IMG/VR virus record: IMGVR_UViG_3300033144_003744
Span: 1 to 64,000 of that record
DNA from: a virus
DNA: 64,000 bases
Direction: 5' to 3' (one strand)
In this document: piece by piece, positions 1-64,000 of the stretch
How the letters are laid out: the number at the start of each line of letters is the position of its first letter
Position numbering within the stretch: position 1 is the stretch's first letter
The notes under the pieces: generated by a model
The model's database searches: none
The model's input: only the letters and a program-made list of their open reading frames with translations
What the model was told of the DNA's origin: nothing
Program-made: the position numbers and the translations under genes

Positions 1-75
1 ATTTTATTGTGTTATTGGATTCATTTTATTAACGTTTTCTATGTTAGCTTATTATTTTAAAAGGAACAAATGGAT

Positions 76-600
76 TTAACCAATTAAATCCAAATGCATT
101 TGTTCAACTTCCAGAAGGGCTGCAAATACCATTTTTACTCTTGGTTCTGTGGCTTCTTCTAAATATTTTTTATAATTTACTATTGCATCAGCTTCGGCTA
201 TCATTGCAGTTCTTTTGTTTTCTTCATCTGTATTATTAAGTTTCATATATTTTACAGATTTTACTAATGATACATTTACATCATCTTTTATTTCTGAAGA
301 TAATGTAAAATGATGCCAGCTCTCATGTATTTTTAACATATAAAATATCTTGCTTAATTTACTAGACTGGTTCACTAATTTTGCACCTTCATAGAAATTA
401 CTTGCATGAGCTTCCTTTGTAAGAACAATTGATAAATTATCTCTGGAAATTTCAGTTAATTTATACTCTTCTATATCTATAACATCTTCTACTGGTTTAA
501 CATGTTCTTCAAAAGATCCACAGAAAGGACAGTTTGAAGGTCTTTCTCTTAGTATGTAGACTTGTCTGCATATTTCACATTTAAATATTATTTTTGTCAT
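76..600 (-). CDS. Rubrerythrin-like protein (rubredoxin-type CxxC...CPxC plus ferritin-like domain)
   Basis: FKCEIC..CPFC N-terminus followed by E..A..FY, ExxH (HESWH) and EQMH motifs; probable start MTKIIF at 600 (ORF track extends to 711). Confidence 0.7.
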   Translation of the reverse strand: MTKIIFKCEICRQVYILRERPSNCPFCGSFEEHVKPVEDVIDIEEYKLTEISRDNLSIVLTKEAHASNFYEGAKLVNQSSKLSKIFYMLKIHESWHHFTLSSEIKDDVNVSLVKSVKYMKLNNTDEENKRTAMIAEADAIVNYKKYLEEATEPRVKMVFAALLEVEQMHLDLIG

Positions 601-1030
601 TTTACTTACCTTTATAATTATCTGGAAAATTGTTTCATTTTTTACTGCATTATTATTATAGATTTTCTTATACTCATCAAATAAATGATCATATCCATAT
701 TTATCAAACATTTCTTCGTGATGAGAAATTGTTTGTTGTATGGCATCATCTATTGTTTCCTGTGGAATATCTACTGTATAACCAGTTTTATAACCTCTAT
801 ATGTGAATGGTATATATATATTTCCTTTTTTACCTCAATTATTTATCTTTTAAGTTATATATTAGATTAATATAAAGCTACTCAATACGTTTTATTTTAA
901 ATTAGTTACATTACTACCATCAATAAATTCAGTAATAATACTTTCTAACTTAGCATATAAGTTTTCTTCTACTTCTACACCCAAATTCATTATGTGACTT
1001 CTTTCTCTTTCTGAATTGGATATTTTTATT

Positions 1031-1576
1031 TCAAACATTTTTATTACCCATTGTGTTTATTATTACTTCTATTATATCATTCATAAATTCTGGAGATGCA
1101 TCAAATGTATAATATGGCAACATATTAGATTCTAATAAATCAATTATATTGTTATCTAAACTTAATGATTCCTTTAGATTTTGTAATCTTCCTGCTGGTT
1201 CAAAAGCTTTAGTTCTATTTAAAACTATATTAAGATTATTCATGTCATCATATGTGTCAATAACTAAATTTTCAAATGATACGTGTGGAAGCTTTGATTC
1301 ATCAGCATATATTAATGTCAAAATAATTGGAGAATCAGTTAATATAATATCTACATTATCTTGTAATATATGTAATCTATGATATTGTTCTCCAAATATA
1401 TGTATTTGATCATCTAATACATCTATAGATCCTTCCCAAACTTTATCCTTTGCATATTCTCTAGCCATCTCACAATTATATCCAGCCCATTTTAGAAGAG
1501 CATAAGCATGGGCAGTCACTGTGGACTTACCCGTACCTGGACCTCCGTAAAAGTTTACTACTAATGTTTCAGTCAT
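1031..1576 (-). CDS. P-loop kinase/ATPase (AAA_28/NadR-like, possible nucleotide kinase)
   Basis: Walker A GGPGTGKS; EYAKD and TDSP motifs; GRLQ. Confidence 0.7.
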   Translation of the reverse strand: MTETLVVNFYGGPGTGKSTVTAHAYALLKWAGYNCEMAREYAKDKVWEGSIDVLDDQIHIFGEQYHRLHILQDNVDIILTDSPIILTLIYADESKLPHVSFENLVIDTYDDMNNLNIVLNRTKAFEPAGRLQNLKESLSLDNNIIDLLESNMLPYYTFDASPEFMNDIIEVIINTMGNKNV

Positions 1577-1743
1577 GATTTAAACTCTTATCTAATATAT
1601 CTACAGCAGCATCCATTCCGTCATAATAACCGTCTACACAACCATATTTATATACTGCTTCAAGTATTTCTAATATATTATTTCTATCTTGTAATGCCTG
1701 ATGATAAATTTCTTTATCATCATCCCAGTTTCCATTTGGTATT

Positions 1744-2100
1744 TTATTCATTGTTACATTCCTCACATTCCCAATATTCATTTTGTTCATTTAAAGTTTT
1801 AGGATCAGAACTATCTTCCTTTGTACCAAAGGCATAATAATATCCACCATTAATTATTTCTAATCCATTATCAATGGGTTCTCCTAATATTATATCAAGT
1901 TCTTTACCACAAATAACACAGAATCTTTTCATTAATTTTTCAATAGTTATTTTTACTTTATTACCTTCACCAATTTTTTCTAAAATAGATTCATAGTAGA
2001 CATCATTATCTGAATCTACATATAAAGTTTCTTCGGCACAACAATATCCACCATTACCTATTTCTCCACTAACTATTTTACCAATAAATTCATAATTCAT
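1744..2100 (-). CDS. Hypothetical Zn-finger protein
   Basis: CVICG and CEEC pairs; coupled to neighbouring ORFs. Confidence 0.45.
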   Translation of the reverse strand: MNYEFIGKIVSGEIGNGGYCCAEETLYVDSDNDVYYESILEKIGEGNKVKITIEKLMKRFCVICGKELDIILGEPIDNGLEIINGGYYYAFGTKEDSSDPKTLNEQNEYWECEECNNE

Positions 2101-2112
2101 TAATATCTTTTC

Positions 2113-3843
2113 CTAAGTTCTAAAAAATACCTTATCATCAAATTCCTGCTTCTTTCCTTTATTCCACTTCTTAGTTGGTCTGATATAGCCAACAACTCTA
2201 GAATATACCTCTGCTTCATCACAACATCCCTTACCAGCAGTTCTACCATGAGTATTACAAATACTATAAGAAGGACTCCAAGTAACATATGGTAATTGTG
2301 TATTTTCACATGTCTTTTTTATTAGTTCCTTTATACTATTAGTATTACCTAATTCACCAATATCAATATGAAAAACAGTTCCACCAGTAAAATTCTGCTG
2401 TAATAGATTTTGATGTTCTAATGCAGTAACTAAATCAATATCATAGTTCATTGGTATTAATGTAGAACCAGTATAATATACTTCATCCCCTTTACCTTGT
2501 GTAAAAATATCTGGATGTTTCTCTGAATCTATTTTTGCAAAACTATATGATGCTCCTTCTGCTGGTGTTGCTTCATAGTTAAATAAATGTCCAGTTTCAA
2601 CTTGGAATTGATATACTTTATTTTTAATATATTTAGAAACTTCATTACACCATTTTACATTTTCTATAATATCTTGTTCACAAAAATTCATTGAACATTC
2701 ATTCATTCCATTAATTCCCATTGTAAGGAAATAATTCTGGAATAATTTTTGACCAATGTATTCTGATATCATCGGGAAAAGACCATAATCCATACCTTGT
2801 TTAATGTATTCCTTTTTCTGTAAAAGATATTTCTTACCATCATTAAGCATTTGATCAAGTATTCTATAAAATTTTTTTTCATTACCATTACTAATATAAC
2901 CAATTCTTGGTAAATTTATAGTAAAAACGGCAAGACTTCCAGTATTTGATCCTATATTCCAAATGCCACCAGTTACTTTTTGGATTTCAGAAGTATCTAA
3001 TTTAAGTCTACAACACATACTAAGAGAATCATCCTCAGAAAGATCTGTTCCTATGTAATTTGAAAAATATGGACTACCCCATTTGGCTGCTAGGTCGAAA
3101 ATTTTAGTTTCAACTTCGCCGTTCCAATTAAAATCCTTTGTTATATTATAAGTTGGTAATGGAAACGTAAACATTTTTCCATTTCCAGGACCTTCTATCA
3201 TGATATCTAGAAATGCTTTATTAAACAAATCTATTTCATCTTGATAATCAGAATATGTTGTATTTACTAATGATTCTCCACCAATCATTGGAGTTAAATT
3301 TTCATAATATTTTGATGGCCTTAACCCAAACGTTAAATTAGAAAATACAGACTGAAATCCTGGACGTAACGAGAAACTTAAATTCCATATGAATTGCTGT
3401 AATTCTTGTTTTACTTCATCATACGTTAATTTATCTTGGTGAATATATGGGGCTAATAGTATATCTGGGTTAATCCATGCTTGTGCCCCTTGAAATTCTC
3501 CTGTCATTAAAAATGTAAAATTAGTCATCTGATCAATTGCAGTAGTAAAATGTTTTGGTGGTTTTGCCGCTACACTACCAACATTTATTAACCCCTTATG
3601 TAGTAATCTTAATAAATCATTTCCACTACAATATGGAGCATAAATACCACCACTTAAATCATGTAGGTAATATGATCCATCAATATGTTTTTTTCCTATT
3701 GTTCCTAATCTTTTTAATGCATCTTTCGCCATTACGGTTCCTGAAATATGTGATTGTAAACCAGATAAACTTTTTCCTGTATTAGCATTGGATTTTATGC
3801 GCCATGTTGATTCTTCTGTATATTCATTTATTATATTTGTCAT
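2113..3843 (-). CDS. nrdD: Anaerobic (class III) ribonucleoside-triphosphate reductase, no ATP-cone
   Basis: YLHDL, APYC, FTFPLPT, SMCCRL, EATPAEG, TGGTVFH, and C-terminal glycyl-radical motif YSRVVGYIRP. Confidence 0.95.
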   Translation of the reverse strand: MTNIINEYTEESTWRIKSNANTGKSLSGLQSHISGTVMAKDALKRLGTIGKKHIDGSYYLHDLSGGIYAPYCSGNDLLRLLHKGLINVGSVAAKPPKHFTTAIDQMTNFTFLMTGEFQGAQAWINPDILLAPYIHQDKLTYDEVKQELQQFIWNLSFSLRPGFQSVFSNLTFGLRPSKYYENLTPMIGGESLVNTTYSDYQDEIDLFNKAFLDIMIEGPGNGKMFTFPLPTYNITKDFNWNGEVETKIFDLAAKWGSPYFSNYIGTDLSEDDSLSMCCRLKLDTSEIQKVTGGIWNIGSNTGSLAVFTINLPRIGYISNGNEKKFYRILDQMLNDGKKYLLQKKEYIKQGMDYGLFPMISEYIGQKLFQNYFLTMGINGMNECSMNFCEQDIIENVKWCNEVSKYIKNKVYQFQVETGHLFNYEATPAEGASYSFAKIDSEKHPDIFTQGKGDEVYYTGSTLIPMNYDIDLVTALEHQNLLQQNFTGGTVFHIDIGELGNTNSIKELIKKTCENTQLPYVTWSPSYSICNTHGRTAGKGCCDEAEVYSRVVGYIRPTKKWNKGKKQEFDDKVFFRT

Positions 3844-4382
3844 TTAAATTCTCCATAATTCCATATATTTAGTTCACTTTCTATATTATATATTTTAATA
3901 TTAATACCTTTATAACATAATAATCTATTAAATAATTGTTCCCAATAATCACGATTAAAATTAACTTTAGAATTACAAGATCTGCATAAAGTTATAAGAT
4001 CTGGATCACAATTCTTTTTATCATAATGAATATGATGTACAGTTAATTTTTCACTGTTTAAATCTTGTTCCTTTTTACATAATTGACATTTATAATCATC
4101 TCTTTTTCTAATTTCGTCCTTTAATTTATTATTAAATTTAGAACAATATTTAATAAATGATATGCCACCCTGCCAATTGGGATGATTTTCTCCCGTCATT
4201 CTTTTTGAATTTTGTATTTTCCATTCATCAGTATGACTCTGTAAACCAACCTTGCCTTTATTCCATGGAATTCTTCCTTTACCACTTTTAGATATTACTT
4301 CTAATTGTTCTTTAGAATAAACATTAGTTTTACCCTTATTCCAAGGTATGTGACCCCTTTTAAATCTTCCATGTGGTTTCAT
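3840..4382 (-). CDS. HNH homing endonuclease with NUMOD3-like PWNKG repeats
   Basis: PWNKG x2, WQGGISF, RDDYKCQLC, VHHIHYDKKN, LCRSCN. Confidence 0.85.
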   Translation of the reverse strand: MKPHGRFKRGHIPWNKGKTNVYSKEQLEVISKSGKGRIPWNKGKVGLQSHTDEWKIQNSKRMTGENHPNWQGGISFIKYCSKFNNKLKDEIRKRDDYKCQLCKKEQDLNSEKLTVHHIHYDKKNCDPDLITLCRSCNSKVNFNRDYWEQLFNRLLCYKGINIKIYNIESELNIWNYGEFK

Positions 4383-4405
4383 TATTCTTCTCTAACTTTC
4401 ATATA

Positions 4406-4681
4406 TTACCAACCACCCACATGTTTAGTCATTTCTTTAGCTGGATCCCTTGGTACACGCCCAATACCTTCTGCCCCATCATAGGTAACACAAAAATAAA
4501 CCCAATCTCTTGACCATGCAAAAAATGGCCGTCCTTCTGGTGAACCAAATCCAGTATCAAATTCCTTAGATAAAACTCTCAATGCAGATTTTACTTTATT
4601 ACCAAGATACATTTTACCTTCTATGTTTATTGCTTCAAATTTATCATTATATTTTTCTAATTTATCTTTCCAATTTGTCAT
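4406..4681 (-). CDS. Conserved viral hypothetical protein
   Basis: EFDTGFGSPEGRPFFAWS..VYF..YDG...VPRDP resembles a recurrent phage hypothetical family. Confidence 0.5.
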   Translation of the reverse strand: MTNWKDKLEKYNDKFEAINIEGKMYLGNKVKSALRVLSKEFDTGFGSPEGRPFFAWSRDWVYFCVTYDGAEGIGRVPRDPAKEMTKHVGGW

Positions 4682-5095
4682 TTTACACCCCATCTTTCAA
4701 AATTATCTCTAATCATTTGTTCTATTATCTCTAAATCTGTAATTTCATATATACATGGTACATTAGCTACTATACAATCTTTAGTGTCAAATGCTTGTTT
4801 CCATGTGATTATATATTTGTTATTTTTATAATCTATGCTTAAATCCTTTCTTGTATCAAACCATACATCATTTAATGGTTTAAAAAGTTTAATTAAACAT
4901 TTTATTTTTTCTGATGTCATAGTATACCACCAAATCCAAGTCCCATAAAAAATGTTAAAATATAATAAGTATAAAATTTCATAAAACTCATAGATACTTC
5001 CCTATCATTGAATATAATATCATTTTTAAAAATATTATGAAATATAAATAACCCTATTAATGAAATTAGAAAAATAATAACTGAAATATTTATCA

Positions 5096-5806
5096 TTATA
5101 CTAACCTCGCAATTTCCCAATCATTTTCGTTAATATGAGCCGAATTTACAAAATCTACTAATTTAACAATTTCGTAATCGTCTTTAAGAATTTTATTATA
5201 AACCATAAATACAAAACCTACTAAATTAGACATCCAGGCTGTATACATATCTCTACTTCTCCACATAAGATGAAGTTCAACCATTCCTCTTTTCTTGATT
5301 CCAAATTCATAGTCTGGTTTTTCTAAAACTCTTAACCAGATTCTTTGGGCACAAGGAGGTTCAATAGATTTATTATCAATTCTTGGTGTCCAAATTATTG
5401 CTTGTGCCCTTCTGTTACCTTTTCGTAATTCATTTCTCATATATTCTAACTGATTAAATGTATCTGTTAGAATCATATCAGAATAATCTGGAATAGTCTG
5501 ATAATTTATTAATCTGTCGTAGTATGTATATACAAATTCAGATTCTTTAACATTAAATTCATCTGTGAATTGAATTATATATTCAGAAAGATGTTTTTTA
5601 CCAGTGGGAAAATTTTTATGTAATTCTCTATTTTTAATTTGTTGTATGGCTTTACCAGTAAGAGTTATTTTTGAAGACATATCTTTGGATAACATACCTG
5701 TATCAGTACTGCCCACATAACCATTTTCCATACAAAATTTAACAGCTTGTTCCCAAGCCAATATAAAGTCATTAGATTTCAAAGTAAAGTCTGGTGGATA
5801 TAACAT
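5096..5806 (-). CDS. thyA: Thymidylate synthase (archaeal-type ThyA family)
   Basis: YTYYDRL, RRAQAIIW, catalytic PPC, RSRD..AW.SN (Asn implies dUMP specificity), SAHI. Confidence 0.85.
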   Translation of the reverse strand: MLYPPDFTLKSNDFILAWEQAVKFCMENGYVGSTDTGMLSKDMSSKITLTGKAIQQIKNRELHKNFPTGKKHLSEYIIQFTDEFNVKESEFVYTYYDRLINYQTIPDYSDMILTDTFNQLEYMRNELRKGNRRAQAIIWTPRIDNKSIEPPCAQRIWLRVLEKPDYEFGIKKRGMVELHLMWRSRDMYTAWMSNLVGFVFMVYNKILKDDYEIVKLVDFVNSAHINENDWEIARLV

Positions 5807-6084
5807 TAATCTATCAACTCCTCAAATTCCAACCAATCGTTATTAATCATTAATAAAGCTACATATCCAAAAACATCAGATACATCATTCTTTCTTAATT
5901 CATTAGAATTTTGTATACGACTTAATTTATCATCAAGACGATTACATATTTGACTATCCGAATCTTGTTTACTAAATACATTGATTGGATATAGAGCAGA
6001 ATCACCATATCTTTTATTCTTTTCTATTAGAAATTCAGAGAAATTTTCAAAAAGTATTTTTATTTTAGTTTGTGTAGTTATCAT
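5806..6084 (-). CDS. Nucleotide-modification-associated domain protein (DUF1599-like, MazG-like helical fold)
   Basis: KNKRYGDS...RLDDKLSRI...D..GY signature; adjacent to thyA. Confidence 0.65.
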   Translation of the reverse strand: MITTQTKIKILFENFSEFLIEKNKRYGDSALYPINVFSKQDSDSQICNRLDDKLSRIQNSNELRKNDVSDVFGYVALLMINNDWLEFEELID

Positions 6085-6638
6085 AAATAATCAACCTGTA
6101 ATATTAATTCTTCTGATTCTAATTTTCTATATGATATAAATGGTTCATGTGTATTTGACCATAACTCAGCAAATTTTAGTAACATTTTAAATTCTACTGT
6201 AGTTTCAAAATTATCTTTATTTATAAATTTTGATAAATTCATTTCATTATTTAATAAATCATCAAAATTTACATTTTCATTCCATACCCAAAATTTATCT
6301 AAATCATAAATAAATGGAAAATTACCCTCATAATATGAAAATTTTAAATTGTGAAATAATCCATGTAATATACATTGTTCTAATGTGTATTTTTTATTTG
6401 CTATGAAATAATTTAAATCAACTAATATCTTTGTTACGTTCAAACTGTGCTCTAATAGTCCACCTTTATAATTACAATTAGCATGAGTTGTGGCCGGCAA
6501 ATCAAAAAATCCAGTATCATTAACTAAAAAATTAATGAACCCATCGGGATCATCAAATAATTTAGAAACTTGAGAGAAATAATCATAGAATTGATTTTCA
6601 AGTCTATCATGTCTCTCTATACTCATTGATGGTATCAT
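6081..6638 (-). CDS. HD-domain protein, degenerate (HD changed to HN)
   Basis: PA..H....GGLLEHSLNV and LFHNL where HD is expected. Confidence 0.6.
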   Translation of the reverse strand: MIPSMSIERHDRLENQFYDYFSQVSKLFDDPDGFINFLVNDTGFFDLPATTHANCNYKGGLLEHSLNVTKILVDLNYFIANKKYTLEQCILHGLFHNLKFSYYEGNFPFIYDLDKFWVWNENVNFDDLLNNEMNLSKFINKDNFETTVEFKMLLKFAELWSNTHEPFISYRKLESEELILQVDYL

Positions 6639-6640
6639 TT

Positions 6641-6979
6641 TTATCCTAACATAGGATCATGGTGTGGCTCCTCATCCAATGGTTCAAACATGCTATTATA
6701 TAGATAATCAAAGAACTCTGTACCCTGCTTATTATGTGTAAGTTCTATCATCATAGACAAGGGTTTGCCACGCAACGTGTCTCTATTTTCGTCCAACATC
6801 AATACAATTGGAACCACTTCAGTTTCACTTGTCTTAATCTCATTACACATCCATCGATCTGCATCTATGGATTCCATATTACCATCATTATCCATAAATT
6901 TAACAGTAAACTTCTTCTGTTCTTTCGTCTCGCCACAAGTACACAATTTCTGTATTCCATCTAATTCTATATCGCTCAT
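6641..6979 (-). CDS. Hypothetical acidic protein
   Basis: ORF with own TATA (AAAGCATTTATATA at ~7017-7030) and GGAG SD. Confidence 0.45.
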   Translation of the reverse strand: MSDIELDGIQKLCTCGETKEQKKFTVKFMDNDGNMESIDADRWMCNEIKTSETEVVPIVLMLDENRDTLRGKPLSMMIELTHNKQGTEFFDYLYNSMFEPLDEEPHHDPMLG

Positions 6980-7031
6980 TTTTTATATCTCCATTAACTC
7001 TTATTACGCTCTCTTAATATATAAATGCTTT

Positions 7032-7664
7032 CTATTTCTGTCGCATTGCTACAAATTTATTAGCTCTCTGTTTACCATAGCCGTCTATCTTTATTAGTTC
7101 CTTTGTATCCATATTGAATATTTCTTGTAATGTATTGGTCTTTAATAATTTTTTTGCTATCTTTGGATCAAAACATCGAGTAGCACATAATGTATTTATA
7201 TCATTTCTTTTATCTCTTTTTTTGAGAGATAATACTTCTTTTTTCTCCTGGAATGATTTAAAATATAATCCAGAAAGAAAGTTTGCAAAGGATATCTCGC
7301 TATCTAACCAGATAAAGCTCACATTTGAATAATTAGATATTACTTCACCAACTTTCGTAAAGAAAATCGGCATAGTTATTCCAGCTGTATACTGCCAGTT
7401 TATATCATCTATACTCCCATGTAATACTAACATCGCTCTGGGAAAACCCTCTGATAGATTATATATTATGTCTTCCATCTGGTCTTGTAAATGTCCACTT
7501 ATATCACTAGACAAAAAATCTTTAATTTCCTTACGTTCTATTATGTTGGTATTCCAAAGATAATCACCCACAGGTAAGTTTACTAATTCTATTGGAATAT
7601 TTCTTGAATATAATATTTCTAATATAGTTGTGTCTCTCTCACGGTAATCTATTAGCATTGACAT
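7032..7664 (-). CDS. ERCC4/XPF (Hef-like) structure-specific nuclease with HhH
   Basis: DYRE, GDY, IERKEIKDFLSS, C-terminal LIKIDGYGKQRA helix-hairpin-helix. Confidence 0.9.
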   Translation of the reverse strand: MSMLIDYRERDTTILEILYSRNIPIELVNLPVGDYLWNTNIIERKEIKDFLSSDISGHLQDQMEDIIYNLSEGFPRAMLVLHGSIDDINWQYTAGITMPIFFTKVGEVISNYSNVSFIWLDSEISFANFLSGLYFKSFQEKKEVLSLKKRDKRNDINTLCATRCFDPKIAKKLLKTNTLQEIFNMDTKELIKIDGYGKQRANKFVAMRQK

Positions 7665-7895
7665 TTTTATACCACATTAAGTTGAACCAGAAAAACCATC
7701 TACTTCTAAACTACATTCATATTCTACCCAATAATGTACATTAGTGAATCCAGTTTTATGAGCATTTTCTTTAACCCATTTAAATGCATCTTCGGGTGTT
7801 TTAAAACCACCACATTCACTATTATGACTATCATCAGGATAATATGAGTCTTCAACAATTCCTTTATATGTAATATCATTTTTATTGCACATTTT

Positions 7896-8228
7896 TTATA
7901 CCTTCACATATTCTGCATCTTCGTTATTCCATTCTTTCATTGAAACTCCATGGGTCACTTTCCACTGTTCCAAGGCTATCTCCCAACCAAGGCATTGCTT
8001 ATCAATGTAAACCCCGTCAGAAAAGATTCTAATAGGGTATAGCTGGCATTCTATTGGCTTCCTGTATCCTAACTTACACTTGTTCTTATTATTCAAAAAC
8101 TGGCACTTACCCTTAGCTGATATTTGAGGCGAATCTTCTTTATAAGTTCTTGCAAAGAGATATTCACCCGGAATGCCATGACAACATTTTGAACATTCTT
8201 TGCATATTTCTTCTGGTATTTTAATCAT
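7896..8228 (-). CDS. YkgJ-like CxxCxxCC metal-binding protein
   Basis: CKECSKCC...CQFL....C...RKPIECQLYP. Confidence 0.75.
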   Translation of the reverse strand: MIKIPEEICKECSKCCHGIPGEYLFARTYKEDSPQISAKGKCQFLNNKNKCKLGYRKPIECQLYPIRIFSDGVYIDKQCLGWEIALEQWKVTHGVSMKEWNNEDAEYVKV

Positions 8229-8415
8229 TTTATATTCCCAATATAAATAAAATAATACCATTATATATCAATATTATTGTTATTGGTATTAAAGACCATA
8301 TATACTCTTTATCACTTATTGTTCTATATAAAAAATACATATTAAATAAATTTATTAAAATATAAGCCATAATAATTCCAAGTACTAATAATACAATTCC
8401 AATCATTTTATCACC

Positions 8416-8772
8416 TTACAATAATTTTAAATGGCCAAATATAACCTGATGTGATTGTTCATCAAGTGGTTCAACCGCCAATACAGTAAAACTATTTTTT
8501 GGTATTTGTGTTAATCCAAAATCTCTTACAACATAACACATTATATCTAGGTTATTTAGAATATTTATTATTTCAATCATTTCTTTTTCTGTAGATTTTA
8601 ACACAATTTTATGCATACCACTATCTATCCATACTTCACTACGTTCTTTCATATCTTCATGTAATGGACTATTAACATTACGCATATATAATGTTACACC
8701 GTGCCCTACCTGAGCAGCTATCTTTCCCTTTCTCATTTTAAGGTCTGTGTTTACTAAGAATGTTTGTATCAT
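8416..8772 (-). CDS. pth2: Peptidyl-tRNA hydrolase, archaeal/eukaryotic Pth2 type
   Basis: DLKMRKGKIAAQVGH, KIVLK, VRDFGLTQI, LKLL C-terminus. Confidence 0.92.
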   Translation of the reverse strand: MIQTFLVNTDLKMRKGKIAAQVGHGVTLYMRNVNSPLHEDMKERSEVWIDSGMHKIVLKSTEKEMIEIINILNNLDIMCYVVRDFGLTQIPKNSFTVLAVEPLDEQSHQVIFGHLKLL

Positions 8773-8778
8773 TTATTA

Positions 8779-8949
8779 TCATCTTTTTGGTTTAAATGCT
8801 TCATCAAGTTTTTTAGTAAATTCTATTATATCAAAATGCATATTAGTTGCGTTATTTCTATTTGCTTCATGTATAAACCAATATAAATAATTCATTTCTG
8901 TATATGTTAATCCGATAATATCGTATGTTTCATTCTTTTCTATTTTCAT
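8779..8949 (-). CDS. Small protein, paralog of 9443-9637
   Basis: Begins MKIEKNETYDI, identical to the N-terminal part of 9443-9637; below ORF-track cutoff. Confidence 0.55.
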   Translation of the reverse strand: MKIEKNETYDIIGLTYTEMNYLYWFIHEANRNNATNMHFDIIEFTKKLDEAFKPKR

Positions 8950-9633
8950 CTTATTACCTCACAAATTCCAATAATCCATTATTATCATTTGTTTCCCACC
9001 AATTATGTGGTATGCTATCACTTTGACAATATGATTCCCACCAACCATATAAATAATGATTTTTATAAGTATCTATATCATATATTTTTGTAGATAATGG
9101 TTTTATATATTTTTTAAATTCATTATTGTTTATTTTATAATCTTCCTTTATTTCTTGAAGTTCTTTATCATCTATGTGATAAATATGTTCCTCTTTATCA
9201 AATTTAAATCTTACTTTCATTTTAATTACCACATAAATTTCTCTTTATCATATCTAATCTGATTGAATTATATAATAGATTATTATAAAATGTACCAATA
9301 TATATAATATCCATATTACATATACCCATTATTTGTTCTTCTTTATATACATAAACATATTCATGTGGATTATGTTTTGTAACATTTATCCATAAATCGT
9401 ATTCATTTTTATTTCCAGCTATTACAATAGTTTTCATTTTAATTACCAAACTCGATTACCATATAATATAGAATCAATTTGATCTCTTATTTCAAATGGA
9501 TTTACAACAGTATGATTAAATTTTTTAGAGTCGATAGCATCTGATATTATAATATTTAACCATTCTAATTCATCTCTAGATATTCCTGAAATATCATATG
9601 TTTCGTTCTTTTCTATTTTCATTTTATGTAACC

Positions 9634-10599
9634 TCATATATTTTCATCATATAATTTGTTACTTTCTAATATTCTATTTTTATTTTTATATCTTTTTTCT
9701 AAAAATAATTTAAAATCTAATTTTTTAAATAAATTTGGTTGATTACACCAAGCTGCTATATCAATAAAAAAATTACTATATTTGCTATCCCAACAGGAAA
9801 TATCTCTCATTATATAAGGTAATATTTTTTCATTTCTTATTAGTTCTATTCTTTTTATAGTATCAGATAATGGCATATTAGGATTTATATATATGAAAAA
9901 TTTAAATTGATATGGTTTTCTCCAATTAAGTAAAGATAATTTTTTAAAAATAACTTCTTTAAATTTTATATTATCAAAAGCAAATATATACTCACCCATA
10001 TAATTTAACTTTGACAATAAAATAGAATTTTCTTCATCTATTAAACGAATATCTAATCCTTGATTAAATTGACATTTTATTTTTTTATCAATTAATTCTT
10101 GTAATATATCTTTATGATTAGGCAAAGCTAAAAAATTATTATCTAAAAATTTTACTTTCTTATGTCTAATTATATCATCAACAGAATTTACTTGTTTAAT
10201 ATATCCCTCTTTTTGGGGCACAATACAAAAATTACAATTACGTATACATCCCCTAGAAATAAAACCATATGAAGTATCATTATCGGGATATATTGAATAA
10301 TCACATTCACATGATTCAATTTCATCTGGTAATTTTTCAGTAAGAGATGCTCCTGGTCCACCAAAAATTGCATTTTCTGCATTTATGTATTGTCTTGAAC
10401 CAGAAAAAATTACACTACAATAAATTTTATCGTATTTCTCTGTATTTATATTATGAGTCATCTTTTTTCTGTTGGGATAATATGGTATTTTTAATTGTAT
10501 AAAATCAACATCATATCCTTTCTTTTTATAAAAATATGATAATTTCATTAATGCTATATTAGGTATAGTTGAATCTGCATCTATCAATAAAATTTTCAT
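9634..10599 (-). CDS. Radical SAM protein
   Basis: SRGCIRNCNFC (CxxxCxxC), FLDNNFLA, QGLDIRL; N-terminal LIDADS..PNIALMKLS. Confidence 0.85.
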   Translation of the reverse strand: MKILLIDADSTIPNIALMKLSYFYKKKGYDVDFIQLKIPYYPNRKKMTHNINTEKYDKIYCSVIFSGSRQYINAENAIFGGPGASLTEKLPDEIESCECDYSIYPDNDTSYGFISRGCIRNCNFCIVPQKEGYIKQVNSVDDIIRHKKVKFLDNNFLALPNHKDILQELIDKKIKCQFNQGLDIRLIDEENSILLSKLNYMGEYIFAFDNIKFKEVIFKKLSLLNWRKPYQFKFFIYINPNMPLSDTIKRIELIRNEKILPYIMRDISCWDSKYSNFFIDIAAWCNQPNLFKKLDFKLFLEKRYKNKNRILESNKLYDENI

Positions 10600-10600
10600 T

Positions 10601-11596
10601 TTAATTACCTCTTCTCCAACAAAATTCCATCTCTATACATTTTCCATTCATTTTTAAAGTATTGCAACTAGGACTATTAACATATTTTTTAACAATCCCC
10701 TTCACATACTTCCTAGTTAAATTTCTATCAAAGTCCACGACTATGTCTTCAAAAAAATCTACTATTTCATTTACAATACCGTTCAATTCATTTTCATTTA
10801 GACTACTAGGATGTCTCCCATTTCTATATATTTCAGAAAGGTACTGGCAAATCCAAACTCGTTCATTATGTGGAAGATAACCCCCCGATCTTATATTGGT
10901 TGTTAGACATGGGATTAATAGATCTAAGTCGATGTCTAAATCTTTTAATGGCTTATCAAAAGTAGGAAAATCGGGAAGAGTATCACTAGATTTATAATGC
11001 TTTAATTTAAATAAATCACCATTAAGTTTTATTATCCCCTTTCTTTGTACCATAGCTAATTCACAAATTTCTTCATGACTTGTATTAATCTCTTCTTCTG
11101 TTAGACTAGTACAAAATCTTCCACGTCTTTTATTCCAGGTTCCTGGTATTCTGATCATATGTGAGGGGTTTCCTACAATTGTGGGGTCCACTTCTAATCC
11201 TAATTGTTTTACTATTTTATTCTGATATAATGATACATCTAATATAGTATTTATATCATTTATTTCTGTATGAATATAAACATGGTAGCCACGCCCACTA
11301 AAAACTACAGTCTGAGATATATTTTTTTCTTTGAGATGACAATATAATTTATACATATCTTCATATGCATTATCTGTATCAAAATCAAAAGGAATTCTGT
11401 CAATTATAATGGATTTTCTATCGAATTTTTCTCTATTATATTCATCAATATATGTTTCTTTGTAGTTATATGTATTGGTGAAAACCTCATCTTTTCCATT
11501 AAAAAAATTAATATAGTTGAGATAAACTTCCATATTAGTTATGAAAAATCTTTTTTTGTTGAACTCTCTTGGCATTATCTCAAATATTTTAATCAC
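10601..11596 (-). CDS. Archaeo-eukaryotic primase: PriS catalytic domain fused to PriL-like Fe-S C-terminal domain
   Basis: DFD, FSGRGYHVY, RIPGTWN; C-terminal PC...HNER...Y.SPSC..L...G.C....C. Confidence 0.85.
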   Translation of the reverse strand: MIKIFEIMPREFNKKRFFITNMEVYLNYINFFNGKDEVFTNTYNYKETYIDEYNREKFDRKSIIIDRIPFDFDTDNAYEDMYKLYCHLKEKNISQTVVFSGRGYHVYIHTEINDINTILDVSLYQNKIVKQLGLEVDPTIVGNPSHMIRIPGTWNKRRGRFCTSLTEEEINTSHEEICELAMVQRKGIIKLNGDLFKLKHYKSSDTLPDFPTFDKPLKDLDIDLDLLIPCLTTNIRSGGYLPHNERVWICQYLSEIYRNGRHPSSLNENELNGIVNEIVDFFEDIVVDFDRNLTRKYVKGIVKKYVNSPSCNTLKMNGKCIEMEFCWRRGN

Positions 11597-11598
11597 CT

Positions 11599-12594
11599 TT
11601 ATTTAAATAATTCTGTTATTATAGCTTCAATAACAGGTACACTCACTGCATTTCCAATACATTTATATCTTTGAGAATCTGATATATTAACTATTTCTCC
11701 ATCTTTAATACCATATTTAGTCCAATTATCAGGAAATCCTTGTAATCTTTCACATTCTTTTGGTGTTAATCTTCTTATTCTAATATCTTCTGTTAATACT
11801 CCTTGTAAACAACCTGTATCTAATGTATTAGCTATATCTTTACCTACTCTACCACATCTAGTTTTACTATTTGGTTGGGAATAGTTTATAGAATCGCCAG
11901 GATTTACCTTTATATATCCTTGTTTTATTGCTTCTTTAACTAAAATATAATTCCCATCCAAATGCATTTTCGCATCTGTTGCTGTTAATGTTCTGCTAAC
12001 AACGGCATTCGATGCTTGTTCTCCACCCTTTGTAATAAATGGGTTGTCATTTTGTCTGATAGGAAATATTTTTCGTCCACTTGATCCTCTAAGATGTCCG
12101 ATAATGAACACTCGTTCTCTATTTTGGGGGACTCCGAAATTTTTAGAGTTAAGCACTTGCCATTCAACATCATACCCGATGTCGTCCAACGTCTTGAGAA
12201 TAGTTTCAAACGTCCTGCCCTTGTCATGCGATAGTAATCCTCTGACATTCTCAAGGAGCAAAATCTTAGGTCCTTTATACTTAGCGATTCTTGCAATCTC
12301 GAAAAATAAAGTTCCTCTTGTGTCCTCAAATCCACATCTTTTTCCTGCAATACTGAAAGCCTGGCAAGGAAATCCTCCAACAAGCATGTCGTGGTCTGGT
12401 ATGTCTCCTTCATTGATTCTTGTAATGTCTCCATATGGTTCTACTCCAAAGTTTTTTTCATATATTTGTCTTGCATATTTATCAATCTCAGAAGAAAATA
12501 CACATTCTAATTCAATTCCCATTTTTTCTGATGCTTGATGGATGCCTAATTCAAATCCACCAATACCAGAAAATAAACTAATATATTTCATCAT
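11599..12594 (-). CDS. DNA (cytosine-5)-methyltransferase
   Basis: SLFSGIGG, GGFPCQAFS, ENV, QNRERVF, RRLTPKECERLQGFP, GNAV. Confidence 0.95.
   Translation of the reverse strand: MMKYISLFSGIGGFELGIHQASEKMGIELECVFSSEIDKYARQIYEKNFGVEPYGDITRINEGDIPDHDMLVGGFPCQAFSIAGKRCGFEDTRGTLFFEIARIAKYKGPKILLLENVRGLLSHDKGRTFETILKTLDDIGYDVEWQVLNSKNFGVPQNRERVFIIGHLRGSSGRKIFPIRQNDNPFITKGGEQASNAVVSRTLTATDAKMHLDGNYILVKEAIKQGYIKVNPGDSINYSQPNSKTRCGRVGKDIANTLDTGCLQGVLTEDIRIRRLTPKECERLQGFPDNWTKYGIKDGEIVNISDSQRYKCIGNAVSVPVIEAIITELFK
11985..12434 (-). CDS. Alternative-frame nested ORF within the C5-MTase (EcoHK31I beta-like polypeptide)
   Basis: 149 codons open in a second frame; W.TSGMMLNG.C and SLSDILEDQVDEKYFLS motifs. 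Confidence 0.65.
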   Translation of the reverse strand: METLQESMKETYQTTTCLLEDFLARLSVLQEKDVDLRTQEELYFSRLQESLSIKDLRFCSLRMSEDYYRMTRAGRLKLFSRRWTTSGMMLNGKCLTLKISESPKIENECSLSDILEDQVDEKYFLSDKMTTHLLQRVENKHRMPLLAEH

Positions 12595-12826
12595 TACGTT
12601 TCCATTCAATTACTATTTTAGGATTTGATGTTGACATACTACCATATTTAGCTTCAAAATAATCATATCCAACAAAAATTTTTGACGGTTTTTCATCTGT
12701 ATGACTTAATATTTTAATTACTATTTCTTTCATTTCCAATAATTCTTCTTTTGTACTTGACATTTTAATACCTCATTGTCTATTATCTCCAACAAGTTAT
12801 ATATAAATAGTTGGTATTTTTGACCA

Positions 12827-13552
12827 TTAGCGGCCAAAAACACACTCTTCAAGAAGGAAACAACTACTACATTTTTTATGATGAAATGTTACAGGAAAAT
12901 CATCTTCCTTTATAGCATTTACTAATTTTTCTATGCTTTTATATGCAGCTTTTATAGATTGTTTTTTAATCTTTTCCATGTCAAAATAATCTACACGTGG
13001 ATAGAACCAAGATATATGTTCAATAGGGGCATCTAATTGATCTTCTAATAATATGTAATAAAAGGATAATTCCTTTCTTATCTTAGATTTCATATATGGC
13101 TTCCATTGACCGGTCTTTAATTCAAATATATTATAAGTACCGTCAGCTTCCATATAAATGTGATCAGGACGACCCCTCATGGCTACATAATCTTCACCAA
13201 TAGGTATTGTTTTATCATACGTGGTTTCAACAATTTTTGGTTTAAATAATGAAAGATCTCCTTCCATCAATTCAAGTTTTTCAGCCTCATGAAATGCTAT
13301 ACTGTCATAAAGTGGATCTTCTGTCTCAGGAAGATGTTCTCTAACATAATCAATCTTTGCATCAAATGATTCAGGAACTTTTTTGAGGTCAATTGATAGA
13401 ACACAGTTATCATGAGCTTCATGCTTTTCTGTTCCATCTGTCATTTGTGGCGTGGTTGGTTGTCGTAATTTATCTATTACAGTTCGTTTATATTTATATG
13501 GGCAATAGTCATAACTCATTAAATGACTTTTTGTCATGTAGAATGTTTCACT
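12827..13552 (-). CDS. Cas4/RecB-like PD-(D/E)xK exonuclease with 4-Cys cluster
   Basis: CPYKY, GT..H, RGRPD, FELKTG, C-terminal CSSC.....C; probable start MSETF. Confidence 0.85.
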   Translation of the reverse strand, partial: SETFYMTKSHLMSYDYCPYKYKRTVIDKLRQPTTPQMTDGTEKHEAHDNCVLSIDLKKVPESFDAKIDYVREHLPETEDPLYDSIAFHEAEKLELMEGDLSLFKPKIVETTYDKTIPIGEDYVAMRGRPDHIYMEADGTYNIFELKTGQWKPYMKSKIRKELSFYYILLEDQLDAPIEHISWFYPRVDYFDMEKIKKQSIKAAYKSIEKLVNAIKEDDFPVTFHHKKCSSCFLLEECVFGR

Positions 13553-14475
13553 CATTTTTTCTCCATAATTTATTTTTATTACATTCAAATATAATATTTC
13601 ATCTTGATTTAATTTTATATACACTACAAACCATTGGCATTACTACGGTCTTCATACAACGTTCACAAATATCAATTTCTTCGTTTTCATGATCACCAGA
13701 ATATACCATTTTAGCATATATACCCCAGGATCTATCATTTACAAGATCTCTGCCACATATATCACAAAAATATTCTGTTTTTTCCTTTGTGTGTTCAGGT
13801 ACTATTTCAGTAGTTATTTTTTTCATTTTTATCCCCTATTATCATTAACTCGTTTTTCATTTCTTCAAATTCTACAGGTATTGAATCTTCTAAACACACA
13901 TTATTTACAACACAAAATAAAAATCTTTTTTCATTACATCCTCTTGATTGACAATTATGTTGTTCAATAAATGGTTGAAATTCTTGTGGTATCATATTTA
14001 TCCTATAAATTCTGGAAGTGCGTTAGCAGACATATTTTTACATTTATGCTGCGTTGGAACAGAAAACGTTTTTCCACAGAATTTACATGTCCATGATTTT
14101 GTCCATTGAGATGAATTACTTTCTGGATGAGAAGACATTATTCCACCTCAGTAAACCAATCACATTCTTCCAATGTATTTTCTACTACAGCCATACAATA
14201 TCCCATTACACTAGCACCTGTTGGAAATATAATATCATCTATAACATTATATTTACCCATAATATTACATTTGCCATCTGAGTTTAAAAATTTACATTCT
14301 GTCATTTATTTATCTCCTCATATTATTGGTTGATTTCTAGCATCTATTAATACATGATGACATTTAATACATCTGTAATATTTGTGTACACCAACAGGAA
14401 CTGGTGTATCACAAAAGGAACAAAATGTATTTGCATCATTTGTAATTTCTAAAGTATATTTAAAGGGTTTATATT

Positions 14476-16089
14476 CTACCATTGATCAGCGCCTCTTATT
14501 CTCTTAGATGTCAATAAAGTATTTAAATTCCATCCCATACTATTAAAAATATTTTCTAATTTGCCAGGAATTAATTTATCAATCATTGCATCAACATCTA
14601 TTGTTAGATTTTCTATTTGTTCTGCGGTTTCAAAGCCCACAACACCATCATCTTTTACATTTAATTGTTCAGCAGCTTCATCCATCATTACAATAATCAT
14701 ATTTACCACATCACCTTCAGAATTAAGGTTAGTTTTAAGATTATCATTTGCCCAAATTGCTGCCTTTACATGGTCACTCTGTACTTTATATTTTTTCAAT
14801 GGTTTTTTTATCTTTTTCTTAATACAAATATCCTCAATCGAAAACTCATTATTTCTTAATCCTTGAACAATATTCTTCACATCAGAAAATATTACTTCTT
14901 TATCTTTTTCGTGTAAAATATTATGTATTGTATCTTCCTGAAGAGTTTTCATTATTGTGGTAGTAAGTTTCTTTTTTGTCTCGAAGCCCTGAATTTTATA
15001 TCCTTTCTTATCATCCATTGGATACATTCCAGCATATCTATTATTACCAACAAGTAAGAAACTTTCCATACATTTTTCCAATTCAATTTTAAATTTTCCG
15101 GGGATTAAATTATATTTTTCATCCAATTCATGCATAGATTCATTTATTGAATTTTCTATATCTTTAGCAATTCCAAGAAGTTCATTATAATCTATATCAT
15201 TCCAAGGAACATGTATAAATACAGAATCAGTATGTCCATAAATTATCTCAAATGATGGATAATATTCTTTAATATGTTCTATTGAGTGCTTTAAAGCTTG
15301 TCTACTTAACCAAGTGATACTTGCAGCAATGTCAGGATCATACAATCTTGATCCAGCATAAGCCATCCAACCATAGAATGAATTTTTTAGAAACTTTGTG
15401 GTTCTCTGTTTATTATCCCACTTGTTCCAATCTGAAGACTTTTCTGGGTACTTATCTCTTTCAACCTTGTAGTACTCACGCTTATTCTGAATGTCCCCTA
15501 GAAGGCTTGTGGTCAATCCTGGTGGACTTGACACAAAGGATACTCCATTACCTAATTTAATATCTCCATCTTTCTTTTTTGTTTCAAAAGACATGTTACA
15601 AGCTTCCATTGAAGAAGGATAAAGAGATTTATAATCTAAAATTATAACATTCTTATAAAATCCAACTTTAGGCTCTATAATCATTGCTCCTTCATACGGA
15701 ACTTTTTTATGATATCTACCAGTTGAAAGAACAATACCTCTCTCTTTTGCTTTGCGAAGATGTGCTATGTCAACAAGATCCTTATTATAAAATGTATCGG
15801 TAAATGTACAACCGGATAATCTTTGTCTATCCATAAATGTATCTACAATACTAAATTCATTATCAATCCATACTGTCCCTTCGACATCTCTTTTACTGTA
15901 TTGCAAGAAATTCTCAAAATCTTTTTCGTAATCATCCATTCCATACAATTTTCTAATCGGTGCATCGTTATTTTCAAGAACTGCTCGTAATCCTTGAGGT
16001 CCTATATCTCCATCACTTAATTTTTTATAACCAAACATTAAATCAAAGCAAATTCTTCCGAGTATAGGTGTATTTATTTGTTTATGCAT
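14476..16089 (-). CDS. polB: Family B DNA polymerase, C-terminal part (ExoIII and polymerase domain)
   Basis: GRICFDL, YSKRDV (ExoIII), DYKSLYPS, KFLKNSFYG, YGHTDS; GAGGT SD before ATG at 16089. Confidence 0.93.
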   Translation of the reverse strand: MHKQINTPILGRICFDLMFGYKKLSDGDIGPQGLRAVLENNDAPIRKLYGMDDYEKDFENFLQYSKRDVEGTVWIDNEFSIVDTFMDRQRLSGCTFTDTFYNKDLVDIAHLRKAKERGIVLSTGRYHKKVPYEGAMIIEPKVGFYKNVIILDYKSLYPSSMEACNMSFETKKKDGDIKLGNGVSFVSSPPGLTTSLLGDIQNKREYYKVERDKYPEKSSDWNKWDNKQRTTKFLKNSFYGWMAYAGSRLYDPDIAASITWLSRQALKHSIEHIKEYYPSFEIIYGHTDSVFIHVPWNDIDYNELLGIAKDIENSINESMHELDEKYNLIPGKFKIELEKCMESFLLVGNNRYAGMYPMDDKKGYKIQGFETKKKLTTTIMKTLQEDTIHNILHEKDKEVIFSDVKNIVQGLRNNEFSIEDICIKKKIKKPLKKYKVQSDHVKAAIWANDNLKTNLNSEGDVVNMIIVMMDEAAEQLNVKDDGVVGFETAEQIENLTIDVDAMIDKLIPGKLENIFNSMGWNLNTLLTSKRIRGADQW

Positions 16090-16090
16090 T

Positions 16091-16567
16091 TTAGACCTCA
16101 TTTAGACATACATATTCTTTAAATAATTCCTTTGCCTTTTGATTATAAGCTCTTGCTGCATCATCTTCATTCTCAAAATAACCCAAACTATAATTTTTTT
16201 TATTAAAACCTATTTGTCCCTGCCATTTTTTAATATGTTTATGCCAACTAACACCTTTATAACCAGAGGTATTATTTTTTTGTTTTATTTTATTCATTTG
16301 ATTTTGAGAATGTGTTACTATTCTAAGATTATTTTTTTGGTTATTTAATGTATTTCTATCTATATGATCAATTTCAAATCCTTGGGGTTCACCCATTATT
16401 AATCTATGCATCTTTTTTCTTTTTGATTTACCATTTATTTTAATATCAGAAATTGCATACTTATTTTTTTTATCATGTAAATGCCATTTATACTGAGATA
16501 ACATATCATAATCTTCATCATCGACCAAAACTATACCTTTATTATTTGATAATTTTATTTCTTTCAT
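16091..16567 (-). CDS. HNH-AP2 homing endonuclease inserted in polB
   Basis: MHRLIM, IDHIDRNTLNNQKNNLR, SGYKGVSW, LGYF..EDDAARAYN. Confidence 0.92.
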   Translation of the reverse strand: MKEIKLSNNKGIVLVDDEDYDMLSQYKWHLHDKKNKYAISDIKINGKSKRKKMHRLIMGEPQGFEIDHIDRNTLNNQKNNLRIVTHSQNQMNKIKQKNNTSGYKGVSWHKHIKKWQGQIGFNKKNYSLGYFENEDDAARAYNQKAKELFKEYVCLNEV

Positions 16568-17214
16568 GCTTCCACTTGTCCAATTGGTGATAATTCATTA
16601 GGATTCAATCCAATTCTGTACATACGATTAATAATATAGGGAATATCAAAATTTACTAAATTCCATCCACAAATCATATCGGGATTATATTCTTTCATAT
16701 CCTTAGTAAAATATTTCAACATTTCTTTTTCAGATTCAAAAATATATATGTTCCAATTATCATTATGCCTTTCATTTTCACCAACATATCCTTCTTTCCA
16801 CGATAAAGTAATATATTCATTAATAAAGGAATCCCAATATGTTATTGCAATTATTGCTTTATCAGTCTTCTTTGTGTCAAGTCCCATATCGGTTTCTATA
16901 TCAAGATGCCAAACTCTTGGTTCATATTCAGGAAGAGTTTCGAAGTTATCAATTAAAAATCTGTTCTCTATTGAAACATCAACCTCATATGAATCAGTTA
17001 ATGATTTAGCAAAATAATATCTTAAATTTGGTTTGTTGTAATACTTCTTAAATACAGTTGTATTGTGTATTGTTTTTGCTGTTCCTTTATTTGTAACTTC
17101 ATTAGAATAAAAATATGGAAAAAATACTTCACGTTTTTCTATAAGTTCTCTTCCTTCTCTGTAACGATAGTAAATACTTGGCTTTCCCTCTGTTCCTAAA
17201 TTATCAATAATCAT
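16564..17214 (-). CDS. polB: Family B DNA polymerase, N-terminal part (ExoI and ExoII)
   Basis: PYFY, RFLID, LDIET, GWNLVNFDIPYIINR, LSPIG. Confidence 0.9.
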   Translation of the reverse strand: MIIDNLGTEGKPSIYYRYREGRELIEKREVFFPYFYSNEVTNKGTAKTIHNTTVFKKYYNKPNLRYYFAKSLTDSYEVDVSIENRFLIDNFETLPEYEPRVWHLDIETDMGLDTKKTDKAIIAITYWDSFINEYITLSWKEGYVGENERHNDNWNIYIFESEKEMLKYFTKDMKEYNPDMICGWNLVNFDIPYIINRMYRIGLNPNELSPIGQVEA

Positions 17215-17494
17215 TTATTTTTCTCCATATTTAATTTTACAATATCTTCTTTATTAACTTGGAACTGCACCAAAAAAAATAAGTGTACCCCAGAACCAAC
17301 AATTTACTATATAAATTAGTATATATATAACATAATAAATTCTTTTATTTAATTTATGTTTTATTTGAAATTTTCTTAAATATTCTATAAGAATCAAGCA
17401 CATGGGCGTTACAGGAACAATGGAGAACGCTATAAGAAATATTAAATAATCAATCATTTTCATACCCAATAAAATATGTAGGGGTATAACCCCA

Positions 17495-17719
17495 TTAAAA
17501 CTGTGCCAGAGTAGCCTGACCATCATCTTCTTTAACTACATTTGGATTAAATGATGCAACTTCAGTTACCGTCAAAACTCTACTTGTTTCCATTTTTGTC
17601 GGGCATCCTGTACATCCAAAAATTGTTTGATATACATTCTTTTCTGGAATTACTAAATTTGCTGACATTATAATCATGTCGTTTCCACATTCTGAACATT
17701 TTGTTTTCATTTTATTCAC
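17495..17719 (-). CDS. Zn-ribbon protein with C-terminal PIP box
   Basis: CSECG..CTGC; ends QATLAQF (QxxLxxF). Confidence 0.6.
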   Translation of the reverse strand: MNKMKTKCSECGNDMIIMSANLVIPEKNVYQTIFGCTGCPTKMETSRVLTVTEVASFNPNVVKEDDGQATLAQF

Positions 17720-17866
17720 CTATATTTTATTAAGTAATTTTTAAATAATCTTCAATTTCAGACCAAATACACATTGTTGAATCATCTGTAAATCTAAATA
17801 CTAAATGAGTTCCATTTATATTTTTTATCTCTTCAATTGTTTTACCAATAAATAATTTTTCATCCA

Positions 17867-18628
17867 TTATTTATCATCTCCATCTAAATATTCAACAGGA
17901 AAGAACACTACTCTATCTCCTGTGTCATCTTCTACTATCATTGGTGTATTACTATTTAAATGTAATGTTACTTCTTGACCTAATTCTTTAAATATACAAT
18001 CAACACCAATGGAGTATATACCACCACAATCATCTCCTTCAATAATTGCTGGTATTTCTGTTTCAAAATCCTTTCCATCTCTTGAGAGTATAGATACAAA
18101 AAATCTATTATCCATTACTTCAAATCTGTATTCAAATAATTCATATCTATAATTAACTTTTTTTACTGCATCTGCAATGTCTTTACCTTTGGCTATGATG
18201 GTAGTATTAAATAATCCAGCATTACCATATCCTAATTTATCATTATCACCTAATATCTTATTATAATAAACTGGATAGTTAGATACTGTATCAATATGAG
18301 CTTGTTTAAGGGGATATTCTATCAATCCCACATCAGTACTAATACCCTGATGAGTTATCTCTATCTTACCCTTTATTCCATCCTTCAATACCCTTAAAAA
18401 ATCCACTGCATCAGATACATAAAAAGTTTCTGATTCATTACATTCTACAGGTATATTAAAATCTATCATTATATTTTTTTCTTTTGATATACCAGAACAA
18501 AATAAAGTATTGTTTTCTGCACTCAATTTTAAATCTAAAAAATAAGGAGCTCTTTTTCCTGACATTCCTCTGGAATAAACAATACATTTTGTTATAAATT
18601 TTTTCAGTTTGGCAGCACTAACTATCAT
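17867..18628 (-). CDS. Putative DNA sliding clamp (PCNA-like)
   Basis: About 250 aa with two-fold beta/alpha pattern; C-terminal VTLHL.SNTPMIV...VFFP typical of clamps; lies in replication cluster. Confidence 0.55.
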   Translation of the reverse strand: MIVSAAKLKKFITKCIVYSRGMSGKRAPYFLDLKLSAENNTLFCSGISKEKNIMIDFNIPVECNESETFYVSDAVDFLRVLKDGIKGKIEITHQGISTDVGLIEYPLKQAHIDTVSNYPVYYNKILGDNDKLGYGNAGLFNTTIIAKGKDIADAVKKVNYRYELFEYRFEVMDNRFFVSILSRDGKDFETEIPAIIEGDDCGGIYSIGVDCIFKELGQEVTLHLNSNTPMIVEDDTGDRVVFFPVEYLDGDDK

Positions 18629-18810
18629 AGTTTACCCCATATTTATTTCATAAAATAATCAAAATACACATCAATAAATTTTTCTAGTTCTGATATACTA
18701 AAATCTTGGGCTACATCATGCCGTATTTGTGTACCACCAATATAATTTATCATAACCTCATAAATTTTTTCTTTTAATTCTAAATCTTTGTTCATTTTTT
18801 TACCTTAATT

Positions 18811-18842
18811 TAAAGAAAAAGTTGTAGATTATAAAATCTACT
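18811..18842 (-). terminator. Hairpin plus T-tract terminator
   Basis: Minus strand GTAGATT-TTAT-AATCTAC followed by AACTTTTTCTTT. Confidence 0.55.
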
Positions 18843-19777
18843 TACTTAAACATACTCCAATCAAATCCGAACCACTCTTCATCACCCTGTTCTGCATTGT
18901 GTGGTATTGATGCAACTAGATGTTTACTACCCTCCAAATGTAGCTTACCCTTTGCTTTATGAACAGTTGCCCACATTTCTGTGGCTGCTTCTGTATCAAC
19001 CTTAGTACATTCAATACGTTGAAACATCTGTCCTGGTGTAAGAGATCCCCAATCTGGCACGGTGGCATATGTTTGAAGTTCTTTCTTTCCATCTCCAACA
19101 TTTACATATTTTTTCTTTTCTTTCATATGAGTAATGTATGATACTGGACATGGGAGGGCCTTAGCCAATAAAAGTGCCTGATTATACTTATCATCACGTA
19201 TATGCCAATTAGACTGATTAGTTTTCTCAAGCAATCCTATATCAAGTTCAACTTGCCGCATATATCCTTCGCATAACTTTAACCAACTATTCATTCCATC
19301 CATTACGCATCCTGCACTTTCTCCAGGTCCTTCTTCCTGAATATAGAACAACATACTCATGGTTTGCTGTATAGTTGCTTCTGGATCAACTGCTGCTCTC
19401 TTGGCTCCAGATTTATGCCGTACTACTGGATCAAGGACAACTATTCCTGGATCAGTAAGAACATCACCATATTCGTTAAATTGGACCTCGTTAGATTCAT
19501 CGAGATCTGGATAATATTCTTCAAGTAGTGGAGTAACTCCCTTATCAAAATCAAATAGATATAATGGTCTTTCTGTATCTATATCATCTTGAGTCCTTCT
19601 TGCGAGTGCAATACCGGTTTTAGCAGTACCATCAAGACCATAGATTCCAGTTACATATTTATTCTTTCTCTGTTTTCTTTGACTTGCAATTATTTCCCCA
19701 ACTTCTTCATGAGATAAATATCCTGCACCCTTTACTTCTTTCTTTCCTGCTGCCATATCTGCTAAACCCTTTGCCAT
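18842..19777 (-). CDS. AAA_24/Sak4-like P-loop ATPase (recombination)
   Basis: GIYGLDGTAKT Walker A, LFDFDKG, VMDG, YITHMK. Confidence 0.65.
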   Translation of the reverse strand: MAKGLADMAAGKKEVKGAGYLSHEEVGEIIASQRKQRKNKYVTGIYGLDGTAKTGIALARRTQDDIDTERPLYLFDFDKGVTPLLEEYYPDLDESNEVQFNEYGDVLTDPGIVVLDPVVRHKSGAKRAAVDPEATIQQTMSMLFYIQEEGPGESAGCVMDGMNSWLKLCEGYMRQVELDIGLLEKTNQSNWHIRDDKYNQALLLAKALPCPVSYITHMKEKKKYVNVGDGKKELQTYATVPDWGSLTPGQMFQRIECTKVDTEAATEMWATVHKAKGKLHLEGSKHLVASIPHNAEQGDEEWFGFDWSMFK

Positions 19778-19792
19778 TTTTCAAAACCTCTT

Positions 19793-19823
19793 AAATAAAA
19801 AAATAGTGGAATTAACCACTATA
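19793..19823 (-). terminator. Hairpin plus T-tract terminator
   Basis: Minus strand ATAGTGG-TTAATT-CCACTAT followed by a T run. Confidence 0.55.
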
Positions 19824-21111
19824 GATCTTCCTTCGTAAAATCCTCTATGTCAAAATCTGTCTTTAGATCTTCAAATGCATAAACTCCAAATGCATTCAAT
19901 CTCATTGGACCAACTTCTTCACCCTCTGCCTTTCTACCCCTGGTGGGGAAACAAGTTAGAAGTACACGACTATCTGTTCCAAAATCAATTGTATTTGCTT
20001 TAGCTACCCAAGTAGTTATATTTGACTGAATCTTCTCTATATCAAAATCTGCTCTCAATGATTCATCATCTACAACCATCTTATCTGACCAATCTTTCTC
20101 TGGGTCAAGATTTGGATATAGTTCCATAACATCTACTTCTACTAATATAGCCTGATTATGTAAACCATATGTTCTTGCTTTCTTTTTGGCTTCGACATCA
20201 ATTAAGAAATTTTCTACTTCGCCCAATACTACTGTTTTATCAGCCATGAAGTCTAATTCTAAAATAGACTCTATAAACGAAGCTTCACCAAATGGATTCC
20301 AATCAGTATCTACAAATACAGCCTGTTTAGGCATATTCATTAGATTATAGTCTATGTCATCTTTCTTAGTGAAGTTAAGTGCTCTGACCACATATGCATT
20401 ATTTATAGCTGGCATAGTCTGAGTTGCAGTATCTCCTCGAAGCATGAATCTAGCCCATTTAGCATCTCCACCGGATTGTGGCTCTGCTACTCCATATACA
20501 TACCTGGAATATTTATGTCTTGGATATTCAAGACCATATCCTTTATTTGCTTTACTACCAAAACCAAACTCATTAATATCTACAGGCGCAATCCAAAGGC
20601 CAGATTCTTCTCCAAATTCTTCTGCATTATCAGAAACTTTGGCAACAATTTCTTCAATAATAGGCTCATATTCTTCTGAAGCTGGATCTTTCATGGGGTC
20701 ATAATCCTTGGCTTCAATATCTGTAGTATAAAAATGACTATGATATCTTTTAAGAATACCCTCGTCTACTTCTGTATATTCATTTACTCTACCTTCCATT
20801 ACATACTTATTTGGATTAGCTTCATAAAGTTCTACAGCTTCCTTTCTATTATAAGAAACTCCATCCTTTATATCAGATATACCCATTACAAAGAAGTTAA
20901 ATGGCTTTGCTGGACTGTTTTCAATAGCTACCAGTTCTGCCCTATATTTCTGTCTAAACAATGCCTGTGCTCTCTGATCGAGTTTCTCACCAGTCAGTCT
21001 ACCATTATATTTCTGTTCTATGCTATCTCTATAATCAGCAAATTCATTTGCTAATTCATCTGTACTTTTGCCTACCTTAGAAGATAGGTCTACTAAAAAT
21101 TCATTACTCAT
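19819..21111 (-). CDS. Putative single-stranded DNA-binding (RPA/OB-fold-like) protein
   Basis: Acidic 430 aa protein with beta-rich segments and acidic tail, directly upstream of the ATPase; mostly positional inference. Confidence 0.4.
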   Translation of the reverse strand: MSNEFLVDLSSKVGKSTDELANEFADYRDSIEQKYNGRLTGEKLDQRAQALFRQKYRAELVAIENSPAKPFNFFVMGISDIKDGVSYNRKEAVELYEANPNKYVMEGRVNEYTEVDEGILKRYHSHFYTTDIEAKDYDPMKDPASEEYEPIIEEIVAKVSDNAEEFGEESGLWIAPVDINEFGFGSKANKGYGLEYPRHKYSRYVYGVAEPQSGGDAKWARFMLRGDTATQTMPAINNAYVVRALNFTKKDDIDYNLMNMPKQAVFVDTDWNPFGEASFIESILELDFMADKTVVLGEVENFLIDVEAKKKARTYGLHNQAILVEVDVMELYPNLDPEKDWSDKMVVDDESLRADFDIEKIQSNITTWVAKANTIDFGTDSRVLLTCFPTRGRKAEGEEVGPMRLNAFGVYAFEDLKTDFDIEDFTKEDL

Positions 21112-21318
21112 TTGTTTTCCTCCAGTTTAATATAATCTTATTTTTCTTTCAAATATTGCCTTTATAAAATGATAATCTCCATCTCCCATAATATTTGCAC
21201 GTAAACAATCATTCATTCCATAAATTAGTTCACGCATATTATGTATGTTTTTCTCCTCTTCATCGTTTTCAGGATAAAAAAATTTTGTTATGTGTTCTTT
21301 CATTATATTACCATTTAA

Positions 21319-21579
21319 TTATTTATAATTCTCTTCCCATTCATACGTTGTATTATGTATTTCTGCGGGAAGACGATACACCCAGGTATCTTTTTCTTTC
21401 TTTCTATTTAACAATTCCATGTCATACATATGCTTTAATCTGTATGCTGCCTTTATTTTTGATAGATTATTAGACTCTATATCAGATGCAATGATTGTTT
21501 TGTTCTTCTTTAAGAATATTACAACTTCTTGGTATTCTGACATATTTGTCAACAATGCTATAGCTCGTTTTTTTACCAT
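21319..21579 (-). CDS. Winged helix-like DNA-binding protein
   Basis: AYRLKHMYDMELLNRKK...WVYRL wing pattern. Confidence 0.5.
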   Translation of the reverse strand: MVKKRAIALLTNMSEYQEVVIFLKKNKTIIASDIESNNLSKIKAAYRLKHMYDMELLNRKKEKDTWVYRLPAEIHNTTYEWEENYK

Positions 21580-21595
21580 TTTAGTTTATCTCTTA

Positions 21596-22501
21596 TTATT
21601 TTGCCCGCTTCAATAAAACTCTTTTTAATACAGGAACGCATTGTTTAGCTATGAGTCCACGTAATTCCTTAAAATTTATTCTGTCAAAATCTTTGTATAT
21701 CTCAATTGAATGTTCTAAAAAAATATCTTCTGCAACCGCGTTAAATAATACAGGAATTAGAGACATATCTATTTTATATCCTTCATCCGATAATTTATGA
21801 ATTGTTTTTTCTATTCTTGCATTAGTGCCATAAGTCAAAGATATTAATTTTGTAGAATTACTCTCTTTTGGTGGCTGATCACTGCCCCCAAATGCCAATT
21901 TATTTTTTTCTTTGAACTCATCCGTTACTATTTTTGCAAATAAAGGCTGTTCAAATTTATTTAATCTGCTGTAATTCTTTAAAACTACACCCTCTGCTGA
22001 ACCGTCTTTATATGCTGAATTTTTTATACATTCCTCTAATTCTTCTATAGAAATTTCACTTCCATCTCTTTCAAAGTGAATGTGAATAAATTCAAGCCCA
22101 AGAGATTCAAATTTTTCTTTTGCTTCTTTCCATGATAAAAATAATTCAGTTTCTGTATTCCAAATATCATAACCTATAAATCCAGGGACATCATCATTAT
22201 ATTTTATAGTATGACGTTGAAGGCTTTCTCCTATGTAAAGATATTTTGAACTAAATTTATCTTTATATAACCCGTATGCTTCTATAACAGGAAGTATTGC
22301 ATTCCATCCTTTTGGGTCTTTCTTATCTACCATAACTCTATTTCTGCTAGCAAAAGTTAATTCGTTGTTATCTAAGAAAAAACAAAAATTTGCACCATCC
22401 ACTTTTTCTTGAACAACGACCTTCCCATCAAAAATTCCTTCTGTCTCAATTGTTCCGAGTGCTTTTATTTTTATGTATTTCTTCCATATCATATTAATCA
22501 C
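21596..22501 (-). CDS. ATP-dependent RNA ligase (Rnl2-like)
   Basis: QEKVDGAN motif I, SRN, GE, FIGYDI, EGVVLKN, AKIV..EFKE. Confidence 0.85.
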   Translation of the reverse strand: MINMIWKKYIKIKALGTIETEGIFDGKVVVQEKVDGANFCFFLDNNELTFASRNRVMVDKKDPKGWNAILPVIEAYGLYKDKFSSKYLYIGESLQRHTIKYNDDVPGFIGYDIWNTETELFLSWKEAKEKFESLGLEFIHIHFERDGSEISIEELEECIKNSAYKDGSAEGVVLKNYSRLNKFEQPLFAKIVTDEFKEKNKLAFGGSDQPPKESNSTKLISLTYGTNARIEKTIHKLSDEGYKIDMSLIPVLFNAVAEDIFLEHSIEIYKDFDRINFKELRGLIAKQCVPVLKRVLLKRAK

Positions 22502-23251
22502 TTATATTCCTATACTCCTATAATCAATTTTACTATCATATTCTAATATTAGTTCTCTTATGTATAATAATCTTGAAATAAACCCTTCATAATAATCCCT
22601 CACATATTTTCCTGATGTTTTTGAATGACAGGAATTACATAATGGTATTAATTTCCAATCACTATTACAACCTTGATTTTTATTATAATCCACGTGATGA
22701 ACATGTAATTTTATTTTACAATTATTTTCTGACATACCACACAAAAAACATTTTCTATTAAACTCTTCTCTTACTTGTTCCTTTATTTTATTATTAAAAT
22801 TTATACAATATGGTTCAAAAGAAATACCACCCTGCCATCCTGGAGATTTTTCACCATATCTATGTACCCCATACATAGGATTATTTTTACCAGAATTAGC
22901 TTTACTTAAATTATCTCTATGTTTTTTTGAAAATTTTTTGACCATGGCAGATTTACTCATTTTTTGTCTTGTTTCAATAGAAACCTTTCTATTGCTCATT
23001 TTTTGTTTAAATTCTTTTGAGTGATTTTTCCCATAAAATGGATTATCTTTACCATATCTATGAATATTAAACATAGGGTTATTTTTTCCAGAGGTAGCAC
23101 AGGATAAACATAAATCTTTATAACAATAAAAACTTAATATTCTTTCCTTTCCACAACCATTACATATAACAATAATTTTTTTATGTGATCCCTTTGTTAA
23201 ACTATCAGATGTATAACCGAATTGTTCTAATGTTTTTTCTTCGTCTATCAT
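22502..23251 (-). CDS. HNH homing endonuclease (N-terminal Zn finger, NUMOD3, HNH)
   Basis: GKNNPM repeats, WQGGISFEPYC, CFLC, VHHVDYNK, LCNSCH. Confidence 0.85.
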   Translation of the reverse strand: MIDEEKTLEQFGYTSDSLTKGSHKKIIVICNGCGKERILSFYCYKDLCLSCATSGKNNPMFNIHRYGKDNPFYGKNHSKEFKQKMSNRKVSIETRQKMSKSAMVKKFSKKHRDNLSKANSGKNNPMYGVHRYGEKSPGWQGGISFEPYCINFNNKIKEQVREEFNRKCFLCGMSENNCKIKLHVHHVDYNKNQGCNSDWKLIPLCNSCHSKTSGKYVRDYYEGFISRLLYIRELILEYDSKIDYRSIGI

Positions 23252-24235
23252 CTTATTTTCTTCTATCCATTAATGTTCCTCTATAATAAATATCAACGTC
23301 ATTAGTATCTATATCTACTGCAATTACATACTCAGTTTGATTTATATACCCATCTACGGCCACCTCAAAATCTGCTTCTTTATGTACATCTTCAAGATTA
23401 GATACAAATCTACCTGTTTTTATATCAAGCATAAAATATTCATCCATCTTACGATATAAAACATCTTCCCGTGCATCATCTAATGATTTATTCATTCCAT
23501 TAGAATATACATCATCATTATGGGATACTATTATATAACCTATCATTTTAATTCTCTCCGATAAATGTATATGTCACGTCACCATCTACACTCACCCATT
23601 TCTCTGAAGATGCTATTTGTTCTAATGCAAGCATTTTTCTAAATATTGGACATACATCAGTTCCATTACATTTAAATGGTAGATTACCTGCTGATTGCAA
23701 TCCACACAAACCTTCATGATTCATTCCACATTCAGTCATATTAATCATCCATAAATTGTATATGTATATTATTAACTTTATGGCCATCATCAATTGTTAA
23801 ATAATCACCCTCTATACTAACAATTACTTTATCACCATTATACTTGGTAACAACCAATGAATGTTTACCACAATCAAACCCATGAGTTACTTTTAATGGA
23901 AATTCCTTTCTGAGTTTAATGGGTAAATCTGATATTTTAATATACCCACCTTCTATTCCAAATTCTATATCACCAGATAAAACATGAGTATCATTACAAC
24001 ATTCATTCATCTCATTATATTCATTACACATATCAGATAATAAATAATGATTATTTTCATATGGTATTGGAAATATAATTACATTTTTACAATTAGTACA
24101 TCTTATATAACTAAAATCTTCAATTTTCATTTAAATTACTCCTTTCTATTCTAACCATCTGATCATTATACTGTCTTGATCCTTCTTTCATACCATCTGT
24201 ATTTTTATTCTTTCGTTCATCTTTCATTTTATCAC

Positions 24236-24796
24236 CTATAAGTATTTAAATGCTAATTCATTAATTTCTTTCATATTCTTACTGGTAAATACATTATGTT
24301 GTATAGATTTATGTAAATGATGTGGCATAAAGATTATATGATATTTATTAATATGATGTGCGTCCCATCCTTCTTGCCATTCATTTAGCATTTCAGAACC
24401 TAACTCCCTACGTCTGGCGGCCGATCGCCTTCTCGATTCATTATGTTTTCTTAGGTTCTCTTTATGCCATTCTTCTGAAGTTCTGATTACACTGCCGTTT
24501 TTCCTATATTTCTTTTCACATTCTTTGCACTGTGTTGACAAACCGTCTGGTTTGTATTTATTATTACAAAATTGAGAAGAAGATTTTAATTCTTTACAAG
24601 TGGGGCATATTTTTTCTTTTACATAAATTTTTTTCTTATCTTTATTCTTTAAGTTCCTTCTGTGGTCATCTTCCTTTCTACAAGCTTTACATATATATTG
24701 TTGGAAGTTTCCTCTCTTGTGAAACTCAGATTTAGGTTTTATTTCATGACATCTATTACATTCTTTCATAATATGCCCTACATTAAATTTTACCAA
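24236..24796 (-). CDS. Putative HNH-like endonuclease with two CxxC fingers
   Basis: CNRC/CKAC, CPTC/CKEC; HHIN...FMP..LH.SI.H...M.EIN.LAF C-terminus shared with five other ORFs. Confidence 0.7.
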   Translation of the reverse strand: MVKFNVGHIMKECNRCHEIKPKSEFHKRGNFQQYICKACRKEDDHRRNLKNKDKKKIYVKEKICPTCKELKSSSQFCNNKYKPDGLSTQCKECEKKYRKNGSVIRTSEEWHKENLRKHNESRRRSAARRRELGSEMLNEWQEGWDAHHINKYHIIFMPHHLHKSIQHNVFTSKNMKEINELAFKYL

Positions 24797-25728
24797 TCTA
24801 GCCCTTGAGATATTTTATTTACTATGTGTTTCATATTTTCACAATCAGTTACAATTTCTTTTAGTATTTTATTTCTTTCTGTTTTTTGATAAGTTCCCAT
24901 ATATAATGAATGTCCAATCATAGCCATATTATGTGTTTTAATTTTCAATTCTTCATTATCACATTTTAGATGAAATATTGTATTATTATATTTTAAATAA
25001 TATCTCAATGTAGACATCCCATGTGAAAAATTACCATATGTTTGTAAATCATCAGAACATCTTATTATTATATTATAATAATCTATTAAATTTTGATATG
25101 AATTACCATAACTTAATATGCGTTTTTGGTCATTTTCTCCAACTAACATTATTTTCTACCTCAATTTATTATTATTTATTTAGAACTAGCACTTATACAT
25201 CATTATTATCTAAATCGCAACCACTATTTTCAAATGCTCCTACAAGATACACTATAAAAACACTTATTAATGCCATGAACATAGCATTTTGAAGAAGTTG
25301 TATAAAAAAGAATATAGATATAACAAATTGCAGAATATTAATCTTTGTATTCCATTTCATTATGTTATCTCATATAATTATCTTGTCATTTTTATTCTCA
25401 CCGTATTCTTTATTCAAACATTTTCTACATAAATTAGTTTCAATATTCAAATGTAATGTGGTTCTTTCACATCTCTTGCATTTACCATTTGTGTATTTCA
25501 TTTTTTATTACCTCCAATCTAACAGAATAATTACATTATTATATGTTTTGTATTCCAGTGCATTTTTATTTTTCATATATACACCTCTACCCAATTTTTT
25601 CATTACTCTTAATGTCATATCTGTTATACTAGCACGTATAAACGTATATCCATATTCTGGATGTATTGTTACATATGCATTTGGTATATTTATGAATCCT
25701 TTCATATTTATTCTCCATTTAAATTAAA

Positions 25729-25902
25729 GCTGATGGTCGGTATTGCACCAGACATATATCTATTTCACCAGCAATTTCTAGCCCGAAGGCTTTGTTCTAT
25801 TCTGCTTATACATGGTATATCATTCGGCTTTACACATCGCCTTTCGAGGATTGTGTCGCAGTCGTCAAACCATCCACAAAGGGTCTCTACAACCCCTGTT
25901 TC
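25729..25902 (-). ncRNA. Putative structured ncRNA ending in a mini-tRNA element
   Basis: GC-richer intergenic stretch after a TATA box; hairpins including AGCC-TTCG-GGCT; 3' module GCTGGTG/CATCAGC plus GTC(T)GG-TGCAATA-CCGAC. Confidence 0.6.
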
Positions 25903-25905
25903 ATT

Positions 25906-25938
25906 ATACACTTAATATGTGCTTATCGTATATATAGA
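25906..25938 (-). promoter_or_regulatory. Viral promoter motif, copy 1
   Basis: TATA followed by ATACGATAAGCACATATTAAGTGTAT; 25/26 identical to 48198-48223. Confidence 0.7.
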
Positions 25939-25986
25939 TATTCATTAGAAATATTTATATACTTAAATCAAACATATTATACTAAT

Positions 25987-26361
25987 ATGATTAGATGTAA
26001 TTTCTGCCAAAATAGTTACGAAGAATGTGAAATTGATAACCTTTTTCTCGACTTTTCTACTTCTAATAATGATCCTTCTAATATGGTTAGAGCCTGTATG
26101 AATTGTATAAAGGCATTCAAATTGAAGAGAGCTATTACGGCTATTAAAGCATTAAGAGAACTCGGATTTATCACTGATAATAAAGCAGAATGGAGATATA
26201 ACAACAAACTAGTTCGTAGTGAGCTTACTAATGTTCAAGAATTAAAAGTTATAAATTCTCAATTAGAACAACAGGTTCATGATTTAGAAAATTATATCTC
26301 CATGCTTGAAAAACATGATTTTAAAATACCACAACTATCTACAAAAATAACCGGTGTTTAG
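25987..26361 (+). CDS. Zn-finger plus coiled-coil protein
   Basis: CNFC..CMNC followed by heptad repeats; probable start MIRCNFC. Confidence 0.55.
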   Translation: MIRCNFCQNSYEECEIDNLFLDFSTSNNDPSNMVRACMNCIKAFKLKRAITAIKALRELGFITDNKAEWRYNNKLVRSELTNVQELKVINSQLEQQVHDLENYISMLEKHDFKIPQLSTKITGV

Positions 26362-26938
26362 AATGAAAACAAAATCATTTACATTATTTAGTTGTGTAAA
26401 AAATAATAATTATGTAAGTGTTGTTATTTCAATTAAAGAAAATGGGACATTTGCTAGTAAAAATTCAATTAAATTTACAAATTATAAGGGTAAAAAAGAA
26501 TATGATAAACAATATAGATTAAATAATGCACACAAAAGAAAACAATATTATAATAATAATAGAAAAATAATATTAAATAATAAAATAAAATATTATAAAA
26601 TTAATAAAGAAAAAATACTAAATAATGCTAAAAAATACTATATAAATAATAAAGAAAAAATACTTGAAAGGGCAAAACAATATTATAAAAGTACTCCAAA
26701 TAAACATAAATTGTGGGCAAGAAGAAAAAATGCAAAACGTAAAGGATGGGGTATAAATCCAATAAATGAACCATTTGAAAATTGTCATTTTCATCATTTA
26801 CATATAAATGGAGATCATAGTATAGGCATTTATATTCCAATGGATTTACATAAAGGTATATATCATAGTTATAAAAATGAAGAGAGTATGGAAAAGATTA
26901 ATAAAATAGCAATGGATTGGTATGATTTAAATGAGTAA
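26354..26938 (+). CDS. Putative HNH-like endonuclease with K/Y-rich repeats
   Basis: YY..NKEKIL repeats; FHHLHIN...GIYIP.DLH..IYH...M.KINK.A. Confidence 0.7.
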   Translation: MFRMKTKSFTLFSCVKNNNYVSVVISIKENGTFASKNSIKFTNYKGKKEYDKQYRLNNAHKRKQYYNNNRKIILNNKIKYYKINKEKILNNAKKYYINNKEKILERAKQYYKSTPNKHKLWARRKNAKRKGWGINPINEPFENCHFHHLHINGDHSIGIYIPMDLHKGIYHSYKNEESMEKINKIAMDWYDLNE

Positions 26939-27203
26939 ATATAAACAACTAGTAGGAACATGTCCAGAATGTTCTGAAACAACGATGTTCGACGAGAGAT
27001 CAGAAATAATATGTCAGGGCTGTGGACTGGTTATATTCCGACCAGGAAATGATCAGGTAGCTGTATATGTGGGTAACAATACCCCTTTAGTATATGAAAA
27101 AGAAGATTTTAAAATTCCGCATAATATGCATATCTCATCCGTAGCTGAGAGAATAGGATTAGCGATGATTGAACTAAAATATAATAGGGCTGATTTATTC
27201 TAA
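26931..27203 (+). CDS. TFIIB/TFB-type Zn-ribbon protein lacking cyclin folds
   Basis: CPECSETTMFDERSEIICQGCGLVI matches the TFB ribbon consensus. Confidence 0.7.
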   Translation: MSKYKQLVGTCPECSETTMFDERSEIICQGCGLVIFRPGNDQVAVYVGNNTPLVYEKEDFKIPHNMHISSVAERIGLAMIELKYNRADLF

Positions 27204-27380
27204 TCAACCCACTCGTATCCCATTATTTTATCTGTAAATTTTAATAATAAACAAAACTCATATTGGTATACTAGAAAATTATCATATATTTCTAAATGTT
27301 CTATTTTATTATCTTCTAATATTATACACCCAATAGGAATATCATCTATTACAATCTCTTCTCTTTTTCTCTCTATTATT

Positions 27381-27788
27381 TTAGTATCCATTATTTGCAC
27401 ACTTCATATCATTCTTAATTTTCTTTATTTTATTTATACCCTCAATATGATGATGCTGTTCACATGATATTTCTTCTACAATTCTTTCAAATTGTTTAAA
27501 TTGAAATTTTCTACTTCCAGAACAGAACCCATTATAATTTGTAATAAATTCATTAAATCTTAATATATTATTGAGTCCATTAATAATCAATTTATTATCC
27601 TTTACTTTAGATTTTATATCTAGACCTTGTAAGGTCTTAACAATATCAGATATTAATTCTTCTTCTTTTGATACTAGAATGAAACCAATTCCGACTGCAT
27701 GGCCAGAACCGTATTTTTCATTCTTAGTAATATTTACTTGAAAGGAACCTGCTATTTCTATAAGTCCCAATAGCCTAATCGGTTCCAT
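27381..27788 (-). CDS. Single-motif LAGLIDADG-like protein, catalytic acid apparently lost
   Basis: LLGLIEIAGSFQVNI; C-terminal H..IEGINKI..IK..M typical of the family. Confidence 0.65.
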   Translation of the reverse strand: MEPIRLLGLIEIAGSFQVNITKNEKYGSGHAVGIGFILVSKEEELISDIVKTLQGLDIKSKVKDNKLIINGLNNILRFNEFITNYNGFCSGSRKFQFKQFERIVEEISCEQHHHIEGINKIKKIKNDMKCANNGY

Positions 27789-28371
27789 AGTACTTCTCCA
27801 TTATCAAGTTCTGCATATTTTCTGGACTATTAAGAAAATCATTACTATCTTGTACCTCATCCCACAAAGAATCTGTACCATTTTCTGGTTTAACAGATTC
27901 TACTTTCATTTGTTCCTTTGGAACTATAATATTATCATACTTATCTAGAGAATCAATTACATTAATACTAGCATTGATCCTACAGCCACAAGGTGTTGTT
28001 ACCCTAGCATTACTATCTGTGTACTGACCATCACATATTAGAAGGCAGTAGTCTCTGTTGTTAAGTAATGTATTCCTATCCGGTCCAGAAAATGTCCTAC
28101 ATCCATTTGGATGTGAATGTATTAGGCAATTAAATTTTAATGGTATTACTTCGTTAAAACGTACTTGAACTGAAGTGTTTTCCTGATCTGGTATGTATAA
28201 ATCTACTAATTCGTTATCTTCAACAATGCCATAAATTGCTATCTCAATTCCGTGTCGTAACCCATAACGATAAACATCAAAGATTTCTTTATCTAATTCT
28301 TCTGGTATAAATAATTCATACTCTTGATGTGGGCAGTTATCATGTATGTTTTCTTCTAATTTCCAAGTCAT
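27775..28371 (-). CDS. JAB/JAMM (MPN+) metallopeptidase
   Basis: Upstream Glu (EIAIYG), PDQE, exact HxHx7SxxD motif HSHPNGCRTFSGPD. Confidence 0.9.
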   Translation of the reverse strand: MTWKLEENIHDNCPHQEYELFIPEELDKEIFDVYRYGLRHGIEIAIYGIVEDNELVDLYIPDQENTSVQVRFNEVIPLKFNCLIHSHPNGCRTFSGPDRNTLLNNRDYCLLICDGQYTDSNARVTTPCGCRINASINVIDSLDKYDNIIVPKEQMKVESVKPENGTDSLWDEVQDSNDFLNSPENMQNLIMEKYYGTD

Positions 28372-28961
28372 TATTTTATCCTCCTGATATCAAATGAAAC
28401 ACTTACTTTTTCTTCTGTTCCTGATGTAACTAAACCCATAGCGTGTGCAGCTACCATTGTTACTGTGGGAGCACATATTCCAGTGTATGAACTTACATCA
28501 CTGATGTTCCAGGTTGTAGATTTGGGAATCTTATTTGTAATACTATATCTTGTCTCATTAGCCCCAAGTGTCCAGATTGGCTTCTTATCAGCATGTTGCT
28601 GTATAGGTACTTTCATGGGATAATCTATACAATTCATTATTATTCCATTCATCTGAAACACATCATCTGGGTCTTCTATAAATGGATGTTCTATAACTTT
28701 CAATGATCTAAACCTTCTCAATGCTTCTGAACATAATTTAGTCTTCTCTTCTCCTTCTGACCATGCAGGATATGGTAGACGATTCCTATTGTGGTACTCT
28801 AAGGTGTCTCTATCATAAATATGAATCTTGGGTACACCTAAAAGAGCAGCATTATATGCAACCCAGGTTCCTACTCCACCAACTCCCAGTATGTGAATCT
28901 CTTCTGGAATAAAAAGATTCATTGATTCTTGACGATTATACACTCCAAGTTTTTCGCTCAT
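28371..28961 (-). CDS. ThiF/MoeB/E1-like Ubl-activating enzyme
   Basis: YNRQ, ILGVGGVG, YDRDTLEYHNRNRL, K, NCID. Confidence 0.9.
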   Translation of the reverse strand: MSEKLGVYNRQESMNLFIPEEIHILGVGGVGTWVAYNAALLGVPKIHIYDRDTLEYHNRNRLPYPAWSEGEEKTKLCSEALRRFRSLKVIEHPFIEDPDDVFQMNGIIMNCIDYPMKVPIQQHADKKPIWTLGANETRYSITNKIPKSTTWNISDVSSYTGICAPTVTMVAAHAMGLVTSGTEEKVSVSFDIRRIK

Positions 28962-29619
28962 GTGACACACCTCTCTCTTCTTGTGATTTGATTATTTTTC
29001 GTACTTGATTCTGTAATGTTCTGTATGGATATTGTCTATGATACGGTGAATCTAAATTTGCAATACTTACATGTTGTTTTATCCTAGACACCATAAACTC
29101 ATCCACTTTATCTATGTTTAAATTACCAGTACATAATGATCCACAATCAGTACCATCTTGATGAATGTAATTATGAAGTTCCCCATAATATCTAACTGCA
29201 TTACCAGATTCTTTATCAACAGTTATTTTTATAAGACCATGTACATATATTTTTTTAAGATCATCTGGAATAGAATACTTTGTTCCATAACGAACTATAG
29301 TTTTTATTTGTTCATAAATATAAACACTATACTCAATATATCCTTCTGTGATAATATATGGTATTGTTGAATCTTCCATGTTTACAATATGTTCACTGGA
29401 GTTTTTTATATTGTTTAGTTCATATTTCTTTTCATTAATTTTATTATCTAACTTATTAATTTCACTTCCTTGATTCTGCAAAAATACATTAATGGTTCTA
29501 TTTAAGTTAGATATATCAGCTAATTCTGTTCTAAATCCATCAATAAAATTAATAAATTTACTCCTTCTATCTTCAATAGAATTCATAAAATTTACAATAT
29601 CAGTATCTATTCCATTCAT
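28936..29619 (-). CDS. Coiled-coil plus putative prokaryotic E2-like conjugating domain
   Basis: N-terminal heptads; HNYIHQDGTDCGSLCTGN resembles E2 HP..dG.lC.G; downstream ANLDSPY; lies between Ubl and E1. Confidence 0.6.
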   Translation of the reverse strand: MNGIDTDIVNFMNSIEDRRSKFINFIDGFRTELADISNLNRTINVFLQNQGSEINKLDNKINEKKYELNNIKNSSEHIVNMEDSTIPYIITEGYIEYSVYIYEQIKTIVRYGTKYSIPDDLKKIYVHGLIKITVDKESGNAVRYYGELHNYIHQDGTDCGSLCTGNLNIDKVDEFMVSRIKQHVSIANLDSPYHRQYPYRTLQNQVRKIIKSQEERGVSHERKTWSV

Positions 29620-29635
29620 AATCTATCCTCCCGTT

Positions 29636-29663
29636 AAAAAATATATTGGGTGATTAAACCCAA
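29636..29663 (-). terminator. Hairpin plus T-tract overlapping the Ubl stop codon
   Basis: TTGGGT-TTAATC-ACCCAA followed by TATATTTTTT. Confidence 0.55.
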
Positions 29664-29881
29664 CTAGGCTTCTCTGATGTTTCAATTACAATTTCATACC
29701 AATCTGTACCAAGATCTCTAGCTTCATCTTTATCTAATTCGTCCCCATCTATATATACATCAAAACTATTAATACAATTAGCCTTTGCTATATCATATAT
29801 TGTTTCATATGCTGTCTTGTCATCAAAATCTGTTCCCGTTATAATTCCATTTACTGTTACTTTCTTAAAATCTATTTCCAT
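29654..29881 (-). CDS. Putative ubiquitin-like (beta-grasp) modifier
   Basis: 75 aa; beta-beta-alpha-beta(FDVYIDGDEL)-beta(EIVIET) pattern; first gene of the E2-E1-JAB operon; ends KPSWV. Confidence 0.6.
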   Translation of the reverse strand: MEIDFKKVTVNGIITGTDFDDKTAYETIYDIAKANCINSFDVYIDGDELDKDEARDLGTDWYEIVIETSEKPSWV

Positions 29882-29916
29882 TTACTTATGCTCCTTTAAT
29901 TAGGGATAATTCCCAA

Positions 29917-29957
29917 GGGTAGGCATGGAGTTGCACCATGCTAACTCTACTCTACCT
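29917..29957 (-). ncRNA. Mini-tRNA (t-element-like) structure in the Ubl leader
   Basis: GGTAG...GCATGG-TGCAACT-CCATGC-CTACC; begins just downstream of TTAAATATA. Confidence 0.6.
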
Positions 29958-30666
29958 ATATGCGACTGATTATATTTAAGTCTTGGGTTAATTATCCAAC
30001 TACTTCATGACTAACAGATTCACCATTAACTAAAACTTCAACCTTTGGTACATCTGTCATGTCTAATACACTAGCATATCTTGTTTCCCAGAAAATTATG
30101 GTACTATTTATAAAATGTTGATTATCACTTTCAATAATCAAAACATCTCCATCATATGTTGACCATCTGTTTGTGGCTTTATACCTTTTCTGAAAGTGGG
30201 TTTCAATTTTATTACCATATCCATCTGTCCAAGAATTATTATACCAATCTGTAAATCCATGTCTTGTTCTTATTTCCTTAAAACCATTCTTGTTCTTATG
30301 ATATAAATTTTGAGGTATCATTACTAACAATTTATGTGTTATTTCTGTGTCTATTTCTAAAATCATATTCTTATTCTCCTTCCCTTATATTATTCTTTTT
30401 ACATGTAACTATTAAATATGCAACCCATATTAATATTATTTGTTCAATAGCACTACCTAAATGTATTAGATAATTAGCGAATATTACTAAAAATATTACT
30501 AATGTAAATTCTACTATAATCTGTATTATTTTATTAATCATACTATATCCTCCGTTTATCCTATAAAACATTTTATCAAAATTGCCATAATTATAGTCAT
30601 AACCACGGCAAAAGTTACAAATTTATTTGATGCTGGTTGTGATAAATATTTCATTTTAACCTCTTT

Positions 30667-31197
30667 TTATTCTATTTTATTCCCTTTCTCTTGATTACAA
30701 TGTACACACATTGTTTGATAGTTGGACATTATATCCTTACCACCTTTACTCTTTGGGATTATGTGGTCTTTTGTCATCAGAACCTCTTTACCATCTTTAA
30801 GTGCATATAAATTAAAATGTGGTTTATCACTACCCGTAGATTCTATTGTAAAATATTGACCTTCAATGCCGCATTTAACACATACATGACTTCTAAAGAA
30901 TAATTTTAAATTATCTCTATTCATATTTATTGTATGTCCATTGAAATCTACTCTACATTCACCACACATGACTTTATCTAATACTTCATTTAAGGGGTAA
31001 ACTCCAATTCTACCCATGGGTTCATCCATTCTTCCAACAGATTTAAAACCCATGTTAAATCCACGGATAAACATATCTTTATCCTTTACTCTTGGTATTT
31101 GACCATAAGCTTTAATATATCCTTTCTCAAATTCTTTTAGAGCTTTAGTTCTTTTCTTCTTCTGTATGGTTCTAATATGTCCGCTACTTCTTTTCAT
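30667..31197 (-). CDS. HNH endonuclease
   Basis: CVKCG, TKDHIIPKSKGG...NYQTMCVHCNQEKG. Confidence 0.85.
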   Translation of the reverse strand: MKRSSGHIRTIQKKKRTKALKEFEKGYIKAYGQIPRVKDKDMFIRGFNMGFKSVGRMDEPMGRIGVYPLNEVLDKVMCGECRVDFNGHTINMNRDNLKLFFRSHVCVKCGIEGQYFTIESTGSDKPHFNLYALKDGKEVLMTKDHIIPKSKGGKDIMSNYQTMCVHCNQEKGNKIE

Positions 31198-31381
31198 GTT
31201 GTGTCCACCTTTGTTTAGTTATCTTCCCATAATGTCAAACACAAATCATCATAATCACTACCACCTGTTATTGTATATTCTATTCCATCCTTATTTATTT
31301 TAATAGATTTAAAAACATGGTCTACTATCTCTATACTTGTTATTTTGGCACCTATCAGTTTATTCATATTTATACCCCTCT

Positions 31382-32938
31382 TTATTCTATATATTGTTCT
31401 ATCATACCAACTGTATCAATATCTTCTATTCCTTTGTCTGTTCTAAATCCCATAAACTGTGGGAATCTTAAACCTATTTCTCCAGATTCATTTCTCATAA
31501 CTTTCTCAGATTTTACTTCTATTATAATGGGATCTTCCCAACATTTATAGTCTTCTAAAGTTTCATATATTGGATTATTTATTATTCTTTCTGTAATCTG
31601 TCTAAGCTCAGAATGAGTAAATCCACCCCCACATTTACCAACAGATCTCAGGTTAACATTATCAAGTACAGCGATATTAAAGCTACTGAGCATGCTCAGT
31701 TTGTCTCCTGTACCAAATGTAGCTCCAGTTATAACAACATCAAATCTAAGTTCTGTGGGTTTATACTTATACCAATTTCCCCACTCACTTTTCCCCTGAC
31801 CACAATCATATGTGCCTATTGGATTCTTTATCATTACCCCTTCGTAACCAGCTTTTACACATTCTTTATGATATTTTAAAAGTTCATCCTCATTATTAAT
31901 GTATAACTTACCACCAGATAAACCACCACAAACATTAATAAGTGTCTGAGTTCTTTCTTCTTGTGATGCCATAGTCATATCTTCTGGTCCTAACATTAAA
32001 ACATCAAACAATCTAATAGTCACCGGATACTCATCAATATCATCATCAGTAACATCTTCTCTATTCATTCTATGTTGATACTTATTAAATGCCATTGGAC
32101 TACCATCAGGATTTACTCCATATATCTCACCATCGTAAATTCCAGGTTGTATATTCTCTTTCTTTAATAGTTCTACAATATCAGGAAAACTATCTGTCTT
32201 ATCCTTTAATGACCTTGAAAAAATCTGTATTTTACCATCTTCATGGACATGTACTTGTGCCCTGGAACCATCATATTTAGGTTCGGCTAAAACTGGATAC
32301 TCAATTCTATCCATATGTTTTGAAATATCCTTAGCAAGTTGTGGTTTTACAGGGATACCAATTACTAATTCATCAGGTCCACCATTAAGTATTCTAATAA
32401 TGTCTGTCATAGACTCATATTTTTTGTGTAGATTTGACACATATTTATTATCTTCATTATATATCTCAGCTAAAGACCAGGACAATACATTCATGCCTAT
32501 CCTTACTCTGAGTTTATTAAGAAGGATATTAATAAAATATTTCTTTTCAAGATCATTCATTATAACCAAATTATAATGTAATTCATATTCCTTTTGTTTT
32601 GTTTTAATGCCTAAATTTTTAAATAGTTTATATATGGTAATAAGTTGTAAATCTACACCACTATTACTATTAATATCTAATTCACCAGAAAACATATCAC
32701 CTAATGTTTCATATTTTTTAGACTTATCATAATCATAATATGTATCAATAACCTTTTGAACAGTTCTTTTACTATATCCCACAGCCTCATTTTCCAAGGG
32801 TTTGCCCAACATAAAATTGCAAGCAATAATCTGATCCTCTGGACTAAGATTAGAAAGATAATCTGCTATCTGTCCTCTGGCCTCCTTTGGATTTTTCATG
32901 TTTTCTAAAAGGTTGTATAGTGTTTTGAATTTATTCAT
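31382..32938 (-). CDS. lig: ATP-dependent DNA ligase
   Basis: PQLA, EPKYDGSR, DGEI, FDVL, EGVMIK, WYKYK, LRFPQF..FR.DK. Confidence 0.95.
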   Translation of the reverse strand: MNKFKTLYNLLENMKNPKEARGQIADYLSNLSPEDQIIACNFMLGKPLENEAVGYSKRTVQKVIDTYYDYDKSKKYETLGDMFSGELDINSNSGVDLQLITIYKLFKNLGIKTKQKEYELHYNLVIMNDLEKKYFINILLNKLRVRIGMNVLSWSLAEIYNEDNKYVSNLHKKYESMTDIIRILNGGPDELVIGIPVKPQLAKDISKHMDRIEYPVLAEPKYDGSRAQVHVHEDGKIQIFSRSLKDKTDSFPDIVELLKKENIQPGIYDGEIYGVNPDGSPMAFNKYQHRMNREDVTDDDIDEYPVTIRLFDVLMLGPEDMTMASQEERTQTLINVCGGLSGGKLYINNEDELLKYHKECVKAGYEGVMIKNPIGTYDCGQGKSEWGNWYKYKPTELRFDVVITGATFGTGDKLSMLSSFNIAVLDNVNLRSVGKCGGGFTHSELRQITERIINNPIYETLEDYKCWEDPIIIEVKSEKVMRNESGEIGLRFPQFMGFRTDKGIEDIDTVGMIEQYIE

Positions 32939-33198
32939 TTGTTCACTTCCCTGAAATAATAATAACGATATATCGGATCTTCTGGATCTCTAATGGTTCC
33001 GATATAATTAGTATACAATCCCGCTGAAATATCCACATCATCACCATCAAGGGTGCTAACACAAAGGTCTTCAGTCTGTGCTCCAACTTCTCTATCCTCT
33101 GTATCTGGTTCAGTCACAAGCCAATAGTCAGAAGCTAAGAAGCCAATTTCTAATGGATTCAATCCAAATTTTTCTTCAATTTCTATTTCAGTTAACAT
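32935..33198 (-). CDS. Hypothetical protein, paralog of 33327-33509
   Basis: GF..SD.WLV and I.DP...IYR.YY shared between the two. Confidence 0.55.
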   Translation of the reverse strand: MLTEIEIEEKFGLNPLEIGFLASDYWLVTEPDTEDREVGAQTEDLCVSTLDGDDVDISAGLYTNYIGTIRDPEDPIYRYYYFREVNK

Positions 33199-33326
33199 AT
33201 TATTTATCCTCCATTTTATAATCAAGACACTTACTAGTATCATCTACTGTAATCAATTCCTTTATACATCTAAAATGTTTATTGAAAATACAATCTCCTG
33301 CTCCACATCCTTGTCTAGTTATTGTT

Positions 33327-33509
33327 TTATTCATGTTCATTCACCTTATAAAAGTAATAATACTGTCTATATATTTCATGATCTGGGTCTTGTATTGCAT
33401 TTATAAAATATTCATATACAGGGTAATCTTTAGTTATACTTTGTGGAATAACTAACCACCAATCTGAAATACAGAAGCCCATTTCTCTGAATCTAAAATT
33501 ATCATTCAT
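33327..33509 (-). CDS. Hypothetical protein, paralog of 32935-33198
   Basis: Same shared motifs. Confidence 0.55.
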   Translation of the reverse strand: MNDNFRFREMGFCISDWWLVIPQSITKDYPVYEYFINAIQDPDHEIYRQYYYFYKVNEHE

Positions 33510-34085
33510 GTTATTTACCTCATTGCACAATGAAGTGCCCATTGATATCGCAAATCAATTGAAACTTTACCCAGTGATAATATTTCTACAATAGAATCAC
33601 CAATACCCATAAATCCACTTATAAACATATCTCTTTGTAAAATACCGGATTCATTATTAACTACGTGTATATTTATTTTCATATTATTACCTCTTTATTC
33701 TTTTATACCAAATTGGCTCACAAGATTGATTATAAACTCAGGAACGTGATCTATAAGTCCTCTCTCACGTACCCACAAGGCGATACATTCATACTTTGGA
33801 TACCTTGCTATATCTCTATAAATTTGTTGTCTCATTGTATCTAATATTTTAATTTCATTGTTTTCAATATAATTATTAATTACATCTATTTCCTTATTAG
33901 TAAATCTACCTTTATTTTTACTTAATTTATCCATTGCCTTTAACCAGCGGATATTGTTTATCAATTTTTCTTGATCCATGTTATTCAACTCCTTAACTAC
34001 TTATATGTTCTTATCTTACTTAATACTTATGTATTTTGACACCAAATGGTGTCCTTTATATACTCATGTCGTCCATTTAATAGTT

Positions 34086-34211
34086 ATGAGAAAATGTACT
34101 CTTAGATTAGATGATGAACTTCATGATGATGTAATTGAATACTGTGATAGAAATGGTTACAAGATGATCGGATTAATTAGAGTTTTATTGAGGGAGCGAA
34201 TTTATGAATAA
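34086..34211 (+). CDS. Ribbon-helix-helix DNA-binding protein (leaderless)
   Basis: MRKCTLRLDDELHDDV...LIRVLL; TTTATATA about 25 nt upstream. Confidence 0.65.
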   Translation: MRKCTLRLDDELHDDVIEYCDRNGYKMIGLIRVLLRERIYE

Positions 34212-34716
34212 AACAAAAACATTCACACAGTATACTGGTGATTTATTTTCAATAAGAGTTGTAATTGGAATTAAAGGTAATATAAGGGGCAAAAGTGATT
34301 TAGCATTTTTAGGGGAACACAAAAAAAAATATAATAAACAATGGAATAAAGATAATGAAGAGTATAGAAAAGAACGTGATAGACAATATTATAAAGATAA
34401 CCAAGAACATTTAGAAGAATATCGTAAACAATGGAATGAAGATAATAAAGAATATAAAAGTGAGTATCAAAAACAATATTATAAAACATCTGCTGGAAAA
34501 TTAACAATAAAAAGAAGTAATGCTAAAAGAAAAAATTTTGGTTTTATCCCTTTAAATGACTGGTTTAAAAATTGTGAAGGACACCACTTAAATTACGATG
34601 ATGTAATATTTATACCAAAGGAATTACATAGAAGCGTATATCATTCAGTAACACAGAATATAAACATGAACGAAATTAATAATGCTGTATTTGAGTGGTA
34701 TGGGGAGAATCAATGA
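34204..34716 (+). CDS. Putative HNH-like endonuclease
   Basis: KQW..DN.EY repeats; EGHHLN...FIPKELHRSVYH...M.EIN.AVFEW. Confidence 0.7.
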   Translation: MNKTKTFTQYTGDLFSIRVVIGIKGNIRGKSDLAFLGEHKKKYNKQWNKDNEEYRKERDRQYYKDNQEHLEEYRKQWNEDNKEYKSEYQKQYYKTSAGKLTIKRSNAKRKNFGFIPLNDWFKNCEGHHLNYDDVIFIPKELHRSVYHSVTQNINMNEINNAVFEWYGENQ

Positions 34717-36494
34717 GGTTTACTAATAATACTGGATTCAATATTGAAACACACGATATAAAGGCAACTAGCTTAACCCAAATTAGGAAAGAGATACCTA
34801 AAATAATGGAAGATAGCGCTGATATTATAATACTAAATCTTCAACAAGGTCTCGGTAAGAGCTTTAACGCCATGCAATATATGAGTACAAACTCAAATAC
34901 CATGTTCCTCACAAGTAAACACGCATTACTCGACGAACTAGAGAAATATTTTAATGATAAGAATTTAGAAACAATTCATTGGCGGGGTATATCGAATAAT
35001 AAATCCCCATGTATACAAAAAAATACTAAGTTATTTAAAGATTTAATAAATCTTGGGTATAAAGCTAATTTTATATGTGAAATTATGGCTTGTGATTTTT
35101 GCCCTTATAAAGAACAATTTAAACATACTGAAAGAGTTTTAGCGCCCATTCAATATCTTAATACAGCATATCTAGAAAATGATGACAAAGCAAGATTTGA
35201 AACTTTTATTGTCGATGAGAGTATCACACAGATAAATAAATTTCCATATGATTTAGAATATTTACTTGAAGTTATTAAACCATTGTATCATTTTTCATCC
35301 TTTTGGTTTTATGAGTTCTTACAAAATTTGTTAAGAGATAAAAATGTAAATGGCCTTGAATTATATAAGAATGAGATATCAACTGAAATTAAAGGAGCTT
35401 TAAAAAACATCTATGATTTAATAGATGAAGATGAAAGTATTGAATCTATTGAAAGTCAAACATGGAAAAATGATATTATACACTTATCTAAATTTAGTAT
35501 AGACGATATAATTACATCATTAAAATTTCAAAAACTGTATAACTTTGAAATATCAGACTGGTATGAACCAAACATTTACAAAATATTTAATTTATCACAA
35601 AAATCTAAGGTTATATTACTCCATGCGACTTTCAATCTGGATCTATTCACTGATATGATTTCTAGTTTTAGTTCAGAGATTGGCATTAATAAACATATAA
35701 ATGTTAAAGTATTCAATTCTAAGCTTCAAAACAAATCAACTAAAGTTTATAATGTAAATAAATCAGCTTACTATCCAAATTATTCACTTGAAAGAGGAGG
35801 TATAAAAGAAATTAGTGATCATGTAGAAATTATTACTAATCAAATTGGCGCAAAAAATATCGGGGTTATAGGATTATCCAAATATAATAAACATGGAGAA
35901 TACATAGATGAAACGTTCTTAAAAAGTGGAATTGATTCACTTCACTTTGGGAACAGCACTGGGAGAAATATTTTAGAAAGTAAGCAATGTTTAGTCATAG
36001 CCGGTTCTTGGATGCAGGGCGGGATAATTGATGACTATAATAAAATATATCTTGATAATCTAAAACAGAAAGATTGTAAAGCTCTTGAAGTTGAAAAGGG
36101 AACCCCATATACATTTCATCCAGAAATACATCCCAAATTACATTTAGTTCAGAAAATATTTAATGAGGGTGAACTTTTAGATTCAATGCATAGGAACAGA
36201 GGACTCATACATGATAATAGAAGTATTGTTGCCTTCTCTCACATACCCGCTCAGATATACCATGACTTTGATGTAATTGAAGATAAGAAGATAGAACTTA
36301 CAGACTGGAAAACAATATATCCGAAGGCTGAAGTTCCCATTTACGAACTTGTAAAAGACTACCTAGAAAACTCAGACAAAACAGATTTAGAAATAGCTGA
36401 AGAACTTAATATGATTAAGGATGAAGGGTATGATGTTGAATTGGTTAAAAGGATGAGAAGACATTGGGAAGAAGCGAGAGAGTTTGGGATATGA
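34713..36494 (+). CDS. Divergent SF2 helicase-like/replication protein
   Basis: Walker A QGLGKS, Walker B IVDES, LHAT (motif III), GRN, HRNRG (motif VI-like), Cys cluster, C-terminal HTH-like segment. Confidence 0.6.
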   Translation: MRFTNNTGFNIETHDIKATSLTQIRKEIPKIMEDSADIIILNLQQGLGKSFNAMQYMSTNSNTMFLTSKHALLDELEKYFNDKNLETIHWRGISNNKSPCIQKNTKLFKDLINLGYKANFICEIMACDFCPYKEQFKHTERVLAPIQYLNTAYLENDDKARFETFIVDESITQINKFPYDLEYLLEVIKPLYHFSSFWFYEFLQNLLRDKNVNGLELYKNEISTEIKGALKNIYDLIDEDESIESIESQTWKNDIIHLSKFSIDDIITSLKFQKLYNFEISDWYEPNIYKIFNLSQKSKVILLHATFNLDLFTDMISSFSSEIGINKHINVKVFNSKLQNKSTKVYNVNKSAYYPNYSLERGGIKEISDHVEIITNQIGAKNIGVIGLSKYNKHGEYIDETFLKSGIDSLHFGNSTGRNILESKQCLVIAGSWMQGGIIDDYNKIYLDNLKQKDCKALEVEKGTPYTFHPEIHPKLHLVQKIFNEGELLDSMHRNRGLIHDNRSIVAFSHIPAQIYHDFDVIEDKKIELTDWKTIYPKAEVPIYELVKDYLENSDKTDLEIAEELNMIKDEGYDVELVKRMRRHWEEAREFGI

Positions 36495-38589
36495 AGAGAG
36501 ATAGGTAATCTCCCTTATTTTTATTTATACTTATTATTAATTATATCCCATTTTTTATTAAATTCTTCTGTTAATTCATCTGACCAATGCTCTTCTAAAC
36601 CATACTCCATATGATAATCAGCAATCAAATTTATTTCTTCTTTGTTTCTTAATTTTAATTTGTCTTCGTTATTCATTTTAATCACTCCTTACACACATAA
36701 TACGTACAATCTTCATACCTTTTAAAATCATCAGTTCCAGGATAACACTGATGTAAAATAATTTTTTCTCCTGAAATACTGGCTCTGTTTATGTTCATGC
36801 ATTTATTACATGAGTCGTTATAAAATTCACATGTCATTTTTTAGTTCCTCTAGTCTTGCCTTTATTTTATTGAAATCATAATTTACTTCATGAAACATAC
36901 ACTCACGATCTGTACAACTTGAGCAATTTTCTATGCATTCCATTTATAACACCTTTGTTATTTCTAACCCATGACCAAGACAGTTAGATGCTGCTGATGC
37001 ATCGAATACTTTACTCATAAATTCAGTAAGGGCTATCTCTGTAACTACTGAGCTTCTATCATCCATGTCTATAATGTATTGTTGTTTCATTTTAAAGTCC
37101 TTTACTTAAATAATTACGCAATATACCTTCGATACTATGATCGTCTGCATCTTCTAAGACACAATCTTCACATTTTATACCTGCGCATCCTTTATATAAA
37201 TTTCTAATACCAAGTAAAATATTATCTACATCTTCATTAAAATCTTTCATGTTATTCATCTCCATATGTTTTTATTAAGTCTCTCATATAATGATCTGCA
37301 AATTCTGTAGCTTTGTTTATAGATTTACACTTAATATCTATTGTCTGTTCCCCTATTATTCTTACTGTATATACTGGTCCATTAGAATATTTAATTCTTG
37401 CCTTTATGAATCCATTTAAATATTCTTTGTGGTATCCGAATTTTCCCTTTATCCATTTAGACATTTTTAAAACCTCACTCTAAATCTTTTTTTATGACAA
37501 TTGACACACCTATAACGACCATCATATCCGAGAACAAAATCTATTTCTCGCCCTCTTTTATCACATTCATGACATCTCATATTTTTCTCCTCAATTTATC
37601 TACCTTACGTTCTACCCACTCTTCATATTCTCTACGTTCATATTCGTCATAGCGTGATTTTTTGTCATTCTCAGATTCCATTACTATACCTCTAATTACT
37701 CAAATGCTGTGCTGTCCTTGCATCAGTTCCCCATTTATATATCTGATTACAATGAATTCTTTCACTACAAACAGTACAATAGTATCTATTTTTATCTCTG
37801 CAATTATCAGAGTTTATTTCATGTATCATAAATTCTACATCATTCATAATATCACCTTATTGTTTCATAACCATATTCTGTTCTATAAAATTTAACATTA
37901 TTCTTAATTTTTTTATACCTTCTGGATATATTCTTATTTCAGTTTCTACATCTTCAAGAGAAAAGGTTAAAACTGACACATCTAATTCTCCCATCTCTTC
38001 AAATGTAACTTTTGCATCGCAATCTTCATCCAAGTATTCTATTATGTTCATTGTTAATCATCTCCTTTTATCAACAACATCATCTTTATATTGAAAATCC
38101 CACATCAGATTTTTTAATACTTTGAGATGTACATACGCCATTTTTATCAAAATATTGTTTTATTCTATTACATCCCATTTTATCATTCCATTCACAATCT
38201 TTGTTTAAACATTGTAACATATTTATTCCTCCATAACTTCAACTAAAAAACTGGGACTAATTGTCCACTGTCCACTTGTTTTTACTTTCCTATGCCACAA
38301 TTCATAAAGCCCTATCAGTTTACCTTTAGTAAATCTTTTAATATTCATTAATTTATATTCGTTTCCATCTGGGAATGTCTCGATTGTTCCTATGTTCATA
38401 TAATCACTTTAGTTTTATATCTCCCGTATATTCCTGTAACCAATCTAAAACCACTTTAAGGGTTGTATCAGTTATTTCATTAATTTCTACATGGTCGATA
38501 TTTATATTTAATTGTGATACTCCATGTCTAATATCACTTTGTAACATACCTAATATATTATTAACTGTAATTATCTGTGTAGTATCCAT

Positions 38590-39102
38590 TTATCCCACCT
38601 CATCTAACATCTTTCTAACTCTATCAAGCTCATTATTAGTATGTACAGTGCCACCGGTATTCATTTCTAGATACCAGGTTAGTACTTCTTTTTTAGTTTT
38701 GAGATTATTAATATGTACCTTAAGAGTAATATGCATTAGTCTAAGTCTATCTTCATACTCTGATTTATAATATCCAAATACTTTTAATTCATTATTCGTA
38801 AACTTTAGACATGAAGTGATTCTTTGTAGACCGTCAACACATACAAATTCACCAGTAAATTCTACCATCCATCCAGGCATATTAAAATATACATCTCTTC
38901 CAGATCTCCCACCTTTTAATAAATATTCTACATAAGCTATTTGTTGCTCTTCTGTCCATACATGTCCCCTTTGAAAATCAGGATTTAATTGAAGGTTATG
39001 GTTTTCTTTGTGGTCATCTACCCAAGTTGATAAATAATCCAATCCTATATCTACATCATAAGGAGAACTTTTTGTAAATTGTGGTATATCTATAAATTTC
39101 AT
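38590..39102 (-). CDS. DUF262 (ParB/Srx-like, GmrS-type) domain protein
   Basis: PDFQRGHVW, VDGLQRITS, MNTGG. Confidence 0.85.
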   Translation of the reverse strand: MKFIDIPQFTKSSPYDVDIGLDYLSTWVDDHKENHNLQLNPDFQRGHVWTEEQQIAYVEYLLKGGRSGRDVYFNMPGWMVEFTGEFVCVDGLQRITSCLKFTNNELKVFGYYKSEYEDRLRLMHITLKVHINNLKTKKEVLTWYLEMNTGGTVHTNNELDRVRKMLDEVG

Positions 39103-39642
39103 ATTAAATCTCCATTTAACTCATTGGATATGTGGGAAGAGTTTTATCAGTTCTTTCTATGTAATCGAAATTAATATTATCGAAGCCTACCCTGAAATAT
39201 TTTTGTCCATCATAGAACAAAATATATGCCCCATATTGAGGTTTAGTTATTCCTAAATCTTCATTACACCATTGGCCATAATTGATTTGACCGATTAAAT
39301 GAGGTTTTGTTATGTCTGTGATATAATCGTATACTAGTAATTCATTTTTATTCATAATTATTTCCTCCATTTAACATAAATTCCTCAAATACTTTATCCT
39401 CTAATCTCTTCAATTCTAATTTACATTTACTACATAAATCATATTCTCTCATTTCGTGCTTTACTGTTATAAATAGTGTAAGTTTTGTATTTAACTTTTC
39501 ACTATATCCACATTTATCACATATTCTTTTCTTCATATTTATTTCTCCTTTATATATTGTTTTATTGTTATAAATAATTAACCTATATTAAAATATTAAT
39601 GGTGTTATTTATATACTTATTAATACCATATAGTATATTATC

Positions 39643-39723
39643 ATGACAGCAAGAACGATTAAATTAGATGACGAATTGAATAAAGCTGCTTTTGAATGGC
39701 TAAAGAATAATAAAGATTGCTAA
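39643..39723 (+). pseudogene. Deletion remnant of an RHH-HNH cassette
   Basis: MTARTIKLDDEL (RHH start) fused to NKAAFEWL (endonuclease C-terminus); own TATA at ~39608. Confidence 0.55.
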
Positions 39724-41209
39724 AAAGCAACCCTTATATACTTAAGGCAACAATATATTATATTGCGAAGCCTTAGTTGTAATCTGCCATAGTCGCAAAG
39801 ATATCATTTTTCTATAATTTCAATTACGTTATGAAGGATCGCTATTAATATTGTTTTATAAAATATACAACATTCTTTTGTCTCTTCATCATATGAAAGT
39901 TTATCACCATTGATAAACCCAACACGTTCACCGTCTTTGTACACATGATAACCATGTGTGTAACCCTTTTTAATTGTTATCATTTTAATCTACTCCTTCT
40001 GGTTTACTACTATGACAATATAAATCTTGAAAACTTACTTCTAATTTAATTTCATCACATTGACATATACCATCAATATTATTTTTACATTCTTCATCAC
40101 ATTTTACTATTGTCATTTTAATTCACTTCATTAAATCCATCATACATAATAGCATCATAATACATATCACATTCACACCTTAAAAAACATTGTGAACATG
40201 GGGATAGGTCGCAGTCGTTACATTTTTCTGAAGCTTTCATTTAAAACACCTTAAATCCTAACCTTTTTAAATCTTCTTTATTAATCACTTTCATCATAGA
40301 CAATCTAAAAAACATATCAATAACTTCTTTAAAGATACAGGAATCAAACACCATTCCGAAATCATCATTGCCAAAAACAGATACCCTATAAGTTCTAACA
40401 GTTCCGATATTACAAGGTGTAATGTCACCATGATACATTAACTTTACTTTATTTCCATAATGGTTTTTATACCAGTCGTCATCTGTTAGTTTATATATGT
40501 ATGATCTTTTCATTTGAACACCTAAAGTTTTAATTTATCTTTTCTCAATATAGTTTTGATTACTTTCCATCCATTACATTTATTCCTGCATACAACTCTA
40601 GTACATTCACTATTATTATAATATCTTACTTTACCACCACAGTCAGGACATCTAAAAGTATCAACTTTTGGTTTGATGGTTTTTACATATTCTTCATAGT
40701 TCATTTTATCACTTCCAAGATTTGCCCCACTGTTCCATATGTTCTCTACTTCTTTTTCTATCACTAAATGCTATAACTAACAATGAAATTGGAAATAGTA
40801 TTATAGTTATTAAGCTTAATAAACTACCAATAACCTGAATCATTCCTTCTTTGAAATCTTCAAGTGATCCAATTAAAGCAGGTAGAAATCTACTTTTATT
40901 AAACCACATTAATTGTGGGATACTCATCTGTGCAATGTTATCATAACAGTTTATTATCTTATTGTTTTCATCTCTTTTGATCATTTATCTCACTCCTTTA
41001 TTAACAATAATACTTTTACTTCTATCAATAATATAATAAGAATCGTAATATATTTCCTTTAGATAAATCAATACTTCATCAATAGTGTCAAAACTATTTT
41101 CATATTTGTCTAAAACTATTGGAAATAAATTATTTGTATATAATAGATATTGTTTCATTTTAATTTCCTCCAGGATTGAATCTAAGCCACAGGATTAGAA
41201 GATATTAGG

Positions 41210-41563
41210 TTAAAGGTATGATTCCATATCTTCAAGTTCATCGGTCATGTTAATCTCTTGTGTAGTAGATTCATATCTTAATTTATCCCTTTCCATTTGT
41301 TTTTTATGTTCTAATTCTTTTTGTTTTTCTTCAAGCTCAATTTTACCTTTATCTAATTCAATTTCTAATTTTTCTTTTCTTTCTTTATTAAGTTTATATT
41401 TTTCTCTTCTTCTATCATTATTAGATGGTTGAATATTAGATTTATTAATGTGCGATACTCTTCCTTTGTTTTCAAACGATTCATTTTCATTAATTAAACA
41501 ATTAATATTTGTTTGTATTTCATTTTCAGTGTAAGAAAATAAAGATAGTGTTTTGATTCTAAT
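41210..41563 (-). CDS. Unannotated 117-aa ORF without ATG start (ATT start or frameshift), coiled-coil
   Basis: Open frame IRIKTLSLFSYTENEIQ...DMESYL; GGATGTGA upstream; N-terminus resembles 26354-26938. Confidence 0.5.
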   Translation of the reverse strand: MRIKTLSLFSYTENEIQTNINCLINENESFENKGRVSHINKSNIQPSNNDRRREKYKLNKERKEKLEIELDKGKIELEEKQKELEHKKQMERDKLRYESTTQEINMTDELEDMESYL

Positions 41564-41663
41564 AAAATCACATCCTTCTATATATATATATGTGGCCCAT
41601 TTTCACCGCACACAAGAGAGCCCTTAAAAATGGCAATGTCTCTTGTTAGTGGTGCAAAAAACA

Positions 41664-41739
41664 TATTATGACGACTTCCTAAAGAGAATTTTCGTCATAA
41701 TACGGTAACAATTTATTAGTGTTTTCGTCATAATACGGT
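41664..41739. repeat. Iteron-like repeats
   Basis: TTTTCGTCATAATACGGT at 41689-41706 and 41722-41739, plus inverted core TATTATGACGA at 41664-41674. Confidence 0.8.
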
Positions 41740-41753
41740 CATTACCTTTAAAA

Positions 41754-42119
41754 TTATTTCATATCTTCAAGTATTTCATCCCAACAACTTTCCATAAATT
41801 CATCCCATATTTTATAAGGTTCTGGAATACCATTGGCACTATTAATATATTGTATCTCCTGACCAGTATCTCTATTATAAATCCAAAAATGAGACTTTTT
41901 AACAGACAATCGGTAGGTTATATTAGTTCCTTTAAAAACCATGTTATGTCTTTTGCTGTCATTTTTAAGAGTAGGAGTTAATTCAACCAAAGGAATATCA
42001 TTCTTTAATAGTTGTTTAACATCCTCAAATAATACCCAATTACCCTTTATATATGGTTGTAGTCCATAATTTGATGGTGTGTTATCAAGTTCATATCTTT
42101 TTAAATCTTTTAATTCCAT
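41754..42119 (-). CDS. Hypothetical protein (G.W..F.D.KQL family)
   Basis: Motif shared with 42122-42334. Confidence 0.5.
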   Translation of the reverse strand: MELKDLKRYELDNTPSNYGLQPYIKGNWVLFEDVKQLLKNDIPLVELTPTLKNDSKRHNMVFKGTNITYRLSVKKSHFWIYNRDTGQEIQYINSANGIPEPYKIWDEFMESCWDEILEDMK

Positions 42120-42121
42120 AA

Positions 42122-42334
42122 TTAATCCTCCCTAAATAACTGTTTAATATCTTCAAACTTTACCCATTTACCACTTGGTATTGGAGTAACTAAATTACTT
42201 GTTATTACACTATGTCTTTCTAAATTCTTTAAAAATTGTTTAATATCCTTTACCTTTATCCATTCACCAGACGAAACACCAGAAATATAACCATCTGGTC
42301 TTATATGATATCTTTGCACATGGTCGCTATTCAT
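42122..42334 (-). CDS. Hypothetical protein with two G.W....DIKQ repeats
   Basis: SGEWIKVKDIKQFL and SGKWVKFEDIKQLF. Confidence 0.5.
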   Translation of the reverse strand: MNSDHVQRYHIRPDGYISGVSSGEWIKVKDIKQFLKNLERHSVITSNLVTPIPSGKWVKFEDIKQLFRED

Positions 42335-44011
42335 TTCTTAACACCCCTAAATTATTCCTATTTCAAGTATATTATCTATAATTTCTAATGCATATTGATG
42401 TTCGTTATCATCATTATGTTGTTCATCTTCTTTTAAAAGAATAATTAAAGTCTCTAAAATATCTTCCTGGTCTCTATTAAGTTTCATTTTTTAACACATC
42501 ATTATCTTCAAGCATCTTTTCTATCATTTCAATCGCAATATCATTGCCTGATGAACCTTCCTCAATTAAATGTTCCTGTAGTATTCTTAATACAATTCTT
42601 TGGTTAATTCCTAACATCATTTTACTCACCTATTCTATATGACAATAATCTGGTTTATCACAGCATTCTATAGTTTTATTAAATAAATCCAAACTAGACA
42701 TTATAATTTTTCCTTTGTCCGTAAAAATATTTTCACGTATATTAACTAAATTGTATGTAATTTCTCTAAAATCATACAATATAATATTTCCACAGTTTAA
42801 ACATTCTACTGCATCCATTATTACCACTTCTTTTAAATGTATTGTTCGTTTAGCCATTCCATCATTTCTTGACAATAGTCTCCATCATCATTACATTCAT
42901 CTTCAAAAGGACAATATTGTTGATCACATTTAGTATTTTCTATTAATGCCCTTATCCTGTCAATCATTATATTCTGATAAGTCATGTTGATCACCTTTAA
43001 TAATCTATCTCGTGTATTCTATAGCACATTAGGTATATGCCTTCATGGAAATTGTTTTCATTATGTAAATCCACATTTTTTGCATTCTTGATTTTCTTTA
43101 TAAAATGGTAATTCTAACATAAGATTATTCATATTATCTATTTGTTCCTGGGTTATGTTAGTCATTGGATACCAATCCCTTTATCATATCTTCCACATCA
43201 TCAAACATAAGGTATTCCCCACATTTAGATTTATCTATGTAAAGGTCATAATCTCCAAATAAATCATATTTTTGAAGTTTGTTTAATTCTTTTATTAATT
43301 CATTACTATCTAATTTAATCATTATATATAACTCCCTTTTAAACGCTCTGTATTCAATCTTCTGTCCTGGTCTATATCAATACATGTGATTAGGTATAAA
43401 GTTTAATCTATGGGGTTTAAATTCAATCCTCATTAATTTATAGTACTTATCAATAGTTAGAATTATTACAGCAACGTTATAATCCAAATAAGTATTACCC
43501 CAGTTAAAAAACCATCTATTACTCCTTCTGTATATGTTTTCATATTCATCACTCCTGAATTCTATTTAGATAGTACTCTTCAATACATTGTTCACATTCT
43601 GATTTATCTTCACATTCGCATCCATCGCAAAAACTTTCCATAGTAATCACCTTATTAATATTCTGCTAATGTTATACCATCTTTAATTGCTTTAACTGTG
43701 GTGTGATTCCAGTTGTATAATTCTGTATCATATCCAAGATTAAGGATAGCTTCGAATGCATTATCACCCATAGACATTAAAAAGTTTTCGACAGCTATCT
43801 TCTTAACACTTTTACCGGATGCAAGTTTGTTTATTTCTGGTATTGTTAATTGTCTCATAATATCACTTCCTATATAACTTTATTTGTTTAGCTATATGTA
43901 AATTGCATTGTTCGCATCCATTTTTAGAAGTGCATAATGTCCAATCTGTCATGTCATGACATCTTTGTAATAAATATTCACATAATGGTTTAAGTTCTTT
44001 ATTATTCATTT

Positions 44012-44371
44012 TTACACTTCCATAACATTTTCATCCCATTCGCCTAAATGAAAATGGAAATAAAAATTACAATTAAAATAATCTGTTTGTGGATCCGATT
44101 TATCCCAATGATATTTATTGACAATATCAAGAACTTTTTTAAGTTCAATTAAAATTTCATCTGTTAAATATTCTTTATAATAGTCACTATCTAAATGATA
44201 TTGATTTAATTGATAATTAACACCTGGCTTTTTATAAACTTTCATAGGTGCCCTTAAAACTTTAATAGTAATTGAACTACCCATTGAAAAATATTCGGTT
44301 CTAACTGAAAATTTAAAGCCCTTTATTAACTTTAAATCATTTCTTATTTGTTTGGCTATTTCTTTTGTCAT
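44012..44371 (-). CDS. LPD29-like (large polyvalent protein-associated domain) protein
   Basis: KFSVRTEYFSMGSSI.I and D.SDPQTDYF..NFY. Confidence 0.65.
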   Translation of the reverse strand: MTKEIAKQIRNDLKLIKGFKFSVRTEYFSMGSSITIKVLRAPMKVYKKPGVNYQLNQYHLDSDYYKEYLTDEILIELKKVLDIVNKYHWDKSDPQTDYFNCNFYFHFHLGEWDENVMEV

Positions 44372-44919
44372 TATAATCGTCTCTTTAATTCAAGTAAATA
44401 CATTAGTTCATTACATATGTCTTTATTATCTCTAAATGGACAAACACAACAATTTATATCTTTACATCCATAAGGTAATAATCTTTTAATTTCTGTTTGT
44501 GTTAATTTATATACTGTTGTCATCATTATCACCACTTATAAATCTCTCTCTTCTAAAAATAATTCCATATTATTTACTTCCCTTCCATCAATACAATTAT
44601 CTATATCTTCAAAGTCTAAATTTTTACATTGATTATAACATTCACAGTTAAGACAAACATTATAAAGAAATCCATCATATATTTCATCATCAATTATCAT
44701 TATTATCACCAGAATATTATATTAATTCCTTATTAATTAAAAAGTTTTTTAGTTCATGATTCAATTTTTCTATGGGAATTTTTACAGTACTCCAATGAGG
44801 ACTATGATTATAAATAGTGGTGCCAAATTGCGGTACAAATACACTACCATTGGATATTTTTATAGCATATCCTTTATAACTTATTGTTGTTGATATAATA
44901 TTTACATCATTCATTATTA

Positions 44920-45414
44920 TCACCAATTCTTAACATATACCAATTTCTTATTCTCATCATAAACATTAGAACACTGACCACATGATTCTCTATTCATATT
45001 TTTTGTCTTCTTAGCTAATTGATGTTTATAACCACATGCCGGACAGACCGCAGTATATTTTTTGGGGGATTGTTTTAAATCATTAAATATTTTCCATGTG
45101 TGATTATAAGGAAGTCCCATGCGCCGACATTCTGCGGTAAATCCATATCCATGATTAGGATGTTTCAAATGTGCGACTTCATGTTTTATTAATGCTGTTA
45201 AAACATCAATGCGCCAGTCATTACACTCTATAAACTGTTTTGATAGTTCAATATGGTTTCTATTATCACCATAAGAATATCTTATACATCGTCCTGCAAT
45301 TGCTTTAAGTCTTCCATTAAGACTTATAGGCACCGGTTTATATCCGTATTCATTACAGACATTTAAATGTATATCTTCCATTTGTTTAATAAGTTCTGGG
45401 GTTGTATTGATCAT
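44920..45414 (-). CDS. SprT-like zinc metalloprotease
   Basis: RL..IAGRC, IELS, HEVAH, HG..F, C-terminal CPAC/CGQC. Confidence 0.85.
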   Translation of the reverse strand: MINTTPELIKQMEDIHLNVCNEYGYKPVPISLNGRLKAIAGRCIRYSYGDNRNHIELSKQFIECNDWRIDVLTALIKHEVAHLKHPNHGYGFTAECRRMGLPYNHTWKIFNDLKQSPKKYTAVCPACGYKHQLAKKTKNMNRESCGQCSNVYDENKKLVYVKNW

Positions 45415-45816
45415 TATTATCACCAATAATTTGTTATTGCTTTACTATATGCTTTAACAGCGTCATAAGTTGAACAAAAAATAATTTTTAGTGTTCCATC
45501 ATTAGGATTTAATCTGATTAATTCTTTTCTTAAATTACATTCTAAATAATAACTTTGTTCAATATTCATAATATCACCTATCTTTTAAATTTATCCTAAA
45601 TATTTTACGCCTAATAGATTTAACTAAATAGACTTTATAAAAAATTAGAAGAGAATAAAATTTTATTCATTTAAAAACTGTTTAACTATTTTTCTCCTTC
45701 TATCAAAGGAAATATCATGCCATGATTTCCCATATGTATTACATATAATATTTGTAACCATTACATATTGTTCATTAGATACCTCAGTATCCATTATATT
45801 TGTCATATTATCAACC

Positions 45817-46457
45817 TCAGTGCAAATTAAATACTACATTCTCATTACCCTTAAAACACCTTAAACATTTATCGCACGTCATTTTAGTATGATCACCAGT
45901 AGTCGCAGGACATACAAAAGAATTATTGATTCTATCGTCAGATTCAATGTAAGCATACTTAACATTCTTAGGCTTTTCTTTTGGAAGTTTACAATCTGGT
46001 TCAATACTGAAATAAAGTTTAAGATTTTTAGGTATGTTGTTAAACTTTAGATAGTCGTGTGTACTTCTATTATTATAACTTTTTGTATAAGCCAAAAATG
46101 TTGTATTTGGAAATTCATTTATAATTTTAAACCATGCATTTATATAATCTTGGCTAAAAAAATCACCGGAACTATGAAGCCTAAAATATTTAGGACTATA
46201 GATAGTCAGAAAATCCCGCATTTCATGCTTAAACGTATCTAAATCATGAATACATACATGTAGGTTAGTATCCCATGCCCTTTTAGTTCCTGGATATTGT
46301 CTATAACTCTTAAGAGCATAACAATACTTCTTACATTCAGAACAATTTAAACATGATTTAACCGGTGTTAAATTAAACTGTGGGATAGTACCAAGTTTAG
46401 AATTACCCAATGATATTCTAATACTTAGATTTTTATGAAAATTAGCTTTATTCATAA
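45817..46457 (-). CDS. Phage Gp88-like Cys-rich (radical-SAM-related) protein
   Basis: GNSKLG, FNL....C....C..YCYA, FRLHSSGDF, AYTK, CP......C..C..C. Confidence 0.7.
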
Positions 46458-47150
46458 TGAAGCACCTCATCATAATAATCATCAACGTCATGATCAGAAA
46501 TGTTAAACATTTCATAACATTCTATATCTAATACTGCCGCAATATCTTCCATCCTACTAAATGTTTTTTTATCTGTCATAATATCACCCCTCCATTTTAA
46601 CAATAACTTTTTTAACTTCATCAAGATTATCAAATGTCATAAAAACAATTGTCATTTTTTGATTTTCAGATAATGAAGATTTTTTTAATAATTCGTTACG
46701 TTGTCGTTCAAGTGTAACGTGCGAGTGCAAAGATAATCCATAACTATATAAAAAATCGTCCGGTATTGGTTTTAATGATACCACTGTATGTTTACCGGCA
46801 TTTGATTTTTTATCTTCATTAGAAGATTTTATTATCCATGCATCGACCTCATAAGTTGGAATACCCCATAAGTCCTTTGTTGATTGATATATCGAATATC
46901 TATATTCATTCATGATTGATCACCTATGTATAAAATTACTACCTAATCTTTTCTTAGCTGCATCAATTCTTTTATCATGCCTTTTCAGTTTTGAAAAATG
47001 TCCCATACCCATTTTAAACACCACCAGAATTTAAAGCTATATATACAACAATTCCCCATAATGATATCATACATAATACACATAATCCACATACAATTTT
47101 TTGCATTATACTCATAATATATCCTCCGATTAATTTATACTTAAATTTAA

Positions 47151-47372
47151 TTATTCTATTGGTCCATATGCAGATTCAATAATTTCATAACATCTATCAC
47201 AATCTAAAGTACTTCCTTCCAAATAATAATCAAATACATAATCATTATATTCATTTACATTTAAACCCCTTGCGCATATTTCACACAATACTTCATTTGT
47301 TTTTTTATGCACAAAAATTAAGGGGTATGCATGTTCATGATCAAATATATCTACTGGTATTTCATTTATCAT
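47151..47372 (-). CDS. Small Zn-finger protein, first gene of the leftward early operon
   Basis: YPL...LCEIC...CDRC...IESAYG; GGAGG SD directly after the hammerhead. Confidence 0.6.
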   Translation of the reverse strand: MINEIPVDIFDHEHAYPLIFVHKKTNEVLCEICARGLNVNEYNDYVFDYYLEGSTLDCDRCYEIIESAYGPIE

Positions 47373-47388
47373 AATATTAGTCCTCCGA

Positions 47389-47448
47389 TATTTTTGTTTC
47401 GACTTAATAAAGTCTCATCAGTAATGGTTTAACCATTAGACAAAAATA
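47389..47448 (-). ncRNA. Type III hammerhead ribozyme
   Basis: TATTTTTGTC / TAATGGT-TAA-ACCATTA / CTGATGA / GACTT-TATT-AAGTC / GAAACAAAAATA: complete core and three perfect stems. Confidence 0.93.
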
Positions 47449-47800
47449 ACCACATTAAACACCTAAAGGCTTTTCAAACCTTCGAAATGTTGGGCCTCTT
47501 TATTTGCTTGTGATCATTCCACCCACCAGAGATTCAAAGGATTGTAGGAAATCCCTTGTACACAGGCTTAGAGACATTCGTATTACCTCATGACAATTCT
47601 AAGCGTCTATGTGTTGAGAGTATAAAGTGGAACTCATACCTACCTATGTATGTGTACATACTTTTAACTTCACTGCAATTTTTAGCCTGTCTTATTATCA
47701 CCTGATTCTGATTACTTCGCAAATTTTTGAGTTCGTGTGTGTGTAGCCCTATCGGCACCGGTTAGGCACCTGGTTTTATCCCCTTACTTTGGGATACATT
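47449..47800 (-). ncRNA. Long structured leader or ncRNA upstream of the hammerhead
   Basis: ORF-free and GC-richer; hairpins TATCCC/GGGATA, GCTTAGA/TCTAAGC, AAGGGATT/AATCCTTT, AAGGTTT/AAGCCTT. Confidence 0.5.
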
Positions 47801-47812
47801 ACAATTGATTCC

Positions 47813-47828
47813 TAAGTATATATACTTA
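47813..47828. promoter_or_regulatory. Palindromic TATA element
   Basis: TAAGTATATATACTTA perfect palindrome just upstream of the leader's first hairpin. Confidence 0.55.
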
Positions 47829-48192
47829 TCGGTAGTAAAAACGATAGCAATAGATGCAGTTAAAAGAAAAAGAAAAAGTAAATCATATATGTAGTGCCCA
47901 CAGTCTACCGATAGCGTTTTTATTAGACCTGGCCGTGCCCATGAAAACAGTATAAAAAAATTATCAAAAACAAGGTTTCATACTGTGAACTTGAATTGAA
48001 ATAAATTTATGGGATACATTTAAATATTTAGTTAAGAATATTTAGAAAATGGTAAAAAATAAATAGCTTCTACCCAAAAAATTAGGGGGAGTATTTTAAA
48101 CACTATAATGTATTAAACTAACGATTTTTATTTTTTAAAATTTTTTAAAATATTTATACTATACAATAATTCTTTAAATGTAACCCAACACC

Positions 48193-48223
48193 TTTAAATA
48201 CGATAAGCACGTATTAAGTGTAT
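48193..48223 (+). promoter_or_regulatory. Viral promoter motif, copy 2 (leaderless ATG at 48222)
   Basis: TTTAAATACGATAAGCACGTATTAAGTGTAT. Confidence 0.7.
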
Positions 48224-48360
48224 GGATTATGAAGCATCAGATTCATATACTTATGATTATAGTATAGATAAACCATTTAAAGATAAAATGGGAAATGTAT
48301 ATGGAGTAATGGATGAATCTTATTTACTTCTAAATGTAACAAAGAAAGATTCTTTAAAAC

Positions 48361-48714
48361 TGGAGATTACTTATGAATGAAATAGATAATAGAGACGAAG
48401 AATTAATAGATGACTTTATGAAATGTATGATGTACTGATAGAGTTGGGATAATTATGATACAAGAATTTCTCACAATACCGTTTAATTTATATGATTGTA
48501 TAAGACATCCAGAAAGATATCCTGAACTGTGTGAAGATATGTTAACTTTGGAGATTACTTATGAATAGAGATGAAATGACTAAAGATTTATCACAACAGA
48601 TTTTAAAGGTGTTAGTTTATGGTAGTACTTTAGATCCAGATGATGTTGTATTTATAGATTATACAGATTTTGATAAAGATTCTATGGAGTTAAAGATTAC
48701 TTATGAATGAAATA
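48361..48714 (+). repeat. Repeated gene-junction sequence (TGG)AGATTACTTATGAAT x3
   Basis: Copies at 48361, 48549 and 48694; each encodes ITYE-stop and the next ATG. Confidence 0.8.
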
Positions 48715-50471
48715 ACAGAAGAGGAATTTTATAATTTCCTATACACACAAAATATTATAACAGATCTTATAGAAGAAAAGACTAAAGAACTGTCTATTAT
48801 TTTATATAATAGATTACCTGAAGGTGAAATGTGTGATGTCGATATATTTGAATCTGAATTTAGGTCGAGATGTATTTTTGTTGAATTTGAAGAATATAGA
48901 TATGGTGAATCTAATAGAGATCAATTTGAACTTCCAATAAGATTTTTATATGATTCTGATTATCCTGCTGTTTATAAAGAAGAACATGAAGAAAAAAAAG
49001 ATTACAGCAAATAAAAAGAAAGAAGTTAAACGTAAAAAGGAAGAGTATGAAAAACTTTATCTTGAAAATTTTGAAAGAGATGAATATAATAGGTTGAGAA
49101 AGAAATATGAATAGACTATTAAAATTTTATCATAGATACCAAAATCAACGTAGGATTCATACTTGGGCTTCTTTTTGGATAGTTGTTAAAATGGCTTGGG
49201 CTCAATCTGGTAGAACAAGAGGTTATGATTCCAGTGTAGTTTGTTATAAAGATATTAACACGTATGATTGCTCACCAGTTTCTATAGGGATTGCTTTAAA
49301 TTCATGTAAGAAAAATGAGTATACAACAGTTATATTTTCCTGTAATCATGAATATGAATATTCTAATGGTATAAGAAAATGTTTGAACTGTGGTAAAGAG
49401 AATAGATATTATTTAAAAATTTAGAGGTGTGGGTATGTTTAGATTTAATATAGATGATTTAAAAGAAGTGCAATTTGAGTTAAATGGACTGATTGAAAGG
49501 ATAGAACGTGTAAATAATAACAGTGAAATTATAGGTCAGAAAATGATAGATTCTGGTATTCCAGAAGAATATCTAATTAAAATAGTTGGAATTATAGCAC
49601 AGGAACTTTATGAATAAATCTAATAGAGATAAATTAAAATCTTTAACAGATGAAGAATATAAATATCTTATGGATTCATTAGAAGAGAATGAAGAGTTGA
49701 TGGTTAGTTTATCTAATGTAACTTTGGTGCATAAAAATGTATAAAATAGAACTTTTAACAGAAGATAACCGTATGCTTATGAAGCATGAAAACTTTGTAA
49801 AGTTTGTAGAAGGTCAAAGATTACAAGTTTTTGATGAGAGAGGTGAAACGGTGTATGCTGTTTATAATGGAATCATAGTGGAGAGGATTGAATGATTACA
49901 CAAAGGATTATGAGTTTTATGTATGATATAACTCCATTTGTTATTATTTTTTCTGTAATGTAGGTGAATAAATGTTTAAAGTAGAAATGAATTCGATAAA
50001 AATGACAGTATGGATGGAAAAAGAGGAGTTTAAAAACTTTATGAATGATAATTTATTATCCGTTTTTACAGATGGTGAATTGATATTTACGATGTATAAT
50101 GGCTTTGTAATTGGATGTATAAGGCATGATAAAAAAATTACAAATATTAAATGTATTAACTGAAATAGGTTGGGGCTTATTTGTTATGTTTCCAGCAATG
50201 GTTATAATTATAAGTCCTTCTTTATAATTGGTGATAATATAATATCTTATCCAATAGCATTAATATATGTTGGGTTAATTGGAATTTCTATATATATTAC
50301 ACAAAATCTATGGTGTTTATTAGCATTATTTTTTGCACCAAGTGTAAGTATAGGTAATTAATATGAAAGATAAAATAGAATGGAAAGGAATGATGATTCC
50401 AGATAAAGATTGTTTTAGGGAAGAAAAGAAATGTACACCAGATTGTCCTTCATATGATATGGGGTGGTTAT

Positions 50472-51104
50472 ATGATTGAATTGTGGAAAACACAAGTCGG
50501 TTCTCATCTTTGGAAGATGAATCACGAAGGTAGTGATAATGATTATTTTGTTGTGCATATTGCTCCCTCTGAAGATATTTTAAATGGTAGTATTACTAGG
50601 TTGAGTTCCAAGGTTATGAAGATTAAAGGGGATGATTTTGTATCTCATGAAGTTGGAAGGGTTGTAGATGAGCTTATTAAAGGTAATATTAACTTTTTAA
50701 CTGGTATTATGTCTGATATTATTGTATATGATAGGTCTTGTTATCTGTATGAATTGAGGGATTTAGTTAAAGAGTATGGACAGACTAAAGCTTGTGTACA
50801 TAGTATTAAGGGTCTAGCGATGCATAATTATAAAAAATATGTTTTAGGCAATAAAAATGATCCAATGATTAGTAAAAGATGTGGAATTATTAATAGAAGT
50901 TTATTATTTGGTATTAATTTATTAAGTGGCGAAGGATTTAAGTTTAATCCAGTAATAAACCCAACACCGAAAAATACATGTTATCTATTTAAAGGATTTG
51001 AATATGCAGTTAAAAATAGTTCATTCCCAGAAAAAATAAATTCCGAACCATTTAGAGATTGGTTGTATAATCTTAGATTAGATGAACTTAATGAAAAGAT
51101 ATAA
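50472..51104 (+). CDS. Predicted nucleotidyltransferase (pol-beta superfamily, RlaP/YcgL-like)
   Basis: GSHLW.MN..GSDND, HEV, KGNINF. Confidence 0.8.
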   Translation: MIELWKTQVGSHLWKMNHEGSDNDYFVVHIAPSEDILNGSITRLSSKVMKIKGDDFVSHEVGRVVDELIKGNINFLTGIMSDIIVYDRSCYLYELRDLVKEYGQTKACVHSIKGLAMHNYKKYVLGNKNDPMISKRCGIINRSLLFGINLLSGEGFKFNPVINPTPKNTCYLFKGFEYAVKNSSFPEKINSEPFRDWLYNLRLDELNEKI

Positions 51105-51168
51105 GTGTACATTAATTAGTTTATATAAACTAATATAACAAAAATATACAAATAAGTTGGTTATATAA

Positions 51169-51507
51169 ATGAATTTTATTACTAAAATAGAACTCAAATC
51201 AAATCATGATAACACCATCTATTCTAAAGAAGCAATAGATAGTATTTTTGAACAGGCAAAAACCACTATAGTTAATATTGGTACATCTAATATTACTATA
51301 GGTAAAATAGAAAGTACCGATATTAATAATTATACAATGTCATTAAATATGAATATAAATCCAGATATTTTAAATATAGAATATGATATTCAACCCGGTG
51401 GATATATAATAAAATGTCACAAAGAAGGGGATATAACAATAATTGATGAAATAGATTTACAATATATGTCTTTAATGCCAATAGAAAGTAAAGGAGAAAT
51501 AAAATGA
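51169..51507 (+). CDS. Hypothetical protein, weakly prohead-protease-like
   Basis: N.IYSKEAI...IG.I...PGG.I pattern only. Confidence 0.25.
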   Translation: MNFITKIELKSNHDNTIYSKEAIDSIFEQAKTTIVNIGTSNITIGKIESTDINNYTMSLNMNINPDILNIEYDIQPGGYIIKCHKEGDITIIDEIDLQYMSLMPIESKGEIK

Positions 51508-52691
51508 TATACTTTATAACTGGAGAAATACTACCAAATAAGCTGACAAACTACACTGATGGATTACCTGATGGAATGTATAGTATACTCGACCCAATAC
51601 ATAATCCAATAGAAAGTCCCATTGAGAGTCCTGTAGAGAGCCCTATATCTAATGGAGGAGTTATATAAATGGATATAACTGATGAATATATAAAAATGTG
51701 TAGACAGTTACCTGAAGAAATGTATAGTGATATTATTGATGGTGATTTTTATTATTGGAAATTATCATCTGAAAAACATGGTAGAATCTGCATATCATAT
51801 ACACAGGATTATGAAGATTACACCGTACATCATCCAGAACAGTGGGATTTTTTAAATGGTCGTGAAATTATTAAATTATATCGTCAAGATCAATTACAAG
51901 ATATGATTAAAATGGATTTATCATGTATGTGTTGGGAATTTAATAATTCTATAAATACTGAACGATTTCATTCATATGAACAATTATGGCTTGTATTTAT
52001 AATGCAAAAAATATATAAAAAACGATGGAATGGTTCTGAATGGATAATGAGGTAATATAAATGAGAAAAATAATAACAAAAGAAATTGAAGTAATCACAT
52101 GTGACATTTGTAATAAAGAGTCAGACATCATTACAAAATGTAGAGTATGTGGAAAGGATATTTGTAATATGCATAGAATAGGAGATCAGTGTATAGAATG
52201 TTGGAAAGATAATTGTTCCTATGCCATTATTAAGTCTACCTTAACAGAAGAGTACGGTTATGATTCAAGGCCATTTACAACTATAAAAATAGAACATGAA
52301 AATAAATCAAAATGGAATGATTTAATATCTAGGTTTGTAGGAAAGAGAATAAAAATTACTATTGAAGAATGTCCTAAACATGAAGCAATAGACGGTGACA
52401 ATACAAAGGAATGGTTAAAGAAATGTGCATCCCTTGGGATAAAATAAAATGAAACTACAAGACTTAATGAAACTCCATCCAGACGGACATGATTTTAGAA
52501 TTTGTTCAAGAGAAACAAAAAGATATGGTGGTATTACATATTTTAAATCAATATGGGTTGAATGGATAGAAGCAGGAAAACCAGAATGGAGAGAAATAAG
52601 TGAGTTGAATATATCTTATTTGGATAATGAATATAGTTTTGAATTATTTGATTAGGGATAAACTTAAATATTAATGGGTTGTAATATAAGT

Positions 52692-53072
52692 ATGAAGGAA
52701 ATAAAATATCAAGCATGGGATAAAGTTACAAAAACAATGTGGGGTAATATAGACTCATTAGTTTTTGAGGATGGAAATTTAATTGAAGTTATTTTTTATA
52801 ATAAAGGAGAAGATACTGAATGGGAACCGATTAATAATGTCTGTTTAAGATCATATATGAATAGAAAAGATAAGGACAATAGAGAAATATATGAAAATGA
52901 TATAATTGAATGTGATTATGACGAAATGTTTGATCCACGTAGAATAAATTATCCGAAAAATAAAAGATATAGATTTGTTGTAGATTGTCCCGATGATTTA
53001 AATAATCTTAAGGATATTGAAATAGTTGGTAATATTTTTCAAAGCCCATTAAGTTTAATAAACGAGGTATAA
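52692..53072 (+). CDS. YopX family protein
   Basis: IKYQAWDK, KDKDNREIYENDII, EIVGNIFQ. Confidence 0.85.
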   Translation: MKEIKYQAWDKVTKTMWGNIDSLVFEDGNLIEVIFYNKGEDTEWEPINNVCLRSYMNRKDKDNREIYENDIIECDYDEMFDPRRINYPKNKRYRFVVDCPDDLNNLKDIEIVGNIFQSPLSLINEV

Positions 53073-53074
53073 TT

Positions 53075-54316
53075 ATGAATTTATTAAAAAAATTACCAGA
53101 CTCATATATAGTAGGTGGAGCAGTAAGAGATACTATCATGGGTAGAAATCCAAAAGATATTGATATAGTAACTTCAATGCTTCCAGAGGATGTATTAAAG
53201 AATTTTGACTCTCATCCATTGGGTCAGAAATTTGGTACAGTTGTAGTAAGAGACGATATCGGTGAAGTAGAAGTCACTACAATGCGTAAAGATTTGACAG
53301 GTGGTAGACATCCAGTAGTTGAGTTTACTGATAAAATTAGAGAAGATTTATCCAGAAGAGATTTTAGAATGAATGCAATGGCTATGAATGAATATGGTAG
53401 AATTATTGATCCATTTAAGGGTCAGCAGGATATTATAAACAAACGTATTTCTAGTGTTGAAGATCCTTTAATCACTGTACACCCAATACACGGGGATCCA
53501 CTGAGAGTACTTAGAGCAATTAGATTTTCTATTATTTTAGATTTTGATATTGAACAAGAATTACAAGTAGCAATAATGGATTCCGATCTTTCTACTTTAT
53601 CTGGAGAAAGAATATACTCTGAACTCAAGCAGATGTTTAGTGAGCCTGAGGAAGCCATGAGAGCTTTATATTTCTACAATGTATTGTCCAAGGTACTACC
53701 GGAGGTAGATGATTTATCATGGTGTGTACAGAGTGTTCAGTGGCACCCTGAGGGAGATGCATTAGAGCACACCATTCTTGTAATGGAAAGAGTAAAGGAA
53801 CATGGTCCATTAGCTGTAATGGCCGCTATGTTACATGATATAGGTAAACCTGTAACCAGGGAAGGAATGACCTATCATGGCCATGCAAAAGCTGGAGTAG
53901 AAATTGCAGAATCTATTATGAGAAGATTGGGTAGACCTAAAATTGAAGTTGAAGCTGTTAAATTTGTAGTAGAAAATCATATGAAAATTAAAGAAATAGA
54001 AAATATGAAAGTATCTAAATGTAGAAAATTATATGATAGTCCACATTTTGATTTGCTTATGTTGATTGCCAGGGCTGATAATGCAGATAAACATAATGAT
54101 TCTATGTTTGAATTTATTGAACAAGATAATTTAGTTAAAGAAATTAATATTGAACCTTTGCTTGATGGATATGATCTAATAGATTTAGGTCTAAATGGTT
54201 CTGATATTGGTAATGTTCAAAAAATATTAAAAGAATTACAATTAGAAAAAATTATTAGAACTAAAACTGAAGCTATTAGTTATGTAAATATATTTAAATA
54301 TTTAGGTGGTGAATAA
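53075..54316 (+). CDS. cca: Class II (bacterial-type) CCA-adding tRNA nucleotidyltransferase with HD domain
   Basis: VGGAVRD, DID, EVTTMR, DL.RRDF..NAMA, DPLRVLRAIRF, ERI..E, HPEGD..EH, LHDIGKP. Confidence 0.9.
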   Translation: MNLLKKLPDSYIVGGAVRDTIMGRNPKDIDIVTSMLPEDVLKNFDSHPLGQKFGTVVVRDDIGEVEVTTMRKDLTGGRHPVVEFTDKIREDLSRRDFRMNAMAMNEYGRIIDPFKGQQDIINKRISSVEDPLITVHPIHGDPLRVLRAIRFSIILDFDIEQELQVAIMDSDLSTLSGERIYSELKQMFSEPEEAMRALYFYNVLSKVLPEVDDLSWCVQSVQWHPEGDALEHTILVMERVKEHGPLAVMAAMLHDIGKPVTREGMTYHGHAKAGVEIAESIMRRLGRPKIEVEAVKFVVENHMKIKEIENMKVSKCRKLYDSPHFDLLMLIARADNADKHNDSMFEFIEQDNLVKEINIEPLLDGYDLIDLGLNGSDIGNVQKILKELQLEKIIRTKTEAISYVNIFKYLGGE

Positions 54317-54469
54317 ATGGAATGTCCTTGTTGTGGAGAAACGTTAATGTGTCCGTTTTGTGATATATCATTATGTGATGATGGTGAATGTCCAGAATGT
54401 GATTATGCTAATGATACATGGAAATACAGAAATGCTGATTAAGTAACTCATTCTCTTTTTTAGGAAACG

Positions 54470-54500
54470 CTTATATACTTAACCTAACAATATATATTAC
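54470..54500 (+). promoter_or_regulatory. Putative late promoter
   Basis: CTTATATACTTAA...AACAATATAT, also at 39733; lies ahead of the packaging module. Confidence 0.55.
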
Positions 54501-54580
54501 TTAGAGGATAAATAAAACTTTATCTCACCTAAATAGCGATTGCTATTTAGTTACTATTTTATAATAATTAGAGTGATACT

Positions 54581-55093
54581 ATGGCTAAAAAATTAAACTT
54601 AGAAATATGTAATTGTATTATACAAGAATCAGAAAATAGAGAATTGTATGAAATTGCTTATTTACTTGGTAAAATGACAATTGATGATGTATTACAAGCT
54701 TTAGTAGAAGAAGGAATAAATACACATAGTATAATAATAAAACAGCATATGGCTCGTCATATTTCATTAGATACTCAAGAAAAAATTGTAGATTATCTTC
54801 CAAGTGTCGCAAGTACTTGTTCCCAAATGCTTTCACGTGTAAAAGCAAGGGCTATTATCTTTCTTGATAAACCAACACTTGAAAAAGATGAAATTCGACT
54901 TTTAGGAACACTAATTGCTGAATCGGGGAAATTTGTTGATAAATTAGGCGTTTTGAATGGTGACCCAACAACTATATCTCCAATAAATATGCATGTTCCC
55001 TCTTCATTTGAAGAAGCAGCAATGGCTATCCTACCCGGACATCCCGATGTCTGGAAAGAAATACGAGACAAAATGCAAGAATTAGAAAAATAA
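54581..55093 (+). CDS. Putative terminase small subunit
   Basis: Helical 170 aa protein with C..C and H..RH; first gene of the packaging block; positional inference. Confidence 0.4.
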   Translation: MAKKLNLEICNCIIQESENRELYEIAYLLGKMTIDDVLQALVEEGINTHSIIIKQHMARHISLDTQEKIVDYLPSVASTCSQMLSRVKARAIIFLDKPTLEKDEIRLLGTLIAESGKFVDKLGVLNGDPTTISPINMHVPSSFEEAAMAILPGHPDVWKEIRDKMQELEK

Positions 55094-55156
55094 TAAAAAA
55101 TTATCATTAGATATTAAGGGGTCTCTACCCCTTTAATATTTAGTAGAGGTGATAAT

Positions 55157-55852
55157 ATGATTGATGAAAACATTACGTTTAAAAAATTTGGTTATTATTC
55201 TACAGATTTAACAAGATATTCTCATAGAAAGGTATGGAGAATATGCGAGGGCTGTAAATCTGGGAAGTGGATTTCATTTAATAATTTTAAAAATATATGT
55301 TCGGATTGTTCAAGAAAATTACATACAATTTCCAAAGAAAATAGAAAAAAATTAATTGAAGCAAGAACTCATAAACCACTTTCAAATGAACATAAATTAA
55401 AGATAAGTGAAGGTAATAAAGGTAAACATCCTTCAAAAGAAACTATTAAACAACAGAGTTTGTCTAAATTAGGTTCAAAAAATCCAATGTTTGGGAAATG
55501 TGGTAATAAAAATCTAATGTTTGGAAGAATTGGTGAAAATCATCCCACATGGAAAGGTGGGATACAGAAAGCTAGAAGGAAAGTTAAAGCAAAAAGAAAG
55601 GAATATCTTGATCCGAATCCAATCGAATTAAATAAAGGTTTCAAGGATTCTCACGGCCACCATATAAATTCTAAATATATAATTAACATTCCCTCTGAAT
55701 TACATAGATCTATATCTCATCGTCAAACAGATGGTAGGGGTATGAATAAAATTAATAAAGTTGTATTCAAATATTTATATTATAATAAAGAAAATATAAT
55801 ATTAGATGAAGAGGCTATTTATTTTATAAATCTTGAATGTTATAATAAATAA
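55157..55852 (+). CDS. Homing endonuclease-like protein (Zn finger, NUMOD3, HNH-like)
   Basis: FGYYSTD...SH.K..C..C; GKHPSKET; HGHHIN..IP.ELHRS..H; close paralog of 56609-57370. Confidence 0.75.
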   Translation: MIDENITFKKFGYYSTDLTRYSHRKVWRICEGCKSGKWISFNNFKNICSDCSRKLHTISKENRKKLIEARTHKPLSNEHKLKISEGNKGKHPSKETIKQQSLSKLGSKNPMFGKCGNKNLMFGRIGENHPTWKGGIQKARRKVKAKRKEYLDPNPIELNKGFKDSHGHHINSKYIINIPSELHRSISHRQTDGRGMNKINKVVFKYLYYNKENIILDEEAIYFINLECYNK

Positions 55853-55967
55853 CCATATATACCAATAACACATAATATGAATGGTGATTTAAAATGAATG
55901 GTGAAGAAGGAACAGCATAAAACATATATTTATATAGTATTGGCACATAATAGACATTAGTGATTAT

Positions 55968-56405
55968 ATGAGAATATTAAACTACGAAGTAAAGTTCAGT
56001 GTTGAAAAAAGACATTCGTTCTGGGATCTTTTTAGTAGCCCTGATCTTGGTTATATTTTACCTGATTGTGAACCAATTATTGGTAAAGAAATAAAACCAT
56101 GGAAATTAGAAATAAGTCCAGAAAAACGCCTACATGCAATGCATTCTGATGTTTTAGTTTATGCTTTCAGAGATATAGTACACCAAATGCTAATGTATCC
56201 TAATGAAGCGGGATCAATATTTCTTGGTATTGTAGCTTTCACCGAAGCATTCAAAAATAACATGATAACAAAAGGTGCAAATATAGAATCAATTGTAGAA
56301 TATGATGAAGCTGTAGATGCACATATTGAAATAACTTTAAATAATATAAAAAGAAACAATCCAGAGATATATGAAAGTGTACTGGAATGTTTAGAAGATG
56401 ATTAA
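55968..56405 (+). CDS. Hypothetical protein
   Basis: 145 aa ORF with TATA and GTGA SD. Confidence 0.5.
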   Translation: MRILNYEVKFSVEKRHSFWDLFSSPDLGYILPDCEPIIGKEIKPWKLEISPEKRLHAMHSDVLVYAFRDIVHQMLMYPNEAGSIFLGIVAFTEAFKNNMITKGANIESIVEYDEAVDAHIEITLNNIKRNNPEIYESVLECLEDD

Positions 56406-56608
56406 ATGATAATAGAAATCGAGTGCAATGATTCACACTCCAAAGATATAGCCATTTTGAACGAAGATGGCTCATATTTTTTAAAAGAAAAATTTTTAGT
56501 TTATAATTTTAATGCAGGCGACTATCGTAGATAAGTCGTGTTTTTTTATTCACCAAGTTGGGATGAGATTTGATCCTCATCCTTTCTTGTGATCAAAGGT
56601 GATAAAAT

Positions 56609-57370
56609 ATGATTAACGAAGTAAAGACATTTGAGAAGTTTGGATATTATTCTACAGATTGGGCACCAAAGAGTCATAAAAAAATATGTGTAGTTTGTGA
56701 TAATTGTGGTGGAGAAAGAGTATTAGAAAAAGCTGATTATTGTGATTTATGTAGATCTTGTAAACATCTTGGACATGTTGTTACAAAGGAAACAAGACAG
56801 AAACTTAGAGATGCTAATATTGGTAAACACCATACCGAAGAAAGTAAACTGAAAATGAGTAAATCTCTTGAAGGTAGAAAGTTATCTGAAGAACATAAAC
56901 GAAAAATTGGTAATGGTCATAGAGGAAAGAAAATTTCTGAAGAACAAAAAAGAAACCATAGTAAGATGATGACTGGTAGAAAAGCATCTAAAGAAACACG
57001 TAAGAAATTAAGTAAAATTCATTCTGGTAAAAATAATCATATGTATGGTAAAACTGGTGAAAAATCTCCACATTGGCTTGGGGGAGAAAGAGTTTCTAGT
57101 AGAAAATATAGAACTAAAAGAAGAAAGATGCTTGATCCAAATCCTATTGATTTAAATAAAGATTTTAATAATTCACATGGGCATCACGTTGATGCCAAAT
57201 ATGTAATACATATTCCAGCTAAATTACACAGATCTGTTAGACACAGACAGACTGATGGAGATGGAATGAATAAAATTAATAAACTTGCTTTTAAATATTT
57301 ATTGAATAATAAAGAAAGCATGATAGTATCTGATGAAACTGCCCTTTATATAAATTTAATGGTTTTGTGA
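56609..57370 (+). CDS. Homing endonuclease-like protein (Zn finger, NUMOD3 repeats, HNH-like)
   Basis: Multiple S.E.K.K.S repeats; LDPNPIDLNK...HGHH..IPAKLHRS. Confidence 0.75.
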   Translation: MINEVKTFEKFGYYSTDWAPKSHKKICVVCDNCGGERVLEKADYCDLCRSCKHLGHVVTKETRQKLRDANIGKHHTEESKLKMSKSLEGRKLSEEHKRKIGNGHRGKKISEEQKRNHSKMMTGRKASKETRKKLSKIHSGKNNHMYGKTGEKSPHWLGGERVSSRKYRTKRRKMLDPNPIDLNKDFNNSHGHHVDAKYVIHIPAKLHRSVRHRQTDGDGMNKINKLAFKYLLNNKESMIVSDETALYINLMVL

Positions 57371-57372
57371 AT

Positions 57373-58866
57373 ATGAGTTTTGTTGATGAAATGAATTTTA
57401 AAACAGCAGAAAACGATGTTTATTTTTTTACTACTGAAATTTTAGGGTTAGAATTAAAACAGTTCCATAAACAATGGTTATATAATCTTTTAAATCATAA
57501 AAGAACTCTTAATATTTGTTCTCGTGATCATGGTAAAAGTTTTATAAGTTCTATGGCTTTTCCTCTTTGGACAACTTTATTTTCACCAGAACAAATCCTC
57601 ACATCACAAGTTTCTAATTGCGATACTCTGATTATAAGTAATTCATTAGATCAGAGCCAAATGCTTATAGAAAGAATTAAAACAGTTATTGAAAATACAG
57701 AGATTCTTAATAGTCTTAATTGGTCTAGGGGCAATAAAAATTTAATTGAATTAAATGAAAAGGATAATCATAATAAAATAGAATCTAGGTCTTTTGGGTC
57801 TTCTGTACGTGGTATGCACCCATTAATTTGTGTTATAGATGATCCTTTGAGTGAAAACTCATCCATGACGGCAGATGCTATTGAGGAATTTTTCTTTTCA
57901 TCTATTTCTAATCTTTGCCATGCCGAAGCAATTCTCAGTGTAATTGGAACAAGATTTTCAGCTACTGATTTATATAGTAAATTAATGGAACCAGAACGGG
58001 CTTATAAACTTGCAGTATATCCAGCATTAAATTCTGCTAACGAGCCACTCTGGCCGGAAAGATACAGTTATGAAAATTTAATGAAGAAAAGGGCTGAAAT
58101 TGGTTCTTATGCCTTCGCTCGTGAATTTATGTGCGAGCCAATGTCTGATGATGACTCTATATTTCCAAGAGATTTATTAAGGTCATGTTTAAGAGAAGAT
58201 TATATTTTTGAAACGGAATCTGATAATGAATCAAGATATTTAATTTCAGTCGATTTTAGTATAGGGACTACCTCAAGTTCTGATAATAGTGTAATTACAA
58301 CTCTAAAAGACGATCGTAACGGTAATATTTCTATTTGTGATATATGGAAACAATCTGGACAAACGTATGATGTTCAATTAGATGCGATCAGAGAAAGATA
58401 TAAATTGTTTCAACCAATTCAAATACACGTCGAAAACAATATATTTCAGGCGATTTTTGAACAAATTTTAAAAAAAGAAAGATTACCAGTGGTTGGAATC
58501 CCCACTACTAGGCAAAGTAAAGAAAATAATACATTTTTATTGAGATCATTAATAGAAGATAAAAAAATTATATTTCCTTATGGTGATGTAAAATCTCGTA
58601 AAATGATAGATGATTTAATGATAGAACTTGGGGCATTTGGTTATCGTAATGATAAATTACAGGGACTTGGAAAAAGTGACGATATGGTTCTATCCCTTAC
58701 AATTGGCACTAAAGGAATAACTAATTTCTCTGGTGGTTCAGTATCTGGTAAAGCTGGTGGTTTTTCAAAGGCAGACAATATTATGGATATAAATTTTGAT
58801 ATGCAGAATAATAAATTTAATGCTCCATGGAGTAGTGAAATTATGCAGGGACTTGGTATAAAATGA
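57373..58866 (+). CDS. terL: Terminase large subunit
   Basis: SRDHGKS Walker A, VRG.H, VIDD Walker B, IGT, LWPE, EFMC, SVDF, EN, DDMVLS. Confidence 0.92.
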   Translation: MSFVDEMNFKTAENDVYFFTTEILGLELKQFHKQWLYNLLNHKRTLNICSRDHGKSFISSMAFPLWTTLFSPEQILTSQVSNCDTLIISNSLDQSQMLIERIKTVIENTEILNSLNWSRGNKNLIELNEKDNHNKIESRSFGSSVRGMHPLICVIDDPLSENSSMTADAIEEFFFSSISNLCHAEAILSVIGTRFSATDLYSKLMEPERAYKLAVYPALNSANEPLWPERYSYENLMKKRAEIGSYAFAREFMCEPMSDDDSIFPRDLLRSCLREDYIFETESDNESRYLISVDFSIGTTSSSDNSVITTLKDDRNGNISICDIWKQSGQTYDVQLDAIRERYKLFQPIQIHVENNIFQAIFEQILKKERLPVVGIPTTRQSKENNTFLLRSLIEDKKIIFPYGDVKSRKMIDDLMIELGAFGYRNDKLQGLGKSDDMVLSLTIGTKGITNFSGGSVSGKAGGFSKADNIMDINFDMQNNKFNAPWSSEIMQGLGIK

Positions 58867-59112
58867 CATTTAGAGAAGATATAAAAGAAGCAATGAAAGG
58901 ATCAAAATGTAAAGACTCTACATCTGTAGAAGCTAAAAGTGGGGGGTCAGGAGCTGAATGTGGACCATCAATGCATCGACATCCTGACGTTTATCAAAAT
59001 AAATGTCATTCAATATACCAAAAACATACTAGAAAACAAGTTGGTCCGAATAAATCTCCAAATAGTCAAATTAAGAAAACTGTCAAAAGGTTAAAAGTAG
59101 ATTAGTGATATT

Positions 59113-61341
59113 ATGTTATGCGCAAAATGTGGAACAGAAACGGTGAAAAGTTTTGACATTAAGTCTGGACAACAAATAGCCGTTGAAACGTGTCCCAAAT
59201 GTAATACAAGTAGTGGTAGTACTGTTGTCGTTCCTAATGTTTCAACTATTAGTGAACCAAGTATGACTGCTGATGCCCAGATGACCCGTGTCGTGGGTTC
59301 TACAGCGCACGCTCCAAATCCAGTTCATATTAAAGCAGAAGCTCCAAAGAGTGGTCTATTAAATAAAGCTTCTCAATTTACTGCTAGATTGTTGAATAGA
59401 GGAGATTCTAGAAAATACGATCAAAAAACTGCTGACAGTTGGATGATGCAGCAGAACATTGTACCTAAGCACGCAACTCCTCCAGGTTCAGGATTAGGTT
59501 ACAAGGTAAGTCCATATACGTCTGAGTGGATAAAGCTCTGGGGTATCACTCCTATAGCCGATCTATCTAAGTACAGACTTATGTATAGGACTGTTCCTAA
59601 AGTTAAAAGAGCAATTGATAAAACTGTATCATCTGCAATTATTAAAGGATTTAATCGATTAGAGATAAATCCATTACAAACTTGGTATCCAGAAGATGAG
59701 TACTCTTCACTAGAAGATTATCATTTTGCAATAACGAGTTATCTCCAATCATGGATAGATGGTCAAGATGATTTTTATCTTAACCTGAATATGATTGGAA
59801 AGGATATGCTTATCTATGGTAATGCATATGTTGAACTAGTATATGAAGATCTTGAAGTAGAAGAAAAACAGAGTAACGATTTTACTAATTACGAAGTTCA
59901 TAAAGAAGATTATAGTTGGGCTGGCAAAGGACCATTAGATGGGCAGGATGCCCCAATGGTTACGATGAAAAATCCTGGTGGTAAATATCTTGAAGTTGCA
60001 CCAAAGGGAGATTTAATATGGCTTAAACCATTAGATCCATTGTATATGAGAGTAAGAGCAGATTCATATGGTAACGTTTTTGGTTATCTACAATTTTTAT
60101 CTGCACCCCCAGTATCATATACACCAGATAAAATGGCCCACTTTAGATATAATCCTTTGTCATGGCAATACGAAACTTTTAATGGTACATCAATGTTGAT
60201 GTCTATTATTAGAACCCAGGAAATTATATGGCAAATAGAGAATGATCTGATTCTATTAGGTCATGCTACGGTAAAACCACCTATGCATTTTGCATGTGGT
60301 GATAAAGATAATATTTGGCCAGAACCAGTATTTACACAGTTTATAGCTGATACTGCAAATAGAAGTGCAGGTGGAGATTTATATACTAGAGGAGATGTAA
60401 GAGGGACTCCATTACCAGCACCTGCAAGTAGTATTTCTCAAATGGTAAGATATTTAGATTATCACGATACTCAGAGAACGATAGCACTAGGTGTTCCACC
60501 ACAGCTACTAGGACAGCCAGAGGGAAGCTCTAGAACTACAGCAGAGGTTAGCTTGGACGATTGGGTAAATATGCTCCAGAACATCCAGAGAGAGATTAGT
60601 AATACACTGGAAGATCAAATATTTAGACATATTATAAGAAATAAATTTGGTGAAAATGCTCCGATTCCTAAACCTATTTGGAACCCATTATTCGCAAAGG
60701 ATGAAAATGACATTACTTCTAGAATAGTATCATTAGTAGCGAGTGGAATTGTAACAATTAATGAAGCTAGGCAATGGTTATTTGATATTGGAATTCATCT
60801 TAATCCTGTTGAAGGCGGAGAAAAAATACAAGATTTAGAACGTTTCAAACAAGAAATGGAAAATAGTGAATTAATGACAGAGCAAAGTAAAATTTCACTT
60901 GAACAAACAAAACAAGAATTAGAAAATCCACCAGAGGAAGTTTCTGCATCATATGAAATAAATCCACAAAAATGGATAAATCTTGAGCCAAGGGACACAA
61001 AAAAAGATATCACAAATCGTCCTAATGAGCCAAGTAGCAGAATATCTGGTAAATATAAAGTTCAAGAAGCATTAAAAATGGATGGTATATCTGTTTTTTC
61101 TGTAAATGATAAAAATATTAGATTAGATCTCGATGAAAAATGGGAATCTTCTGGTTCATATAAAGACAAGGATTATATTTCAGAAAATGAAATATGGGTA
61201 TCCCAAGACTTATCCGACGTGAAATGGGCAGAATGTCTTAAAGAAGAATTAGCAAATTTAGATGCTCCAATGCAAGAATTTACACCCACAGACCAGTTAA
61301 TGTTTCCAGAAATTTTAAAGAAAAAGAAAGTAGAAGAATAA
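59113..61341 (+). CDS. Portal protein with N- and C-terminal extensions
   Basis: Follows terL; IYGNAYVE, LKPLDP, HFRY....GTS, ALGVPPQLLG, GIVTINEAR. Confidence 0.85.
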   Translation: MLCAKCGTETVKSFDIKSGQQIAVETCPKCNTSSGSTVVVPNVSTISEPSMTADAQMTRVVGSTAHAPNPVHIKAEAPKSGLLNKASQFTARLLNRGDSRKYDQKTADSWMMQQNIVPKHATPPGSGLGYKVSPYTSEWIKLWGITPIADLSKYRLMYRTVPKVKRAIDKTVSSAIIKGFNRLEINPLQTWYPEDEYSSLEDYHFAITSYLQSWIDGQDDFYLNLNMIGKDMLIYGNAYVELVYEDLEVEEKQSNDFTNYEVHKEDYSWAGKGPLDGQDAPMVTMKNPGGKYLEVAPKGDLIWLKPLDPLYMRVRADSYGNVFGYLQFLSAPPVSYTPDKMAHFRYNPLSWQYETFNGTSMLMSIIRTQEIIWQIENDLILLGHATVKPPMHFACGDKDNIWPEPVFTQFIADTANRSAGGDLYTRGDVRGTPLPAPASSISQMVRYLDYHDTQRTIALGVPPQLLGQPEGSSRTTAEVSLDDWVNMLQNIQREISNTLEDQIFRHIIRNKFGENAPIPKPIWNPLFAKDENDITSRIVSLVASGIVTINEARQWLFDIGIHLNPVEGGEKIQDLERFKQEMENSELMTEQSKISLEQTKQELENPPEEVSASYEINPQKWINLEPRDTKKDITNRPNEPSSRISGKYKVQEALKMDGISVFSVNDKNIRLDLDEKWESSGSYKDKDYISENEIWVSQDLSDVKWAECLKEELANLDAPMQEFTPTDQLMFPEILKKKKVEE

Positions 61342-61350
61342 GGTGAAATA

Positions 61351-61527
61351 ATGTTAGATAAAATATCAAAATTTTTAGAAGAATCAACTGATAAATTACT
61401 TGCACTTATTGTTATTATAGCAGCAATAGCATGTATATTTTGTCAACTTGATATACCAGAATGGTATAGTATGTTAGTTGGTATGGTAGGAATGTTTTTC
61501 TTTAAAAGGAATAATGGTGATAAATAA
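61351..61527 (+). CDS. Small two-TM membrane protein (holin-like)
   Basis: LLALIVIIAAIACIFC and WYSMLVGMVGMFFF followed by KR; GGTGA SD. Confidence 0.5.
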   Translation: MLDKISKFLEESTDKLLALIVIIAAIACIFCQLDIPEWYSMLVGMVGMFFFKRNNGDK

Positions 61528-62291
61528 TGCCATCACCAGATAGTCCAGATAGAGAGACTTTAATAGGTCTTGGGGATATTAATGATCATGAAGTATTTTC
61601 AGAATTTGCATATTGTGCGGATGTAGATGAAACTAGTTTAAAAATACTTAGTTCTAATTTAGCAATAGAGCAACCCGCCGCAGAAACACAAGTTACATTT
61701 GTATCTGATAGTGTTGAAGATGATCTTACCAAAACAGGATTAGAACAACTAAAAATGACATATTTTAATGATACTTGGGTATTAAAAGAAGAAATAATAG
61801 AACTAAATGGAACAGGTGCAAAGGATTCTGTTGCAACAGATGTTTATAGAATACAAGAAATAGATGCTATACAGAGAGGTTCAGCTGGCGGGGCAGTAGG
61901 AACAATAACATGTAAAAAGAAAGGTGCTGCTAATCTTTATGCGGAAATAAAACCAGGAAGATCAATATTTGAAAGATTATTACATTATGTACCACCTGGA
62001 ATGATTGCAGTAATTACTGATATTTTTATTAGTGCAACAAAAACAACTGGTACGAAATTTGTGTTGATAGTAACTCAAGATTTTACAGATGATGGTGGAG
62101 AAAAATTATCTCTTGGTCTAGCACATGCACTTGCTGCATATGGTACTGGTTCAGTATGGATGCCGAATTTACCTTATGTTGTGGATGCAACTGGTTGGAC
62201 TCGTGGTAGAACTATAGCAATAGCAGTACAAGGTATTGCGGCAGACCAGGACGCATCAGCTTCTATTAGATTTTATCAATACACACCATAG
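61527..62291 (+). CDS. Putative virion structural protein (beta-rich)
   Basis: SDS..D..TG, E.IELNGT, G.ITC pattern; located in the head module. Confidence 0.45.
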   Translation: MPSPDSPDRETLIGLGDINDHEVFSEFAYCADVDETSLKILSSNLAIEQPAAETQVTFVSDSVEDDLTKTGLEQLKMTYFNDTWVLKEEIIELNGTGAKDSVATDVYRIQEIDAIQRGSAGGAVGTITCKKKGAANLYAEIKPGRSIFERLLHYVPPGMIAVITDIFISATKTTGTKFVLIVTQDFTDDGGEKLSLGLAHALAAYGTGSVWMPNLPYVVDATGWTRGRTIAIAVQGIAADQDASASIRFYQYTP

Positions 62292-62299
62292 GTATTATT

Positions 62300-62461
62300 A
62301 TGCCTAAACAAATAGACGAATGTGTTAAAAAGTTAGAAGATGAACCAGGAATAGAAAACCCATGGGCTTTATGTACTCATCAATACCAACAGAAAAAAAA
62401 GAAGAGAGAAAGAAGGAAGAATGCTTTTAGAACTAAGATGAAAGCAGTATTAAAAGGGTGA
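62300..62461 (+). CDS. Small basic protein
   Basis: MPKQIDECV...PWALC with a Lys/Arg-rich tail. Confidence 0.45.
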   Translation: MPKQIDECVKKLEDEPGIENPWALCTHQYQQKKKKRERRKNAFRTKMKAVLKG

Positions 62462-62463
62462 TT

Positions 62464-63006
62464 ATGTATCGTAAAAGTTTTTCAGCATATCATACGATAG
62501 TTGATGGTTACAATTTCAATATAAATGTAGAAATATATTATACAGAAACAATAAAACATTGTTTTATTTTCACACCAAATAAAATGGTAAAAATACGTTG
62601 TAAAAGATATGGTGATGAAAATAGATATGAATTAAATAAAAGGGCAAGAGAAAAATATAAAAATAATCTGGAGCCTGAAAGAAAACGTCGTAAAAAATAT
62701 TATTTAAATAATAAAGATAAATCATATCAAGCATATAAAAAATGGTGTGAAAAAAATCCTGAAAAATATAGAATTAATAAATTAAATAATTATAATAATC
62801 GTAAAGAATGGGGCATTAGTCCAATAAATGATTGGTTTAAAGGGTCTTATTTTCATCATCTTCACATAAATAATGATAAATCAATCGGTATTTATATACC
62901 TGCTGAATTACATAAATCTATATGGCATAGTTATAATAATATAAATACAATGAATAAAATTAATAAATTAGCTTTTGAATGGTTAATAATACAGGAGAAA
63001 AAATAA
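62464..63006 (+). CDS. Putative HNH-like endonuclease, paralog of 26354-26938
   Basis: WGI.PIN..F....FHHLHIN.D.SIGIYIP..LH.SI.HSY.N. Confidence 0.7.
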   Translation: MYRKSFSAYHTIVDGYNFNINVEIYYTETIKHCFIFTPNKMVKIRCKRYGDENRYELNKRAREKYKNNLEPERKRRKKYYLNNKDKSYQAYKKWCEKNPEKYRINKLNNYNNRKEWGISPINDWFKGSYFHHLHINNDKSIGIYIPAELHKSIWHSYNNINTMNKINKLAFEWLIIQEKK

Positions 63007-63039
63007 TATGATAAAAAATAATTTGGGTTGTGATTTATA

Positions 63040-63618
63040 ATGGCTGCTCCAACAACTGTTTTTAGAACATGGCCGATTACAATTGCAACTACCGCAGTTG
63101 ACACAGCAGCAGAAAGGCTTGCAGCTATAGCTGGTGAATCCAGTGTAAGTACAGGAGCAGGAAATGAATTAGATTTTGGAACAATAGACATATCAGGTGG
63201 AGCAGCGGATAGTGCGGTAAAGATGCTTATGTGGGGAGTTACAGCAGATGGTGGTAACACAACTGTAGAGACATTTAAGTTCTGGTTATCCAGTAATGGT
63301 TTTGATCAGGCAGGTACTGTAGTTAAGTTTCAACCCATATCTGGAGCAGATCAAGGGGGTCCCTCTGATACAGAAAATTATATTCAGAATGCAACTACGG
63401 GCTCTTATACCTGGGCAACCTTGGATGAATCTGAACCAGGCGCACAAAATGTATATCCATCAGATGAGGGTAGCTCAATGGCACTCAGCACCGCAGCAGA
63501 TGATACTATAATGATAGCATTATATGTTGCAGTGGCAGATTCAGAGACTACGGGCACTTTCAAAGGAACTGATGCAGGTTATGAATTCCAATATTCTTTC
63601 AAGTATAGCTATAGTTAG
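63040..63618 (+). CDS. Putative virion structural protein
   Basis: A/G/T/S-rich, LDFG.ID, terminal F.Y.YS. Confidence 0.5.
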   Translation: MAAPTTVFRTWPITIATTAVDTAAERLAAIAGESSVSTGAGNELDFGTIDISGGAADSAVKMLMWGVTADGGNTTVETFKFWLSSNGFDQAGTVVKFQPISGADQGGPSDTENYIQNATTGSYTWATLDESEPGAQNVYPSDEGSSMALSTAADDTIMIALYVAVADSETTGTFKGTDAGYEFQYSFKYSYS

Positions 63619-64000
63619 GCACTTAGATAACGAGTATAGACGCAGATGGGAATTATATTACACACCAGATAAGGTCTATGATAGCCGTGAAGTCAATTGG
63701 AAAGATATACCAAGAGATAAAGTCTATAATATAGAAGCTTATATAGAAGGTCAGGTATATGCAGTAGATAATTATTCTCCTGGCTTTATGTCATTTATTC
63801 GTTGGAGATTTGGTGGACAAGAGTGGATAGATGGGATATTACATAAGATTAATATTTGGTGTGTAGGCTGGACTGATGGAGTAACATGTTTTATGAAAGA
63901 GATACAGTTCAAGGATGGAAGTATGACTGAGAAGGAATATCCTTATGAAGATTTTAAGAAACATTTAGACAGGTGAATAACATATGAAATTTACAATAAT

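What the first reader, a model, noticed from the sequence alone, without database searches (positions are those of the whole stretch)
29654..29700. The putative Ubl has no C-terminal glycine (ends ...ETSEKPSWV)
Seen: the tail reads AAG CCT AGT TGG GTT TAA, with Ser where a Gly would be expected and a two-residue WV extension. Known: E1 enzymes normally adenylate a C-terminal Gly, often exposed by JAB trimming. Inference: either JAB removes WV and a Ser terminus is activated (non-canonical chemistry), or this is a one-base GGT>AGT variant or inactive allele. The E1 also lacks the usual Zn-binding CxxC pairs.
Basis: partly seen in the sequence, partly recalled or inferred. Interest (0 to 1): 0.7.

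Follow-up and report, generated by a model that had tools for sequence, protein, structure and literature searches.

The report
Viral ubiquitin-like tag without terminal glycine
A tailed virus of unknown host carries a small probable ubiquitin-like tag gene next to activating, carrier-like and trimming enzyme genes, and in this virus and all five known relatives the tag's tail lacks the usual glycine and keeps a fixed motif ending in serine or alanine.

Summary
The 75-aa ORF at 29654-29881 (-) ends ...ETSEKPSWV, with no Gly in its last 17 residues, and the adjacent 196-aa ThiF-type E1 has no CxxC.

It is not an assembly error or a dead allele. The whole family found in about 5.8 and 1.8 billion-protein libraries is six sequences. 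TSEKP is invariant in 6 of 6. The next residue is Ser in 5 and Ala in 1, never Gly. What follows varies: WV, GV, SWV or nothing.

This pattern fits a pro-modifier whose 0-3-residue extension is removed, probably by the operon's JAB peptidase (intact HxHx7Sx2D). The result would be a Pro-Ser or Pro-Ala terminus for adenylation. An Ala terminus has a published precedent in type II CBASS; a Ser terminus does not.

Weak points:
- The beta-grasp fold and the E2 identity rest on low-confidence models and motifs.
- One relative lacks the JAB gene at the matching position.
- No biochemistry exists.
- The WV codons also form the 5' arm of a terminator-like hairpin.

I class it as a new variant of a known kind. 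Unchecked notes of this scan report glycine-less tags in other phage Ubl cassettes on other DNA.

The parts
29654..29881 (-). 75-aa putative ubiquitin-like (ThiS-like) modifier gene, stop codon included
   Evidence: ORF with an AAGGAG SD. Five homologues exist, at 44-79% identity. The AF2 secondary-structure order is strand(s)-helix-strand-strand-short helix-strand, but mean pLDDT is only 53.5. No Pfam ThiS match at E<=10.
29657..29680 (-). Tail codons T68-V75: invariant TSEKP, then Ser73 (Ala in one relative), then the variable extension Trp74-Val75
   Evidence: Codon table, six-sequence alignment A5, conservation statistics.
29635..29664 (-). Terminator-like hairpin (7-bp stem, 6-nt loop) and T-tract between the Ubl and E2-like genes. 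Its 5' arm is made of the last two bases of the Ser73 codon, the Trp74 codon and the first two bases of the Val75 codon; the third Val base and the stop codon lie in the loop
   Evidence: Consensus scan: 2 terminator-like sites in 27300-30500 against 0.8 +/- 1.0 in shuffles. The stem also appears in the MFE and centroid folds, but the 76-nt fold as a whole is not unusual, z = -0.32.
28936..29619 (-). 227-aa protein: N-terminal coiled-coil-like part plus a C-terminal domain with a candidate E2-like active-site loop (His, Gly, invariant Cys163 in SLCTGNL) and NLDSPY
   Evidence: GGGAGG SD. 44% identical partial homologue in L002 with the same motifs. No Pfam, PADLOC, NCBIfam or PDB sequence match. 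The Atlas feature search gave only a lead to Prok-E2_D (score 0.89, family on 44% of cluster members). The AF2 model is unusable, pLDDT 41.
28371..28961 (-). 196-aa minimal E1 / ThiF-family adenylyltransferase (a GTG at 28970 would add 3 residues). It overlaps the E2-like gene by 26 nt
   Evidence: Pfam ThiF 3.5e-12, 46.4 bits against a cut-off of 28.1. The PDB profile search hits ThiF-type proteins, PaaA, UBA5, TcdA, SAE2, MccB and BubCD. PADLOC Cap2 E1-E2 models reach 2e-6. GVGGVG is at 26-31. There is no CxxC, and the only Cys invariant in 4 of 4 homologues is C77.
27775..28371 (-). 198-aa JAB/JAMM metallopeptidase. Its start overlaps the E1 stop by 1 nt
   Evidence: Exact HxHx7Sx2D at residues 85-98. 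Pfam Prok-JAB matches on that stretch, but under the cut-off (E 0.014, 15.7 against 25 bits).
29882..29998 (-).
   Evidence: Consensus match only, 10 of 12. Promoter-like sites are not enriched in the region: 16 found against 22.6 +/- 4.8 in shuffles. Sequence read.

Best explanation
The 75-aa protein is the pro-form of a virus-encoded, ThiS-like ubiquitin-fold modifier whose reactive end is not glycine. The mature tail is ...TSEKP-Ser (or -Ala in the most distant relative). The residues after it (WV here; GV, SWV or none in relatives) are a dispensable extension. This extension is clipped off, most likely by the JAB peptidase of the same operon, as BilC clips one residue from BilA. The minimal 196-aa E1 then adenylates the Ser/Ala carboxylate. 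Because this E1 family has no conserved cysteine in the stretch where I recall the crossover loop to lie, the activated tag probably passes directly to the invariant cysteine of the neighbouring E2-like protein, or via an invariant Tyr-Thr, and from there to a target amine. Shown: gene order, E1 family membership, the JAB active-site motif, and the conservation pattern of the tail. Inferred: the beta-grasp fold, the E2 identity, the cleavage site, activation, transfer and the targets.
For: (1) Tail pattern in all 6 family members: TSEKP invariant in 6 of 6; next residue Ser in 5 of 6 and Ala in 1 of 6; then WV (3), GV (1), SWV (1) or nothing (1). P0008, at 44% identity, ends exactly at the Ser/Ala position. 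(2) The tail is as conserved as the core: 0 of 11 changes in columns 63-73 against 16-17 of 62 upstream in the four homologues at 77-79% identity. (3) Context: the E2-like, E1 and JAB genes overlap by 26 nt and 1 nt and follow the small gene behind one 34-nt spacer. The E1 is a true ThiF-family member and the JAB has the full HxHx7Sx2D motif. (4) Linkage elsewhere: the E2-like and E1 genes are again adjacent in L002. Ubl P0010 and E1 P0005 both list a longest contig of 5103 bases, which suggests one contig; this is an inference. (5) Published precedents. The JAB peptidase BilC removes a single C-terminal Ala to expose the reactive residue, and uncleaved BilA is not conjugated (PMC10557695, passages). 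In type II CBASS the E1-activated C-terminus is Gly or Ala across 1,583 cGAS sequences, and E. cloacae cGAS ends in Ala (PMC10097602, passages). Bub E1s work without a catalytic cysteine (PMC11601596, passages and section 9). (6) The predicted secondary-structure order of the small protein matches my recollection of ThiS/MoaD (the comparison itself is recalled).
Against: No sequence method places the 75-aa protein in a Ubl family: Pfam ThiS gave no match at E<=10 and the PDB profile search gave nothing relevant. Its AF2 model is poor (pLDDT 53.5) and the fold searches are at noise level. The E2 assignment rests on a motif in two sequences and a weak Atlas lead. In E. coli cGAS, mutating the terminal Gly to Ser abolished thioester formation and conjugation (PMC10097602), so a Ser terminus needs a differently shaped E1 pocket, and Pro next to the terminus is unusual. 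In the relative L002 (E1 65% identical) the two ORFs after the E1 gene do not resemble the JAB, so the JAB is not a fixed member of the cassette. The WV codons are also part of a terminator-like hairpin, which could explain their presence at the RNA level. The family is tiny and its five closest members are not independent of one another.
Confidence: 0.45

Rival explanations
1. No trimming. The E1 adenylates whatever residue is last (Val75 here, Ala in P0008), and the tail length is simply flexible.
For: The last residue is always small and aliphatic: Val in 5 of 6 and Ala in 1 of 6. The JAB gene is missing at the matching place in L002. JAB enzymes can serve only for deconjugation.
Against: The distance from the last strand to the terminus would vary by up to 5 residues among close relatives. 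The residue before Val is Trp or Gly, which is hardly a recognition motif, while conservation stops exactly after position 73. Val at the terminus was not accepted by Cap2 (PMC10097602).
Confidence: 0.15
2. The small protein is not a covalently conjugated modifier. It is a non-covalent partner or regulator whose conserved tail is a docking peptide, or it is unrelated to the E1, which would act on another carboxylate as the E1-like enzymes TcdA, PaaA and MccB do.
For: There is no Ubl family match and no confident fold. The E1 profile hits PaaA, TcdA and MccB about as well as it hits true Ubl E1s. A terminator-like hairpin separates the small gene from the three enzyme genes.
Against: A strongly conserved, probably unstructured C-terminal tail next to E1, E2-like and JAB genes is the signature of a substrate of that machinery. 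The E1 lacks the extra peptide-clamp domains that I recall for MccB and PaaA: it is 196 aa, against matched chains of 348-381 aa.
Confidence: 0.2
3. It is a sulfur-carrier system of the ThiS/ThiF, CysO/Mec+ or QbsE/QbsD kind. The E1 makes an acyl-adenylate that is turned into a thiocarboxylate for a viral thiolation step, the JAB matures the carrier, and the 227-aa protein is not an E2.
For: The best NCBIfam matches of the E1 are ThiS adenylyltransferase models. The E1 has no conserved catalytic Cys. The E2 identity is unproven. I recall that JAB trimming of a two-residue extension is known for QbsE/QbsD.
Against: The E1 scores far below the ThiF equivalog cut-off (46 against 159 bits). Neither the Pfam scan of seven proteins from 27381-31197 nor the scans of 20 other window proteins returned a rhodanese, cysteine desulfurase or sulfurtransferase family; smaller ORFs and bases 64001-86903 were not scanned. 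Known sulfur carriers end in Gly-Gly (PMC1779556, passages), so this reading does not explain the tail either.
Confidence: 0.1
4. A programmed +1 frameshift near the end of the gene yields a product that ends in Thr-Gly-Gly, restoring a canonical terminus.
For: The +1 frame is open from about codon 66 and reads ...LVGFNHPIYFLTGG-stop, ending 3 nt before the E2-like start codon. The site GUU-UAA resembles, from recall, the XUU-stop slip site of prfB, and a hairpin lies there.
Against: The Gly-Gly codons are simply the GGGAGGA Shine-Dalgarno of the next gene. My rough estimate of chance is about 0.1 (one reading frame in three, times an open 16-codon run in 31% G+C DNA). There is no SD-like stimulator upstream of the site. 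The product would carry 10 to about 16 more residues than the frame-0 protein, depending on where the shift occurs, far longer than any Ubl tail I know. The frame-0 tail is conserved at the protein level in 6 of 6.
Confidence: 0.03
5. Sequencing or assembly error, or a decaying pseudogene.
For: None found. Read support could not be examined.
Against: The same Ser occurs in 5 of 5 homologues at 77-100% identity, from different assemblies and sources (Logan, ENA), and Ala in the sixth. Gly occurs in 0 of 6. The tail is the best-conserved part of the protein after the first strands.
Confidence: 0.02

Closest known systems
BilABCD (bacterial ISG15-like) ubiquitination operons (Chambers et al., PMC10557695)
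   Same: The gene set is the same: a small Ubl, a separate E2, a separate JAB peptidase and an E1. There the JAB pre-processes the Ubl by removing a very short C-terminal extension (one Ala), and the unprocessed Ubl is not conjugated (passages).
   Different: BilA exposes a Gly. BilD is a large IAD-AAD-CYS E1 with a catalytic Cys and a Zn site. Here the E1 is a single 196-aa adenylation domain with no conserved Cys and no CxxC. No PADLOC model matched the Ubl, E2-like or JAB proteins, and the only PADLOC matches of the E1 are E1-E2 (Cap2-type) models. The element is viral, not a host defence island.
Type II CBASS Cap2 (E1-E2) / Cap3 (JAB) conjugation of CD-NTases (Jenson et al., PMC10097602; Ledvina et al. 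preprint 10.1101/2022.03.31.486616)
   Same: It is the only characterised E1 system I read about in which a non-glycine residue (Ala) is a natural activated C-terminus. Its penultimate residue is variable, and a JAB cleaves exactly after the terminal residue. The window's E1 hits the PADLOC Cap2 models at about 2e-6.
   Different: The substrate there is a 400-aa nucleotidyltransferase, not a small beta-grasp protein. E1 and E2 are fused. Ser at the terminus was inactive in the system tested. Here Ser is the majority residue and the residue before it is an invariant Pro.
Bub (6E/DUF6527) operons (Ye et al., PMC11601596)
   Same: The E1 is a minimal homodimer-type adenylation domain without a catalytic cysteine. 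An invariant Tyr sits in its crossover loop, and the peptidase exposes the Ubl terminus. The window's E1 family likewise has an invariant Tyr159-Thr160 just before the GI[C/A]AP stretch, and BubCD is among its PDB hits (2e-4).
   Different: The Bub peptidase is fused to the E1. The Bub E2 uses Ser where this E2-like protein keeps a Cys (2 of 2 sequences). The Bub Ubl ends in Gly after cleavage. I did not look for a DUF6527 protein.
ThiS/ThiF and MoaD/MoeB sulfur-carrier pairs; JAB-processed carriers (CysO/Mec+, QbsE/QbsD: recalled)
   Same: A small carrier of about 70 aa with a strand-turn-strand start containing NG. The short ThiF model is the best full-length match of the E1. From recall, a JAB removes two residues from QbsE.
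   Different: Those carriers end in Gly-Gly (PMC1779556). The E1 is far below the ThiF equivalog cut-off. An E2-like gene is present and no sulfur-transfer gene was seen.
Virus-encoded E1-like genes: Asgard virus Nidhogg (10.1101/2021.07.29.454249) and the crAss-like phage ThiF / metalloprotease cassette (for example Kolpuevirus OQ198718.1)
   Same: Viruses of prokaryotes carrying ThiF/E1-like genes (passages). The annotated crAss-like locus has a metalloprotease-domain gene next to a ThiF-like gene.
   Different: Nidhogg is described with E1 homologues only, thought to use host Ubl systems. The crAss-like proteins are much larger (338-aa ThiF, 426-aa protease) and barely similar: 30% identity over 66 residues, E = 0.3.

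Membership tests
Ubiquitin-like beta-grasp modifiers (ThiS/MoaD/Ub superfamily) | Beta-grasp fold | tested here: inconclusive
   The AF2 secondary-structure order fits, but mean pLDDT is 53.5. Foldseek found no match at E<=0.001. VIA-align best Z was 4.1; about 12 of the 50 listed rows are Ubl, SUMO/Smt3 or PB1 domains by title, all below the tool's noise level.
Ubiquitin-like beta-grasp modifiers (ThiS/MoaD/Ub superfamily) | Sequence match to a Ubl family model | tested here: not met
   Pfam ThiS PF02597 had no match in the genome at E<=10, while it rang in 13 of 14 control genomes. A Pfam scan of all 6 members listed no Ubl family. The PDB profile search gave only archease at E 0.19.
Ubiquitin-like beta-grasp modifiers (ThiS/MoaD/Ub superfamily) | C-terminal Gly or Gly-Gly at or near the end of the tail | tested here: not met
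   No Gly after G58 in the window protein. The family position is Ser in 5 of 6 and Ala in 1 of 6. A single member (P0010) has Gly one residue further on.
Ubiquitin-like beta-grasp modifiers (ThiS/MoaD/Ub superfamily) | Encoded beside its E1-type adenylyltransferase | tested here: met
   The Ubl gene lies 692 nt upstream of the E1 start in one co-oriented cluster. Likely the same linkage in the P0010/P0005 contig (inference).
E1 / ThiF-MoeB adenylyltransferase family | ThiF Rossmann-type adenylation domain with a GxGxxG nucleotide loop | tested here: met
   Pfam ThiF at 46.4 bits against a cut-off of 28.1. GVGGVG at 26-31. 48 PDB E1-type sequences at E<=0.01.
E1 / ThiF-MoeB adenylyltransferase family | Two CxxC pairs binding structural Zn (MoeB/ThiF type) | tested here: not met
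   No CxxC in the window protein. No conserved Cys pair in the 4 homologues.
E1 / ThiF-MoeB adenylyltransferase family | Conserved catalytic Cys in or near the crossover loop (Ubl-conjugating E1s) | tested here: not met
   The only invariant Cys is C77, which lies before the catalytic Asp region. C163 is Ala in P0005 and P0009. The position of the crossover loop is taken from recalled MoeB/ThiF motifs, not from a structure.
BilABCD | [quoted passage not shown] | tested here: not met
   Single domain, 196 aa. The feature is as described in PMC11601596 and PMC10557695.
BilABCD | E2 (BilB) with a catalytic Cys in a UBC-like fold | tested here: inconclusive
   Cys163 is invariant in 2 of 2 sequences, with an upstream His. 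No family or PDB hit. Model pLDDT 41. Atlas lead to Prok-E2_D at 0.89 only.
JAB/JAMM (MPN+) metallopeptidases | HxHx7Sx2D zinc site with an upstream Glu | tested here: met
   The motif is exact at residues 85-98 and Glu43 is a candidate upstream Glu (read from the sequence). The Pfam Prok-JAB match covers the motif but is under the cut-off, 15.7 against 25 bits.
Type II CBASS (Cap2/Cap3) | Fused E2-E1 protein acting on a CD-NTase | tested here: not met
   E2-like and E1 are separate genes. The PADLOC matches cover only the E1 part of the Cap2 models. No nucleotidyltransferase lies in the cluster.
Bub (6E/DUF6527) | JAB-E1 fusion, an E2 with catalytic Ser, a DUF6527 protein | tested here: not met
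   JAB and E1 are separate genes. The E2-like protein keeps a Cys at the candidate site. DUF6527 was not listed for any of the seven proteins of 27381-31197 scanned against Pfam at E<=1.

The most novel reading that the evidence does not exclude
A virus-encoded, orthogonal ubiquitin-like tagging system whose tag is activated at a Pro-Ser (or Pro-Ala) carboxy-terminus rather than at glycine. The activating enzyme is a stripped-down E1 with no catalytic cysteine that hands the acyl-adenylate straight to an E2-like cysteine. Because the linkage would not be Gly-Lys, host Gly-Gly-specific isopeptidases and host E1s would not cross-react. The virus could then tag host or virion proteins in a way the cell cannot undo.
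Probability: 0.3. Interest if true: 0.8.

Novelty: new variant of a known kind. Interest (0 to 1): 0.6.

Why it matters
Nearly every Ubl activated by an E1 ends in glycine, because the tail must thread under the crossover loop into the adenylation site. The one natural exception I could document is the Ala terminus of some CBASS cGAS enzymes. A conserved Ser/Ala terminus preceded by an invariant Pro, paired with a 196-aa E1 that lacks both the Zn site and a catalytic Cys, would widen the known chemistry of E1 enzymes. It would give a four-gene, roughly 2.1-kb minimal system to study. It would also show that viruses of prokaryotes carry their own tagging machinery, rather than only being targets of the host's Bil or CBASS systems. 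It is directly testable with four small recombinant proteins.

Tried and rejected
Assembly error or inactive allele: rejected on the homologues.

Similarity between the Ubl tail (S-W-V) and the E2-like C-terminus (W-S-V here, W-R-V in L002): rejected as a shared signal. The E2-like tail is encoded in the 26-nt overlap with the E1 start, where the E1 residues L-G-V-Y are conserved.

Searches that found nothing:
- blastn of 27700-30400 and tblastn of the Ubl against 50,697 phage records.
- tblastn of E1 P0007 against the phage records.
- tblastn of the window E1 gave only 11 weak partial matches, best 8e-4.
- The search for related loci in viral contigs with the E1, with alignment A2 and with P0008.
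- The search for related loci in genome contigs with P0008 and with A2.
- The metagenome scan gave one 1501-base locus that does not reach the Ubl gene.
As a result I could not see the DNA of any Ubl homologue. I could not test whether having a JAB goes with having an extension, whether the hairpin co-varies, or whether the +1-frame GG end is conserved.

Sequencing runs: none was listed for 27700-30000 and no RNA holder was listed. Read support was therefore not checked and read laying was not used.

Complex prediction (two E1 copies from A2, one Ubl from A3, ATP and Mg): no verdict. Run scores were 0.02, 0.55 and 0.14, median 0.14 against a mark of 0.32, and the controls were not folded. It counts neither way.

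Structure: both AF2 jobs gave low-confidence models. Foldseek and VIA-align on the Ubl model stayed at noise level. The E2-like model was too poor to search with. The Atlas's own model of the E2-like protein gave only TM <= 0.42 matches to unrelated families.

Literature: I searched for PDB code 9EGB, the top E1 hit, and found only unrelated papers. The searches returned no paper in the held library that describes this family, a Ubl activated at a C-terminal Ser, or a phage Ubl without glycine. One search's two hits are UFM1 reviews that I saw only in the listing.

Host: not settled. TerL and portal genes show a tailed virus, and the best TerL match is 26% identical, to Bacteroides phages. A TFIIB-type Zn ribbon scores 27.5 bits, under its cut-off of 29, and the DNA ligase has three domains; both hint at an archaeal host. 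The CCA-adding/poly(A) polymerase head with an HD domain is, from recall, the bacterial type. The label 'archaeal virus' in a sister note is therefore untested.

Other small ORFs of the 86.9-kb genome with GG near the end (6 listed; two read) do not look like Ubls.
Full report
WHAT IS THERE. The window is bases 1-64000 of an 86,903-base virus record with 114-base direct terminal repeats and 30.6% G+C. Terminase and portal genes show that it is a tailed virus. Its host is unknown.

On the minus strand, 27775-29881 holds four co-oriented genes:
- a 75-aa ORF (29654-29881);
- a 227-aa ORF (28936-29619);
- a 196-aa ORF (28371-28961);
- a 198-aa ORF (27775-28371).
The last three overlap, by 26 nt and 1 nt. 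The first is separated from the second by 34 nt.

Its glycines are G12, G16, G46 and G58 only.

THE NEIGHBOURS. The 196-aa protein is a ThiF/E1-family adenylyltransferase.
- Pfam ThiF scores 46.4 bits against a cut-off of 28.1.
- A profile of four homologues hits 48 PDB sequences at E<=0.01: ThiF-type proteins, PaaA, UBA5, TcdA, SUMO/NEDD8/Ub E1s, MccB and BubCD.
- The Cap2 E1-E2 models of PADLOC reach about 2e-6.
- Its best full-length match is a short, 215-position ThiF model, matched over residues 4-181 but far below that model's cut-off (46 against 159 bits).
- It has GVGGVG and no CxxC.
- Across four homologues the only invariant Cys is C77. C163, in the stretch GI[C/A]AP, is Ala in two sequences.
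- From my recollection of MoeB/ThiF motifs, the stretch before GI[C/A]AP is the crossover loop. It contains an invariant Tyr159-Thr160 and no Cys. That is reminiscent of Bub E1s, whose only invariant crossover-loop residue is a catalytic Tyr (PMC11601596).

The 198-aa protein has an exact JAMM motif, HxHx7Sx2D, at residues 85-98. It also has a sub-threshold Prok-JAB match on that stretch.

The 227-aa protein has no family match in Pfam, PHROGs (one weak hit, function unknown), PADLOC, NCBIfam or the PDB. Its 44%-identical partial homologue in metagenome locus L002 conserves a His, a Gly, the block SLCTGNL with Cys163, and NLDSPY. An Atlas feature search gave only a lead to Prok-E2_D (score 0.89; the family is carried by 44% of that cluster's members). 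I therefore call it E2-like, not an E2.

IS THE 75-aa PROTEIN A UBL? No sequence method says so. The AF2 model built from three sequences has a mean pLDDT of 53.5. Its order of elements is strand(s) 6-14, helix 24-34, strand 40-44, a short strand, helix 51-55, strand 60-68. That is what I recall for ThiS/MoaD, as are the VTVNG start and the G-x-D...EIV pattern before the tail; both comparisons are recalled, not tested. The fold searches stayed at noise level. Foldseek found nothing at E<=0.001. VIA-align gave a best Z of 4.1, and about 12 of its 50 listed rows are Ubl, SUMO or PB1 domains by title. The Ubl reading is thus carried mainly by gene context and by the behaviour of the tail.

THE TAIL IN RELATIVES. 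This is the key result. A word-indexed search of about 5.8 billion proteins and an exhaustive profile search of 1.84 billion cluster representatives found a family of only four clusters, six sequences in all. They are aligned.
- TSEKP is invariant in 6 of 6.
- The next residue is Ser in 5 and Ala in 1, and Gly in none.
- After it come WV (3 sequences), GV (1), SWV (1) or nothing (1).
- The sequence with nothing after it is P0008, 44% identical, which ends ...TSEKPA.
- TSEKP is the second-longest invariant run in the alignment.
- The four homologues at 77-79% identity have 0 of 11 changes in columns 63-73 against 16-17 of 62 upstream.
- A label shuffle gives p = 0.0065 for those five columns all being invariant.

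The glycine-less tail is therefore a conserved property of the family, not an error or a dead allele. Conservation stops exactly after position 73.

MECHANISM PROPOSED. A fixed core followed by a short, variable or absent extension is the signature of a pro-modifier. There are close published precedents.
- The JAB peptidase BilC removes a single C-terminal Ala from BilA to expose the reactive residue, and BilA that keeps this Ala is not conjugated (PMC10557695, passages).
- In type II CBASS the E1-activated C-terminus is Gly or Ala across 1,583 cGAS sequences. The Ala-ended E. cloacae enzyme is conjugated, and its C-terminus was seen as an AMP adduct in the Cap2 active site. The G-to-A mutant is tolerated (PMC10097602 and preprint 10.1101/2022.03.31.486616, passages).

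I therefore propose this sequence of steps. The JAB, or another peptidase, trims WV. The E1 adenylates Ser73. The acyl-adenylate is attacked by the E2-like Cys163, directly or via Tyr159. The tag then goes to a target amine.

Against this proposal:
- In the same CBASS work, G-to-S, V, R or W abolished activity.
- A penultimate Pro is unusual.
- In L002, whose E1 is 65% identical, the two ORFs after the E1 gene are not JAB-like.

AN RNA-LEVEL COMPLICATION. The last two bases of the Ser73 codon, the Trp74 codon and the first two bases of the Val75 codon form the 5' arm of a 7-bp terminator-like hairpin, with the third Val base and the stop codon in its loop. A T-tract follows (29664-29645 and beyond). 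It is one of 2 such sites in 27300-30500, against 0.8 +/- 1.0 in shuffles. The stem also appears in the centroid fold. The WV extension may therefore exist partly because the coding end overlaps an attenuator that would let the tag out-express its enzymes. This is compatible with trimming, and it fits the observation that these residues are free to vary.

A CURIOSITY. The +1 frame is open from about codon 66 and ends ...L-T-G-G-stop, 3 nt before the E2-like ATG. The two Gly codons are the GGGAGGA Shine-Dalgarno of the next gene. By my rough estimate this arrangement arises by chance about one time in ten. I rate a frameshift product at about 3%.

COMPARISON WITH KNOWN SYSTEMS. In gene content this works like a Bil operon: Ubl, E2, JAB, E1. 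It is not a member, because BilD-type E1s have IAD-AAD-CYS domains and BilA exposes a Gly. It shares the cysteine-less minimal E1 with Bub, but not the JAB-E1 fusion or the serine E2. It shares a non-glycine terminus only with type II CBASS, whose substrate and fused E1-E2 are different.

Among viruses, the passages I read describe only E1-like genes in Asgard viruses. CrAss-like phages have a ThiF gene beside a metalloprotease-domain gene, with barely detectable similarity to this E1. Four literature searches returned no description of this family or of a Ser-terminated Ubl in the held library.

Unchecked notes of this scan report glycine-less tags in other phage Ubl cassettes on other DNA, with ends such as K-S-A, N-A, S-N and D-D-N-S. 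If those notes hold, this case is one example of a wider and undescribed habit of viral Ubl systems.

VERDICT. The error or inactive-allele reading is rejected. The trimmed-pro-Ubl, Ser/Ala-terminus reading is the best supported, at about 45%, but rests on comparative evidence from six sequences. I class it as a new variant of a known kind, with interest 0.6.

Noticed in passing
window 29620-29690 (-): In the +1 frame the end of the Ubl gene and the spacer read ...LVGFNHPIYFLTGG-stop, ending 3 nt before the E2-like ATG. The Gly-Gly codons are the next gene's Shine-Dalgarno (GGGAGGA). This is probably chance, but it would give a canonical GG end after a +1 shift.
   Followed up: partly
window 28936-28970 (-) and L002 465-487: The E2-like protein ends W-S-V here and W-R-V in L002, which resembles the Ubl's S-W-V end. 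These residues are encoded in the overlap with the conserved E1 N-terminus (L-G-V-Y), so the likeness is forced by overlapping reading frames.
   Followed up: yes
window 27381-27788 (-) and 30667-31197 (-): A LAGLIDADG endonuclease gene (Pfam 6e-06) overlaps the end of the JAB gene, and an HNH endonuclease gene (Pfam 5e-13) lies about 800 nt upstream of the Ubl gene. The cassette thus sits between homing-endonuclease-type genes. In the relative L002 the JAB position is occupied by unrelated small ORFs.
   Followed up: partly
window 26931-27203 (+), 31382-32938 (-), 53075-54316 (+): Host signals are mixed. A 90-aa protein has a TFIIB-type Zn ribbon (27.5 bits, just under the cut-off) and the ATP-dependent DNA ligase has three domains, but there is also a poly(A)-polymerase-head/HD CCA-adding-type enzyme. 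The 'archaeal virus' label used in sister notes is not established.
   Followed up: partly
window 4406-4693 (-): A 95-aa ORF just upstream of the anaerobic ribonucleotide reductase gene (2113-3843) ends ...KHVGGW. It did not look like a Ubl on reading and was not searched.
   Followed up: no
L003 (GenBank OQ198718.1, Kolpuevirus, 64653-71850): This crAss-like phage has adjacent genes annotated as a 388-aa hypothetical protein, a 426-aa metalloprotease-domain protein and a 338-aa 'thiamine biosynthesis' (ThiF) protein. It may be a larger viral E1/peptidase cassette, only marginally similar to this one (E = 0.3).
   Followed up: no

What the first reader, a model, noticed from the sequence alone, without database searches (positions are those of the whole stretch)
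29636..29980. Ubl gene is framed by a mini-tRNA leader and an internal terminator
Seen on the minus strand in order: TTAAATATA box; GGTAG-(10 nt)-GCATGG-TGCAACT-CCATGC-CTACC (acceptor-like stem stacked on a T-arm with a 7-nt T-loop, no D or anticodon arm); a small GGGA/TCCC hairpin; AAGGAG SD; the Ubl gene; a hairpin with T-tract before E2. Known: Haloferax uses such a t-element upstream of 5S rRNA as a tRNase Z cleavage signal. Inference: the Ubl mRNA is processed or stabilised by tRNA-processing enzymes and made in excess over E2/E1/JAB, as expected for a modifier.
Basis: partly seen in the sequence, partly recalled or inferred. Interest (0 to 1): 0.72.

Follow-up and report, generated by a model that had tools for sequence, protein, structure and literature searches.

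The report
tRNA top-half mimic heading viral Ubl operon
A short RNA fold that copies only the top half of a tRNA sits just before a ubiquitin-like gene module in this uncultured virus and in a distant relative. It probably marks where tRNA-trimming enzymes cut the viral message, but no RNA data test this yet.

Summary

**Chance alone.** The leader hairpin is unremarkable by itself.
- RNAfold z is -1.2 to -2.2.
- ARAGORN and Rfam call nothing.
- The bare architecture is common by chance.

**Comparative support.**
- The one distant homologous locus I could fetch, L002 (JGI contig; Ubl 50% identical, E2 37%), has the same 5-bp stem, 10-nt linker, 6-bp arm and 7-nt loop in front of its Ubl gene. 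Its T-loop is canonical.
- All 22 of 22 pair cells are kept. 4 of 11 pairs changed on both sides.
- A small hairpin and the SD follow in both loci.
- A covariance model built from the two finds a third copy in the same virus, outside the window, at another gene junction (23.8 bits, E about 1e-4).
- A weaker fourth lies at 25729-25772.

**Module.** The element heads a movable Ubl-E2-E1-JAB module that cold-seep relatives lack.

**Not settled.**
- Cleavage by RNase P or tRNase Z is inferred, not shown.
- The T-run of the "internal terminator" is not conserved in L002, but a hairpin at that junction is.

The scan's earlier notes describe similar elements in other viruses.

Verdict: a real, conserved element and a new variant of known t-elements.

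The parts
29969..29979 (-). AT-rich box TTAAATATA overlapping TATAAT. It is a candidate promoter of the module, unproven.
   Evidence: Read. The sigma-70 scan lists TGGATA-18-TATAAT, 10 of 12 matches, but such sites are not enriched (27 found against 32 +/- 5.9 expected). A cold-seep contig keeps 29956-29990 without the module behind it.
29918..29956 (-). 39-nt tRNA top-half mimic: a 5-bp acceptor-like stem, a 10-nt linker, and a 6-bp T-arm with 7-nt loop TGCAACT. The 3' strands are contiguous, giving an 11-bp stack.
   Evidence: Conserved with compensatory changes in L002 1102-1140. Covariance-model score 57.3 bits.
29915..29917 (-). Discriminator-like base, then TT. This is the expected tRNase Z cut region.
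   Evidence: N-TT follows the stack at window copy 1 and in L002, and at the weaker copy at 25729-25772. At the third copy it also does in the 5+6 register of the model alignment; in its 6+6 register the base after the stack is T, then TTTT. No CCA is present. Cleavage is inferred.
29903..29914 (-). Small hairpin GGGA/ATTA/TCCC, 2 nt after the discriminator.
   Evidence: L002 has GGGG/ACGAG/CCCC at the same place, with one pair changed on both sides. It folds in both minimum-energy structures.
29891..29896 (-). Shine-Dalgarno AAGGAG, 9 nt before the ATG.
   Evidence: The same AAAGGAG is present in L002.
29654..29881 (-). 75-aa putative ubiquitin-like protein, ending ...SEKPSWV with no terminal Gly.
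   Evidence: ORF. Relatives at 79% and 50% identity. No Pfam family. The Atlas's own model (pLDDT 0.58) is nearest ThiS/MoaD-named clusters, TM 0.50-0.59 in 6 of 8 rows.
29635..29664 (-). Hairpin with the Ubl stop codon in its loop, then a T-run. A terminator-like attenuator between Ubl and E2.
   Evidence: A look-alike with the same TTAATY loop ends gene 19819-21111. L002 has a hairpin but no T-run here.
28936..29619 (-). 227-aa E2-like protein with a coiled-coil N-terminus and conserved IH..G..LC.G and ANLDS motifs.
   Evidence: No Pfam or PADLOC hit. Only 5 representatives among 1.84 billion proteins. Alignment.
28371..28970 (-). E1-like ThiF-family adenylating enzyme.
   Evidence: Pfam ThiF 3.5e-12. 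PADLOC E1-E2 models down to 2.4e-6.
27775..28371 (-). JAB/JAMM-like peptidase. The last gene of the module, overlapping the LAGLIDADG gene start.
   Evidence: Prok-JAB E 0.014, below Pfam's cut-off. An HSHP...S..D motif is read; the motif definition is recalled.
25729..25772 (-). Weaker variant of the element: a 7-bp stem, a 12-nt linker, a bulged 5-bp arm and loop TGCAATA. It lies 23 nt before the ATG of a 65-aa ORF (25508-25705).
   Evidence: It folds this way at minimum energy (z -1.86, 8 of 200). It shares TGGTGCAAYWCC with copy 1 (2 exact hits against 0.01 expected). It scores only 9.1 bits, E 9.2, with model R1 and is absent from the R2 list at E<=5.

Best explanation
**What it is**
- The 39-nt element is a conserved RNA that mimics the acceptor-stem and T-arm half of a tRNA.
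- It forms the 5' edge of a movable Ubl-E2-E1-JAB module.

**Most likely mechanism**
- It is a cis-acting punctuation mark. The host's tRNA end-processing enzymes recognise the T-loop elbow and the stacked helix.
- RNase P cuts before the first G. RNase Z cuts after the discriminator base.
- This frees the module's message from whatever transcript it is embedded in.
- The new 5' end lies 2-3 nt before the small GGGA/TCCC hairpin, which would then protect the message.
- The hairpin at the Ubl/E2 junction lowers output of the enzymes relative to the modifier. In this virus it carries a T-run; in the relative it occludes the E2 ribosome site.

**Shown:** the structure, its conservation, its recurrence at gene junctions, and the modularity.

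**Inferred:** recognition and cleavage by tRNA enzymes, the protective role of the second hairpin, and the stoichiometry.
For: **1. Independent locus L002.** L002 has an unrelated upstream gene (BLASTP E 13).
- It carries the same 5/10/6/7/6/5 layout directly before its Ubl homolog, with the loop and its closing pair reading GGTTCGATTCC.
- 22 of 22 cells are paired. 4 of 11 pairs changed on both sides and 1 changed on one side. Slid controls pair only 32-50%.
- Each sequence's own minimum-energy alternative fails in the other: 6 of 16 and 5 of 13 pairs are broken.
- The chance of such an element in a random leader is 25-41 in 200,000.

**2. T-loop signature.** G closing, U, N, C, R, A, N, N, C closing is present in all 4 elements.

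**3. Third copy found by the model.** Model R1, built from 2 sequences, finds a third copy at genome 76160-76204. It scores 23.8 bits, E 1e-4 over 25.5 kb and 3.7e-4 over 89.5 kb.
- It overlaps the stop codon of a 196-aa ORF and lies 20 nt before the next ATG.
- With three sequences, 33 of 33 cells pair, 7 of 11 pairs changed on both sides, and 0 of 500 shuffles reach this. That alignment was fitted to the model, so it leans towards the structure.

**4. G-U pairs.** They occur only on the coding strand. This argues for RNA rather than a DNA palindrome.

**5. Modularity.** Cold-seep contigs of relatives join 27789 to 29992 with 8 letters between. Another contig keeps 29956-29990 and then differs. 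The module therefore starts at the element.

**6. Precedents.**
- t-elements are cut by RNase P and tRNase Z in Haloferax (PMC4326828 passages).
- t-elements define mRNA ends in plant mitochondria, with non-templated C/A added to the released cox1 leader (PMC1920247 passages).
- RNase P, RNase Z and CCA-adding enzymes measure the T-arm/acceptor stack from the elbow (PMC4919913 passages).

**7. Context in this virus.**
- Another leader carries an RNA-cleaving element just before an SD: Hammerhead_3, 41 bits, E 1.6e-7.
- The virus encodes a tRNA nucleotidyltransferase (phrog_2244, 4.1e-70) and an RNA ligase, yet has no tRNA gene.
Against: - No RNA data exist for this virus, so no cleavage, transcript end or CCA has been seen.
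- Only one distant locus could be compared.
- The closest relative's contig in run X2 matches 29334-29881, but its further 161 nt did not lay at 80% likeness. The leader sequence is therefore not well conserved there, and I could not read those letters.
- The stack is 11 bp in the window and in L002, not the 12 bp of tRNA.
- Position 55 of the loop is G in the window.
- RNAfold prefers other folds by 0.9-2.5 kcal/mol.
- ARAGORN at default settings and Rfam see nothing.
- At ARAGORN's lax setting, 2 of 34 candidates in the genome end at the elements, but neither of L002's 2 candidates does.
- The third copy's arm closes into a 9-bp hairpin followed by a T-run. It also fits a plain terminator.
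- The fourth copy is not significant by the model.
- The host domain is undetermined.
Confidence: 0.4

Rival explanations
1. It is a conserved intercistronic stability or expression hairpin that does not use tRNA enzymes. The stacked hairpin, with the small hairpin after it, protects the 3' end of the upstream message or the 5' end of the downstream one, or it sets ribosome loading. The T-loop likeness is incidental or merely gives a compact loop.
For: All copies lie at gene junctions, 20-36 nt before an SD and ATG. The third copy doubles as a hairpin plus T-run directly after the capsid-gene block. The stack is 11 bp, not 12. RNAfold alternatives are close in energy.
Against: The loop keeps U54, C56, R57, A58 and the G-C closing pair in 4 of 4 copies. 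It is fully canonical in L002. A plain stabiliser does not need this, nor a 10-nt one-sided bulge of constant length.
Confidence: 0.28
2. It is a binding site for a protein or RNA that recognises the tRNA elbow. Candidates are the virus's own tRNA nucleotidyltransferase, a translational repressor, or a host factor. The site would regulate or tag the message rather than cut it.
For: The virus has a class-II CCA-adding-type enzyme and no tRNA genes. The T-loop signature is conserved.
Against: A CCA-adding enzyme needs a free 3' end at the discriminator, which itself requires a cut. No RNA-binding regulator was identified in the module.
Confidence: 0.15
3. It is a DNA-level relic: the 3' part of a tRNA gene kept as an attachment or recombination site at the edge of the inserted module.
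For: The element lies exactly at the module's 5' boundary. L002's arm looks like a real tRNA T-arm. Integrases often use tRNA 3' halves (recalled).
Against: An att relic would not carry a matching 5' acceptor strand, nor keep it paired through changes on both sides. No integrase is in the module. G-U pairs fit only the RNA strand.
Confidence: 0.07
4. It is a chance hairpin with no function. The likeness to L002 is residual homology.
For: Fold z-scores are weak. The bare architecture is common. There are only 2-4 sequences.
Against: 9 of 22 stem positions differ between the window and L002, and all 11 pairs survive. Random leaders hold such an element in 25-41 of 200,000 trials. The model finds a third copy at E about 1e-4.
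Confidence: 0.05

Closest known systems
Haloferax volcanii t-elements (the tRNA-like structure upstream of 5S rRNA; Hoelzle et al. 2008 and 2012, as cited in PMC4326828)
   Same: A tRNA-like fold inside a longer transcript serves as a substrate of RNase P and tRNase Z, so that the neighbouring RNA gets a defined end (passages read).
   Different: Those flank rRNA and engineered crRNA in a cellular genome. Here the element heads a protein-coding module of a virus and recurs at other gene junctions. Cleavage is untested. I could not read the 2008 paper, so the exact shape of the Haloferax element is not compared.
Plant mitochondrial t-elements (Forner et al. 2007, PMC1920247)
   Same: tRNA-like structures sit at the 5' or 3' ends of mRNAs and act as signals for RNase Z and/or RNase P. 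A conserved pseudouridine arm lies before the cox1 mRNA 5' end, and non-templated C/A is added to the released leader (passages).
   Different: The system is organellar. The cox1 element described there is a 74-nt tRNA-like fold. The viral one is 39 nt, lacks D and anticodon arms entirely, and has an 11-bp stack.
Acceptor/T-arm minihelix model substrates of RNase P, RNase Z and CCA-adding enzymes
   Same: The same two stacked helices and T-loop elbow that these enzymes measure (PMC4919913 passages). That minihelices are accepted as substrates is recalled, not read here.
   Different: Those are laboratory constructs with a 12-bp stack. This is a natural element with a 10-nt 5' linker and an 11-bp stack.
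Viral and cellular tRNA-like processing signals (MHV68 tRNA-miRNA transcripts, MALAT1 mascRNA). Recalled, not read here.
   Same: A tRNA-like fold recruits tRNA end-processing enzymes to cut a longer RNA.
   Different: Those are eukaryotic systems with full or near-full cloverleaves.
Intrinsic (hairpin plus U-run) terminators
   Same: The Ubl/E2 junction hairpin with TTTTTT and the third copy's arm both fit the pattern.
   Different: The minihelix before the Ubl gene and its L002 counterpart have no T-run. L002's junction hairpin has none either.

Membership tests
t-element (tRNA-like processing signal) | Acceptor-like stem coaxially continuous with a T-arm | tested here: met
   The 3' strands are contiguous in all 4 elements. 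Pairs are kept in 22 of 22 cells (2 sequences) and 33 of 33 (3 sequences, with the alignment fitted to the model).
t-element (tRNA-like processing signal) | T-loop signature: 7-nt loop with U54, C56, R57 and A58, closed by G53-C61 | tested here: met
   TGCAACT, TTCGATT, TACAATA and TGCAATA, each closed by G...C. Position 55 is U only in L002.
t-element (tRNA-like processing signal) | Stack length like tRNA (7+5 = 12 bp; recalled) | tested here: inconclusive
   11 bp in the window and in L002. 11 or 12 bp in the third copy, depending on register. 12 bp with a bulge in the fourth.
t-element (tRNA-like processing signal) | Transcript ends at its edges, or cleavage by RNase P / tRNase Z | not testable with these tools
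   No RNA run was available, and there is no wet assay.
tRNA gene | Cloverleaf with D and anticodon arms, called by ARAGORN or the Rfam tRNA model | tested here: not met
   ARAGORN finds 0 in the window, the genome and L002. Rfam finds 0 at gathering score and no tRNA match at E<=10 on L001 and L002.
Intrinsic terminator (for the Ubl/E2 junction) | G+C-containing hairpin directly followed by a T-run | tested here: met
   7 pairs, 3 of them G-C, then 6 T. Fold z is only -0.78. It is not conserved as a terminator in L002. Function is untested.
Ubiquitin-like beta-grasp modifier (ThiS/MoaD/Ub) | Beta-grasp fold | tested here: inconclusive
   No Pfam hit at threshold. The PDB profile search gives nothing relevant.
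Ubiquitin-like beta-grasp modifier (ThiS/MoaD/Ub) | C-terminal Gly (Gly-Gly) for adenylation | tested here: not met
   The tails are ...EKPSWV...EKPSGV and ...EKPAR in 5 of 5 aligned proteins. A trimmed or non-Gly terminus cannot be excluded.
Prokaryotic Ubl-E2-E1-JAB conjugation operon | E1 adenylation domain, E2 with catalytic Cys, and a JAB peptidase next to the Ubl | tested here: inconclusive
   E1 is met (ThiF 3.5e-12). JAB is below the cut-off (0.014), with the motif read by eye. E2 has no family hit, only a conserved H...C pattern.

The most novel reading that the evidence does not exclude
A movable ubiquitin-like conjugation module carries its own tRNA-mimic 'punctuation mark'. Wherever it lands in a viral polycistronic transcript, host RNase P/Z excise a clean, hairpin-capped message. 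The same mark is reused at other junctions of the virus. The released minihelices (or the cut upstream messages) are the substrates of the virus's own CCA-adding enzyme, which would explain why a virus without tRNA genes encodes one.
Probability: 0.15. Interest if true: 0.8.

Novelty: new variant of a known kind. Interest (0 to 1): 0.6.

Why it matters
- tRNA-like processing signals inside messages are documented for plant mitochondria and for Haloferax. In three full-text searches I found no description of acceptor/T-arm minihelices as gene-junction elements of viruses of bacteria or archaea.
- If tRNA enzymes do cut here, viruses would have a compact, portable way to make an inserted gene module independent of its transcript context and to set the ratio of its products.
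- It would also give a testable substrate for virus-encoded CCA-adding enzymes in genomes that carry no tRNA.
- Earlier notes of this scan report similar 'minihelix plus hairpin' units in other uncultured viruses. Those notes are unchecked AI notes, but the motif may be a widespread, uncatalogued RNA class worth an Rfam-style family.

Tried and rejected
**Searches for homologous loci that found nothing**
- The search for related loci in viral contigs, seven queries: E2, Ubl, P0006, ORF124, alignment A3, P0017, P0009.
- The search for related loci in metagenome contigs with A1.
- The search for related loci in genome contigs with P0009 and A3.
- blastn of the operon and tblastn of two E2 proteins against 50,697 phage records.
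- Only (P0015, metagenome contigs) gave a locus, L002.

**Sequencing runs.** Two DNA holders with small word shares were listed, from marine sediment and cold seep. No RNA holder was listed. Laid contigs gave the module's absence in relatives, but the table was cut and I could not read the relatives' leader letters.

**Ideas considered and rejected**
- A real or degenerate tRNA gene.
- A terminator of ORF124, because no T-run follows the element.
- The element as a dispersed repeat. The repeat finder did not list it. TGCAACT alone is not enriched: 9 matches against 5.4 +/- 2.2 expected.

**Host domain: not settled**
- The PolB atlas search gave mixed taxa.
- SD motifs of both GGAG and GGTG types are enriched before starts, which fits either domain.
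- The ERCC4-HhH nuclease and the three-domain ATP ligase hint at archaea. The class-II CCA enzyme hints at bacteria.

**Other**
- PDB profile searches for the Ubl and the E2 gave only chance or coiled-coil matches.
- Supplementary files were not consulted. None bears on a claim here.
Full report
**Where the window lies.** The window is bases 1-64000 of an 86,903-bp IMG/VR virus record with direct terminal repeats. Its G+C content is about 29%.
- It encodes a portal, a terminase, a split family-B DNA polymerase, NrdD, an ATP-dependent DNA ligase, an RNA ligase, a C5 methylase and an ERCC4-HhH nuclease.
- It also encodes a class-II tRNA nucleotidyltransferase.
- The major head protein lies outside the window.
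- No tRNA gene is called in the window or the whole genome.
- Small shares of its words occur in a marine-sediment and a cold-seep DNA run.
- Whether the host is bacterial or archaeal is not settled.

**The observation.**
- The order is: stop of a 124-aa ORF (29992), TTAAATATA (29979-29971, overlapping TATAAT), the 39-nt element (29956-29918), C, TT, the small GGGA/TCCC hairpin (29914-29903), AAGGAG, and the 75-aa ORF (29881-29654).
- Then comes a 7-bp hairpin holding the stop codon in its loop, TTTTTT, GGGAGG and the next ORF.
- Downstream lie a 227-aa protein without any family hit, a ThiF-type E1 (3.5e-12), a weak JAB match (0.014) and a LAGLIDADG gene.

**Is it more than chance?** Taken alone, no.
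- RNAfold z-scores are -1.47, -1.23 and -2.20.
- The minimum-energy fold of the 39 nt is an extended hairpin in which the linker pairs with the loop.
- ARAGORN and Rfam report nothing.
- 'Stem, one-sided linker, stacked hairpin with a 7-nt loop' occurs 385 times in the genome, as in shuffles (377 +/- 21).
- With the full T-arm signature there are 2 loci against 0.235 expected, and 6 of 200 shuffles reach 2.

**The comparative test.** The E2-like protein has only 5 representatives among 1.84 billion proteins. The Ubl has two clusters at 79% identity. One relative lies on a JGI contig, L002, of 2,408 nt.
- L002 carries an unrelated 155-aa gene (BLASTP E 13 against ORF124), a 68-nt spacer, a Ubl homolog (50% identity), an E2 homolog (37%) and a second E2 paralog.
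- The spacer starts at the upstream stop codon with GGTGG, 10 nt, CCTAGG, TTCGATT, CCTAGG, CCATC. Segment lengths are identical to the window's, and the T-loop is canonical.
- It continues with A, TTA, a GGGG/CCCC hairpin, AAAGGAG and ATG.
- MAFFT aligns the two elements without gaps.
4 of 11 pairs differ on both sides and 1 differs on one side. Sliding the partners gives 32-50% pairing.
- With two rows the shuffle control is weak: 31 of 500 shuffles reach the observed value.
- The window's own minimum-energy fold loses 6 of 16 pairs in L002. L002's own fold loses 5 of 13 in the window.
- So the tRNA-like fold is the only one of the three tested that pairs fully in both.
- Random 74-nt leaders of like composition contain such an element in 25 or 41 of 200,000 trials.

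**Further copies in the same virus.** A covariance model of the two sequences (R1) gave no second significant hit in the window (12 matches at E<=10).
- In the rest of the genome it found 76160-76204 (+) at 23.8 bits, E 1e-4 (13 matches listed) or 3.7e-4 over 89.5 kb.
- That site reads GGAAA, 11 nt, ATTGGG, TACAATA, CCCAAT, TTTTC, A, TT. It overlaps the stop codon of the 196-aa ORF that follows the major head gene and lies 20 nt before the next ATG.
- With three rows, 33 of 33 cells pair, 7 of 11 pairs changed on both sides, and 0 of 500 shuffles reach this. That alignment was fitted to the model.
- This copy's arm also closes into a 9-bp hairpin followed by a T-run, so it fits a plain terminator too.
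It has a 7-bp stem, a 12-nt linker, a bulged arm and loop TGCAATA, 23 nt before a 65-aa ORF, and it folds that way at minimum energy (z -1.86).
- That copy shares TGGTGCAAYWCC with copy 1 (2 exact hits against 0.01 expected). It scores only 9.1 bits (rank 9 of 12) and is missed by the three-sequence model R2 (5 matches at E<=5). I count it as a probable variant only.

**The module.** Contigs of relatives in the cold-seep run lack the whole stretch.
- One contig joins 27789 directly to 29992, with 8 other letters between.
- Another keeps 29956-29990 and then runs on differently before the LAGLIDADG gene.
- The movable unit therefore begins at the first base of the element, as it does in L002.
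- A contig of a closer relative that has the module matches 29334-29881. Its next 161 nt did not lay at 80% likeness, so the leader's sequence is not strongly conserved there. I could not inspect it.

**The Ubl/E2 junction.**
- The window's hairpin and T-run fit the terminator pattern. They resemble the element at the end of gene 19819-21111, which has the same TTAATY loop holding the stop codon. The fold z is only -0.78.
- L002 has a stronger hairpin at the same junction (z -4.13, 0 of 200 shuffles). It contains the Ubl stop, the E2 SD and the E2 ATG, and has no T-run.
- A junction hairpin is thus conserved, but termination is not. Either form would lower E2 output relative to the Ubl, which is inference.

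**Mechanism.**
- RNase P, RNase Z and CCA-adding enzymes recognise the T-arm/acceptor stack and elbow (PMC4919913 passages).
- t-elements serve as their substrates in Haloferax (PMC4326828 passages).
- t-elements define mRNA ends in plant mitochondria (PMC1920247 passages).
- Taking these with the conserved fold, I judge a processing signal the most likely role (0.4).
- A cut after the discriminator would leave the conserved small hairpin 2-3 nt from the new 5' end.
- The same virus places a type III hammerhead (41 bits, E 1.6e-7, below Rfam's gathering score of 48.5) directly before another SD. Leader cleavage is therefore at least in character.
- Against this reading: there are no RNA data, the stack is 11 bp, position 55 is non-canonical in the window, and the third copy is terminator-like.

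**Promoter.** This is unresolved.
- TATAAT at 29974-29969 would start transcription about 6 nt before the element.
- An archaeal TATA box read from TTAAATATA would start it inside the element (spacing recalled).
- L002 has no room for a promoter before its element.

**Novelty.**
- Three full-text searches listed no description of such elements in viruses of bacteria or archaea.
- The scan's own earlier notes report look-alikes in other viruses. Those notes are unchecked.
- I file this as a new variant of the t-element kind.

Noticed in passing
window 27790-29991: The whole Ubl-E2-E1-JAB stretch, with its leader, is absent from related viruses in a cold-seep run. One contig joins 27789 to 29992 with 8 letters between. 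Another keeps 29956-29990 and then differs. The stretch is an accessory, movable module.
   Followed up: partly
window 47391-47446 (-): A type III hammerhead ribozyme match (RF00008, 41 bits, E 1.6e-7, below the gathering score of 48.5) lies 18 nt before the ATG of ORF 47151-47372. It was not listed at gathering threshold but is clear at the E-value threshold.
   Followed up: partly
window 53075-54316 (+) and 21596-22501 (-): The virus encodes a class-II tRNA nucleotidyltransferase with an HD domain (phrog_2244, 4.1e-70) and an RNA ligase (phrog_548, 3.7e-32). No tRNA gene is called in the 86.9-kb genome.
   Followed up: no
window 25906-25942 and 48187-48223: A 37-nt inverted-orientation repeat (86% complementary) carries an AT-rich box followed by a conserved block of about 24 nt. 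One copy runs straight into an ATG (48222), which suggests a leaderless start. The other heads about 175 nt without a convincing ORF that end in the weaker minihelix.
   Followed up: no
window 19803-19822 (-) and 29645-29664 (-): Two gene-end hairpins share the design 'stop codon inside a TTAATY loop, then a T-run' while their stems differ.
   Followed up: no
L002 1394-2083 and 2040-2408: The relative carries two tandem, overlapping E2-like paralogs after its Ubl gene (the second resembles P0008). The contig ends before any E1 or JAB could be seen.
   Followed up: no
window 14476-17214 (-): The family-B DNA polymerase is in two ORFs (exonuclease part 16564-17214, polymerase part 14476-16101), separated by an HNH-AP2 endonuclease gene (16091-16567).
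   Followed up: no
genome 76160-76204 (+), outside the window (L003 12260-12304): A third minihelix-like element overlaps the stop codon of the 196-aa ORF that follows the major head gene. Its arm plus the following T-run also fits a terminator.
   Followed up: yes
window 29654-29700 (-): The putative Ubl and its 4 aligned relatives all lack a C-terminal Gly (tails EKPSWV, EKPSGV, EKPAR). EKP is invariant.
   Followed up: partly

What the first reader, a model, noticed from the sequence alone, without database searches (positions are those of the whole stretch)
47389..47448. Canonical type III hammerhead ribozyme just ahead of the first early gene
Seen: all core nucleotides (CUGAUGA, GAAA, GUC) and three perfectly paired stems on the minus strand; predicted cleavage between 47439 and 47438; the GGAGG SD of ORF 47151-47372 follows within a few nt. 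Known: hammerhead cleavage leaves a 2',3'-cyclic phosphate and a 5'-OH. Inference: self-cleavage releases a ~350-nt upstream RNA and gives the early polycistronic mRNA a 5'-OH hairpin end, which may resist 5' exonucleases. Hammerheads are seldom described in archaeal viruses.
Basis: partly seen in the sequence, partly recalled or inferred. Interest (0 to 1): 0.82.

Follow-up and report, generated by a model that had tools for sequence, protein, structure and literature searches.

The report
Hammerhead ribozyme before viral early operon
A textbook self-cutting hammerhead RNA sits between a conserved gene-free stretch and the first gene of one arm of an uncultivated marine-sediment virus; the ribozyme is real, but this kind of ribozyme in this position is already known from other viruses.

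Summary
The motif is real. The minus strand at 47448-47389 carries every hammerhead core base, a GUC cleavage site (cut between 47439 and 47438) and three perfect stems of 7, 5 and 9 bp. Rfam Hammerhead_3 gives 41 bits, E 1.4e-7, below its 48.5-bit cut-off. None of 1000 shuffled genomes gave an equally good match. Contigs of relatives from three sediment or seep samples keep GUC and stem I through compensatory changes. The motif fits a subfamily of viral type III hammerheads whose stems I and III covary.

It lies 16 nt ahead of the first ORF of the leftward, replication-gene arm, and directly after a 486-nt non-coding block that is conserved in relatives. The most likely function is co-transcriptional cleavage that separates this leader RNA from the operon mRNA.

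The layout is not new. Haloviruses HF1 and HF2 carry a hammerhead 13 nt before the first ORF of an early transcript (PMC3088659). In IMG/VR contigs, 9 of 10 type III hammerheads (7 of 8 distinct sequences) sit just before a ribosome-binding site. This scan also noted a ribozyme-released leader on other DNA (e1-5910376).

An archaeal host is plausible but unproven. No RNA data exist. Verdict: new member of a known kind.

The parts
47389..47448 (-). Complete type III hammerhead ribozyme (stem III 9 bp, stem I 7 bp with 3-nt loop, stem II 5 bp with 4-nt loop)
   Evidence: Sequence. Rfam RF00008 41 bits, E 1.4e-7. MFE fold. Descriptor hit. 0 of 1000 shuffles as good.
47438..47439 (-). Predicted self-cleavage site: after C17 (47439) of GUC and before U1.1 (47438). 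It leaves a 2',3'-cyclic phosphate on the upstream RNA and a 5'-OH on the mRNA.
   Evidence: Position follows from the hammerhead numbering on the sequence. The chemistry is established hammerhead knowledge (review PMC6765202). Cleavage itself was not tested.
47422..47438 (-). Stem-loop I (UAAUGGU / ACCAUUA, loop UAA)
   Evidence: Relatives' contigs read UACCGGU/ACCGGUA (X1, X2) and UGUCGGU/ACCGGCA (X3): five two-sided changes, no broken pair.
47415..47421 (-). Core CUGAUGA (C3-A9)
47401..47414 (-). Stem-loop II (GACUU / AAGUC, loop UAUU)
   Evidence: The same stem II occurs in 16 hammerheads of 14 IMG/VR loci.
47397..47400 (-). Core GAAA (G12, A13, A14, A15.1)
47382..47386 (-). Shine-Dalgarno GGAGG of the first leftward ORF, 3 nt after stem III
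47151..47372 (-). First ORF of the leftward arm: 73 aa with CxxC...CxxC, no family match
   Evidence: One homologue at 89% identity in the protein collection.
47440..47925 (-). Conserved, GC-enriched non-coding block upstream of the cleavage site; candidate leader or ncRNA released by the ribozyme. The strand and 5' end are inferred, not shown.
   Evidence: GC 35-45% against about 27%. No Rfam match at E<=10. Relatives' contigs lie on 47440-47925 at higher summed depth than on the flanks. Fold z-scores are not significant.
47466..47482 (-). Hairpin in the leader, 27-43 nt upstream of the cut, with two compensatory pair changes in relatives (47467/47481 and 47468/47480)
   Evidence: table 3: all contigs listed at these places in X1, X2, X3 and X5 carry both changes. 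A palindromic protein-binding site would look the same.
47444..47519 (-). Predicted alternative helix (47519-47509 with 47454-47444) that competes with stem III in longer contexts
   Evidence: MFE of a 221-nt context. The hammerhead-constrained fold is 1.2-2.8 kcal/mol above the MFE. No comparative support.

Best explanation
This is a genuine type III hammerhead self-cleaving ribozyme of the kind common in tailed-virus genomes. The leftward primary transcript of this virus begins somewhere in the 47.8-48.1 kb divergent region. It runs through a conserved non-coding leader (47925-47440), then the ribozyme, then the first small ORF.

As the ribozyme is transcribed it folds and cuts after C47439. 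The upstream leader RNA is released with a 2',3'-cyclic phosphate. The operon mRNA is left with a 5'-OH. Its first nucleotide is already paired in the stem I hairpin, and the 49-nt ribozyme remnant sits directly before the SD.

Shown: the motif, its statistical significance, its conservation with compensatory changes, and its position. Inferred: transcription of this strand, cleavage, and the consequences. The inferred consequences are uncoupling of leader and mRNA fates, a protected mRNA 5' end, and a ribozyme-defined leader 3' end.
For: - All core bases and three perfect stems are present.
- Rfam E-values are 1.4e-7 and 5.6e-9.
- 0 of 1000 shuffled genomes gave an equally good match.
- Four runs were laid, from three independent samples (X1 and X2 gave identical results). 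One X3 contig (480 nt) spans 47391-47660; in the listed (cut) tables it differs inside the ribozyme only in loop 1 (47431) and loop 2 (1-nt deletion at 47407). Two further contig ends (X1/X2, X3) keep GUC and a perfect 7-bp stem I with other letters.
- The X3 contig continues into unlike sequence beyond 47391, so the ribozyme travels with the leader.
- In an alignment with 5 IMG/VR type III hammerheads selected only by core and stem II, 97.9% of cells pair, against 76.2% in shuffles (0 of 500 as high). Nine pairs change on both sides. Slid controls give 29-49%.
- 9 of 10 type III hammerheads in those loci (7 of 8 distinct sequences) are followed within 45 nt by an SD-like motif and ATG, as here.
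- Precedent: in HF1/HF2 the mapped mRNA 5' end lies within 3 nt of the hammerhead cut, 13 nt before the first ORF (PMC3088659; HF2 annotation).
Against: - The Rfam score is below the curated cut-off (41 against 48.5). Two other clear viral type III hammerheads also score 43.8.
- In contexts of 91-621 nt the hammerhead fold is not the MFE: it lies 1.2-2.8 kcal/mol above it, with a modelled share of 0.2-3%. An upstream segment can pair with the stem III 5' strand.
- The loops are very short (3 and 4 nt) and vary among relatives. The loop-loop contact that makes natural hammerheads fast at low Mg2+ is therefore not evident.
- There is no RNA evidence of any kind and no mapped promoter.
- Only three relatives' contigs reach into the ribozyme and only one spans it. 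Full sequences of relatives could not be fetched.
- In X5 no contig covers 47396-47439 at >=80% likeness.
Confidence: 0.72

Rival explanations
1. The ribozyme exists mainly to make the 3' end of a functional viral non-coding RNA, the conserved 47440-47925 block. The effect on the downstream mRNA is incidental. One promoter would thus give a discrete ncRNA with a cyclic-phosphate end plus an mRNA, without a terminator between them.
For: The non-coding block is covered by more relatives' contigs than the flanking genes: summed depth in X3 is up to 196, against 31 over the ORF. The ribozyme stays attached to the block where the downstream sequence diverges (X3 contig spanning 47391-47660). A hairpin in the block shows two compensatory changes. 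GC is 35-45% in a 27% genome. Substitutions inside the only ORFs of the block fall on second codon positions, and single-base indels are frequent there.
Against: Fold energies of the block are no better than shuffles on either strand (z -0.12 and +0.52). There is no Rfam family at E<=10. The block sits at the GC-skew turning point and could be an origin or a regulatory DNA region. A palindromic operator would also show paired changes. In other viral contigs the same ribozyme type sits between small coding genes with no ncRNA.
Confidence: 0.3
2. Cleavage is conditional. An upstream leader segment (47519-47509) pairs with the stem III 5' strand (47454-47444) and holds the ribozyme inactive until something (a protein, ion level or temperature) frees it. 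The ribozyme would then act as a switch on early-operon expression.
For: The MFE of the 221-nt context forms this 11-bp helix instead of stem III. The hammerhead fold is 1.2-2.8 kcal/mol less stable in all four contexts tried. Perreault et al. proposed salt-tuned regulation for the HF1/HF2 variant.
Against: This is pure nearest-neighbour prediction that ignores the tertiary energy of the hammerhead core. Some relatives carry a 1-nt deletion at 47511/47512 inside the proposed helix, with no partner change listed. The core here is canonical, unlike the salt-dependent HF variant.
Confidence: 0.1
3. The motif is not a working ribozyme. It is either a chance or decayed match, or part of a DNA-level element (origin or promoter region) at the strand-switch point. 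Or the operon is transcribed from a start inside or after it, so that it is never made as RNA.
For: It scores below the Rfam cut-off. No RNA data exist. It lies next to the cumulative GC-skew minimum. A TATA-like run lies in loop 2. TATA-like words are enriched in intergenic DNA of this genome (AGTATATA 6 observed against 0.62 expected).
Against: 0 of 1000 shuffles gave an equal match. All invariant core positions are intact. Compensatory stem I changes in relatives, with differences otherwise confined to loops, point to selection on the RNA fold. The SD starts 3 nt after the motif, so a start inside it would give a leader without room for normal promoter spacing.
Confidence: 0.07

Closest known systems
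Hammerhead ribozyme, type III (Rfam RF00008, clan CL00010)
   Same: Full core (CUGAUGA, GAAA), GUC cleavage triplet, G10.1-C11.1, loops on stems I and II, open stem III. Full-length model match.
   Different: Scores 41 bits, under the 48.5-bit gathering score. It has AU-rich stems and unusually short loops (3 and 4 nt), so the usual loop-loop contact is not evident.
HHphage hammerhead of haloarchaeal tailed viruses HF1/HF2 (Perreault et al. 2011, PMC3088659; annotated in AF222060.2 at 10292-10359)
   Same: It sits a few nt (13 there, 16 here) before the start codon of the first ORF of a polycistronic early/replication transcript of a tailed virus. The mapped 5' end there agrees with ribozyme cleavage. 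Many small CxxC ORFs lie nearby in both.
   Different: The HF ribozyme is annotated as type II and has a core insertion linked to high-salt activity. It follows a small coding ORF, not a 486-nt non-coding block. The host here is unknown and the habitat is marine sediment or cold seep.
Intercistronic hammerheads of phage and prophage operons (Perreault et al. 2011; review PMC6765202), and the IMG/VR type III hammerheads found here (L008, L010, L012, L015, L016, L019)
   Same: Same subfamily geometry (stem I 7 bp with 3-nt loop; stem II GACUU/AAGUC with a 3-4-nt loop in L008, L012, L019). Same placement just before an SD and ATG of a small ORF.
   Different: Those sit between coding genes, often two per operon (L012, L019). 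Here a single copy divides a non-coding leader from the operon.
Ribozyme-released non-coding leader of a phage noted earlier in this scan (e1-5910376)
   Same: As described in that note: a roughly 317-nt conserved non-coding leader cut from the early message by a hammerhead.
   Different: It is on other DNA.

Membership tests
Hammerhead ribozyme type III (RF00008) | Invariant core C3 U4 G5 A6 N7 G8 A9 and G12 A13 A14 | tested here: met
   CUGAUGA at 47421-47415 and GAA(A) at 47400-47397.
Hammerhead ribozyme type III (RF00008) | Cleavage triplet N-U-H with the U16.1-A15.1 pair, H17 not G | tested here: met
   GUC at 47441-47439; U47440 pairs with A47397.
Hammerhead ribozyme type III (RF00008) | Three helices around the core, with stems I and II closed by loops and stem III open | tested here: met
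   7, 5 and 9 bp without mismatch. It is the MFE of the isolated element.
Hammerhead ribozyme type III (RF00008) | Score at or above Rfam's gathering cut-off | tested here: not met
   41.0 against 48.5 bits, E 1.4e-7. Two other clear viral type III hammerheads score 43.8, so the cut-off is strict for this viral subfamily.
Hammerhead ribozyme type III (RF00008) | Helices kept by compensatory change in relatives | tested here: met
   Stem I in true relatives: 5 two-sided changes, 0 broken pairs, in 2 contig ends, and 1 spanning contig with loop-only changes. Stems I and III across 6 viral type III sequences: 97.9% paired, 0 of 500 shuffles as high. Stems II and III of true relatives were seen in one contig only.
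Hammerhead ribozyme type III (RF00008) | Loop 1 - loop 2 tertiary contact giving fast cleavage at physiological Mg2+ | tested here: inconclusive
   Loops of 3 and 4 nt that vary among relatives (UAA, UAG, AUA, AAA; a 1-nt deletion in loop 2). No contact could be assigned.
Hammerhead ribozyme type III (RF00008) | Site-specific self-cleavage | not testable with these tools
   Needs in vitro transcription or end-specific RNA-seq.
HF1/HF2-type 'hammerhead at the head of an early transcript' | Ribozyme directly before the first ORF of an early polycistronic unit | tested here: met
   16 nt before the ATG at 47372. Minus-strand ORFs follow without a strand change.
HF1/HF2-type 'hammerhead at the head of an early transcript' | mRNA 5' end mapped at the cleavage site | not testable with these tools
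   No RNA run holds the stretch.
HF1/HF2-type 'hammerhead at the head of an early transcript' | Archaeal host | tested here: inconclusive
   For: the best full-length PolB hits and the best capsid hit are haloarchaeal tailed viruses at 22-25% identity; an ERCC4-HhH nuclease and an ATP ligase with N domain; no peptidoglycan hydrolase among the 10 distinct large late-region ORFs scanned; sigma-70-like sites are not enriched. Against: a class II CCA-adding enzyme with HD domain; terminase and portal hit bacterial phages as well or better.
Any Rfam 15 family for the upstream block 47440-47925 | Covariance-model match | tested here: not met
   Only a snoRNA chance hit at E 9.9 in 47440-48230.

The most novel reading that the evidence does not exclude
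The hammerhead is the 3'-end-forming device of a new non-coding RNA of about 350-490 nt. This RNA is the best-conserved part of this region in a diverse group of uncultivated, probably archaeal, tailed viruses of cold-seep and marine sediments. The RNA would be released with a 2',3'-cyclic phosphate. The virus's own RNA ligase, RlaP-type nucleotidyltransferase and CCA-adding enzyme with HD domain might then act on the ribozyme-made ends.
Probability: 0.25. Interest if true: 0.6.

Novelty: new member of a known kind. Interest (0 to 1): 0.35.

Why it matters
The biological role of hammerheads in phage and archaeal-virus operons is still described as elusive (review PMC6765202, passages read). 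This locus is a clean single-copy case. One canonical ribozyme sits exactly at the junction of a conserved non-coding leader and the first gene of the replication arm, in a virus lineage found in the three independent sediment or seep samples laid. That makes it a convenient test of two ideas: that such ribozymes serve to define an ncRNA 3' end, or that they give the mRNA a protected 5'-OH hairpin end. If the host proves to be archaeal, it would be a canonical-core counterpart of the salt-dependent HF1/HF2 variant. It does not reveal a new kind of element.

Tried and rejected
Relatives of the locus.
- The 73-aa ORF, the GP88-like ORF and the terminase gave no close relative in IMG/VR. There was one 32%-identity GP88 locus (L002) without a hammerhead.
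- Exact or gapped DNA patterns from the leader and the ribozyme-leader junction found nothing in viral contigs or in genome contigs.
- They found only two chance matches in metagenome contigs (L003, L004: coding-like sequence, no hammerhead fold).
- blastn of 46000-49000 against GenBank phages found no match.

Expression. No RNA holder is listed for the stretch.

Other ribozymes.
- No second hammerhead of any type was found.
- No other Rfam ribozyme was found in 47200-48230. The wider Rfam scans are insensitive here, since they miss even this hammerhead.
- A retrozyme-like excision and circularisation of the leader, which needs a second ribozyme, is therefore not supported.
In a type III hammerhead stem I is closed by a loop, so no free arm pair exists.

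Leader as a thermodynamically special fold: not supported (z -0.12 and +0.52).

Host domain.
- A sigma-70 scan, a terminator scan, an intergenic k-mer count, one Atlas look-up of the ERCC4 nuclease, an NrdD look-up in GTDB genomes (one 39% hit in a Bacillota genome, uninformative) and tblastn of four hallmark proteins together gave only a lean towards archaea.
- The -35/-10-like site at 47989-47960 lies in a stretch that relatives skip (joints 47882/47925 to 48054), so I do not take it as the promoter.

Not used: complex prediction, structure prediction and the search of protein representatives, because no claim here rests on protein binding or fold. Supplementary files of PMC3088659 (alignments, figures S1-S7) were closed. 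They may hold further viral type III examples that bear on how ordinary this subfamily is.

Full report
WHAT IS THERE. On the minus strand, 47448-47389 reads as follows: stem III 5' strand, GUC, a 7-bp hairpin with a 3-nt loop, CUGAUGA, a 5-bp hairpin (G-C first) with a 4-nt loop, GAAA, stem III 3' strand. Every invariant hammerhead position is present and none of the 21 stem pairs is mismatched. The cut would fall between C47439 and U47438. GGAGG starts 3 nt after stem III, and the ATG of a 73-aa ORF is at 47372.

IS IT MORE THAN CHANCE. Rfam's Hammerhead_3 model matches full length at 41.0 bits. The E-value is 1.4e-7 for a 501-nt search and 5.6e-9 as the only match in the 86,903-bp virus record. 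The score is under Rfam's 48.5-bit cut-off, so the default scan is empty. Scans of 64 kb and 12 kb at E<=1 also miss it, which I attribute to the speed filters. The isolated element folds into the three-way junction as its MFE (z -2.45). In 1000 dinucleotide-preserving shuffles of the genome it finds a loose hit in 14 and an equally good one in 0. No canonical type I or II hammerhead is present.

RELATIVES. IMG/VR, JGI metagenome contigs, GTDB genomes and GenBank phages gave no relative of this locus. Short words of 47000-48300 do occur in 20 DNA runs of 11 studies. I laid four of them, from three independent samples because X1 and X2 gave identical results: marine sediment, an unlabelled metagenome and cold seep.

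Contigs of relatives at >=80% likeness pile up on the non-coding stretch 47440-47925. In X3 the summed depth there reaches 196, against 31 over the ORF. Three contigs reach into the ribozyme:
- One X3 contig (480 nt) spans 47391-47660. In the listed (cut) tables it differs inside the ribozyme only at 47431 (loop 1) and by a 1-nt deletion at 47407 (loop 2). Beyond 47391 it continues into unlike sequence.
- Two contig ends keep GUC and a perfect 7-bp stem I with other letters: UACCGGU/ACCGGUA and UGUCGGU/ACCGGCA, against UAAUGGU/ACCAUUA here. That is five two-sided changes and no broken pair.

This is the main evidence that the RNA fold is under selection. It rests on few and partly incomplete sequences, and further loose ends were not shown by the tool.

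A VIRAL SUBFAMILY. A pattern holding only the core and this stem II found 16 matches in 14 IMG/VR loci. By inspection all are complete hammerheads: type III in L008, L009, L012 and L019 (two copies), type I in the rest, three of those before tRNA genes. Aligning the window's ribozyme with the five type III ones gives 97.9% paired cells against 76.2% in shuffles (0 of 500 as high). Nine pairs change on both sides, and slid controls give 29-49%. Stem II was fixed by the search and says nothing.

My descriptor then found 10 type III hammerheads in 8 of these loci (8 distinct sequences). Of these, 9 of 10 (7 of 8 distinct) are followed within 45 nt by an SD-like motif and an ATG. L012 and L019 carry two each, flanking small ORFs. 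L008 and L009 also score under the Rfam cut-off, at 43.8 bits. The window's element is thus an ordinary member of a recurrent viral class, 'type III hammerhead just before a ribosome-binding site'.

CONTEXT. The record is a tailed virus with direct terminal repeats. It encodes portal, terminase, HK97-type capsid and tail tube proteins and has about 28% GC.

Genes switch strand between 47372 and 48222. The leftward arm has small ORFs followed by RNA ligase, ATP-dependent DNA ligase, a split PolB and NrdD. The rightward arm has small ORFs, an RlaP-type nucleotidyltransferase and a CCA-adding enzyme, followed by structural genes. The ribozyme is therefore at the head of the replication arm.

The 486 nt upstream of the cut are GC-enriched (35-45%), match no Rfam family and hold no tRNA. 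They contain a hairpin (47466-47469 with 47479-47482) whose two inner pairs are both exchanged in every listed contig of relatives. Its fold energy is not better than shuffles on either strand. The block also lies at the GC-skew turning point. An RNA role is therefore likely but not proven, and its 5' end is unknown.

HOW IT MOST LIKELY WORKS. Co-transcriptional self-cleavage separates the leader from the operon mRNA. The mRNA keeps 49 nt of ribozyme, starts with a 5'-OH, and has its first base paired in stem I. The leader ends in a 2',3'-cyclic phosphate. The position is shown. Cleavage, transcription and the stabilising effect of these ends are inferred from hammerhead chemistry and from general knowledge that 5'-terminal hairpins and 5'-OH ends slow 5'-end-dependent decay (recalled, not from a call).

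One complication: in contexts of 91-621 nt the hammerhead fold lies 1.2-2.8 kcal/mol above the MFE. An 11-bp helix between 47519-47509 and 47454-47444 competes with stem III. This may be a prediction artefact, an aid to product release, or a switch. Comparative data do not support it.

WHAT IS KNOWN. Perreault et al. 2011 (PMC3088659; passages read) report hundreds of bacterial and prophage hammerheads and multiple-ribozyme operons. They also report the HHphage variant of haloviruses HF1/HF2: 13 nt before the start codon of a helicase that is the first ORF of an early polycistronic transcript, with the mapped 5' end within 3 nt of the cut. The HF2 record annotates it as type II at 10292-10359, before the helicase CDS at 10371. 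A 2020 paper lists it among conserved features of unknown function (PMC7230728; one passage read). A 2019 review calls the role of bacterial and phage hammerheads largely elusive and mentions processing of polycistronic transcripts (PMC6765202; passages read). A 2026 survey counts 1,305 hammerheads, 259 of them type III, in deep-sea sediment RNA viromes (PMC13481778; passages read). Searches for hammerhead with 'archaeal virus' and with 'cold seep' gave nothing closer.

HOST.
- For: the best full-length PolB hits and the best capsid hit among isolates are haloarchaeal tailed viruses at 22-25% identity. There is an ERCC4-HhH nuclease and a ThiF-type E1. There is a papain-like protease with a lectin domain, and no peptidoglycan hydrolase among the large late-region ORFs scanned. 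Sigma-70-like sites are not in excess.
- Against: a class II CCA-adding enzyme with HD domain. Terminase and portal hit bacterial phages as well or better.

VERDICT. This is a new member of a known kind. Interest is modest; it would rise if the leader proves to be a discrete ncRNA family of archaeal sediment viruses.

Noticed in passing
window 47440-47925: A GC-enriched, ORF-poor block that more relatives' contigs cover than the flanking genes. It has a hairpin (47466-47482) with two compensatory pair changes and matches no Rfam family. It is a candidate new viral ncRNA, or an origin or regulatory region at the GC-skew minimum.
   Followed up: partly
window 47882-48190: Relatives' contigs join 47882 or 47925 directly to 48054, so 128-171 nt here are absent or replaced in them. 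48056-48099 has the highest summed depth of the whole stretch in X3 (204). This suggests a second conserved element near the start of the rightward arm.
   Followed up: no
window 48198-48221 and 25908-25931: A 24-nt stretch directly before the first rightward ATG recurs inverted at 25931-25908 (23 of 24 identical). It may be a shared promoter or leader element.
   Followed up: no
window 21596-22501, 50454-51104, 53075-54316: The virus encodes an RNA ligase (PF09414), an RlaP-type nucleotidyltransferase of RNA-repair systems, and a class II CCA-adding enzyme with HD domain. ARAGORN found no tRNA gene in the window. Any link to ribozyme-made RNA ends is speculation.
   Followed up: partly
L007:9108-9965 (genome 86011-86868): A CorA-like Mg2+ transporter gene (PF01544, E 1.1e-21) lies near the right end of the virus genome. 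This is unusual cargo for a virus that also carries a Mg2+-dependent ribozyme.
   Followed up: no
L006:485-2374 (genome 63984-65873): A 629-aa papain-family protease with lectin-like and Ig-like domains lies in the structural block. No peptidoglycan hydrolase was seen among the late-region ORFs scanned. It may be a lysis or entry enzyme for a non-murein envelope.
   Followed up: no
window 14476-17214: Family B DNA polymerase is split. The exonuclease part (16564-17214) and the polymerase part (14476-16101) are separated by an HNH-AP2 endonuclease ORF (16091-16567).
   Followed up: partly
window 25955, 34056, 39609, 39734, 47818, 54471: The word TTATATACTTA, or a close form, recurs six times, five of them in or beside intergenic DNA (25955 lies inside an ORF call). 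AGTATATA occurs 6 times in intergenic DNA against 0.62 expected. It is a candidate promoter box; the type, archaeal TATA or bacterial -10, is undecided.
   Followed up: partly
L012:4964-5362 and L019:3617-3975: Unrelated IMG/VR contigs carry two type III hammerheads each, flanking single small ORFs. Each ribozyme is preceded by a GC-rich hairpin and followed by an RBS.
   Followed up: partly
L011, L014, L018: Type I hammerheads with the same stem II. In L014 and L018 they lie about 75 nt upstream of a pair of tRNA genes in IMG/VR contigs.
   Followed up: no
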